NCBI RefSeq assembly: GCF_001194135.2
Contig: NC_068985.1
Location: 11,250,404-11,293,700, forward strand
DNA length: 43,297 nt
Direction of reading: 5' to 3'
DNA from: Octopus bimaculoides
Lineage: Eukaryota
Shown: piece by piece, positions 1 to 43,297 of the stretch
Layout: every line of letters starts with the position of its first letter
Numbering within the stretch: position 1 is the first letter of the stretch
The notes under the pieces: generated by a model
What the model was told of the DNA's origin: nothing
Databases searched by the model: none
The model's input: the letters and a program-made list of their open reading frames with translations, nothing else
Made by a program: the position numbers and the translations under genes

Positions 1-335
1 CATCCTTCGTGTTTGGCGTTGAAGTGTTGGTCGAGGGCCAACCTCGCCGCCACTACGTTGGACGCGATGCCAGTACTAAGTGCCTCTTCTAATTTCTTAA
101 CTAGGTATCCCTCTATTCTATTTCGGTCTAACGCTAGGGCCTTACTGTACCTAACCGATTCTGACTTGATTGCTTTTTTGAGGGCATACCACCATCTGTT
201 GTTGATGATGGCACCCGTTAATGCTCTCTTAACCAAAGTGCTAATCCGGTCCCTGTAAGCCTGGCGTGCCGTGAACGACGCGTTCAGCTTCCAGTAACCG
301 GGACCCTGTCTATGTGTCTTATCTAAGTCAAGCGT
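1..335 (-). mobile_element. Tx1/L1-clade LINE ORF2 fragment (linker just after the AP-endonuclease domain); continues beyond the window start
   Basis: My minus-strand translation is open for about 110 codons: TLDLDKTHRQGPGYWKLNASFTARQAYRDRISTLVKRALTGAIINNRWWYALKKAIK... GxGxWKLNxS is the conserved post-endonuclease motif of Tx1/L1 ORF2. The + ORF 13..258 is its antisense shadow. Confidence 0.85.
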
Positions 336-357
336 AGATAGATAGATAGATAGATAG
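335..357. repeat. (TAGA)n microsatellite abutting the 5'-truncated end of the Tx1 fragment
   Basis: tagatagatagatagatagatag seen directly. Confidence 0.9.
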
Positions 358-1654
358 AGGGGTCAATGGATAAATTATATGAATCGAATTGGCGTACGAA
401 GAAATAACAATAAAATTATCAAAAGAAAGATAAAGAATGTGAAGAAATGTGTTAATTTCTAATATTCATTTAAGTAGTTTTGCTATTGTGTTTCGATGGA
501 GGCCTCAATAAATCTCTTCTTGACTTCTTTTCCGTTTTTTTTTTCTTTTTTCTTAGCATGGTCGCAGTCAGAAACTAGTAAAAGAAATTGATTTTCGAAA
601 TACGTCTTCAAATATTTTCTTTATTTCTTACGAAGGTAGCGTACGAGTTTCCGTTGATTTGACTGCTAATTCTAGCCAGTTGTATGAGAATTCATAGGCC
701 ACTTCGCTGTTTAGAAATGTGACATGGAATGCAGAAAAGAATATTTGAAATTTCAGGCTATATAAGACGAAGCAAAAGAAGCGTTTAATAATATAGACAG
801 AGAGAAAACCATGTCTTTGAGAGGTTTATTTGGGACCAAAGTGATCGGGTATCGATCCTAGATGACAAAAATTGACCATGTGTCTTTTTTCTGTAGCAAG
901 TCTCTGACCAATAAGTTGTAAAAGGAAATTCAGAAAAGAAACATTGCGGAAGGCTGGGTGCGTATGCGTGTACAGGCTGTGTCATTCTTTATTTCTATGT
1001 CAAACAGGTTTTGTGTTAAAAGAACGCAACTTGCGGCATTGATAAATAAGAGAGACACGTAAAATACTAGCCTGAGATCGGTATGACTGAGTAAACCTGT
1101 ACAGGCAGTGCCCGGGTATGGGAGGCAATCTAATTGCTGAAACCACTAAAAATAATGGGTGAACGTTTTTACTATTGTTGATGGTAAAATTGTAGATAAT
1201 AACACGGAGGAATTAACACGAAGAAGATCAAGAACCAAAAGATAAAGAAAGGAAAAAAGAAAATAAGGAAACAAAAAGAAGAAAACATTGGTTGGAAGAG
1301 GTGGAGGAAGGGGAGGAGGAATGTAGGATGGTTGAAGAATAAGGAAAACAAAACAGCAGCAGATGAAGGAGGATGCTAAGACGTACGATAAAAAAAAAAA
1401 CTAAAACAAAACCACAACAATAAAAAATACATCAATAGCAATTACAACAACAATTACACTATAACAGGTAGGACGCACAAGGAAAATAAATCTGCTCTCT
1501 CTGACATCACAAAAGCATCCGACGAATTTCTACTGATAGAAGATCGTGTGGAAGACATCTTTGAAATGAAGATAATTGCTTTCTCGTTTATTTATTTATT
1601 GTTTCTGTAGCATATCTATAGTTCTTTATTATGTTTATTTCCTTATTGAAAGCT

Positions 1655-1770
1655 TGTTGTTATTTTGGTTGTTGTGGTGGTAGTGGTGGCGGTGGTCGTT
1701 GTTGTTGTTGTTGTTTTTTGTTGCTGTTGTAGATATTACTACCGTTGTTCGTTTCGGCGTTTGATGATGT
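1655..1770. repeat. Imperfect (GTT/GGT)n trinucleotide repeat
   Basis: Runs of gttgttgtt and ggtggtagtggtggc; explains the poly-Q/poly-P ORF 1660..1848. Confidence 0.85.
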
Positions 1771-1899
1771 TGTATTTGAATGAATTAGTTCGCATTGCGT
1801 AATGTTTATTGCCAATAAGCGACACATAATTAAATAATATGAAAGCAATTATAAGTTGCCTGTGAAAAATCTTGCGCATATCCTGGTTAAAATAGGTGA

Positions 1900-2170
1900 G
1901 TAACAGAGACCTCTATGCAAGGACTCATCAGCAAAAAGATAAAAACAAAAAGATAAAGAAAATGAGATGGGAAACGATAGGGCTCACACTCAACGTAATG
2001 TGATTAGATCGATTGTTATATGAAATCTCCAGGGAAATGTAAACTTGATCGGTTACGTATTATCTGGCTTAGAAAAATACATCCTGATATCTTGGGATGT
2101 GAGTTACACCTGGGATATACTACTTCAGCACAAGAATTATAGAATATTCTCAGTGTTCATAAAGGATATA
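1900..2170 (+). mobile_element. Degenerate RTE-clade LINE 3' fragment
   Basis: Frameshifted pieces SNRDLYARTHQ, KMRWETIGLTL and NLQGK... resemble the RTE C-terminal consensus SNxxLxxRTxQ..RRWxWIGHxLR..W.PQGxRxRGRP (matched from memory). Confidence 0.55.
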
Positions 2171-2371
2171 AAGTCAATAATAATCCAACGACCAACACTT
2201 ATAATGTAGCCAAAACCCATTACAATTAGAGTGTCGCACTCAAATGACATCTTTATGTATAATTTTAAATGCCATCGGAGTCAAAGACGAACAACCTGAG
2301 TCCGTATTAGTGAGTTCAATCGGAGACTGCGCTGAGTCCAGAGAAAATCACATTTGCCCATTATTTTTCTT

Positions 2372-2562
2372 CTTTTACTTGTTTCAGTCATTTGACTGTG
2401 GCCATACTGGAGCACCGCCTTTTACTAGAACAAATCGACCCCATCACTTATTCTTTGTAAGCCTAGTACTTATTCTGTCGGTGCATTTTTCCGAGCCGCT
2501 AACTTACGGGGACTTAAACACATCAACAACAGTTGTCAAGCGATGATCGGGGGACAAACACA
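2372..2562 (-). mobile_element. 3' half of tRNA-derived SINE family B (same family as 8232-8858)
   Basis: cttttacttgtttcagtcatttgactgtggccatactggagcaccgcc...taacttacggggacttaaacac...ttgtcaagcgatg...gggacaaacaca is co-linear with 8232-8405. It stops where the family's internal microsatellite begins. Confidence 0.85.
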
Positions 2563-2630
2563 AAAATAGAGAAAGGCGACTGAAGTGTCAGAAATAGTGC
2601 AGGAGAAGTGAAAGGCAGGATGGAAAGATT

Positions 2631-2712
2631 ATATNNNNNNNNNNNNNNNNNNNNNNNNNNNNNNNNNNNTATATATATATATATATATATAGATATATAT
2701 ATATGTATGTAT
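2631..2712. repeat. (AT)n microsatellite containing assembly gap 2635-2669
   Basis: AT dinucleotide run flanking 35 N. Confidence 0.95.
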
Positions 2713-3279
2713 TCTATTCAAACAAAGAACCAATTAAAAAACAAAGGGAAAAAACGCGAGTGAGGACGTGCACCAGGACTATATTAATTTGTCACTCGGT
2801 TAAGGGGGAGAATTGTTGTTAATGTTTCGAGCATAGCTCTTCATCAGAAACAGGAAAGTCGAAAGAGAAAGTAGGAAAAATAAGGTAAAATCGCCAAACG
2901 TCCACGTGCGGATACATTTCTGAAGTGACAGACCTTTGAAATTTAGGCAGTAGCGATCTTTCTCCTGCTTCCCATTCCTAATAGCACTAGCCAAAACGAT
3001 GAGATAAGCAGCAAATGATGACTGTATGGGATATAGATAACAACATGCATGCGGTATTTTTCACAACTACAAACTAAACTGATAACTTTGCGTTAATATC
3101 TGAAAGAGCACAAAAAGCGCCGCTGCTATTGTTTCGAGTTGAGTTTTGTACATCACTCAGTGACTTATAGGAACAATAAGAAATGTATCTGATTCACCCA
3201 AGCTACATATTAACAATAAATGAATACGAATTGGAAAAAGTAATTGATTTCTTATATTAGGCTCCCGGGTTGATACCAT

Positions 3280-3800
3280 TGATACCAATGGGGAGCCCAT
3301 TTAGACTTTGATTGTTAAAACGTGGTCTGCTTTCTTGAAAATGGACGCCATTTAGAAATCAAACGTGAACGGAGAGATTAAGATTAAATCCTTTCGAGCA
3401 GCACTAGAAAAGGTGCTCTTATCCGGCTGCACTACATGCTTCATCATTGAAGCACTTGACGGAACATTACACAGAATATACACAAGTCGTCAGGGTCCAA
3501 AACTTAACGTCAAACTGCGATCTCATAAAACAAACTAAGTCCTTTAAGGAAAGCTTCAAAGAATTGTTTCGACCGTAAAGGAAGACCAAGATTATATTGA
3601 CAATGATTTCGTAATAAGGATGAGATAGTGAGTCAAAGGCAGATGTAGGAACCAGAAAATGGAAAGCGATATAAGGGGATTTATCGGCCAACTGGCTGAA
3701 GACTCTGCTTTACTGAAGAGTGACTTACCAAAACAAGGAATACTGCTGATGAGAGATTCATTGTGTTTATCTGTGGACGACGCGATTTGTATGTAGGTAA
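3280..3800 (+). mobile_element. Degenerate RTE-clade LINE 3' ORF fragment
   Basis: From 3341: MDAI*KSNVNGEIKIKSFRAALEKVLLSGCTTCFIIEALDG, matching the RTE consensus L.KIWKSNL...LKIRxFRAxVESVLLYG.ETW......LDG.YTR. Confidence 0.7.
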
Positions 3801-5088
3801 GGAGGAGAGATAGGAGAGTACTGTAGTTCGCTCGAAGTATTGTGTATTGTTTGTAAGGAATAAAATATTTTGAATGCCACAACAATGCTCTATAATACAA
3901 ACAATGGACTATAATAACTGTTGTAATTTAATCATCCATAGTCTAATATGATATTTCGGAATAAAATTCCTTCTTCAGATATCCCTAGCAAAATTGATGT
4001 CTATAATAATTGATGTCTAGAGCATTGAATGTGGTATCAATTTATATAGTGTAAGATTTCGATTTGAGGTCTGAACCTATCTATCTTTACTCTTCATTTT
4101 TCCATCAGCATATAAAAATAAGTGAAGTGGTTGACGTATTCAACAATACATAATATTACTGTTTTCCATTGTAGTCATAGTTTCCCGACTAAAAACGGGA
4201 AATGAGGCGAAGATAAATTTTGCAATTAACTTTTCAAAAATGCGTAGATAGTTGTCATTTAATTGGAAAAATATAAATATAAATAATATAAATATTTCTT
4301 ATTTGTTCTGGCAATTATTTCTTTCATTTCATGTCATATAACATCTCAACCTTGCAAGAAGGTCTTTATTTTAACTTCGAATGTATCATTATGTTTTTCT
4401 GATTTATTCTCGAAAATGATATTGTTCTACGAATATTTCTTTTTTCCCTCCAATTCTCTCTTTTTGGTCTTTTCTTACGCCAAGAGATGTTCGTAATTGA
4501 ATATCATTGATGGCATTACAATACTCAAGAGACAAACGAAGATGTGATACAAACAGTGTTGGATAATCGATTATCGCTTTTCTTTCTTTGTTGATAGTGC
4601 TCAGCAAAGCATTATAGGAATTACAATTCATCGTGTGTCTTACATCGGAAAATATTTCGTATTTATCTTCTGGATGTAAGGACTTCATCGTTAATCAAGT
4701 TATATCATCATATCTAGAATCATTATTCTGATTTAATTACATATACAGAATCAGAATCAATATTATTTCTAAACACTAATTTGGTACCTTTAAGCGTACA
4801 TTAATGTGGTACCTTTAAGCGTACAACTTCAGAAAATGAGGATCGGTGAGAAAAAAGATTTTACATTTCATCATGTAATTTACATGCTGTGCTCTTTCAA
4901 GTCAAGGAATCTTCGGGTTTCTTAATATCAAACAAACAAAGCACAATAAGCGATGTATCCAGAAAAAGAAGCACCCCCTAAAGAACGGAGCATTAATGTA
5001 TTTACATGCAGTTAAATATATGTCCGGTCATAGACTGACCAATGGTTTCGCTTACAAAAAGCGCTTAGCTTTATAAACCACTCGTCTA

Positions 5089-5778
5089 ATTGTCGACGAT
5101 GGCTTATCCGGCCGAAACACCGCAGTCACTGTCAATAGCAGGCTTGCTTAAGAATAAGCACAGACATACAAACGCTAGCACGCACGCGCGCACACACGCG
5201 CATATATATATTTTCTTTTATTCTTTTATTCATCTCAGAACATATAACCGGTCGAAAACCGTTACGGTCATTTAATTTGTAAATAAAGAATAATATTCAG
5301 TTTGAACAGGACAAGTCATCTCCCTTAGATCTGGCCGGTTTGCCAATCTAAGTCTTGAAGGGCAAACGGGAAATATCCACCTTTAGGCTTCAGGCCGACG
5401 ACTGTGTTATGAGTCAAACGCTTGTGATCGTATATGCACCTTGAATATAATCCGTCCTTGCTTCGATATGTACGTACAGGTTCCATTAATTTTATTTTGT
5501 ACACGATATACATTTCATAGACCTAACTTTGTGCTTTACTATTTAAGGACGTGGTTCACTGGAATCCTAAAATTTCATATATACATATAAGCACGGTGGT
5601 GCTCCAGCATGAACACAGTCGCATGGCTGAGGCGAATAAAAGTATAAAAGAATATATATGCATGAGTGTATGTGTGTAAGTGTGTGTGCGCGCGCATGTA
5701 TGTGTGCGTTTATTCTTAAGCAAGCCTGCTATTAAAAATGACTTCGATCTTTCGGTCAGCTAAGCCATCGTCGACAAT
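5089..5778. repeat. Inverted repeat with ~150-bp arms (5089-5238 / 5627-5778) and ~390-bp spacer
   Basis: Left arm attgtcgacgatggctta...aatagcaggcttgcttaagaataa...ttcttttattc..ctcag is the reverse complement of right arm ctgag..gaataaaag...ttattcttaagcaagcctgctatt...taagccatcgtcgacaat. Confidence 0.85.
5594..5650 (+). mobile_element. 3' tail fragment of SINE family B
   Basis: cggtggtgctccagcatgaacacagtc...gaataaaagtataaaag is the reverse complement of the motif at 2372-2420. Confidence 0.7.
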
Positions 5779-5974
5779 AGAATAACTGACTGAATCTTCG
5801 AAGTCACTGTTAAAAGCTTTCTTGCTTAAGTATTAACTTGTATTCTGCAAAAAATATGTACTTATACCTCAGATTAATATGAGTTTATCATAATTAAACA
5901 TAAAAGCAAACATCCATTTATACATACATGTATATGTACATATGAATGTGTGTAGATAGATATAATCATATACC

Positions 5975-5988
5975 ATAACACACACACG

Positions 5989-6040
<52 letters not shown>
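5975..6040. repeat. (CA)n microsatellite
   Basis: Direct inspection. Confidence 0.95.
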
Positions 6041-6041
<1 letters not shown>

Positions 6042-6399
6042 TAGCATACAAATTTCTTTTACGAACGAGAAGTTGAATAAGTACCCCATATATAAAGCAA
6101 AGCAAAATTGACAGTTACTAGAAGAGATTAATATACCCGTGAATTATGAACATAGAAATTGGTGCGACTTCATTTATCAAAATATTGGTGAAATTACCTA
6201 CGGCTGCTTTTATGGCATACGGATTAAAATGTTCTAATATATTATACTAAACAGAGTGAAAGCATACTTATTAGTGCATATATTTCAACCAACTACATAA
6301 TGTATCAAAATTAGATGTGAAGGAAACTGGTAATTAAAGCGTAGGTTTGTATGCATATATACCTAGGTATAACATTTAAATACATGCATACATACATAC

Positions 6400-7525
<1,126 letters not shown>

Positions 7526-8071
7526 ATGGAAAATTTTCTCCTAATAATGAAATGGTTATTAGTAACTACAGTAAATATGTATGCGAAAGAAATAGTGATG
7601 AAAACTCGAATATGGGGAAAAATGTAGGCAAATAAGTCTTTAATGATCTTTCTGTCGATTATTCATTTAAATGGCAAGAAGCCAAAATCTTCACACTTTG
7701 CTTAATAAAGTTATTGGGTGTAATCCACAGAGAAGCCTTTATACAGAGGTCACTCTGTGTATTATGTTACATCTTAGGCTAGGCTTCCGCCACATATATC
7801 TGGACTAACTTATTTGTGCCATTATTTCAATAATCCCTTTTACAATTGGCGCCGTTTACCGAAACCTATTCAATGGCCATTTACTGTGTACTTACAGGGT
7901 TTCGTATTGTGCAATGTTTATTCTTCTCTGCTGTACAAAAGTAACATCTTCTGAATCCATTATTACAAAAGTCAGTATAATTCATTTCTCTTCAATTTAA
8001 TATTTATATTGGACCTTATTATGAAATTTCATCTTAGACCATTCGAGGTGAGGAGCAATTTTCCCTCGCAA

Positions 8072-8128
<57 letters not shown>

Positions 8129-8192
8129 CAGCAGCAGCAGCAGCCGCAGAAGCTGCAGGTTCAGTAGCAGCAGCAGCAGAAGTAGCAGCAGT
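8072..8192. repeat. Compound (TAG)n-(CAG)n trinucleotide repeat
   Basis: tagtagtag grading into agcagcagc; explains the poly-A/poly-T ORF 8034..8231. Confidence 0.9.
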
Positions 8193-8231
8193 GATTACTT
8201 CGAAATATTGGCTAATTAATAAAACTTCCAT

Positions 8232-8448
8232 CTTTTACTTGATTCAGGTATGCTGGGGCACCACTTTGAAATCGTTTTGTGTAATGAATTGACTCCAGTG
8301 CTTACTTTAACATTGCCAATTATACTGTTGGTCTCTATAGTCGACCAACTAAGTTACAGGGATGTAAACACAGCAACACCGGTGGTCAAGCAGATTGGGG
8401 ACAACTACAAGTACACCTACACATGCATATACATACATAATACATATG

Positions 8449-8479
<31 letters not shown>

Positions 8480-8858
8480 NNNNNNNNNNNNNNNNNNNNN
8501 NNNNNNNNNNNNNNNNNNNNNNNNNNNNNNNNNNNNNNNNNNNNNNNNNNNNNNNNNNNNNNNNNNNNNNNNNNNNNNNNNNNNNNNNNNNNNNNNNNNN
8601 NNNNNNNATATACATATATATATATATACACATATATACATATATATACACACATGCATACATACATACACACACGCACGCATATATATATATATATATA
8701 TACATACGACGAGCTTCATTCAGCTTCCTTCTATCAAATCCACACGCCCGGCTTTGGTCGGTCGGAGGATATATTAGATTATTTTGCTAAGCAGTGGGAC
8801 TGAACCGGGAACCATGCGGTTGCGAAGCTGACTTCTTAGCACATCCACGCCTGCGCCT
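8232..8858 (-). mobile_element. Near full-length tRNA-derived SINE (family B) with an internal (AT/CA) microsatellite and gap 8480-8607
   Basis: Minus-strand head aggcgcaggcgtggatgtgctaagaag...atggttcccggttcagtcccactgc (B-box-like ggttcagtccc), then core, microsatellite, and a tail ending ...aagtaaaag. Confidence 0.85.
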
Positions 8859-9742
8859 ATAATTAGTAGGATATTTGAAAAACGGAAATCAATTTCATTA
8901 TTCGATTTCTGTCAAATTGATATATGCACGTTCATCTGTATGATTTATGCGTAGAGCGGCATCACCTCATGCTATTCTTTTCGATTATATAAAGGAGACG
9001 ATGTAATTTTACTAATCTACTGCTGCTATTTCCCGTAGGTCAAAGGGATCATGAAGATGCACACTCGTCGGTTAATGGGACAAGGGTTTACCTGAGAATC
9101 AGTATTCTAAGAACGGAAACAAAAGGAACGTTTCTAGGATTTGTACAAAACGGAGAAATTTTTAAAATATTTTTGTGGTAATTTGGAAATAAAACTTCAG
9201 AACCATGTTTATATGCAAGTAAAAGAATACATATAAACGTAATATATATCTCTCGTATCACAATAACTTTTCATAATCTTGCATTTGGCATTTTAGCATT
9301 AACCTGAAGAAAATGTCAAGAGTTAAATCTCCAGGAATACAAACAGCGAGCGATATATATGGAGATGACAGACGCAAAAATACACACAGCCAGGCATACA
9401 CATAAAACCTCAGAGATGCACGCAATACATACACGCATACACAAACGCACACACAAACATATACATATAAATACATATTAATGCGTTTATATGTCTAATT
9501 TCATGTATGTATGCATAGTGTCATCCTCAAATGAATGCTGTTGACCTTAGTAATTGCTTAGGTCGACAATTTATTTTCACACATACACACACAGATACAG
9601 AAATTCACACACAAATGTATATTAAGTGTATGAAATGTAAATAACAAACACTAAGACACTATACAGGTTGCGTAGGCAAATGTTAAACACGCACAGGTCG
9701 ACTGTGGTTTCCAAAATCGCATATTGATTGTTATCATATATA

Positions 9743-9744
<2 letters not shown>

Positions 9745-9800
<56 letters not shown>

Positions 9801-10360
9801 NNNNNNNNNNNNNNNNNNNNNNNNNNNNNNNNNNNNNNNNNNNNNNNNNNNNNNNNNNNNNNNNNNNNNNNNNNNNNNNNNNNNNNNNNNNNNNNNNNNN
9901 NNNNNNNNNNNNNNNNNNNNNNNNNNNNNNNNNNNNNNNNNNNNNNNNNNNNNNNNNNNNNNNNNNNNNNNNNNNNNNNNNNNNNNNNNNNNNNNNNNNN
10001 NNNNNNNNNNNNNNNNNNNNNNNNNNNNNNNNNNNNNNNNNNNNNNNNNNNNNNNNNNNNNNNNNNNNNNNNNNNNNNNNNNNNNNNNNNNNNNNNNNNN
10101 NNNNNNNNNNNNNNNNNNNNNNNNNNNNNNNNNNNNNNNNNNNNNNNNNNNNNNNNNNNNNNNNNNNNNNNNNNNNNNNNNNNNNNNNNNNNNNNNNNNN
10201 NNNNNNNNNNNNNNNNNNNNNNNNNNNNNNNNNNNNNNNNNNNNNNNNNNNNNNNNNNNNNNNNNNNNNNNNNNNNNNNNNNNNNNNNNNNNNNNNNNNN
10301 NNNNNNNNNNNNNNNNNNNNNNNNNNNNNNNNNNNNAGAGAGAGAGAGAGAGAGAGAGAG
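9745..10360. repeat. (CA)n and (AG)n microsatellites flanking gap 9801-10336
   Basis: Direct inspection. Confidence 0.95.
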
Positions 10361-10700
10361 CCTACGGTGATCTCTCACGACGAGGGGCTGCGTGCACTTT
10401 AACATTTTCTTGACCTCCGACCCAACCCACAACCCGGCACCTCAACATTTCTCGGGAGTGGCCATGGGAACGAGAATGGGCCCCAACTATGCGAACCTGT
10501 TCGTTGGCTATGTTGAAGCACAAATATTCTTAAGTTTCACTGTTCCTACTCCCGAACTATATCGCCGTTATATTGACGACTGTAACGGCGCCACCTCACT
10601 CTCCCACGAACATCTAGACTCGTTCCTCTCTTTTGTCAAATCCTTCCATCCGGCCCTCCACTTCTCCTGACACCTCTGTCTCCTTTTTCCAAATTCCAGA
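10361..10700 (+). mobile_element. Penelope-like element (PLE) reverse-transcriptase relic with internal deletions
   Basis: TVISHDEGLRAL*HFLDLRPNPQPGTST, then GVAMGTRMGPNYANLFVGYVE...RRYIDD...SFHPALHFS. These are the PLE RT motifs GxAMG..P.YANLF and RYIDD. Confidence 0.9.
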
Positions 10701-10789
10701 CGAATCCTCATTCTCTTCCTCGGTTCTCTCCATCATGTTCAGCAGTATTTTTTCTTACTTACCCATCAAGGGGTGAATTCTAAAGAGAC

Positions 10790-11800
10790 CATACGGAATG
10801 TTCGCACTCATGAGCGTCTTGGCTCACGAAATCGGGGATCCCGGACGTTCTGGCAAATCTGCAACAATATTCCTTCTCTTTTTCATTATGACTTGGAAGG
10901 ACAAGGATGAGCTATTAGTTTGGCAGTTCTGTACGATTTTTAATATAGGTAACAATGGCCATCCACTGCTTGAGTTTGATGTAAGCGCTCGTAACACACG
11001 CGCCATCTTCCGTATGACAGCTCCAATGGTCATGACTAAGATATTTGATCGATACAAGGCTGCTGTCCTTGTTGGTACACTGGGAGTTGTTTTGCAGCGA
11101 CATAGCCCTGAACTATCCCGTTACATTCGAACTCGCTCAACTAATTTCTATTTGAATCTTGCTTCCATATTGTTGAATATCTTCATCTGCTATTCCGTTA
11201 CTTTAGAATAATGGACAATAGTCTGACCACACAGTTATCATCCTACAAGTCTCCTTCCTGCGATTAGTAGGTCTTTGAACGCTATTATTAAGGTACCTTC
11301 GGTCCAGTGCCTTGAATTTCCCGCTCTTATTTCAGATTTTTCAATATGACTTTTGTAAATCTAGATCTGCTATTGACGTTTTAACTGTCATATCCGAAAG
11401 TCTCTATAGTTACTTGTTGATGAGGCTTTTGACAAGTGTGGAACGCTGAGATGATCCATAAACTCAGAGGCTATCGTCTGTCTGGGTGTCTGAGCCTTTA
11501 TTTAACATCATTAAATCGTTTCGTTGAAATCGTTTGCACAAGAAGGTTCCTGATGACCAGCAGTCAATGCCACGTGTTATCAATACTAGAGTACCTCAGG
11601 GTTCTGTATTTAGTCTTTTTCTGTTCCTCCACTCCACTTCTGTAACTTGGGAACTGTGAAGATGATTCAATGGTTGAATACATCCTACCAACTGTGTCTG
11701 TTCTGAATAGTGATGATCACCTGCAGAACAGAATCACAGACTCTGAAGTCTAAGATGAACCAATCTTCGGGATGGATCGCGAAATCTATAAGGTCAGAGT
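10790..11800 (+). mobile_element. Degenerate Jockey/CR1-group LINE ORF2 (pre-RT linker and RT domains)
   Basis: Across frames: GSRTFWQICNNI; FDRYKAAVLVGTLGVVLQRHSPELS (LDxxKAxGPDxIP..LK.CSPEL); ESCF; LISDFQYDFCKSRSAIDVL (LLSDxQYGFR..RST.DLL); FDKVW; INTRVPQGSVFS (IN.GVPQGSVL). Confidence 0.85.
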
Positions 11801-12014
11801 TTAGAAATTGTTAGTTGCGGACGAGTATTTGTGTTAATAGGACACAGCACGGGTAAAAGATGAGACGAAGTTGAGATCTTATCTCTATGTCTGTATAGTA
11901 GGAATAAGCAATCGTTTTCGAAAATTGGGTTGCTCTACCAAGTAACAGTATGCCCATGACAATGTAAACTGTAGAAGCGTTGTTGAACAGACGACAACTT
12001 TAGATAATGGAATT

Positions 12015-12016
<2 letters not shown>

Positions 12017-12055
<39 letters not shown>

Positions 12056-12147
12056 GGAGGGAGAGAGAGGGATAGAGAGAGGGAGAGAGAGAGAGGGAGA
12101 GAGAGAGGTGGAGAGAGAGTGAGAGTGAGAGAGAGGAACAGAGAGAG
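12017..12147. repeat. Compound (GA)n/(GAGG)n polypurine tract
   Basis: Direct inspection. Confidence 0.95.
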
Positions 12148-13135
12148 TCTGTGTTCGATGGCATAATAGTTAGAGTGTCGTGTTCTTTGAATTGTTAAAG
12201 TAAACTTATTAAATTTGTCTGCCATGGACAAAAGCATATCAGTAACAAAGAAGAGTTGAAAGTCCGTAGAATGGGAAATATTTGTTACAGAATCATTTCA
12301 TGGATTTCTGTAGATTCTTGCCCAAGTCTAAATTTGAACAGGTCATTCAGGTGTTGCATTACCATGTCAGGCTAACAGACATAAGTAAGCTTCCAAGTGC
12401 TAATTCATATTCTCAATAGACATGCGTGTGTTTATGTGTGTGTGTGTCTTTGTGTGGTCCCGACTCCTTGGTTTCACATATAAAAGATAAAAGAAATTAT
12501 CTGCAGCAAAATGTAAGTATTAATTTACTACATATGCTTTTAACCAATCGATAACATGAAATAATCAAAAGATACACACCTACCTAGGAACCGATATTGA
12601 TACAATCACGTATGATACAGATTCATAAGGATACTGTCCGTTTTGGTTGCAAAACCAAACAACCATCTCTCTTTTAAAGCAATCAATACAAGATGCATAG
12701 TGACTAAGGCTAAACAAATTGTACTTTCAACGAACAATGGAATACGATACACTTGACTGGATGCTATTAGTAACATCACTATAAAAACGATAACGACTGA
12801 TTAATTTTTAATTTAGAAACCATTATCAAAATACGAATTGCTATTTGTTTATTGTAAAACATTTGCGACACATTGATACGGCATAAGCTAATGATAGGAG
12901 AACTCTAAATGAGATTCAACAGATAGAAAAGAGAAAAACATTATGGAAGTAAAATTTGGTATCGTGTGATGTATATGTGTATATGTGTACATGTGTATGT
13001 GTATATGTTTATTTGATTTACAAACGCGTATTCGATGGAGATACATAAATTATAAGTAGGTTTACGCCAAAACAGCCGTATATGTTTACAAATATATGTG
13101 TGAGTATTTATGTGAGAGTTTATGTAGGTATAGGA

Positions 13136-13167
<32 letters not shown>

Positions 13168-13959
13168 CTTTTAGATTTGTTTGCGGGAAATGTTTTAAAT
13201 ATGCAAATAAAGCTCCTATTCCATTATGCCGGCCACAGTCTAATGATGCTGACTGGTGAACCAGTGTCTGAATTTGCATCGAGCTGTACCGATATAATGT
13301 GGATTAAATAAAGTAATAACTATGATAATACTTGGATGGAATTTATAAACATTTTATGCATCACTACGCGGGTTTCCACAAATCACATGTCTTTTAAGAT
13401 CACAGTCCGTATTCTAAGGATATTTACAGTGTAGTCTGTTGTATCCTTGGGCATCGGATATATCTTCTTCATGGATTCATTTCTTCAGCTGATATAACAT
13501 TAATGGATGTTTATCCCTTATAAGCAGTCTGAAGGTTGGTTATGTGTGTATTTCTGTGTGTATTTGATGTGGAAGGTGATAGTATACATACAGTATAAGA
13601 TAGAGAAGGTATGTATATAGAGAGAAAGGAATGGTCGTTATGTGGGGACAGAGGTGTGTGTGTGTGGTGATGTTGGAATTATTTTGCTATTCAGGCTGCA
13701 GATGTTAGGGATGGATCGCACATTCCTTCGTTCGATCTCATATAAGGCATGACTATCTTCAATGAATTCTTAAGTAAACAAGACAGCAGATACAACTACT
13801 ACAACCATCAGCTGAATTGATAAATCATACTTTCATAGGGTGACTTTTAATTGTTTCTGGTGGTACAACGGTATAGTATATACCATCCTAAATATCTGTC
13901 GGTTTGTTTATTTGCCTGTGTCCCTTCCTTGTATAATATGCTGTAGGCGGTTGACATTA

Positions 13960-14700
13960 TTCTGTTCCAAAATGTTTGCTTCAATTTCCAGAAACGATGT
14001 TTTGCTTTTGTTTGCATGATATGATCACCTCAGAGTGTTTATTGATCCCGTTTTCGCTGGATGTGATAATTTCCAGAGTTACTTCTAGGCATAAGATGCA
14101 TACGCATGATGTTGTATTGTAGAGGGCAGCGAGTTTATAATAGGCCAGTGGGTCATATGCTCCACTCCATTCTGTTTGCGCCTCCAGACGAGGTTCGAGA
14201 GTGATGTGGAGTGTCTGCTATTTACATTGGAAAATGATGTGAGATGGCTGCGCAGACAATTTTTCATGATGTTACCGGTACCACCAATGTACATGTATTT
14301 CTGTTGGCTTCTCCTGACATTTGTAGACTATATTCTTTATCATGCAGTTTTTGTTAAACCTGCATTCCTTTTTACGTTTACAGTTTCAGGTGATATTTTT
14401 TCCATTCTCTCAGCGGCGTTACTACTGGTGGTCCTCTTTCCTCTCTCCCCTGCAATTGTGTACTCATTTTCTCAAATAATACCTTCAGCTGTATAGTATT
14501 ATTTGGGTCCGTTTTTGCTATTGGTGAGCTTCTATTACTCCTATTTACAACCATTTCCTCATCGTATACAGAGCTACAGTTGCTTCGTATGTGATATTAT
14601 AGATTGTGATAAGTCACGCATGCTAATTTTACACTATGCCTGTTGTTGATTTTGTGATATTAGGAAGATCTTGGAAAGTGCCTATCTAATGATGCGAAGA
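13960..14700 (-). mobile_element. Penelope-like element GIY-YIG endonuclease / C-terminal relic
   Basis: Minus strand reads LDRHFPRSS*YHKINNRHSVKL, then NCKRKKECRFNKNCMIKNIVYKC, then YIGGTGNIMKNCLRSHLTSFSNVNSRHSTSLSNLVWRRK (VY..YIG.T..K.R..H..ST.LS..W), then INKHSEVIISC. Confidence 0.85.
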
Positions 14701-15198
14701 ATTCGTGACCTATTTTGGACTTTATTTGTGAACTGAAAATCGGGTTAAACCAAATAATTTCATCACTTATTTTTAGATTTCTTTTAATTTATCTGCTGTG
14801 TTTCTTAGTGTATTTTGTTTCCTCGGTTTCTACGATTTTATTATCATTATTTCTTTCGGCGTGCCCTTCTTTCTACCTATGGCTGATGTTTCGTGTGTCC
14901 TGTTTTATATCCATCCCTCTTAGTGTTATGGTTTTTTTTCTTTCTCTTTTCATTTCTTTCATATTAACTGTCTTTCTAGGTTTTTTCGTATTCTGAAGTT
15001 ATTTATGTGATTGTCTCTACTATTAACAACGCTCTCTGTATATCGTGCCTTCTCTGTTTTATTCTATTTATATACTATTCTATCCTTATATCCCACTCTA
15101 GCTAGTGCTTAGTTGTAATATCCGGCGTGCATATCGAATATCCGTTTATCCGCGAGATATAAAGATAGAATAGTATACACACAGAATAAGATAGAGAA

Positions 15199-15199
<1 letters not shown>

Positions 15200-15248
<49 letters not shown>

Positions 15249-15275
15249 TAGATAGATAGATAGATAGACAGATAA
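15200..15275. repeat. (AT)n-(AGAT)n microsatellite
   Basis: Direct inspection. Confidence 0.9.
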
Positions 15276-15573
15276 GTCTGTGCGTACATATAGACAGGTA
15301 TGTGTGTATAAGTATAGTTACCATATGAATTAAGATCCCCGTTGACAGGCCGCTGGCATTAAATATAGCGCTAAATACAGAAAGCATACAGATTAGTAGC
15401 TCCAATTATCTAAAGCTACAGGATTTGTTGTATATATAAACAGAATCGCTACTTGACACTCTGCCATTGACCAAGTGATTGTCCACACCTCTGATAAGAA
15501 CACAATTCCAGGAAAGTTGTTCACATTTTTGTCGCGTCTACGACGAAATAGTTACATAAATTCTGCGTCGCGT

Positions 15574-17226
15574 TCATGAGGTTACATTCACTCGCGTCAT
15601 TCGTGCTACATTCTTCCATCGATTCTTAAACATTTCTGCAGTCAGGCATTTCCTGCCTAGCTCTATTTTCCTTTTAAGGTGAAAGGTGAAATAATTCACC
15701 AGTGCAGATCTAGAGATGAAAATGCCTGACCTTAATCCTTTCATCCTCGTTCTCCAAATTACCTGTCTCGCAATTGCTACCACAGCGAGAAAATAAATCT
15801 TACCTTCTTTCGAGAGGAAATCCGGCGGGTCAATTTTTACTTTTGATTCAGACGATAGCTGTACTCTTCCTGTAACTGACAACAGTTGTTCAGCACACAC
15901 CCACACATCCGACACCTCCGAACATTGTACAATAGCGTGCGGAACGGTTTCCCTGTCCTGCCCACATCTTGGACAAGTCGGAGTGTCGGGGCCACCATGC
16001 CTTGCGAGTTTGTCCCGAAGAGGTAAGGCCCCTCGGTAACATTGCCATACCAGAGACTTCTGAAAGTTATCCAGGGTCATCGGCCCGAATGTACGTCGGA
16101 ACAGACTGGTCAGCTGATTATCGTCGAGACCAAGGGTTTCCCCTAAGGTGTCATCACATTTCGCCTCTGCAAGCCCTCTATAGAAGAATGCGGTGGAACC
16201 CCCACCGCAGGCATTGCCCGAGCGACGGAATGGCAGGAGTGCCTTGCGACGCTCCGTATACCATGCACCNNNNNNNNNNNNNNNNNNNNNNNNNNNNNNN
16301 NNNNNNNNNNNNNNNNNNNNNNNNNNNNNNNNNNNNNNNNNNNNNNNNNNNNNNNNNNNNNNNNNNNNNNNNNNNNNNNNNNNNNNNNNNNNNNNNNNNN
16401 NNNNNNNNNNNNNNNNNNNNNNNNNNNNNNNNNNNNNNNNNNNNNNNNNNNNNNNNNNNNNNNNNNNNNNNNNNNNNNNNNNNNNNNNNNNNNNNNNNNN
16501 NNNNNNNNNNNNNNNNNNNNNNNNNNNNNNNNNNNNNNNNNNNNNNNNNNNNNNNNNNNNNNNNNNNNNNNNNNNNNNNNNNNNNNNNNNNNNNNNNNNN
16601 NNNNNNNNNNNNNNNNNNNNNNNNNNNNNNNNNNNNNNNNNNNNNNNNNNNNNNNNNNNNNNNNNNNNNNNGAATACATTGGCTACCTCCGCCCTCCTTT
16701 TCAGGGATAGCCACCGCCAAAACCAGGTCTTGACTATGTGGGTTACCCTGCTCGATACCTCGGCCCAGTTATTCTCTATTTGGAGGTCTGGTCCAAACCA
16801 AACTCCTAGCAACTTAATCGGACCCTCCGTCCAACGTCCCACGACGCTGTCAGGAGGCATCGACTTGCCTCTCCAGGTGCCGAGCTGCAAGCCGACTGAC
16901 TTTTCACGATTAACTTTTGCTCCTGCTACCGTCTCGTAAACCTCAATGGCCTTGCCTACCCTCTCTAGGTGATCCAATTCGGTTACGATGACGGTGATGT
17001 CATCCGCGTAAGCTGAAACCAATTTTCCACAACCTGGCTCTCTCGGAATGCCGCTCAATTTTCGCAGTAATGACTCAAGGGTCATCACATACAAAATCGG
17101 GGAGAGCGGATACCCTTGACGAACCGAGAGTTTGATGTTGAATGGCTTCGATAAGAAGCCGTTCACCCGAACTACCGAGTCGATGAAAAGTATTGCAAAT
17201 CCACAACTCTCGCATCCTATGTACAC
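15574..17226 (-). mobile_element. Tx1-clade LINE ORF2: RT domains 3-7 plus C-terminal zinc-binding (zf-RVT) region; gap 16270-16671 inside
   Basis: SVRQGYPLSPILY, VSAYADDITV, IKLLGVWF, then LDNFQKSLVWQCYRGALPLRDKL..CPRC..DRETVPHAIVQC. The frame is open on each side of the gap. Confidence 0.95.
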
Positions 17227-18284
17227 AACCTTAAGAAGAAAAATAAGAAATACTCTCTGAAATGTTCGATTGTATCGAGAGCCCCTTATTTTAGAGCAAA
17301 TATTAGCAAATGTCTACTGTGTATTAGGGAATCCCTCAGTATACTTAGGTTGATTGGGCCGAAAACTTTAGACAAATTCATTGAAGTGATCCCCTTCTGC
17401 AATCATAGGTTTTCATCCACTTTCTTGAAGGTATATAGAAATAAAAATAAAAATATAAAATATAAATATAAATAAGATTATTTGTCTGCGTTAGAGTGAT
17501 TTGAAACCTGATGGATTACATTAGTTACTACAGCCAATTTGAATTTTTTTTTTGTTTTTTTCATGACGTAGACTAGTTTTTCCCTCTTGAATATTTAAGC
17601 CTGTTATATAGTAAAAAAGAATTTTTTTGCATGTCTTGATATTTGTTTGTAAATGTCACCCTGAGGAGGAGGTCATCACCGGATTGCTCTATGACGTGTA
17701 CGGACTACGGTGGTGAACCCTTGAAATGGCCATAGGTGCTTGTGTGTGTTTTGACCTATGTTTTTGACCAGTGGTTTGTAAGTTTGGTGAGCAGAGACGT
17801 ATTTTACCTATGGAAGTCTGCTATTATTACGTGTCCTTTGAGGTAAGTACAGGACCTTCTAATATAACTTTAAATGATGTTAAATTATTTTAAAGTTTTT
17901 GTCATTTTAAAGTTTTGTCATCAGATATAGTATTTTAGCCGATGGACTATCATAGTATTTTATTTTACTTCATTTTATCTTATTCTATTTTGCTTTATTT
18001 TTTCTATTTTTAATTTTTAATCGCTTAATTTTATTGGAATTCGAATTATAAAAAGATATATGTATTGTTATATTTTTAGCTCAAATTTGATTTATTTGTA
18101 TTTTATTAGTAGAAAAAAATATATATATAAATTTTTATATGTGGGTTTTATTTTATTTTTTATATATATTTTCTTATGTATCTGTGGTCTTTGATGTATT
18201 TCTTTCTATCTGATCGTTTATTGAGGGGACTGTTGTATGTTGAGTCGTTGACCGAAATGTAATGCTTTTATTCTGTAACTAATA

Positions 18285-18309
18285 ATTTATATATACATAT
18301 ATATATATA

Positions 18310-18350
<41 letters not shown>

Positions 18351-18370
18351 ATATATATATATATATGGAT
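18285..18370. repeat. (AT)n microsatellite with GT interruptions
   Basis: Direct inspection. Confidence 0.9.
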
Positions 18371-18461
18371 AGATAACTATGAAGAGACAGAGTGAGAAGT
18401 GGATGATCGTACACAATGTGTTAAAATATGTATATGATGGGCTAATNNNNNNNNNNAATAA

Positions 18462-18631
18462 AAATATTCAAGGGAAGTAACTGAACGTCTTACCAGTATT
18501 CTCCGTACATCTCTGTTTATAAATAAATCACACACGTGATTTGATTGACGTTAGGGTGTTATTTATTTATAAACAGCTAGAAGAAAACTGATAATACTGG
18601 TAAGTCGTTCAGTTATTTCCCTTGAATATTT
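18462..18631. mobile_element. ~170-bp palindromic MITE-like element
   Basis: aaatattcaagggaagtaactgaacgtcttaccagtatt pairs with aatactggtaagtcgttcagttatttcccttgaatattt (37/39). An inner stem ctgtttataaataaatcacac pairs with gtgttatttatttataaacag. Confidence 0.85.
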
Positions 18632-18839
18632 AAAAAAAAAATTTTTATCCCCCTAAACTTGAAGATTACCGAATTTTAACCTAGACGTGGTAAAATGAGG
18701 CACAAACCATTTTATGAGTTAGCGACAATTTCTCTGTATCTCATGTGGAAATTGAAACAGCAATGCCAGATAGTTTCAATAATTATTCCAAATATCTGAG
18801 AAATTTTATTCAGTTGGTAATCATAACATGCACGGGAAA

Positions 18840-18891
18840 GGCGGTGAGCAGACAGAAATGTTAGCACGCCGGTCGAACTGCTTCGCGGTAT
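18840..18891 (+). mobile_element. 5' part (A-box side) of a family-A tRNA-derived SINE interrupted by Tx1 insertions
   Basis: ggcggtgagcagacagaaatgttagcacgccggtcgaactgcttcgcggtat aligns with the intact heads at 23278 and 23649 and stops at the cggtat motif. Confidence 0.85.
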
Positions 18892-20523
18892 AACGTCTCC
18901 GTGAATTATTGTGAATACTGTTGTGTTACTTTGTGAAAATTGTCTCGGTGAATAATTGTGAATTTGGTGGAATTATTACGGTTGCATTTCACGTGAGCTG
19001 CTGCATTTTTCCCAGTTATGGCAAGTGGTAGTGTCTCCAGTATGGAGAGCTACGCCAAGGCCACTGCGGGTGAGGAAGCCAGTGCCTCTGGAAACCAAAT
19101 TAATCAAGTTGGATATGGAGGAGGTAACCAGAAGCAGGAATTTGATAGAAGTTGAGGGAGACTCGTACAAATTGTGTCCCCCAAAAGAGACTAAAGAAAT
19201 TAAAATTCTGAGGACAGTAGTGTATCGTACACAGGCTGTCGAAATCGGTAAAATTGAAATGGTGACGGAAGAGGAAATCGAGGAGTGCCTGGGTGAAACT
19301 GTCAATGAAGCCACGTACATCAACAGAGGAAGAAAGTTCGGTACGGTTGAGGTGAGGTTCGCCACTATAGAAGAGGCAACCAAGCATGCAACCAACATAT
19401 TAAGAAGTGAGAAAATAGCATTGCTACCAAGCCATAGAGGAAGAAGAAGTGTGAAAATGCGAATTCCTAGAGTTACACCAGATATTAAACCAGAGTGGTT
19501 GGTTGCAACAGTGCTGGCTGCAACCAAGGAGGAGCCGGAATTGGGACCAGTGGCGAAAACAGTGTGCAAATGGTGGGTATTTAGACTCGAAATGTGGCAT
19601 TTTGCCACATTCGAAGACATAGAAAGAATTCCCTACCAGATAGAAGTTGAAGACGAGAAAACGTTAAATGTCATAGTCGAGGGAAGAAAACCAAATTGTT
19701 ATATATGCGGGGAGAGAGGTCATATGAAGACCAAATGCCCTCTATATGAATTCACACAACCACAGCAAGAGAAAGCACAAACAGAGGAGGAAAGAATTGT
19801 TGACCACACTGAGGAAATAAAAGAGAGACAGAAGTGTGAAACGGAGAAAAGAAAGGAGAAGAACGAAAATGTGGCTACCCTAAAAAGCGAGGGAAAAATA
19901 AGTCAAAGGAACGGTCAACAGAAAACATAAAAGAGATAAAAGAAAGTCAGAAACTAATAATGTACAAGAAGAGGAGGAGAGAACGGATAAAGATGTAAAA
20001 TACAAGGGGCTTTTGATAAAGTACGAGAATTGCGAGCAGATGGAGAGAAAAGACGAGAGGTTAGAAGAAATAATAAGAGTGAAAATGCCAGAGAAATGTG
20101 CTGAAAAATGCATTTTGATACGTGAGGAAAGATGCTTCGAGTGCATAAAAGAACTTGGTGAAAATATAAAAACGAAACGGATATGGTTGTTGGAGACACC
20201 ACCCTCTAGAACTAATTATTTGCAGTTGTTAAGGACGGACGTAACAATGATTAATGGAAGAAAGGTAACGCGAGTGTTTTGATTTTTTTTGAGTAACAAA
20301 ACCGTTAAAATGTTAACATGACGTAGAACGTAAAAGTGAAAAACTGGATAAATGTAACCACCCGACTTCGGGGATCGAGTGGACATTGCGCCTCATTTTT
20401 TTCATTCTTGCATATTATCATTTTATTTTAATTACCCCGATTTTATGTTTGCGTTTTGTACTGTCTTTGTTTTGTGATGTCTTAAAAATTCTTTGTATAG
20501 CCCTTTATGGGTAAGAAAGAAAT
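18892..20523 (+). mobile_element. Element E1: ORF1-only Tx1-clade retroelement (5'UTR + gag-like ORF1 + 3'UTR/tail)
   Basis: gtgaa-rich 5'UTR, ORF1 with zinc knuckle, T-rich 3'UTR ending gccctttatgggtaagaaagaaat. Bounded by target-like motifs at 18886 and 20524. No endonuclease or RT motifs seen. Confidence 0.8.
19025..20282 (+). pseudogene. Tx1/L1-type ORF1 nucleic-acid-binding protein (RRM-like region + CX2CX4HX4C knuckle), probably with two frameshifts
   Basis: Open frame 19025..19930 has RGRKFGTVEVRFATIEEA and CYICGERGHMKTKC. An out-of-frame ATG at 19042 gives MESYAKA (SYA motif typical of the ORF1 N-terminus). An overlapping frame from ~19922 runs on to the stop at 20282. Confidence 0.8.
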
Positions 20524-20529
20524 CGGTAT

Positions 20530-21874
20530 AACGGCTCTCTGAAGTTAATACGTGGTGATTTTTTAATTGGTGTTTGTGCTGCTTTGCAGCGGTTTGGGTG
20601 TTTACGTGTGTAATTTGTTTGATCTTTCTCTCCTCTTACGAGAAGAGACAACTGGTTGAAGAATGTCTGAAGACAGTTATTGTTACTCAGACATGTCATC
20701 GTCCGAGGAGGAGTTGCTGGAGGCATTTAAGACAATGGACAAGAAACTGATAAAAGAGAAGCGGAATTTTGCTGATGTAGCAAGGTGTAAGGAAACAGAA
20801 GTGGATATCAGGAATTTGGAAGACAGAAAGAAGAAATGAACCGAGATGGGTTTGAAGTGAAGCTGTTGCCTTCCAAGCGGTTAAAAACGGAATTAGGGGC
20901 AAGACGATAATATATCGAACCTTTTCGATAAATAAATGAAAAATAGACCTTCTCACGATAGAACTGTAAGGCCCTACTGCTATTCCGGCGCTCGGGTAAC
21001 TCCAGCGGTGGGAGTTCCCCACGAATTTTATATAGTGGGTTGGTAGAGTCTGAATGTGACGATGGCTTCGTGGCGACATTAGGTCTCGGGTATGTTAAAC
21101 TGGACAGCCTGTTCCATCGTGCATTCGGGTTGAGAATGCTGGATATCTTCCAAAATTCCTTGACCTGACAATGTTACAGAGGTGCCTTGCTCGTTTGGGA
21201 TAAGCCCACAAGACATGGTAAGCGTCAGTTTCCGACCTGTCCAAGATGCGGGGGAGACAGGGAAACCGCCCCTCACGCTATTGTCCAGTTTCCGGTGATA
21301 TCTGAAATGTGGGTTTATGCTGAACATATGTTGTCCGGCGAAGGAAGAGTACGGCTGTCGACTGAATCAATTATAAAAATTGAACCACCGGGAGTTTTAA
21401 CAAACGAAGGTAAGAATTGTTTTCTCACGGTTGTAGCAATAGCGAAAGAGGCAGTATGGAAGACTAGGAAAAAAGGAATTAAGACAGGCAACTTTATCTC
21501 TGGCCACAATTTACGATCATTTTTTACTTTTCATTTGAAAAGGAAGGTGTGGCTGGAGAAGAGGTGTCTGTCGGAGAGAATGTTCAAAAAGAGATGGAAG
21601 CGTGTTGCCCGAGTGTTGTGCGTGCAAGGAACCGTATGATTAGGCTATAAAAGAATAATAAAAAAGGTACCAGCGATAGACCGTGGCTTGTGGGTTCGGA
21701 GCGTGGCCTTATCATCGCTACATTTGTGTTGTTTGTAGTGTTAATTCCATTCAATTTTTTTTATATTTCATATAATTTTTATATTCATATTTTATGTAAA
21801 ATCATAACGTATTACTGATCCTAATCAGTTGTTTTGTACATTTGTGTTTGGCCCCCTGTGGGCAATGAAGAAAT
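20530..21874 (+). mobile_element. Element E2: internally deleted Tx1-clade LINE (5'UTR + ORF1 N-terminus joined to ORF2 C-terminus + 3'UTR)
   Basis: ATG at 20663 gives MSEDSY...KRNFADVAR (58 aa). TIIYRTF..KIDLLTIE is homologous to E1 TVVYRTQ..KIEMVTEE. From ~20968, KALLLFRRSGN...QCYRGAL...CPRC..DRETAPHAIVQ runs to the stop at 21639 and is co-linear with 15574-16250. Tail gccccctgtgggcaatgaagaaat. Confidence 0.9.
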
Positions 21875-22045
21875 TGGTATTTCGTCTGTGTTTACGTTCA
21901 GAGTTCAAATTCCGCCGAGGTCGACTTTGCCTTTCATTCTTTCGAGGTCGATAAATTAAGTACCACTTGCGTAATAGGGCCGATCTAATCCACTGGCCCC
22001 TTCCCTCAAAATTTCGGGCCTTTTGCCTAGAGTAGAAAAAAATAA
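21875..22045 (+). mobile_element. 3' remainder (B-box, core, tail) of the split family-A SINE
   Basis: tggtatttcgtct...gagttcaaattccgccgaggtcgactttgcctttcattctttcgaggtcgataaattaagtacc...aaatttcgggccttttgcctagagtagaaa. Joined to 18840-18891 it gives a complete copy co-linear with 23649-23865. Confidence 0.9.
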
Positions 22046-22371
22046 TAACATACACAGGAACAAAAGTGACGTGCCATAATTTTGCTTGAATATCAATTTG
22101 TAATGCAAAGATTCATGTTTATCCCATACTATTCACATTCCTAATATTGCCTCTGGTATAAAATATCAAACCATCCGTTTACACAAAGCCTTTCAGAGTA
22201 ATCAACATATCGTAATAGATGCTTAGAAACACAAGCCTTCCCTATTTCTATAATCAAAAGGATGTAGTAGCAGTCCAAGTATAAGCTACTATATAAAACC
22301 AGCGTTCAGTGGCTGCACAATTGTTCTCGGTGTGGTCATTGCTATAAGTTACTTCTCAACTTTAAGTGTGG

Positions 22372-22747
22372 AGGCGCAATGGCCCAGTGGTAAGGGCAGC
22401 GTGATCGCGGTTTCGATTTCCAGACCAGGCGTTGTGAGTGTTTATTGAGCGAAAACACCTAAAGCTCAACGATACTCCGGCATGGTATGGTGGCGAACCC
22501 TGCTGAACTCTTTCACCACAACTTTCTCTCACTCTTGCCTCCTGTTTCTGTTGTGCCTGTAATTCAAAGGGCCATCCTTGTCACGCTGTGTCACGCTGTG
22601 TCACGCTGAATATCCCCGAGAACTACGTTAAGGGTACACGTGTCTGTGGAGTGCTCAGCCACTCGCACGTTAATTTCACGAGCAGGCTGTTCTGGTGATT
22701 GGATCAATCGGAGCCCTCGTCGTCGTAAGCGACGGAGTGCCAACAAC
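22372..22747 (+). mobile_element. Full-length tRNA-derived SINE (family C)
   Basis: Head aggcgcaatggcccagtggtaagg (A-box) and ggtttcgatttcc (B-box), GC-richer body, tail cgtcgtaagcgacggagtgccaacaac; internal (gtcacgctgt)x3. Confidence 0.8.
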
Positions 22748-22994
22748 TCTGAAGTAGATTGCTTCACTAAAATGATAATATCGTCAATTATGTTTAGTGT
22801 TTCATGTTCTGTATCCTGTTATATGATACGGATCCTAAAACAGTAAACACTTATCTGGATAAGGTCCTCTTATTGATTGGATTTACTGATGAAATAATCC
22901 GTGAAGAGTGCTTAATTCATTTATTTCTGAATTCGTCCGGCTAGCATTTATATAATGACTTCCGCTTTCGTTAGTTGATTTATACCTTGATGAG

Positions 22995-23170
22995 GAAATC
23001 ATTCACGTTGTGCAGATCACCTTTTCGGTATTTTGCTACGGTTCTCTACATTTGGAGTTCAAATACTATGAAGTCCTGTTTGCATTTTCACTAAATTCCT
23101 AAAAAAATATTTTCCAATCGAGTGCTGGGCTTGGGGTCAATTTATTTGACTAATTACTCCTAAACATTTT
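22995..23170 (+). mobile_element. Old, degenerate family-A-related SINE
   Basis: aatcattcacg...cggtattttgct...ggagttcaaat...gtttgcattttca...ggggtcaatttatttgactaa. Confidence 0.5.
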
Positions 23171-23277
23171 GCCTTTGTACAAATGTAAGAAATCAATATT
23201 TTTTTTTCTATTGACATTTCAATAAAAACGCTGTCTCCTTTTCGTTAAAGGTACTTTTGTAATATTAATATTGAATA

Positions 23278-23503
23278 GGGCGGCGTGCTGGCAGAATCAT
23301 TAGCACGCCGGGCGAAATGCTTAGCGGTATTTCGTCTGCCATTGTGTTCAGAGTTCAAATTACGCCGAGGTCGACTTTGCCTTTCATCCTTTCGGGGTCG
23401 ATTAGATAAGTACCAGTTACGCACTGGGTTCGATGTAATCGACTTAACCCCTTTTCCTTCATTGTCCCCTTTATGTTTAACCCTCTGTGAGTAATAAAGA
23501 AAT
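23278..23503 (+). mobile_element. Family-A SINE with Tx1-type 3' tail, flanked by a 16-bp target-site duplication
   Basis: A-box tggcagaatc, B-box gagttcaaatt, core gcctttcatcctttcggggtcg, tail gtttaaccctctgtgagtaataaagaaat. TSD atattaatattgaata (23262-23277) / atattaatattcaata (23506-23521). Confidence 0.9.
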
Positions 23504-23648
23504 TGATATTAATATTCAATAGAAGTGGTGGGGCGTCGCCATAATATATAGACGTCTCCTTTAGGAGATTATTGAAATAAGCGAATTGCTAATATGATGA
23601 ACTACCAAACAGGACTTTGATCAGTACTATTATGTCTACCGTTCTAAA

Positions 23649-23865
23649 GGCGGCGAATTGGCAGAAACGTTAGAACGCCGGGCGAAATGTTTAGCGATAT
23701 TTCGTTTGCTGCTACTTTCCGAGTTCAAATTTTGCCGAGGTCGACTTTTCCTTTCATCCTTTCGAGGTCGTTTAAATAAGTACCAGACACGTACTGAGGT
23801 CGATGTAATCGACTTACCCACTCTCCGAAAATTTCAGGCCTTGTGCCTCTAATAGAAATGATTAT
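23649..23865 (+). mobile_element. Family-A SINE with the alternative tail (aaatttcaggccttgtgcc...gattat)
   Basis: Same head and core as 23278, different 3' end. Confidence 0.9.
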
Positions 23866-25667
23866 ATCTACATTACTAGCTTTTCCTTCCTTACTAGATC
23901 AATGTCGCTCTCAGTCAGTCATTAAATTTACATGTAACTAGTAACCACTTCTTGGGCAACAAATTACTGCTGATTTCAGAAACGATTCATTTGCTCGCTG
24001 TAACGAATCATTTTTTCTCTGGTAGAAAGTTAGGTTTTTTATCGGTTGCAATGTCTAACCTATTTCTCTTCCACCAATTTTAAGCTACGAGAAATAGCTA
24101 TTTCCTTTTTATGCAATTATTAAATATTATGGACCATATTAGTCCCAGACTTTTTTTTTGAAATCTCGCTATGTTGAACTGCAGATGTGGAATGGATAAG
24201 GACTTACCTTTTGTAGATAAAATTGTTGAGTTAAATAACTTAAGACATTATAGAATCGAAATTCCGGAGAAAATTCTCCAGACGCTCAGTTGTAGAATCT
24301 ATAATCGCTGTCAATATCGAGGTTAAAGTAATTAGCTCGAAATCCCATCAATTTGGTGCATTTGACATTTCTGACCCAGATATTGTGCTGATAGAATCAA
24401 GTGAATTAAATTCTTTCCCCACCTATTAAATTCTTCTTTTTCATAATGTAGATTTCCTCTAGGTTCCCTGAAATGTCTCACGGCATGTGGGAGCTATAAG
24501 TTACTGCAATGAATATCAAATTTATACTGAGTTATATTTTCTGGAGTTGATCTCTTTTCTGTAGTATTATTATAATATACCTTTTTTTTTTTTTTCAAAT
24601 ATCTAATTTTCATATACACATCATGGCCTCGTATTTATGCTTTCTATGGCAGCAACTATCTTTCGTTTGACTATCAGAAACATCAAAGCAGGTGTCCAAA
24701 ATACTGCTCTGTTCCATATTGTATTCCATGCCTAAATAGCTTCAGAAAAAAACACGAAATGATTCTCATACAACACCGTTTCTGAAGTACGCAAGAAAAA
24801 CAAGACTTACATCAATTAGACAATAATCAACGCCCACCAAGTGGACGATGCTAGCTTTCATATAAACTGCATTTATCTTAGCTGTTTAGAAGAAAATTCG
24901 AACTTATGGAAATGCCTCATTTCCGCCGAATGAATCAATATACAAGTCTTAATATCATATAACTTCACTTCTGGTTTAATCCTTGGGTTATTTATATCTG
25001 TGCTTAACGCAGCGAGCGACGGAGCAGTTAGGGCACAAGATGAAGTGCATTTCGCCCGTGTCTTTACACAAGTCGTTTGTATTTATTAAACGTTAGCCAC
25101 AAAATGAGGACGCAGTCACCTTAGCATGTGTAAACGCACATAGGAAAAGAAAACCGATCTGTAATAAATAGCATGGGCGATGCAGTACTTAAAAAATACT
25201 ACTAAACTGCTTGCAATGGAGTGGACCTAGCGTCACCGGTCAGGAAAATTCATATAGAAATGCATTTCAATCCATATCGTCGCAACTTTTATTCGGATAT
25301 TTTTCTCTATTTAGGAATATGTTGAGATAATGCTTCAATTTTTCTAGATGATCGGGAAGTATTTCATGATTATTTAGTAGCTTTTTATAATAGATCCAAA
25401 CGAACTTCTACAGTCTCCACCAAGTAGTTCATGTCGAATCAGTCGCTGTTATTTTGTTTACATCCAGCTACACAATATTTTACATTTTGCCTCATTACTG
25501 TTAGTTTCAATTTAAATATTTTATTCGTCTCAGAAGCTTGCATTAAAGAGAGAAGAATATATTGAAGTTACTATGTTTCACTTTTGTTTTTCGAAAATTA
25601 TTTCTTCCTGATTGAGGTAGACGGCCTTAACAGTACTTTGAATACACCCTCTTAAACTCTATTTGTT

Positions 25668-26017
25668 ACAATTCCATCCTCGTAATGAATGACTTGACAG
25701 AGTTGAGCATCAGAACTTCTCTTAACCTCCCTACAGTCCAGGCCTTTGCGCACTTTGGTTTTTGGTTGTTCCGCAACCCTGAGGAAAACGTCACAAGGAG
25801 TCATTCTGAAGACATTGAGAAAGCGGAAGCTGTGACAAGGGCCATGGACACGTTCAAATTAAGAGGACTTTAATGGTGCCTCCACGAAGTGGCCGAAGCG
25901 CCAGAAGTTGAATACAGTCAGAAAAGCCTACTCTGATTCACATTATAGTTCTGTACTTCTTTGAAATTAATAATTGTTTCTTCTGAAAATGTCTAAAGAC
26001 ATCCGGAATGCCCCTCG
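25668..26017 (+). mobile_element. Mariner (Tc1/mariner) transposase C-terminal relic with right TIR
   Basis: NSILVMNDLTELSIRT; PYSPGL (YSPDL motif); FWLF..EDIEK..AVTRAMDTF..DFNGASTKW. Ends ...ggaatgcccctcg followed by TA (26018-26019). Confidence 0.8.
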
Positions 26018-26772
26018 TATGTTGATCAAACTGTTCAAGGATCTATATTTTTAAAGACGACGCTGTGTAATCTAAGGAGAAATTTTAGTGATGCGTTTTG
26101 TAGACCAAGCAACTATAAATAATTCTTCATTACATTTTTAGTATTCGACAGTCCACATTTTCTGACTATGGACGCATCCATTATCGATTCGAATTACATA
26201 ACCTTATCCATTTTTTTGATTATTGCAATAATCAAAACTTCAAATTTTATATATTCTACACCATATAACTACTTCCATATAAATACTATTTAAGTTTTCG
26301 TTGTTTTTTTTACCATTTTAGCTTTTAAAATGCCACGTCATTTTTTATAAGTTTGAATTCTCGTTCGTAAAATGTGGTACTATTTTCACTGCTAAAAACT
26401 GTTATTCTGGATTTGAAAATGAACCTCAAATTATGCATATATTAGAACTGCAAATACAATGTGTGTACCGACATGCCGTTTACTCTTCGGAGATCTTACC
26501 GATTTTAATTTAGCTACCTTCGCTTTTAGATGTTAAATTATTTCAGTGATGGTAGTTGGATGAAATAATTCGTTTACAATTACCTGCATGCACCTGTTTC
26601 AGTTAACAGAATTATCCCATTTGTAAATATTCGAAATTTCTAATTAGTTTGTGAGTTTCGTGTATAGTCTCAGTATATTTCATTCAATTTGTAATTCGTG
26701 TATAACGTCATTCACTTTCCTTCATATTGAATGGTGAGGATACGTCTGTCAGGGATCTGTTATTTCGACATA

Positions 26773-28036
26773 CCGTAAATCCTCGAGCAGAATCCGCATT
26801 TTTTCCCCAAAATTTAAAGGTCAAAATCCCTAGTGCGTACTGTATACGAGGTTAACAATGAAAGATATTTTCTAAGCAATGTCCGAGTCTCTGTTTGCTG
26901 TCCGGCAATGTTTATTAAGACGCATTTTGTGATGTCGGATTTGTAACTGATAGTGATAAATATGTAAAGGCAATTTATTTAATATTTATTTCTCACTGAC
27001 GTTATTACTGCTATTTCTTTATTTTCTGCAAACAAAGTGCACAAAACAGTCACACGTTTGCATTGTTATATATACAACAATAATAAAGGAAGTAACCGTA
27101 TATGTGTTTACAAACGAAGGACGTTATATAGACCTCCTTCACTCAAGTTGGAGAAGGGGTGCGTATTATACACAAGGTTTAGGTTTTTCAGAGGTACAGC
27201 CACCTAAAAAGCCCATGCGTATTAGGATCTTTCTGATTTAGCGGGCGCCACTTGTTTTCTTAACGAAACACTTTCAAACTTGGGACACTGGTAGAATGTG
27301 TCATTTAAAACATCTTTTACTCTGTGTTATTGAGAAAATTTTATCTTTTTAAAGTTATTTCGTGTTAAAATTGTCGTATTTCGGTAATTTAAACCAGTCA
27401 CTGACGTCTATTGAGGGGAAAACAATTACTGCTGTGGAATGTAAACAACACGTTCTAGCGGTGTAATGGAATATTTTCCCTTGAAAAAAAATAGTGCTGT
27501 TGTTTGTCAACAACGACTATCGGCGGTACTGTTATTTATGACATCGTTCGTACGTTTGTACTGGTTTTAGCCTTAGGGTTTTAGTGTTAGGGTTAGAGTT
27601 TGGCAAATATACTCGTAACCCTACCCTAACCCTAAAATCCTAAAGCTAAAACCAGTACAAAGGCACGAACGATGTCGTAAATAACAGTACTGCCGATAGT
27701 TGTTGTTGATAAACAACGGCACTAATTTTATTCGAGGGAAAGATCCCATTACACCGCTAGAACGTATTGTTTACATTCCACAGCAGTCATTGTTTTCAGC
27801 TCAATAGACGCCAGTGATTGGTTGAAATTACCGAAATACGATAACATTTAACATAAAATAACTTCGAATATAAACATTTTTCTCTGTTCTATAATACAAA
27901 ATATACAAGTATACGAAGTTTTAAAGTGTTTCGGTAGAAAACACACTAAATAAAACATAAATAAAAAGTGGCACCCGCCAAATCAGAAAGTTCTGCGTAT
28001 TATACTCAAGGGCGGACTATACTCAAGGATTTACGG
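26773..28036. mobile_element. pogo/Tigger-like non-autonomous DNA transposon (MITE), TA target duplication, carrying a nested insertion
   Basis: TIR ccgtaaatcctcgagcagaatccgc vs reverse complement ccgtaaatccttgagtatagtccgc; TA at 26771-2 and 28037-8; subterminal gcgtattatac repeats. Confidence 0.85.
27225..27993. mobile_element. ~770-bp foldback (palindromic) DNA element, Mutator/hAT-like, with 8-9 bp TSD
   Basis: Arms ~27350-27598 and ~27615-27865 are near-perfect reverse complements. Termini ctttctgatttagcgggcgccactt / aagtggcacccgccaaatcagaaag. tgcgtatta is duplicated at 27216-27224 and 27994-28002. Confidence 0.9.
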
Positions 28037-30261
28037 TATTTCTCTTTAGCAAATTGCTTGGCATTTTCTTACGCCCATTATTCCTCTATGATTTTTAATT
28101 AGTTACGAGCAGTCTGTATAATTCATGAAAGTGTTTCTGCGTTTGTCATCTATGTATTTTATACATAATATATATTTCTAGTTTTGCAATTTCCATATCC
28201 ATCCTTTCCTATATTTAAAAGAATTGAAAGAGACTAGTCCTTTTTAAGTCCGACATCAATTAATACGTTCATGACTTGATAAGTTAATTCGCCTGTGAGG
28301 AGTGTAGCATTTATACCTATTACAGATCCAGTGACTGCCCCTGCGATGTTATTATCTCTGTCCTATTCCACAATTTTATCTGATATATAAGACACTGTCC
28401 ATTATCATCATATTTGATGGTTGTTTCTTACATTTTCTTCGTATAACTTGATTCTACATATTTCATTGTAATTGGAAAATTGCATGCAAGTCTTGTGGAT
28501 GCATTTATATTTCAAAGTGCTGACGCAACCGTTGATATGATCGTAATTCTTATATGTCCGCCGCTTGATTATATATATCGTTCTATAGAGTAAGTAGCAG
28601 GTGGCTGAGTCTTTTACAGTATGCAAATAGAGCTAAATATTGATATTTATTGTTAGGACTAGCAATATGTTAATTGAAAGTTCGGGCGTGTAGATTAATA
28701 TCATTTAGCTGTTAGGTTAGGCAGAGTTCGTTATTGTGATATTTTTAAGTTCCCGGATATTGTCTACGGATGTTGCTTTCATCACGATATTGTTAAACAT
28801 CAAAGAAGCTCTCATGCACACGTACTCTTAAACTACGAAGCACTAAAGTACTCAGTAGAAACTGCCCAGTAACAACAACAACACATGCATGCAATTTAAA
28901 CAATGTGTGTAAATTGAAAAAAAACAAAAAAACTACAATAGCAAAACGTCAGAAAAATCAGGCTTTTGAAACCAACGAGAGAAAAAGCAGCAGAAGTCAC
29001 TTTACGGATAAGATCACAGCTCGTGGCGAAAGAACATTAAAGCAGAAACTAAAACAATAACCAATTACAAAAGAAAGACAAAAAACACTACAAAACAACT
29101 AAATCAATAATTCAGTCAATGATTCATCAAAGAGTTGATTAGATTATTAGTTAATTGGTTGTCTAGTTGTCGGCTAATAAATGAAATTGCAGTTAGAGAG
29201 TGTAATTTTATTTGCCACATGACATAACTAAAGTACATATGTGCTTGCGTACATATGGTATGACATGTGTAAGCGGGTGAGCACGCGCGCGTGTGTCAGT
29301 TGCGCTTTATACATACACACGTATTTTTCGACACCTAGTAATAATTAATTAGTCTATTTAAAAAGGAGAATTGGTATGTGAATTGAGATATGAATCTTTT
29401 GATGAATAGTAATAACTTTATATTCTACTTGATCTTAAGAAAGTTTTCTTTAACATGATCAAAGAATATTGATACGCTCAAATATATATTAAGTGAAGGT
29501 GAAATACATCATTTGAAGTTATTATGAATATTTAACCAGCCAGGAAGCGAAGCGTCTATAGTAACGCTTATTGTTTTTTGTCTTCATTGTAATTTACTAT
29601 ATTTTGTAGTTCAACGCAAATTAAAAAAATATTGCAGTTAAAAATCTTCATAATTTTTTTCTTTCAGGTCCCCAACTACATTATCAGATATGTCGATGGG
29701 GCAGATTTAGCTGTTATTTCACGCTTGCTTTTTTCTTTTTCTTGCTTTTTTTTATCTTGCAGTAATAGTTCAGCAAGAGTACCACAAATATAATGTTTGT
29801 TAAAATCTTATAGATGAAAGCTTACCTGTCTGTTTTAAAATTATATTATTATTGTATTAGTTACAGTCTATGGATAATGGCCATGCTTGTCATTATCTTC
29901 CTGGTAGTACGTGGATACACCAACCGTGTTAACCTCACAGGTAGAACTTCTAATAACAATCTGAAATAATGAGTCTAGCTGCGTAGGATTTGGACATATA
30001 ATACCAACCAGGATGGCGTGTACTTTTCCACAGTTTACTGCTTCTGTCACCCATCCATCAAATGTGCAATATATATATTTGCATATATTTCGTTTCCTAT
30101 ACCTATTTCGCTAGCGTTGTGGATAGCATTTTATGAAAATGCAGGCAAAATTGAAAGGTTGCCAAAAATTTTAATTTTTCTTAATTCATTATGGAAATAT
30201 CGGTTATATTGTGATAAAGGTTTCAAATTTTCCACAAGACTAGCAATTTTGGGAAAGAAGC

Positions 30262-30413
30262 CAAGTCGATTACAATGATCCCAGAGTTCAAATTGTTATT
30301 TTACTGACCCCAAACGGATGAAAGGCAAAGTTGACCCCAGTGGGATTTGAACTTAGAATATAAAGACAGACGAACTTTGTCTAAGCACTTTGTCCGACGC
30401 GTCAGCTCGCCGT
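30262..30413 (-). mobile_element. Family-A SINE (partial)
   Basis: Reverse complement: ggcgagctgac...aagttcaaatcccactggggtcaactttgcctttcatccgtttggggtc. Confidence 0.8.
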
Positions 30414-30427
30414 TTTAGTTTATTTTG

Positions 30428-30634
30428 TAATAATCGTTTCAAGTTTTGGCAAAAGAGCAGCGATTTCGGGGGAGTTTTACGTCGATGCTACTGACCAACA
30501 GGTACTTGTTTTATCGAACCCGAGAGGATGAAAGGCGAAGCCGACCTCGGCGTAATATGAACTCACAATGTAAAGACTGGCGATATAATGCAAAGCACTT
30601 TGCCCAGCGTGTTAACAATTCTTCCAGCTCACCG
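30428..30634 (-). mobile_element. Family-A SINE, head-to-tail with 30262-30413
   Basis: Reverse complement: cggtgagctggaagaattgttaacacgctgggc...gagttcatattacgccgaggtcggcttcgcctttcatcctctcggg. Confidence 0.85.
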
Positions 30635-31169
30635 ATTTAGGTTACGTTCTAATAATAATAATAATTAAAAAAAGGGAAACCAAATGAAGATTAAAAAAAA
30701 ACAAAGAGAACAAAGCAATAAGATTACACCGAAAATATTCTGTTTCGAAAAAAATATTTATTCAGTTGATAACAACAACAAGGAGTAAAACAAAGAAAAG
30801 AGATCTTTAATTGAAAAAAAAAGAATTTGACGCACGCGCATACATATGTTTCTCAGATTTTCATATATATCTTACAGGTATTTCATAAGGTATTTAAATG
30901 GACAATATAGTAATGATATTATTTTGTATTGTTTTCATATGATTCAGAAATTAGCCTTCTGGTAAATCATGTCTACCTAAGAAATACATTCTTCTTGATT
31001 CCATGAAAATTTCATGAGAATGCGTAAGCAAATATATAACAATTTGACTTCTAAAATAGATGAGGTGTTTAAAAGCTATAGAATTTATATTAACATTAAT
31101 AGTAGTATAAATATTTATATATGATCATGTGTGCGTGAGTGTGTGCGCATAGGGAGAATTTTGCGAAAT

Positions 31170-31241
31170 AATATATGTATATACATATACATGTGTATAT
31201 ATATATATATATATATAAACACATATGTATATACATGTACA

Positions 31242-31282
<41 letters not shown>

Positions 31283-31455
31283 GTATATANNNNNNNNNNN
31301 NNNNNNNNNNNNNNNNNNNNNNNNNNNNNNNNNNNNNNNNNNNNNNNNNNNNNNNNNNNNNNNNNNNNNNNNNNNNNNNNNNNNNNNNNNNNNNNNNNNN
31401 NNNNNNNNNNNNNNNNNNNNNNNNNNNNNNNNNNNNNNNNNNNNNNNNNNNNNNN

Positions 31456-31498
<43 letters not shown>

Positions 31499-31535
31499 TA
31501 TATCCATAAATGCATATATATATATATATATATAT
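31170..31535. repeat. (AT)n compound microsatellite spanning gap 31290-31455
   Basis: Direct inspection. Confidence 0.95.
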
Positions 31536-32498
31536 ATTCGTAAATTGTTTTAGCTAATTTGTTTATCCTGAAAATAAAAGTAGTGAGAAAAATGTATAAT
31601 CAAGAAAGAAAGCCAAATCATGTAGTTACATTGTATGCGATTAACATTGTACATTTTAAAATTCACAGAAATAAAATGATTATCATTTGTATTCATCTGA
31701 ATCGGGGAGTAACTTTCCATTCCCATGTACATATATGTATAAGCATGTATTTGTGTGCGTGTGCGCGTGTATGTTAATGTGTGAGTATTTATATATGTGT
31801 ATACGTATGTATGTGGATGTGTTTTATTTGTATACATTAATGTATCACTTCAAAGGGAGGCTTTCGACGAATAGTTTCATATTCAGTGTCAGAACACGTG
31901 AGAAAGTACAGTAAATATATAATTGTCTTTAAAAATGCTCTTAGTTTTTATGCACTTGCTTTGAGAGAAGTTAGCAATAAAATACATGATGCATTGCGTA
32001 TGTCTTAAAAGCTTTTTCAGTTTCTGTAATTTTCTAGTATTGATTGAAGGTCCCAGTTACTTGATGTTTTCTTACAATTGTGGATTGTTTTAAAGTATGT
32101 AACAGAAAATTAACCATCATCGATTACGACAGCCACGAACGGCGCAACCGGTCCATTTGATTTGGAGCATTATTGTGACAACATATCACAGGCGTTTCTA
32201 CAATCTAACATAATTTAACCAGCATTGGAGCGTCTGTAGCAATACTGATCTGGTGTATTGAAAGTATTGCCAGTCCACCAGGATCCCACACTTTCTCTGC
32301 CAACGCACAATTACCAAGTTTGTGTTGACACGAAACCGTGTTTAATACACCAAGATATTGGACAGCGATATCACATCCGCTAACTCTTGAGTGCAAAGCG
32401 ATATTATTACTCCCATGCACATGCTTGTGCCTGTTTTGTATACATGCATATGTGTATGAATGTAGGTATCTACACACACACACATATATGTATGTAAG

Positions 32499-32534
<36 letters not shown>

Positions 32535-32747
32535 CAAACACAAATACACATCCAAGCTTAGGTATATAGTCATTCAAAACTGTTTTCAATTGTGACTCCA
32601 TCATCGCTTTAGTGCGATCGTCAGGCTCACACTTGCTGTTGTCGCCTGGCTCTAACTTTGTACACGACAAAGCAATTTATGGTAAATATGTTTAAAACAG
32701 AGCAAACTGGAATATGTACCCCACCCACACACTGACATACAAACACA

Positions 32748-33165
32748 NNNNNNNNNNNNNNNNNNNNNNNNNNNNNNNNNNNNNNNNNNNNNNNNNNNNN
32801 NNNNNNNNNNNNNNNNNNNNNNNNNNNNNNNNNNNNNNNNNNNNNNNNNNNNNNNNNNNNNNNNNNNNNNNNNNNNNNNNNNNNNNNNNNNNNNNNNNNN
32901 NNNNNNNNNNNNNNNNNNNNNNNNNNNNNNNNNNNNNNNNNNNNNNNNNNNNNNNNNNNNNNNNNNNNNNNNNNNNNNNNNNNNNNNNNNNNNNNNNNNN
33001 NNNNNNNNNNNNNNNNNNNNNNNNNNNNNNNNNNNNNNNNNNNNNNNNNNNNNNNNNNNNNNNNNNNNNNNNNNNNNNNNNNNNNNNNNNNNNNNNNNNN
33101 NNNNNNNNNNNNNNNNNNNNNNNNNNNNNNNNNNNNNNNNNNNNNNNNNNNNNNNNNNNNNNNNN
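32748..33165. other. Assembly gap
   Basis: Run of N. Confidence 1.
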
Positions 33166-33312
33166 TATACATGCCTATAATATTTGAAAGCTATTTGTAT
33201 TTACAAGCGATAATATATATATATTTAATGTAAGAAGTACGTAGGGCAAAGCATTTGCTTAGACAGCGTCAAATTTTATTGTTTTTTCACGTACAGAATG
33301 AAATAAATATAT

Positions 33313-33317
<5 letters not shown>

Positions 33318-33377
<60 letters not shown>

Positions 33378-33667
33378 TGTATGCATACATACAAGAATAC
33401 ATTAGTTATATTTGTATATACATATGTCTCAATAATTTTGTTGAAAATACAAACACACGATCCAACATAGTTGTAACAAAACGTACACACAGCGTCATGC
33501 CAACTGTTATACTCATACACACACACTCACATACACACACATTTCTATATTCCCGTAAACATTTGAATTTATATACACGCTTGTGTTTATATATATATAT
33601 ATATGAATATATATGCATACATATATATATGTATACGTATTCATATATATTTATGTATATAGACATA

Positions 33668-33724
<57 letters not shown>
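33318..33724. repeat. (AT)n/(ATGT)n microsatellite cluster
   Basis: Direct inspection. Confidence 0.9.
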
Positions 33725-33728
<4 letters not shown>

Positions 33729-33979
33729 TTCCATGTAAAGATTTAAATAAATTACCAATGTATATATTCAATATTTATTGGGGGTTTGGGATGAGGATAT
33801 TTAAAAATGAGTTTCACTACCACTGTGGCTTGAAGTTATAAGCGGTGGAACAACAACTGTTTAGGCAACAAAAGATTTAACGCCATAAACTTCCATAATC
33901 ACCTTGCTATTGCTAAAAATAAAGGAAAACCTCACTAAACATTGACGACACATCACATTTAAACGACACATCACATTCA

Positions 33980-34012
<33 letters not shown>

Positions 34013-36496
34013 GTCATCACCATTACTATCTGATTTTCATTTTTTACCCTTTAGTTTGTTTTTGCTACTGGTCTTTTGTGTTTATTTTTCATTTTGTTCA
34101 TGTTTTTTGTTGCCGTTACTGCTACTCACATTGTTTTTGCTGTTCTTGGTATTATCATGAATTTATGTATGCCATTTCACCAGCTTCTCTCTTATATATA
34201 TATCTATCTATCTATCTATATATATATACATATATATACTGGGTTAAGTTAATATTTAGTAGTCTTTGAACTGACGTATATAATACGAGATACAATGATT
34301 TCTTTCGGTGTTATTTTTAATTTGAATAGATGGAGACTAATAATGACTAATATAATGATAACTAAATCTGCAGAATATAAATATTACATTATACTAAATT
34401 AGCAATATAGCCACAGTCTGTTGCTCCACTGGCAACATATTTTCAGCAGTTGACATTATTTCCAAAGAGGCTTGAGTTGTTACAAATTTATCGCATTGAG
34501 CAAAATTAGTTTCAATTCACTAAAATCATCGTCGCTATGATTATCAAAAAACAGGCTAGAAGACGAATGATAATCAAATCTGGTCAAGGCAAAGGAGAAA
34601 TATATGAACGACAATTATTATCATAAATTCAGTAAACAGATGTTTGTGCGAGCACTCACTATTTTATATGAATCTTGGTTATTACAGTATCAACTGTAAC
34701 GTGATTTATTGTTATCAGGTCTTCTCAGCAAAGCGAAGATTTTCAATAATTGCCATACGTAGGAGTAGTGGTTGAGAACATAGTAATATACGAAGCAAGC
34801 ATCTTGGGGTGAGATTTTAAGAGATTCCTAGGAATATCACCCATTTTAAACACATTACATGAGACACTGAATTCAGTGATGTTTACAAAATCACAACTTG
34901 GTACTTAATTTCAGATTCTTCTACGACTTAAAGTAATATTTGAAGTAATATTTGATATATTAGTTAGAAAAGGAATTTGTTTTAACTTATCTTAACTTCG
35001 TCGATCGCTGCGAAACTACATTATTTGCGAAAGAATGTAAGCTTTTGTCCCTCGGTGTCCTATCACGCATGTGACACCTTGGAGAAGCTTGCAATATTGA
35101 ACAATCCTAAAACTGCTGTCAATTCTCATTCATGTAATTATGTCTTCGCTGTTAATTAATATTGCCTTTGCAACCATATTCTTGAAGACACTATATGCAC
35201 GGATGTACATCTAAGTATACCCATATATGTATATGTACGCACACGCGCTTGTACATATATCATAATATAGATAGGTAGAAAGACATAGATACACACACAC
35301 AATGCTATATATTGTTGCTCACACATTCATCTATATAAATAATATTATAGAGTATATACCTTACATAAATACATACTAAGGTGAAATGATATATTTTTAT
35401 ATTTTCTCTCCCTGTTTCTCTCTGTCGGTCTGTCTGTCTGTCTCTCTTCCTCTTCGTCTTTCTAGCTTTTGTATCAATTCATGTAATAATCCATTTTTCA
35501 CAATTAAACGATATTTTCAATGAAATTAAATCTAATTTCTGTATTATTATCATATATTAGTCCTTGTGCAAATTTGTTTCAGATATTGAATATGATAAAC
35601 AATAATAATTGTTTAGTAAATAAATTCTTTGTTAGAAAGTGAATAAGCACTTCATTTTGCCCTGTACCAAAACTTAATGACTTGTATCTACTCTGTTACG
35701 TATCGTAAGTATTATATTTGTACTCAGTGAAAACCGTCTCAAAAAAAAAAAAAAAACAGTCCCCAAAACAATGACTACTACGTTGTTATCTCTCCTATAG
35801 ATTGATTGTCAGCACAAGTGAACTTAAATGATTTTTATGTTTAGAACAGATGACAAAATGCGTTTTTGAATAGAGAGTAATAAATCGTTTATTTTCTTGC
35901 ATTTAATTTTTTTTTATTTATATTCTTTATTCATATATGCAATTGATTCTGTATGGGCGCATTTTGACGTATATTTCACTGAGTTAAATATTTCATGTTC
36001 ATCCAGCCGAAAGCCTTCGTCTTACGCAAATAATGTAATCGCATTTTCATGGTAAAATATGTTAATTCGAAGAACATATCTACAATCAAAAAGAAAATAT
36101 AATGAATGGAATACTATTCTGAAATAGGATCTTTCTAATTGAATTTTGAACGTAGAATATATTGATCAGAAATCGATTTCCGGTAAATATATTATTACAT
36201 TATCAAATCAGATATCTAAATTCATCCATGAAAGGCACCTAATAATTCGAGCCGTACACCAGAAACATGAACAAAAATTGAAATTAATATAGCAGAATTG
36301 ATGAAATTATAGAATGGTAGCAAGTAAAATTCATACTCAGAATTAAATATAGAAAAATGCTCCATAATGCTAAATGGAAATGAGGATTATGTCTAGAGAT
36401 TTAAAAGTTGTTGCTTTTTGGGAGTGTTACTGTTTTAGTCACATTCTTCCTAGGAATATGGAACGAAATGAATTATTAGATGATTTAAGGATAAAG

Positions 36497-36776
36497 GAGT
36501 CATATAGACTCAAAACACTGGTTATGAGTCATAAGACTTCTCGAGTCATATAGACTCACAAGGGCCGGTTTCTCGGTTTCCACTGGCGTATATATTCCCC
36601 ATCTGCACGAGACGCCGGTCCGTCGTAGTATTACACATTTTTGCCAGCTGTGTGGACGGGAGCAACATGAAATGAAGTGTTATCCTCAAGAACACAACGC
36701 GTCGCTCGGTCCAGGAATGGAGACCACAATCCTACGATCATGGGTCCAACACCCTAACCACTAAGCCACGCACCTC
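36497..36776 (-). mobile_element. tRNA-derived SINE (V-SINE-like architecture) with a reiterated hairpin tail
   Basis: Minus head gaggtgcgtggcttagtggttagggtgttgg (A-box), then gttgtgttcttgaggataacact...cagctggcaaaaatg...ggaaaccgagaaaccggccc, ending in gagtc-tatat-gactc units. Confidence 0.8.
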
Positions 36777-37534
36777 CACCTTAAATAATTCAGCGTGGAG
36801 CTATTGAAGTCATACGTTAAATCAAGTGTATTGTGTGTACAATTATTTATAAAACAAAATGATGTATGATTATAAGACCCCAAAACAATATTCAACTAAA
36901 TAGTTGGAGATAACTTCGTCACAGCTTAAATATTCACTGCATTGTGGCGAGATATTTGCAAAGGTTTCTGTAAAAAAATAACGATGCGTTTTGTAAATAA
37001 TAAATGTATCTCAAGAATAAGGTATTTCTCGGTATGTAAATATATTTGGATTACTACAGAGCAAATTACTAACCTTCTGGTCCATGTCGTGTTCTATGTA
37101 TACCACTTTAGTAATATATATATATTTAAATATATCCTTAACAGTATATAATGTATTTACCAACACTGAAACAAGCCTTAGCTAGGTTTGCATATGTTCC
37201 AGTTTAGAAATATTTATATTCTGATTCGAAACTAGCATTATTTGGCCGTGGATATATGTGGAAAATGTGGTATATCATCAAAGAAACACATTACACCTAT
37301 TTAAAGATATATTACCAATCCTATATCCTAAATCGTGGATTAAGAAATGCTACTGTCGATTCCCATGGAAATAGTTATCCTCGCCTTTATTATATCTAAT
37401 ACCATTAAAACTTTGTACGTCCTTAATTTACTATCTTAAAAAATATAAAATTATTATTATTATTATTATTATTATTAGCAAATATATTCTTACATTGTAT
37501 ATGAGCGCACAGATACAAATACATAAATACATGC

Positions 37535-37587
<53 letters not shown>

Positions 37588-37821
37588 TCATATACACATA
37601 AATGTGAATCTATTTGTGATATATGTATGTGTGCATGTATAATTAAATAATTATAATGAATGAAAATTTAGTGGTTTGAGACACAGAGAATTTGCGTAAA
37701 TGCCCTCTTAGTCATGTCAGAAATGTTCATGGAACGGAGCGTTGATTTATTATACAACATATCTAGAAAAATACTTATTTAATGAGAAAATGTGAGCCCT
37801 ATTGTTTGAAAATTTCACATG

Positions 37822-37995
37822 AAGACCTCCTCCTCCTCATTATCTTACACCACGTGTCACATTCATTATGATCGTTATCATCATGATCTTCATCATTATC
37901 ATTCCCATCATCATCATCCTCATTATCAACATCGTCGTGGTCGTCACCGTGGTTATCGTCGTTGTCGTCGTCGTGGCCATCGTCATCATTATCAT
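37822..37995. repeat. Imperfect (CAT/CGT)n trinucleotide repeat
   Basis: Explains the His-rich and Ile/Val-rich ORFs 37819..38145 and 37868..38098. Confidence 0.9.
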
Positions 37996-38033
37996 ATTTG
38001 TTTCCTCTTTCTCATCGTATTACCATATCAGGC

Positions 38034-38212
38034 TTTCTACAGTGGAACATCCAAGTTTTTTTGCAGAGAGAGGGAGGAAAGGCCACACCAGTACTTGAGT
38101 GGTGCTTTAATTTATCGATCACGGAATGATGCAAAGCTAGTTTGATCTCAACGAGATTGCAGCTGAAAACGTAATTCGGGCGGAGTAAATACAGCGATTC
38201 TGACAGTTCAAT
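38034..38212 (-). mobile_element. Degenerate family-A SINE
   Basis: ctttctac...caccagtact...ggtgctttaatttatcgatcacggaatgatgcaaag...cgattctgacagttc resembles the reverse complement of the family-A tail, core and head. Confidence 0.55.
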
Positions 38213-39979
38213 GGTTAAGCATAGAAAAGAACTAACGTCGGGTAAAAATTAATAATACTTATTATAATCGCAATTGTTGCTGTTGTTGCTGTTAATGTTA
38301 TTTGATCTTTGGGTTTTGCTTACATGTTTATTGATGTCAAATCGTGTGTTAAATCAAATCTTGTTTTATCACGAGTAAATCATTACGCGAATAATGATAA
38401 ACACACGCACTGGTTTAATTTCACTTCGCTATTGTTAGTTAATATATTATCTTAACAACCAAATCTTCGATCTCTTGCTTAATCTGTTGGTTAAATAATC
38501 AATCAGTTGCTGACAAAAGCCTTGTCGTCGCAATTTGTGACCTCATCTTCGATATGTCTTCTCTACTCCATACCTGATTCAAGTTTGTATGAAAATTACT
38601 CCTTAACTTATCTACATATGCAGCTGTGGTCACTTACAAGAGAATGGAATTGGGAGAATTTTGGACGTGCATCTGTCTGTGATTATGTGTGTGTATGTGA
38701 CACGAGTACGTGTCCATGTGTGTGTGTGCGCTCGCATGTATGCGTATGTGTGTGAGTTGCTGATCTATGATCACTTTAGTGATTTGTTCCCTCTATTCCA
38801 GGTCAAATCAGCTTCAAAACTGCCTGTCAACCCGTAAATATTTATGGATGCATTGTAGTTCGTTATGTGAAAGGACTTTGAAAAGCAATTGACTGAGTGT
38901 TTAACTAACTAATTATGCAAATAATCGCTTAGTTAGTTGCTTAGATAACCCACAACTGGCTACCAATAAAAGTGTGAATTCGACTCACTTAGTGTGTATA
39001 TTTTTATTAGCGTAATGCTCCCACCAGTATATAAAAAGAGATTATTATTAATTAATTAGAGCCCTTTCAGTTTAACAACCAGAATTAAATATCGTGTTAA
39101 AGTATTCTCAACATCAATAAAACAGATATTTAAGAGTTGATAAATGGATATCTTTATATTCCCATACTCCACAAAATAAAATCGTTTACAGATAAATAAA
39201 ACTGCTTCAATTCGTCTTAATTACTTGGTGAAACATGATATTCAAGATACAACTAACATTACAGAAATAACTGGTCAAATAAGATATAAAATTAGATTGT
39301 TAAGTGGAATGATTACTGATAAAAGTAAGGATGTGATAAATGTGACAAAAAGTCATAATGGAAACGCACATTTTATGATTTAACTTTAAAAATATATCAA
39401 GAAGCATTTAGTTTTTAAATCGTTGTTTACTCAAAATTGTAATGGAGTAACTTTTGATAGTTTAATGTTTTCAACGGTTTTTGTGAAACGGTAAAAGACA
39501 AGTTAATATATTTTAACGAGCGCGTAGCACACGTGATTGAAATGAAGGAAGTGTCGGTCTTACGATACTTCGTGATGGATGATGCAGTATGGAGACACGA
39601 AAAATTATAGGTTTTAAAATATTACAATGAATATGTATAACAATAGATAGCATTTAAGATATAATTATTTCTACGTTCGAAAAAATGCAACTATATATTG
39701 AAACTTGAAGTATTATACTTCATCAATAAGCATATTCTCAATTCTCAACATGTATAATGTGTTATTGGGGGCCTTTAAAGAACTGTAGAATTACTTCAGA
39801 TATATATATATAGCACGTATGTATAATTTGACTTTATATCTCATTGTCAATCCCTTTATAGTTAATGTTATATAAACTTGTGCTTTTCTTGTAAGCTTTC
39901 AGAAGGCTTCACTTTCATTCATTAGAAAAACACAAAAGTGAACGCACTAAAATATGTATTTCCCTCTTGAATATCTCTC

Positions 39980-39989
39980 TCTCTATATG

Positions 39990-40021
<32 letters not shown>

Positions 40022-40027
40022 TGTATG

Positions 40028-40060
<33 letters not shown>

Positions 40061-40069
40061 GTATGTATG

Positions 40070-40139
<70 letters not shown>

Positions 40140-40520
40140 TGTATGTATATATATNNNNNNNNNNNNNNNNNNNNNNNNNNNNNNNNNNNNNNNNNNNNNN
40201 NNNNNNNNNNNNNNNNNNNNNNNNNNNNNNNNNNNNNNNNNNNNNNNNNNNNNNNNNNNNNNNNNNNNNNNNNNNNNNNNNNNNNNNNNNNNNNNNNNNN
40301 NNNNNNNNNNNNNNNNNNNNNNNNNNNNNNNNNNNNNNNNNNNNNNNNNNNNNNNNNNNNNNNNNNNNNNNNNNNNNNNNNNNNNNNNNNNNNNNNNNNN
40401 NNNNNNNNNNNNNNTATGTATGTATGTATGTATGTATGTATGTATGTATGTATGTATGTATGTATGTATGTATATGTATGTATGTATATGTATATGTATG
40501 TATATATGTATGTATGTATG

Positions 40521-40553
<33 letters not shown>

Positions 40554-40592
40554 ATGTATATATGTATATATATGTATGTATGTATATATATG

Positions 40593-40625
<33 letters not shown>

Positions 40626-40642
40626 ATGTATATGTATGTATG

Positions 40643-40704
<62 letters not shown>

Positions 40705-40800
40705 TATATATATATATGTATGCACACATTCACGCGTGTGTTTGTATGAATAATTGTATGCATCTCTGTCTGTCTATCTATCTATCTATATATATATGTT
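39980..40800. repeat. (ATGT)n/(AT)n compound microsatellite spanning gap 40155-40414
   Basis: Direct inspection; all ORFs between 39915 and 40817 are artefacts. Confidence 0.95.
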
Positions 40801-41819
40801 TGTTTGCATCTGTATGATTATGTAAGTGTTTTGTTGGAACTCTTTGCTTCGATTTTATGCCTTACAATGAAACGGATGATGCAAATATTTGTATCTAATA
40901 TCCGTAATTACCACAACAGCAATAAAATAATTATAATAATATTAATAGTTATAATGTTTTAATTATTCGCATATTAATTGCCAATTTTGTTATTTAGCAG
41001 TGAGCTAAAAGCTTATTTCGTAATTATACCGACATTACAGTTGAACTACAGCATATGGAGCGGATACGGTAAGAAGTTCTAGACCAGATTAATACTAATT
41101 ATTACATCTGGAGCGACACAAACATTCCTGCAAGGATATCATCAAATTAATTTCAAGTAACTACGGGGATTTCAAGAAAAAAATCATTATGAAAGAGAAA
41201 CTGAAGGCATTGTTAGGACACTTACGTGATGTATGTTGACACGAGCCTTTCTGTTTTTCACAATCAATTGGTAACTGAGTATTCTCTTTAATTTGGGCAA
41301 GCTTGTTACTCCTCAACCTTTTTGCCTGTTTACCTTTCAACAATTACATTACTATTTAAAAATTCTATACACATATTTTCCAAGTACACTAATTCTTGCT
41401 TGAAATCAAGAAAAGTCTGATTTATTTCTCAAATAATCATAATAATAATCATAATAATCATAAAGATAATAATAAACTAATAATAATTAAAAACTAATAA
41501 TAATAATAATAATAATTATTATTATTTTCATAAGAGCACTGTCGCTGTGAATTTTCTTAACCTTTTCCCTGTTTTTTATTCGTTTATTTTTCTATAAAAA
41601 CAATTTTTTTCGTCTTTCTCTCTGTCTTCCTTTTTTTCTTTATCACATGACTCTGTAAATGTACAATGTGGTGTGTTTGTTTTAATGGCCTACCAATGTA
41701 TACAATACGTTTCTCTGCCCTAAGTGTCAGGAAGACACTCGGAAAGAAATGGAAACAGAATTGAAAGATGCGAATGAAAATAGTAATAATAATAATAATA
41801 ATCAATAACAACAATATAG

Positions 41820-42035
41820 GTCTCAAAAATAAATATCTTAATAGATGTCCAAAGCATTTGGCATCTAAGAGCGAAAACTGTACCTGTGATCATGGATTTT
41901 TTGTGGAGATGGGTTACAACCAAATAGCATTCAGAAACGCCATGGCAAAAACTTATAAGGTTCCAAAGAATTAGAACTACGAAAATTGTTCTCGTGTGTT
42001 CTTGCCACATCCTAACGAAACTCTCAATTTACGAA
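41820..42035 (+). mobile_element. R4/Dong-type (restriction-like endonuclease) LINE C-terminal relic
   Basis: IDVQSIWHLRAKTVPVIM (41841-41894) and KIVLVCSCHILTKLSIY (from 41982) match the RLE C-terminus IE..RMWHLK...PV..GALG...QKIVL.GTAHILRKVL (matched from memory). Confidence 0.7.
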
Positions 42036-42202
42036 TTCATGTTTCTCATAAAACTCTTGCAAACGCGAAATATTACAAATTTAACAGAATCTTAGTTTTC
42101 AGAATCTTATGTTCTTTTCATACAATATAACATGGTTAACCATCAATTGTACTCATTCTGGAACAGCCCGCACAATCAAAGCAGCAAAAACGGAAATACA
42201 AA

Positions 42203-42416
42203 AATCTTTTTTCACATTTTCCCACAAGGCCAGCATCGTTAGGAAAAGGGGATAGTTGATTACATCAATCACATTTTTTGAATATTATTTCATTTTATCA
42301 TTCTCGAAAGGATGAAAACCAAAGTTGACCATGGGATCATTAGAATTCAGAACATTGAGAGCTGGAAGAAATAGCTCTGAGCCTCTTCCGATGTATTGAC
42401 GATTCTGCCATTCGCC
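42203..42416 (-). mobile_element. Degenerate family-A SINE
   Basis: cacaaggcc tail; ttttatcattctcgaaaggatgaaaaccaaagttgacc core; gacgattctgccattcgcc head. Confidence 0.7.
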
Positions 42417-42419
42417 AAC

Positions 42420-42520
42420 TTAATGATAACAATAATGATAGTAATAATAATAATGATCATAATAGTAGTAATAATGATAATGATAATGAAATGGTAATAA
42501 TAATGGTAATGAGGGTAAAA

Positions 42521-42555
<35 letters not shown>

Positions 42556-42590
42556 GTAATAATAATAATGATATAATAATAATATAATTT
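42420..42590. repeat. Imperfect (AAT)n repeat
   Basis: Direct inspection. Confidence 0.9.
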
Positions 42591-43266
42591 TTATTTTCAA
42601 ATTTTTGTTGGCGGAATAAAATATCCTTAAACAGAAATGTACTCAGGTTAAAGTTTAATAAAATGAAATATCTATAATGGTTGGTTTGAAGTCACACAAA
42701 ATCCATGTTTGTAGGTGAAACTGGGCCAAAAATTAAAAATAATCAAACAGCTAGTTTTACCGGTGTTACATTAACTTCGACTTATACAATATACACATCA
42801 TATACAATGGGTTACATCGCAGATAAAACAAAAATATATTTGCAATATGGTAGGAGTTTTATGATCAATTAACAGAAACAAAGTAATATGAAAAATAAAT
42901 CCATTATTAAACAACGAATAACGAAATATTCATACACCAGTAGCACATGAAATTCAGCTTGGCAATACAATAAAATATGTCAAATTAATTGAAGTTTAAA
43001 ATAAAAAAGAATAAGTATGACGTCACACAAAAGCCGAAAAATATATAATAATTATCATAAAACTTGAAAACAAATAAAAATTGACGCTATCTAATTTGTT
43101 GCCAAAGGGTAAATGTGTATGTTCATTCAGGATATTTACAGTAGTCATTGCTGTCCTCTCAGAAGTCTTTATTTTCTTGTTGTAGTTAATGCTGAAGTTG
43201 AACGATTTTTGCATGTTTGGAAATGCTTCGTGTCGTTAATAGATGTGAATGTTTTGTGTATATATA

Positions 43267-43297
<31 letters not shown>

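What the first reader, a model, noticed from the sequence alone, without database searches (positions are those of the whole stretch)
18840..22045. Two Tx1 retroelements stacked head-to-tail at one fixed site inside a tRNA-SINE head: candidate SINE-targeting site-specific LINE system
Seen: SINE head 18840-18891 | E1 | E2 | SINE remainder 21875-22045. Removing E1 and E2 restores a complete SINE co-linear with the intact copy at 23649. The three junctions carry cggtataacgtct (18886-18898), cggtataacggct (20524-20536) and tggtatttcgtct (21875-21887); an intact head reads cggtatttcgtct (23278 copy). The site lies between the Pol III A- and B-boxes. Established: Tx1-clade LINEs often have sequence-specific APE endonucleases (Xenopus Tx1L into Tx1D; Keno/U2, Mutsu/5S, Dewa/tRNA arrays), and tandem stacking is typical of site-specific LINEs. 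Inference: this lineage targets a high-copy SINE, or its parent tRNA, as a safe harbour and breaks the SINE promoter on insertion. The shared aa in the two upstream motifs means either E2 inserted first and E1 later duplicated the mutated copy, or both elements begin with AACG and the true TSD is only (c)ggtat. I do not recall this target being described, but I cannot search the literature.
Basis: partly seen in the sequence, partly recalled or inferred. Interest (0 to 1): 0.85.

Follow-up and report, generated by a model that had tools for sequence, protein, structure and literature searches.

The report
LINE relics targeting an octopus SINE
Two defective copies of an L1/Tx1-type jumping gene in the octopus genome sit head-to-tail at one exact nucleotide inside a short repeat (a SINE), and a third copy at another locus sits at the same nucleotide. 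This lineage therefore appears to aim its insertions at that SINE, a new target for a known habit of such elements.

Summary
One SINE, with its own 16-bp target-site duplication, is split at 18891/18892 by E1 (18892-20523) and E2 (20530-21874). A (C/T)GGTAT hexamer sits at all three junctions. Both elements start AACGKCTC and end AAGAAAT.

The window is Octopus bimaculoides. E1 is an ORF1-only element and E2 is internally deleted, so neither is autonomous.

Decisive new evidence: the only other family copy I could fetch is 92-94% identical to E1. It lies at the same nucleotide, in the same orientation, in a different SINE copy on chromosome CM046603.1. That makes three events at one site.

A sister family in O. 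vulgaris has a full-length member with APE endonuclease, RT and zf-RVT domains. It is also site-specific, but for a different repeat, and it forms head-to-tail piles. More distant relatives with the same 3' tail lie in unrelated flanks.

A SINE subfamily carries this LINE group's 3' tail.

Not shown: a genome-wide census, placement in the Tx1 rather than the L1 clade, the length of the recognised sequence, and any parent tRNA.

Verdict: a real, probably site-specific LINE with a new kind of target, a SINE. It is a new member of a known kind, of moderate interest.

The parts
18823..18838 (+). Left copy of the host SINE's own target-site duplication (ATAACATGCACGGGAA)
   Evidence: Matches 22045-22060 at 14 of 16 positions
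18840..18891 (+). SINE head, consensus positions 1-52, with an A-box-like motif; it ends in TSD copy 1
   Evidence: Aligns to positions 1-52 of the intact copies at 23279 and 23649
18886..18891 (+). Junction hexamer CGGTAT, copy 1 (target-site duplication of the LINE insertions)
18892..20523 (+). E1: ORF1-only non-autonomous LINE derivative with intact 5' end (AACGTCTC) and 3' end (AAGAAAT)
   Evidence: 92-94% identical over its full length to L009:9591-10936. ORF1 homologues P0001-P0005 and P0007 are from O. bimaculoides. No RT sequence is present.
19018..20282 (+). Decayed ORF1 of E1 (frameshifted); the CCHC zinc knuckle lies at about 19694-19741
   Evidence: Pfam zf-CCHC, E 9e-5. tblastn of P0050/P0005 runs to 20270.
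20501..20523 (+). E1 3' tail with a small hairpin (CCC..GGG) followed by AAGAAAGAAAT
20524..20529 (+). Junction hexamer CGGTAT, copy 2, between E1 and E2
20530..21874 (+). E2: internally deleted LINE of a second family (5' UTR and ORF1 start joined to the ORF2 C-terminus and 3' UTR), with both ends intact
   Evidence: Its 5' UTR cannot be aligned with E1 beyond the first 14 or so bases.
20663..20839 (+). Short ORF, presumed N-terminal remnant of E2's ORF1
   Evidence: no database match, so the assignment is inferred from position
20968..21639 (+). ORF2 C-terminal remnant of E2 (the CX2C...H...C zinc-binding region and downstream)
   Evidence: 70% nt identity to window 16245-15574. 61% aa identity to the O. 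vulgaris F family. 50-62% to P0008-P0017.
21852..21874 (+). E2 3' tail with hairpin GCCC..GGGC followed by AATGAAGAAAT
21875..21880 (+). Junction hexamer TGGTAT, copy 3 (C to T at a CpG)
21881..22044 (+). SINE remainder, consensus positions 53 to the end, with a B-box-like GAGTTCAAATTCC and the second type of SINE tail
22045..22060 (+). Right copy of the host SINE's target-site duplication
23279..23503 (+). Intact SINE copy with an unoccupied target (GCGGTAT|TTCGTC). Its last 45 or so bases are the LINE group's 3' tail. It is flanked by a 17-bp TSD (ATATTAATATTSAATAG) in non-SINE DNA.
23649..23860 (+). Intact SINE copy of the other tail type, with an unoccupied target
15574..17226 (-). 5'-truncated copy of a related LINE family (RT and zf-RVT), orthologous to O. 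vulgaris element F. It is not in a SINE and its 3' end is unclear.
   Evidence: (I18); compare the ORF2

Best explanation
E1 and E2 are dead, non-autonomous derivatives of two related families of an APE-endonuclease LINE lineage in Octopus bimaculoides. The lineage belongs to the L1 superfamily and is most likely the L1-Tx1 group. E1 is ORF1-only, like mammalian HAL1. E2 is internally deleted.

The lineage integrates by target-primed reverse transcription at one fixed site in the head of an abundant tRNA-like SINE. The bottom strand is nicked at GCTTAG^CGGTAT. The top strand is cut 6 bp downstream, at CGGTAT^TTCGTC. This gives a 6-bp (C/T)GGTAT duplication, a fixed orientation and precise full-length 5' ends (AACGKCTC...).

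Each insertion regenerates the hexamer on both sides, so a later insertion can land at the same place. This produces the head-to-tail stack E1|E2.

Both relics must have been copied in trans by an autonomous relative. That relative would recognise the shared 3' tail, a small conserved hairpin followed by AAKRAAGAAAT. A SINE subfamily has borrowed the same tail.

Shown:
- the anatomy, the junctions and the TSDs;
- three events at one nucleotide in two different SINE copies;
- the APE, RT and zf-RVT architecture, and site specificity, in the sister family;
- the shared tail.

Inferred:
- the nick positions;
- that the endonuclease, rather than another step, sets the specificity;
- mobilisation in trans;
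- that separating the A- and B-box-like motifs silences the occupied SINE copy;
- the 'safe harbour' benefit.

The order of insertion of E1 and E2 is unresolved.
For: - Anatomy.
- One interrupted SINE with its own TSD.
- Organism and family copies.
- Independent third event. L009 (O. bimaculoides CM046603.1) reads ...gcttcgtGGTAT|aacggctctgtgaatt...gggtaataaagaaat|cGGTATttcgtctgcc. E1' is 92-94% identical to E1. The flanking SINE head is only about 79% identical to the window's and carries a different tail type. The two loci are therefore not copies of one composite.
- The AACGKCTC start does not track the local SINE sequence, and its likeness to the target is not significant. It belongs to the element.
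- Sister family in O. vulgaris. The pile has eight ORF1-only units, then a full-length element F (Exo_endo_phos, RVT_1, zf-RVT), then a truncated copy. Each is preceded by a 13-bp TSD, CA(A/C)C(A/C)TGGAGGAAA.
- A single unit sits at the same site of the same 1-kb or so repeat on another chromosome. The unit is 97.5% identical to the pile units, while the flanks are 94% and 88.5% identical.
- The E2 ORF2 C-terminus is 61% identical to the F family.
- The homologue P0011 matches human L1 ORF2p at E 3e-50, against 4e-24 for R2.
- Shared tail and hairpin: 95.8% of cells paired, with two compensatory changes.
- Published precedent for Tx1-clade families that target other transposons: PMC4494074 and PMC3706591.
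Against: - Only three events in two loci. About 15 other SINE copies with the target stand empty in the 85 kb examined. Occupancy is therefore low, and no denominator of family copies exists.
- No autonomous master with an endonuclease was found for the E families themselves.
- A SINE copy with the same tail (23279-23503) inserted into AT-rich non-SINE DNA with a 17-bp TSD.
- Relatives with the same tail lie in a tandem-repeat-like sequence (L008), an (ATT)n run (L024) and unrelated sequence (L001, L025). The tail alone does not imply this target.
- Both occupied heads carry the minor variant gcttCG. This may mean a narrower target or donor-derived sequence. The variant also occurs in one empty copy.
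- The SINE head is not recognised as a tRNA.
- Tx1 clade placement was not tested.
Confidence: 0.72

Rival explanations
1. Short-motif preference rather than recognition of the SINE. The endonuclease may only prefer a 6-8 bp word such as CGGTAT/T. The SINE would be hit simply because its hundreds of thousands of copies supply most genomic instances of that word.
For: With three events, the length of the recognised sequence cannot be measured. A SINE with the same tail went into TGATATTAAT, which resembles TGGTATT. Relatives have varied flanks.
Against: All three events are in the SINE, in one orientation and at one nucleotide. The sister family's two loci share about 0.5 kb of flank on each side and a 13-bp TSD, which indicates long targets in this group.
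Confidence: 0.15
2. One compound event. E1-cggtat-E2 arrived as a single insertion. It could be a read-through or template-jumped transcript of a stack that formed in another SINE copy. Or the arrangement spread by ectopic recombination between SINE copies.
For: In the O. vulgaris pile, neighbouring units share junction variants in blocks. That pattern suggests array duplication as well as insertion. In L009 a second SINE head broken at position 53/54 lies 25 bp upstream of the occupied head. This could be read as 5' transduction of a donor SINE head.
Against: The stack at the donor would still need two insertions at the same site. The L009 copy is a single element at that site in a different SINE.
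Confidence: 0.1
3. Artefact: mis-assembly of a short-read scaffold, or chance juxtaposition of unrelated fragments.
For: The window comes from a gapped assembly with many N runs and microsatellites.
Against: There are no gaps within 18840-22060. Junction-spanning sequence shares only 6 bp with any alternative path. The host SINE's own TSD brackets the whole structure. The same junctions are seen at a second locus.
Confidence: 0.03

Closest known systems
Xenopus laevis Tx1L inserted in the piggyBac-type DNA transposon Tx1D (Christensen et al. 2000, as cited in PMC4494074)
   Same: An APE-type LINE of the L1/Tx1 group inserts at one fixed site of another, multicopy transposable element, in a fixed orientation and with a short TSD.
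   Different: The target here is a SINE (a retroposon), not a DNA transposon. The endonuclease of the octopus family has not been found or assayed. The two copies in the window are non-autonomous relics.
Crocodilian Tx1-Mar families and SINEU, both preferentially inserted in Mariner-N4_AMi (Kojima 2015, PMC4494074)
   Same: Tx1-type LINEs have a transposon as target, together with a SINE that depends on them. Related families have different targets (microsatellites, LTR elements, Harbinger).
   Different: In crocodilians the LINE and its SINE share a third-party target. Here the target is itself a SINE of the family from which one subfamily carries the LINE's tail. The tail-sharing SINE copy in the window is not at the specific site.
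Zebrafish Keno (U2 snRNA), Mutsu (5S rRNA) and Dewa (spacer of tRNA-Leu) (Kojima and Fujiwara 2004, as cited in PMC4494074 and PMC3706591)
   Same: Sequence-specific LINEs that use multicopy Pol III or snRNA-type units as landing sites. Tandem or repeated occupancy is seen.
   Different: Those targets are functional RNA genes or their spacers. Here the target is a retroposed SINE head that no tRNA model recognises.
HAL1 ('half-L1') ORF1-only elements of mammals (Bao and Jurka 2010; from my own knowledge)
   Same: E1, E1' and the O. vulgaris 1.78-kb units keep the 5' UTR, ORF1 and 3' UTR but have no ORF2. They exist in several copies.
   Different: They belong to a different LINE lineage and are site-specific. 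Mobilisation in trans has not been shown.
Stringent-type LINE/SINE tail sharing, such as eel UnaL2/UnaSINE1 (Kajikawa and Okada 2002, cited in PMC4494074)
   Same: The LINE families and a SINE subfamily share about 45 nt of 3' tail, with a small conserved hairpin followed by a short A-rich end.
   Different: Recognition of the tail by the reverse transcriptase was not tested here.

Membership tests
Target-specific L1/Tx1-type (APE) non-LTR retrotransposons | ORF2 with an N-terminal APE endonuclease, a reverse transcriptase and a C-terminal zinc-binding domain | tested here: met
   Met for the lineage, not for the two relics. The sister element F (L021:14785-17907) has Exo_endo_phos, RVT_1 and zf-RVT. 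E2 keeps only the C-terminal part, 61% identical to F. E1 has no ORF2. The homologue P0011 best matches human L1 ORF2p.
Target-specific L1/Tx1-type (APE) non-LTR retrotransposons | ORF1 with a CCHC zinc knuckle | tested here: met
   Pfam zf-CCHC in E1 ORF1, P0001 and P0006.
Target-specific L1/Tx1-type (APE) non-LTR retrotransposons | RT phylogeny places the family in the Tx1 clade rather than L1 proper | not testable with these tools
   No Tx1 reference sequence or names were available. The top representatives carry no names. Indirect support only: published octopus repeat annotations list L1-Tx1 and no other L1-type group among the LINE families they name.
Target-specific L1/Tx1-type (APE) non-LTR retrotransposons | A large share of copies flanked by the same sequence at the same position (Kojima 2015 uses more than 20% of flanks) | tested here: inconclusive
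   3 of 3 events in 2 loci are at SINE position 52/53, and one of the loci was sampled without regard to its flanks. The sample is far too small for a family-wide fraction, and no eukaryotic genome search was available.
Target-specific L1/Tx1-type (APE) non-LTR retrotransposons | Fixed orientation, precise junctions, a short constant TSD, and head-to-tail stacking at the site | tested here: met
   Stacking is also seen in the sister family.
ORF1-only (HAL1-like) non-autonomous LINE derivatives | 5' UTR, ORF1 and 3' UTR with both LINE termini, no ORF2, and several copies | tested here: met
   E1 and E1'. Six distinct O. bimaculoides ORF1 proteins. O. vulgaris 1.78-kb units.
ORF1-only (HAL1-like) non-autonomous LINE derivatives | Mobilised in trans by ORF2 protein of an autonomous relative | not testable with these tools
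   Inferred from the shared 3' tail only.
tRNA-derived SINE (SINE2) | A head that derives from a tRNA, with internal A and B boxes | tested here: inconclusive
   A-box-like TGGCAGAATCA and B-box-like GAGTTCAAATT are seen by eye. ARAGORN and Rfam find no tRNA. The literature classes the main octopus SINEs as tRNA-Core and tRNA-Deu.
tRNA-derived SINE (SINE2) | Dispersed copies with TSDs and a LINE-derived 3' tail | tested here: met
   About 19 copies in 85 kb. TSDs at 18823/22045 and around 23279-23503. Tail shared with the LINE group.

The most novel reading that the evidence does not exclude
A LINE lineage has evolved to aim at the promoter region of the very SINE family that lives off its machinery. 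The SINE would then serve as an almost unlimited safe harbour. Each insertion would also disable a competitor copy by pulling its A and B boxes apart. That would be a direct, sequence-encoded feedback between a LINE and its own SINE, conserved across at least two LINE families (E1-type and E2-type).
Probability: 0.25. Interest if true: 0.7.

Novelty: new member of a known kind. Interest (0 to 1): 0.5.

Why it matters
Site-specific LINEs are the natural models for programmable, RNA-templated DNA insertion. Each new target specificity adds a natural endonuclease/target pair to compare.

A SINE as target would be a new class of landing site. It is extremely abundant, harmless to the host, and here related to the LINE's own dependent SINE.

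That relation bears on how LINEs and SINEs coexist in octopus genomes, where SINEs are the largest repeat class. It also matters in practice for repeat annotation: 'SINE head, LINE, SINE remainder' composites and head-to-tail LINE piles will be misread as chimeric families unless the target site is known.

Tried and rejected
1. **Census by exact protein look-up.** P0001, P0005 and the window's own E2 ORF were not on record. Only P0050, an isoform found through its cluster, gave a second O. bimaculoides locus. All 12 look-ups are used.

2. **Scans of metagenome and prokaryote-genome collections.** The E1 5' end gave 0 hits. The tail/target junction gave only bacterial chance matches. These collections hold no octopus DNA.

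3. **Protein searches for E2's ORF2.** No close family member is in the databases. The best hits are 50-62% identical.

5. **tRNA origin of the SINE head.** ARAGORN, Rfam at gathering threshold, and Rfam at E up to 10 all find nothing.

6. **Is the element's AACGKCTC... start a diverged copy of the target sequence downstream of the site, meaning a longer TSD?** Rejected. Its similarity is no better than shuffles, and it does not follow the local SINE variant.

7. **Is the leading CACATGGAGGAAA of the O. vulgaris units the element's 5' end?** Rejected. It is a locus-specific 13-bp TSD.

8. **The tail-like match at 10750-10772 (-).** It has two mismatches and no E1/E2 homology beside it. I treat it as chance.

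9. **Literature searches for a SINE-targeting LINE or for octopus Tx1 target specificity.** No description was found in the held library. Repbase Reports cannot be searched.
Full report
**What is there**

The window is eukaryotic, AT-rich and full of microsatellites and N gaps. ORF1 homologues identify the organism as Octopus bimaculoides.

Between 18840 and 22044 lies one copy of an abundant SINE of about 215 nt. Positions 1-52 of the SINE are at 18840-18891, and positions 53 to the end are at 21881-22044. Intact copies lie at 23279-23503 and 23649-23860, and further copies at about 30.2-30.6 kb and 42.3 kb on the minus strand.

Joined in a script, head and remainder are colinear with the intact copies over their full length, at 78-82% identity. 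The split copy has its own 16-bp target-site duplication (18823-18838 and 22045-22060, 14 of 16 matching). It was therefore one SINE insertion that was interrupted later.

**The inserts**

Two elements lie in the same orientation:
- E1 is 18892-20523.
- E2 is 20530-21874.

The hexamer CGGTAT, CGGTAT and TGGTAT stands at 18886, 20524 and 21875. The intact SINE reads GCGGTAT|TTCGTC. The pattern is therefore a 6-bp target-site duplication made twice. The T in the third copy is a CpG transition.

Both elements begin AACGKCTCYSTGAA and end with a related tail...CCCYYTRTGGGYAAKRAAGAAAT. Otherwise their 5' UTRs do not align.

E1 holds only a decayed ORF1 with a CCHC knuckle, plus a 3' UTR.

E2 is an internal-deletion derivative. 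It has a 5' UTR, 58 codons of a presumed ORF1 start, and then the last 220 or so codons of ORF2 with the 3' UTR.

Neither element encodes an endonuclease or a reverse transcriptase. They are relics of two families, not two whole LINEs.

**Is the site specific?**

No tool here searches eukaryotic genomes by DNA, so I went through proteins. The cluster of one ORF1 hit contained a RefSeq isoform whose locus could be fetched. This is L009, O. bimaculoides chromosome CM046603.1.

There, an E1-like element (9591-10936) is 92-94% identical to E1 over its whole length. It sits in another SINE copy at exactly the same nucleotide and in the same orientation...gcttcgtGGTAT|aacggctctgtgaatt ... gggtaataaagaaat|cGGTATttcgtctgcc.

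The surrounding SINE differs from the window's. Its head is about 79% identical and it has a different tail type. The two loci are therefore not copies of one composite.

This locus was reached without reference to its flanks. The count is now three insertion events, of two families, at one nucleotide of the SINE.

The AACG start travels with the element, it does not follow the local SINE variant, and it is no more similar to the target than shuffled sequence. The duplication is therefore only the hexamer.

About 15 other SINE copies in the 85 kb examined have the site empty.

**The lineage**

A 5'-truncated relative in the window (15574-17226, minus strand) has RVT_1 and zf-RVT domains.

Through a more distant ORF1 hit I obtained an O. 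vulgaris locus, L010/L021. It is a head-to-tail pile:
- eight ORF1-only units of about 1779 bp;
- then a full-length element F, whose ORF2 has Exo_endo_phos, RVT_1 and zf-RVT domains;
- then a truncated copy.

Each member is preceded by the 13-bp duplication CA(A/C)C(A/C)TGGAGGAAA.

On another chromosome (L022) a single unit sits at the same position of the same repeat, which is about 1 kb long. The unit is 97.5% identical to the pile units, while the flanks are only 94% and 88.5% identical. This sister family is therefore also site-specific, for a different repeat.

E2's ORF2 remnant is 61% identical to the F family. A 912-aa homologue matches human L1 ORF2p far better than R2.

The group is thus an APE-type, L1-superfamily LINE. 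Published octopus repeat annotations list L1-Tx1 and no other L1-type group among the LINE families they name. I could not place the RT in a tree, so 'Tx1' remains likely but untested.

**The tail and the SINE**

The last 45 or so nt are shared by:
- E1, E1' and E2;
- the O. vulgaris units and F;
- LINE copies in O. sinensis (L008) and Argonauta (L024);
- a subfamily of the SINE itself (window 23279-23503; L009 11112 and 36125; L022 3068).

A 4-bp hairpin in the tail is kept in 95.8% of cells, with two compensatory changes. This fits a 'stringent' LINE/SINE partnership, in which the reverse transcriptase recognises the tail.

The tail does not by itself imply the SINE target:
- The SINE copy at 23279 went into AT-rich unique DNA with a 17-bp duplication.
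- L008 lies in a tandem-repeat-like sequence.
- L024 lies in an (ATT)n run.
- L001 and L025 lie in unrelated sequence.

Target choice therefore differs between families. That is the pattern described for the Tx1 clade, whose reported targets include Tx1D, U2, U5, 5S, microsatellites, Mariner-N4_AMi, LTR elements and Harbinger (PMC4494074; PMC3706591).

**How it most likely works**

An autonomous member encodes an APE endonuclease that nicks the bottom strand at GCTTAG^CGGTAT. The tail of the RNA, from the master or from ORF1-only and deleted derivatives in trans, is reverse-transcribed from that nick. The top strand is cut six bases further on.

Full-length cDNAs are joined precisely, giving the constant AACG start. 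Both flanking hexamers remain usable, so later insertions stack head-to-tail.

The site lies between the A-box-like and B-box-like motifs. An occupied copy should therefore lose Pol III promoter function.

All steps after the anatomy are inferred. The order of E1 and E2 cannot be told.

**Rivals**

- A short-word preference that merely finds most of its words in SINEs cannot be excluded with three events. I give it about 0.15.
- A single compound insertion or spread by recombination is about 0.1. It would still need a stack formed at this site elsewhere.
- Mis-assembly is unlikely, about 0.03. There are no gaps, the junctions are unique, the host TSD brackets the structure, and the same junctions occur at a second locus.

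**Novelty**

LINEs of this group that target other transposons are well known. I found no description of a SINE as the target, nor of target-specific LINEs in octopus, in the searchable literature. Repbase entries could not be checked.

I class it as a new member of a known kind. The more interesting reading is that the LINE aims at its own dependent SINE. It is not excluded, and I give it about 0.25.

Noticed in passing
L009:9463-9538: A second SINE head (consensus 3-54) ends at ...gcttagtagtatt, one or two bases from the same site. Next come 25 nt of A-rich sequence (gctttaaaaagaaaagaaaagtcaa) and then the occupied SINE head. It may be another event at the site, in which a donor's SINE head was carried along at the 5' end (5' transduction). 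It may also be just a neighbouring fragment.
   Followed up: partly
L009:11106-11130; L009:36140-36105 (minus strand); L022:3060-3090: Three times, in two species, a SINE ending in the LINE-type tail is followed at once by a SINE that starts at consensus position 15 (aagaaat|aagaaacgttagcac). This suggests a dimeric SINE family, or a second preferred landing point in the SINE head.
   Followed up: partly
L010:4268-18505 with L021:13160-20240 (O. vulgaris OX597814.1): A pile of eight ORF1-only units, a full-length LINE and truncated copies. Junction variants are shared in blocks of neighbouring units, so the array probably grew by duplication as well as by repeated insertion.
   Followed up: partly
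window 20340-20400; L010:5870-5915: The 3' UTR of the ORF1-only elements keeps a conserved block (aatgtaacc..cga.ttcggggatcgagtgg.cattgc) between O. bimaculoides and O. vulgaris, although ORF1 is only 48% identical. It can be drawn as a hairpin. The ORF1-only design therefore seems old.
   Followed up: no
window 22372-22745: A different tRNA-like repeat (ggaggcgcaatggcccagtggtaagg...ggtttcgatttccagacc), followed by a short gtcacgctgt tandem repeat. It is probably another SINE family. ARAGORN does not call it.
   Followed up: no
window 15250-15574 (minus strand): The related 5'-truncated LINE copy has a 3' UTR unlike that of its O. vulgaris orthologue and lacks the AAGAAAT tail. It runs into a (TA)n/(TAGA)n microsatellite. 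Its true 3' end and target are unclear.
   Followed up: partly
L023 (ENA ERZ26052130 ctg11195c, organism unknown): A 26-kb contig carries several same-orientation copies of a related LINE (ORF1 of 401 aa, a second ORF of 395 aa, ORF2 of 1153 aa). It looks like another pile and was not analysed.
   Followed up: no
window 18880-18891 and L009:9579-9590: Both occupied SINE heads read gcttCG(c/t)ggtat where most copies read gcttAGcggtat. The variant also occurs in one empty copy (L009:3918). It may mark a preferred target variant.
   Followed up: partly

What the first reader, a model, noticed from the sequence alone, without database searches (positions are those of the whole stretch)
20490..23503. 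The target SINE family carries the same 3' hairpin tail as the Tx1 elements: passenger and landing pad at once
Seen: E1 ends tgtatagccctttatgggtaagaaagaaat, E2 ends tgtttggccccctgtgggcaatgaagaaat, and the SINE at 23278 ends tgtttaaccctctgtgagtaataaagaaat. E1 and E2 have a (g/a)ccc-5 nt-ggg(c/t) stem-loop just before AAGAAAT, weakened in the SINE, and none has poly(A). Established: shared 3' stem-loop tails mark stringent LINE-SINE partners (e.g. eel UnaL2/UnaSINE1), while L1-type elements usually rely on poly(A). Inference: this Tx1 mobilises a SINE whose head contains its own target, a feedback loop in which each SINE insertion creates a new LINE site.
Basis: partly seen in the sequence, partly recalled or inferred. 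Interest (0 to 1): 0.75.

Follow-up and report, generated by a model that had tools for sequence, protein, structure and literature searches.

The report
Octopod LINE–SINE shared hairpin tail
Two defective L1/Tx1-like retrotransposons and a neighbouring SINE end in the same small hairpin followed by AAGAAAT; this is a real, conserved 3' tail shared by LINEs and SINEs across octopods, which is an ordinary LINE-SINE partnership in an unusual LINE clade, and the proposed self-targeting feedback loop is not demonstrated.

Summary
E1 (ends 20523), E2 (ends 21874) and the SINE at 23279-23503 end in TGTTT, a 4-bp stem, a 5-nt loop, the second stem arm, then AAUAAAGAAAU. None has poly(A), and the flanking target-site duplications begin directly after the tail.

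A model built from LINE tails alone finds the SINE tail at E=8e-7. The same tail ends L1-superfamily LINE copies in Octopus sinensis, Argonauta hians and an unnamed octopod-like transcriptome. It also ends at least 17 sites in 21 kb of Argonauta DNA, and the ones inspected are SINE copies.

The stem covaries. Across 15 tails, 93% of cells pair against 69% in shuffles, and three of the four pairs change on both sides.

The window's other SINE copies carry a shorter variant of the same hairpin in which one pair is flipped. The whole SINE family therefore uses this tail.

This is best read as a stringent-type LINE/SINE partnership that also mobilises internally deleted LINEs (E1, E2).

The "landing pad" loop rests on one locus. 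E1 and E2 lie in tandem at one 13-bp site of one SINE head. No other LINE or SINE copy I could fetch is inserted in a SINE head.

Tx1-versus-L1 placement could not be tested.

The parts
18840..18898 (+). SINE head (copy D). It is cut off after gcggtataacgtct. Its last 13 nt (18886-18898) are target-duplication copy 1.
   Evidence: 80% identical to the head of SINE 23279 (family D17).
18899..20523 (+). E1, an internally deleted LINE. It has a 5' end, an intact ORF1 (19025-19930, 301 aa with a CCHC knuckle) and a 3' UTR with the hairpin tail. It has no ORF2.
   Evidence: Pfam zf-CCHC. ORF1 is 28% identical to the ORF1 of the near-complete Argonauta LINE and of the L010 LINE. Flanked by cggtataacgKct, 12 of 13 bases.
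20494..20523 (+). E1 3' tail module. Stem 20500-20503 / 20509-20512, loop 20504-20508, then AAGAAAGAAAT.
   Evidence: (MFE contains the hairpin; z=-2.76).
20524..20536 (+). Target-duplication copy 2 (cggtataacggct), lying between E1 and E2.
20537..21874 (+). E2, a defective LINE. The ORF2 C-terminal remnant is at about 20968-21639 and is followed by a 235-nt 3' UTR. The 5' part (20537-~20960) is of uncertain origin, although its first bases resemble the 5' end of E1.
   Evidence: 57% aa identity to E3 over 222 aa. Translations. The 5' start ctctgaagttaat compared with ccgtgaattatt of E1.
21845..21874 (+). E2 3' tail module. Stem 21851-21854 / 21860-21863, then AATGAAGAAAT.
21875..22039 (+). 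SINE body (copy C), resuming at tggtatttcgtct. This is target copy 3 and the same position at which head D stops. It ends in the short hairpin tail variant at 22010-22039.
   Evidence: 83% identical to SINE 23279 over 119 nt. Alignments.
23260..23278 (+). 5' target-site duplication of SINE A (taatattaatattgaatag).
   Evidence: Matches 23504-23522 at 17 of 19 bases.
23279..23503 (+). SINE A. It has a tRNA-like head, the conserved body (..gtcgactttgcctttcatcctttcggggtcga..aagtaccag..), a linker and the LINE-type hairpin tail.
   Evidence: Homology to Argonauta SINE1 is continuous from the body to the last base.
23474..23503 (+). SINE A 3' tail module. Stem 23480-23483 / 23489-23492 with one C.A mismatch, then AATAAAGAAAT.
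   Evidence: LINE-only HMM E=7.9e-7. 42/53 and 43/53 identity to the O. sinensis and Argonauta LINE tails. The closest LINE tail is L020.
23504..23522 (+). 3' target-site duplication of SINE A (tgatattaatattcaatag).
23649..23859 (+). SINE B, from the same family. Its short tail variant aatttcAGGCcttgtGCCTctaatagaaat lies at 23830-23859.
   Evidence: 83% identical to SINE A over 174 nt. The hairpin falls in register in the MAFFT alignment.
15574..17226 (-). E3, a 5'-truncated ORF2 of a sister LINE subfamily (RT plus zf-RVT) interrupted by an assembly gap. No recognisable copy of the tail module lies downstream.
   Evidence: Pfam RVT_1 and zf-RVT. 3' UTR read.

Best explanation
The three ends are copies of one conserved 3' module. 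It runs U-rich lead-in (UGUUU), 4-bp G/C-rich stem, 5-nt loop (consensus CUUGU), then AAUAAAGAAAU, with no poly(A). This module terminates an octopod lineage of APE-type, L1-superfamily (L1/Tx1-like) LINEs.

Inferred mechanism, by analogy with tested stringent LINEs. The ORF2 protein of autonomous members binds this hairpin tail on an RNA and starts target-primed reverse transcription at its end. Any RNA that carries the module is therefore copied in trans.

Three kinds of passenger carry it here:
- an ORF1-only deleted LINE (E1);
- a LINE keeping only its ends (E2);
- a tRNA-like SINE family that octopuses share with Argonauta. Its tail variants all descend from the same module.

E1 and E2 were inserted one after the other at the same 13-bp site (YGGTATWWCGTCT) inside the head of a SINE copy. 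This shows a local sequence preference of the endonuclease.

Shown:
- homology of the tails;
- stem covariation;
- retrotransposition of the SINE as one unit, with target-site duplications;
- the LINE domain architecture;
- two insertions at one SINE site.

Inferred:
- recognition of the hairpin by the RT;
- which LINE subfamily drives which passenger.
For: Tails and target-site duplications were read directly.

A LINE-only tail profile finds SINE A at E=7.9e-7 and 17 further tails in the 20.8-kb Argonauta locus at E<0.01.

The same tail lies about 230 nt after the ORF2 stop in:
- O. sinensis L008;
- Argonauta L009;
- Logan contigs L001, L013, L015, L018 and L020.

Stem covariation:
- Fifteen tails: 93.3% of cells paired against 69.0% in shuffles (0/500), and 25-45% when the partner is slid. 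Pair types are GC6/CG4/UG3/AU2, CG9/GC3/UG1 and CG14/UA1.
- Ten LINE tails alone: 92.5% against 76.2% (1/500).

MAFFT, run without any structure, puts all the SINE hairpins in the same register. It also shows that SINE A is homologous to Argonauta SINE1 from the body to the last base.

Architecture: the Argonauta copy has ORF1 (related to E1's ORF1), then APE, then RT, then the tail. Pfam finds RVT_1, zf-RVT, zf-CCHC and Exo_endo_phos. A relative matches human L1 ORF2p at E=3e-50, against 1e-24 for R2.

Literature: stringent pairs, and the rarity of L1-clade examples, are described in PMC3472496 and PMC3747384. Tx1 elements mobilising SINEs with a shared target are described in PMC4494074.
Against: - No autonomous copy of the lineage is in the window, so no partner is shown to be active in this genome.
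- Only one window SINE has the long tail, and that copy has a stem mismatch and an internal TTTT (23452-23455).
- Single-sequence folding energies are not better than shuffles, except for E1.
- I built the 30-nt register by hand for the LINE tails. MAFFT later confirmed it for the SINEs.
- Several rows are related by descent, so the shuffle counts overstate independence.
- The AAUAAA in the tail could serve polyadenylation rather than RT binding.
Confidence: 0.75

Rival explanations
1. Self-reinforcing loop. The LINE that mobilises the SINE is specific for a site in the SINE's own head, so every new SINE copy adds a LINE landing pad.
For: - E1 and E2 are two different elements. Both sit at exactly the same position of the SINE head, each followed by a copy of YGGTATWWCGKCT.
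- The target-site duplication of SINE A begins TGATAT, which matches TGGTAT at 5 of 6 bases.
- Target-specific Tx1 elements that share a transposon target with their SINEs are known (PMC4494074).
Against: - It rests on one locus, probably one SINE copy, and the second insertion may simply have reused the duplicated site.
- The other SINE copies in the window that keep a head carry no insertion.
- The seven related LINE 3' junctions from other loci (L008, L009 twice, L001, L013, L018, L020) are not in SINEs.
- No SINE-into-SINE-head junction occurs in the window or in the O. sinensis locus.
- Argonauta SINE target-site duplications are unrelated sequences.
- The SINE's tail is closer to other LINE subfamilies than to E1 or E2.
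- An insertion at this site separates the presumed A and B boxes and so inactivates that SINE copy.
Confidence: 0.2
2. One-off chimera. SINE A is a single template-switch product (LINE tail RNA, then SINE RNA) or a SINE with a severely 5'-truncated LINE inserted at its end. On this reading it is not a member of a SINE subfamily that uses the tail.
For: - Only one copy with the long tail is present in 43 kb.
- Template-switch chimeras flanked by a single target-site duplication are known for L1.
Against: - One 19-bp target-site duplication flanks the head through to the tail.
- The same body-linker-hairpin-tail layout is aligned continuously in four Argonauta SINE1 copies.
- The other window SINE copies carry a variant of the same hairpin.
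- The tail is also found on a second, unrelated small tRNA-SINE in Argonauta.
Confidence: 0.08
3. The conserved module is a 3'-end processing or stability signal (hairpin plus the AAUAAA poly(A) signal) rather than an RT recognition element, and SINEs merely inherited it.
For: AAUAAA is present in most LINE tails (L008, L009, L001, L018, L020) and in SINE A.
Against: - E1 and E2 lack AAUAAA (AAGAAAG, AAUGAAG), as do the abundant Argonauta SINEs (AAUAGAG) and the SINE B/C variants. All of them keep the hairpin, with compensatory changes.
- No copy carries a poly(A) tract.
- Presumably Pol III-transcribed SINEs have no use for a Pol II poly(A) signal.
Confidence: 0.1

Closest known systems
UnaL2 / UnaSINE1 of eel (L2 clade), the tested stringent-type LINE/SINE pair
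   Same: The LINE and SINE share a short 3' tail containing a conserved stem-loop. There is no poly(A). The SINE is a tRNA-derived passenger.
   Different: - The LINE clade differs (L2 there, L1 superfamily here).
- UnaL2 ends in (TGTAA)n repeats, whereas this tail ends in a fixed AAGAAAU.
- The eel pair has been proven by retrotransposition assay. Nothing has been tested experimentally here.
L1-clade stringent pairs: maize LINE1-1_ZM with ZmSINE2/3, and Chlamydomonas L1-1_CR with SINEX-3_CR (Ohshima 2012, PMC3472496)
   Same: An L1-superfamily LINE has a conserved 3' stem-loop supported by compensatory changes, and SINEs share it.
   Different: Those are plant and algal lineages. That survey found only three SINEs with L1-clade tails, and none in animals. 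The present case is in cephalopods and has no poly(A).
Tx1-Mar LINEs and SINEU of crocodilians (Kojima 2015, PMC4494074)
   Same: L1/Tx1-type LINEs are thought to mobilise SINEs. The insertions go into another transposable element at preferred positions.
   Different: - There the evidence is a shared target (a Mariner DNA transposon) and shared 5' heads, not a shared 3' hairpin.
- The target there is not the SINE itself.
- Here target preference is shown at a single locus only.
Target-specific Tx1-group elements (Tx1L in Tx1D, Keno in U2, Kibi and Koshi in microsatellites)
   Same: Tandem head-to-tail insertions occur at one short site, as E1 and E2 do here. The Argonauta LINE and SINE array lies within (ATT)n.
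   Different: Those families have most copies at the target. Here all seven related LINE 3' junctions from other loci are elsewhere. Clade membership is untested.
HAL1 and other internally deleted non-autonomous LINEs
   Same: E1 keeps ORF1 and both ends but lacks ORF2. E2 keeps only the ends plus an ORF2 remnant.
   Different: HAL1 depends on poly(A)-type L1 machinery. These elements carry the specific hairpin tail.

Membership tests
Stringent-type LINE/SINE pair (shared 3' tail) | The SINE 3' end is homologous to the 3' end of a LINE | tested here: met
   The LINE-only profile finds SINE A at E=7.9e-7. Identity to LINE tails is 42/53 and 43/53. Argonauta SINE against Argonauta LINE is 43/50.
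Stringent-type LINE/SINE pair (shared 3' tail) | A conserved stem-loop in the tail, supported by compensatory changes | tested here: met
   93.3% of cells paired against 69% in shuffles. Three of four pairs change on both sides.
Stringent-type LINE/SINE pair (shared 3' tail) | No poly(A); the tail abuts the target-site duplication | tested here: met
   In the Argonauta copies the target-site duplications start within a few bases of the tail.
Stringent-type LINE/SINE pair (shared 3' tail) | An autonomous partner LINE in the same genome, active at the same time | not testable with these tools
   The window holds only defective copies (E1, E2, E3). The source genome could not be searched.
Stringent-type LINE/SINE pair (shared 3' tail) | Retrotransposition depends on the tail | not testable with these tools
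   This needs a cell-based assay.
Tx1 clade of non-LTR retrotransposons | APE-type ORF2 (endonuclease, RT, C-terminal zinc domain) plus ORF1 | tested here: met
   RVT_1 and zf-RVT in E3, and zf-CCHC in E1's ORF1. APE, RT and tail in the Argonauta relative. Human L1 ORF2p is the best solved-structure match, E=3e-50. This shows the L1 superfamily only.
Tx1 clade of non-LTR retrotransposons | RT phylogeny places it with Tx1 rather than L1 proper | not testable with these tools
   No named Tx1 or L1 reference set was available. Octopus repeat surveys list L1-Tx1 but no plain L1 among recent LINEs (PMC13282606). That is suggestive only.
Tx1 clade of non-LTR retrotransposons | Target-sequence-specific insertion in a large share of copies | tested here: inconclusive
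   Two elements lie at one site of one SINE head. Seven related LINE 3' junctions from other loci lie in unrelated DNA.
tRNA-derived SINE | A head derived from a tRNA, with A and B boxes | tested here: inconclusive
   Box-like motifs (TGGCAGAAT, GAGTTCAAATT) were seen by eye only. ARAGORN and Rfam report nothing.
tRNA-derived SINE | Short, non-coding, dispersed copies with target-site duplications | tested here: met
   Seven copies or fragments in 43 kb, plus copies in O. sinensis, Argonauta and L018. Target-site duplication of SINE A.
Self-targeting LINE-SINE loop (proposed) | LINE and SINE copies recurrently inserted at the same SINE-head position in independent SINE copies | tested here: not met
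   Only the E1/E2 locus shows it. The junction search found no other case in the window or in any fetched locus, including O. sinensis and Argonauta. The sample is small.

The most novel reading that the evidence does not exclude
In this octopus, one sub-lineage of the hairpin-tailed L1/Tx1-like LINEs has an endonuclease tuned to YGGTATTTCG, a sequence inside the head of the SINE it mobilises. SINE amplification would then keep creating harmless landing sites for the LINE and its deleted derivatives. LINE insertion would in turn inactivate those SINE copies. The result would be a coupled passenger-and-target system.
Probability: 0.15. Interest if true: 0.7.

Novelty: new member of a known kind. 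Interest (0 to 1): 0.42.

Why it matters
SINEs make up roughly a tenth of octopus genomes (PMC13282606), yet none of the papers I could search names their LINE partner. A covarying hairpin tail shared with an L1-superfamily LINE would name that partner.

It would also add an animal example of stringent 3'-end recognition in a clade best known for poly(A)-dependent, relaxed recognition. This bears on whether stringent recognition is ancestral in the L1 group (PMC3472496).

It gives a concrete 30-nt element to mutate in a retrotransposition assay.

If the self-targeting loop proved general, it would be an unusual form of LINE-SINE co-dependence. At present it is only a lead.

Tried and rejected
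- A protein search with a SINE-encoded peptide found nothing.
- The first ORF2 C-terminus search gave one hit only.
- Exact-pattern scans for the SINE core and for the tail found nothing in viral, metagenome or bacterial-genome collections.
- An exact look-up of eight window ORF variants found none, so the source genome is not indexed for them.
- The LINE family of ENA sample ERZ21867824 (L010-L012) is too distant. It has a different 3' UTR and no hairpin tail.
- L016 and L017 end before the tail.
- An outer A-U helix around the hairpin, suggested by the MFE folds, is not supported: only 61% of cells pair.
- I considered CTAT as a shared target in Argonauta and rejected it. Target-site duplications show that CTA(T) belongs to the SINE end.
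- A weak tail-like hit at window 10751-10776(-) has no LINE or SINE context and is taken as chance.
- A PDB search with the short E3 RT fragment could not separate L1 from R2. A longer relative could.
- E1 and E2 show no clear overall 5' UTR homology with each other or with the Argonauta LINE. Only the first ~12 bases resemble each other.
- No LINE carrying exactly the short SINE B/C tail variant was found.

Full report
**What is in the window.** The window is AT-rich eukaryotic DNA with assembly gaps and microsatellites.

Between 18840 and 22040 lies a SINE that has been split in two. Its head (18840-18898) stops after gcggtataacgtct. Its body resumes at 21875 with tggtatttcgtct. Two LINE-derived elements lie head to tail between the halves.

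- **E1 (18899-20523)** has an intact 301-aa ORF1 with a CCHC knuckle. That ORF1 is 28% identical to the ORF1 of a near-complete Argonauta LINE. E1 has no ORF2 and ends in a 3' UTR.
- **E2 (20537-21874)** carries the last ~220 codons of ORF2, 57% identical to E3, and a 235-nt 3' UTR.

The 13-nt site occurs three times: cggtataacgtct, then E1, then cggtataacggct, then E2, then tggtatttcgtct. The simplest reading is two successive insertions at the same site, the second into the duplicated target. The first dozen bases of E1 and E2 resemble each other (ccgtgaattatt and ctctgaagttaat). This fits two elements that are complete at the 5' end but internally deleted.

A third, 5'-truncated copy of a sister subfamily (E3, 15574-17226, minus strand) has RVT_1 and zf-RVT. 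It has no recognisable tail.

None has poly(A).

The SINE at 23279-23503 is flanked by a 19-nt target-site duplication matching at 17 of 19 bases. So the head, body and LINE-like tail were inserted as one unit.

A profile built only from LINE tails finds this SINE tail at E=7.9e-7 in 158 kb. Nothing else in the window scores better than E=0.16.

**The tail is a lineage-wide LINE 3' module.** A profile search with the ORF2 remnants led to several loci that carry it:

- a LINE copy in Octopus sinensis (L008);
- a near-complete LINE in Argonauta hians (L009). Its order is ORF1, then APE, then RT, then the tail;
- several contigs from one set of sequencing runs (L001, L013, L015, L018, L020). L018 also carries the head of the same SINE.

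In each of these copies, about 200-350 nt after the ORF2 stop where one is readable, the sequence ends ...TGTTT, stem, 5-nt loop, stem, AAUAAAGAAAU or a close variant.

A more distant LINE family (L010-L012) lacks the module.

A 912-aa relative matches human L1 ORF2p at E=3e-50, against 1e-24 for R2. Together with APE, zf-RVT and a CCHC ORF1, this places the lineage in the L1 superfamily. I could not test whether it falls in Tx1 proper. Octopus repeat surveys do list L1-Tx1 as the L1-type LINE present (PMC13282606, PMC8967140).

**The hairpin covaries.**

| Alignment | Cells paired | Shuffled | Shuffles reaching it | Partner slid |
|---|---|---|---|---|
| 15 tails, gap-free 30 nt | 93.3% | 69.0% | 0/500 | 25-45% |
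| 10 LINE tails only | 92.5% | 76.2% | 1/500 | 27.5-47.5% |

The four pairs, from outermost to innermost, in the 15-tail alignment:

| Pair | Types seen |
|---|---|
| 1 (outermost) | GU, AU, GC |
| 2 | GC 6, CG 4, UG 3, AU 2 |
| 3 | CG 9, GC 3, UG 1 |
| 4 (innermost) | CG 14, UA 1 |

Caveats:
- I set the register for the LINE tails by hand.
- Some rows share ancestry.
- Single-sequence folding energies are unremarkable except for E1.
- An outer A-U helix is not supported.

**SINEs share the module.**

In 20.8 kb of Argonauta DNA, the LINE-only profile finds 17 tails at E<0.01. The copies inspected sit on two kinds of element:
- SINE1 copies, which have the same conserved body as the window's SINE;
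- a separate 157-bp tRNA-like SINE. Three copies of it lie in tandem directly in front of the full-length LINE.

MAFFT aligns SINE A with Argonauta SINE1 continuously through the body, linker, hairpin and tail.

The window's other copies (21875-22039 and 23649-23859) and the O. sinensis copy have a shorter end, aaatttcRGGCcttgtGCCT..agtagaaa. MAFFT places it in the same register. There the second-innermost pair is flipped from C-G to G-C.

The "weakened" stem of SINE A (C.A) is shared with one LINE tail (L013). Its closest LINE match is L020, which shares TGTTTAAC..GGGTAATAAAGAAT.

**How it most likely works.** By analogy with tested stringent LINEs (UnaL2; zebrafish L2, PMC4176376), the ORF2 protein would recognise the hairpin tail and prime reverse transcription at its end. 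This would mobilise SINE RNAs and deleted LINEs in trans. That step is inference.

**The landing-pad loop.**

In favour:
- Two different elements lie at the identical SINE-head position.
- The target of SINE A begins TGATAT, against TGGTAT for E1 and E2.

Against:
- It is a single locus.
- The other SINE copies in the window that keep a head carry no insertion.
- None of the seven related LINE 3' junctions from other loci is in a SINE.
- No SINE-in-SINE-head junction occurs in the window or in any fetched locus.
- Argonauta SINE target-site duplications are unrelated to one another.
- The SINE's tail is closer to other LINE subfamilies than to E1 or E2.

I give the loop about 0.15-0.2.

**Comparison with known systems.** Shared-tail LINE/SINE pairs are textbook. 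L1-clade examples are few: three SINEs among 58 pairs in the 2012 survey, all from plants or algae (PMC3472496). Tx1 elements that mobilise SINEs and share a transposon target are known in crocodilians (PMC4494074). In the papers I could search, I found no statement of the LINE partner of octopod SINEs. Repbase could not be consulted.

**Verdict.**
- The partnership is supported.
- The Tx1 label is untested.
- The feedback loop is unproven.
- This is a new member of a known kind, of moderate interest.

**Limits.** The source genome itself could not be searched.

Noticed in passing
window 18899-20523: E1 is an ORF1-only, internally deleted LINE. Its 301-aa ORF is intact and has a CCHC knuckle, and the element is flanked by a 12/13 target-site duplication. 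It looks like a young non-autonomous 'half-LINE', comparable to HAL1.
   Followed up: partly
L009 4815-11188 (Argonauta hians BAAFZT010000007.1): The order is: a LINE tail remnant, (ATT)17, three tandem 157-bp tRNA-like SINE units with the hairpin tail, a near-complete LINE, then (ATT)4. The SINE units abut each other and the LINE 5' end with only ctattt between them. This could be repeated insertion at one site or tandem amplification.
   Followed up: partly
window 22368-22747: A different repeat of about 380 bp with a tRNA-like start (gtggaggcgcaatggcccagtggtaagggc..ggtttcgatttccagacc) lies between the SINE copies. It has an internal (gtcacgct)3 and no hairpin tail.
   Followed up: no
window 69-299 (-): A fragment of an APE endonuclease domain from another LINE, 39% identical to the APE of L010 over 77 aa.
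   Followed up: no
window 15396-15419 (-), E3 3' UTR: E3 lacks the TGTTT-hairpin-AAGAAAT module. It has a different 6-bp hairpin (GTAGCT..12 nt..AGCTAC) about 160-180 nt after its stop codon. The true 3' end of E3 was not found.
   Followed up: no
window 23452-23455: SINE A contains a TTTT run upstream of its tail. If the SINE is transcribed by Pol III, this would probably terminate transcription early, so this copy is probably not a source copy.
   Followed up: no
window 30263-30634 (-) and 42241-42354 (-): Three older, more diverged copies of the same SINE family (68-80% identity across queries). Their ends (..gctggccttgtgggaaaatgtgaaa.. and similar) look like a third, decayed variant of the same tail.
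   Followed up: partly
P0009: A protein that NCBI lists as a zinc-binding domain protein of a Herbaspirillum MAG is 51% identical to the ORF2 C-terminus of this octopod-type LINE. It is most likely host contamination in the bin.
   Followed up: no
window 6485-7524 and elsewhere: Long (TA)n tracts interrupted by runs of N. There are several assembly gaps, including one inside E3 and one at 18448-18457.
   Followed up: no
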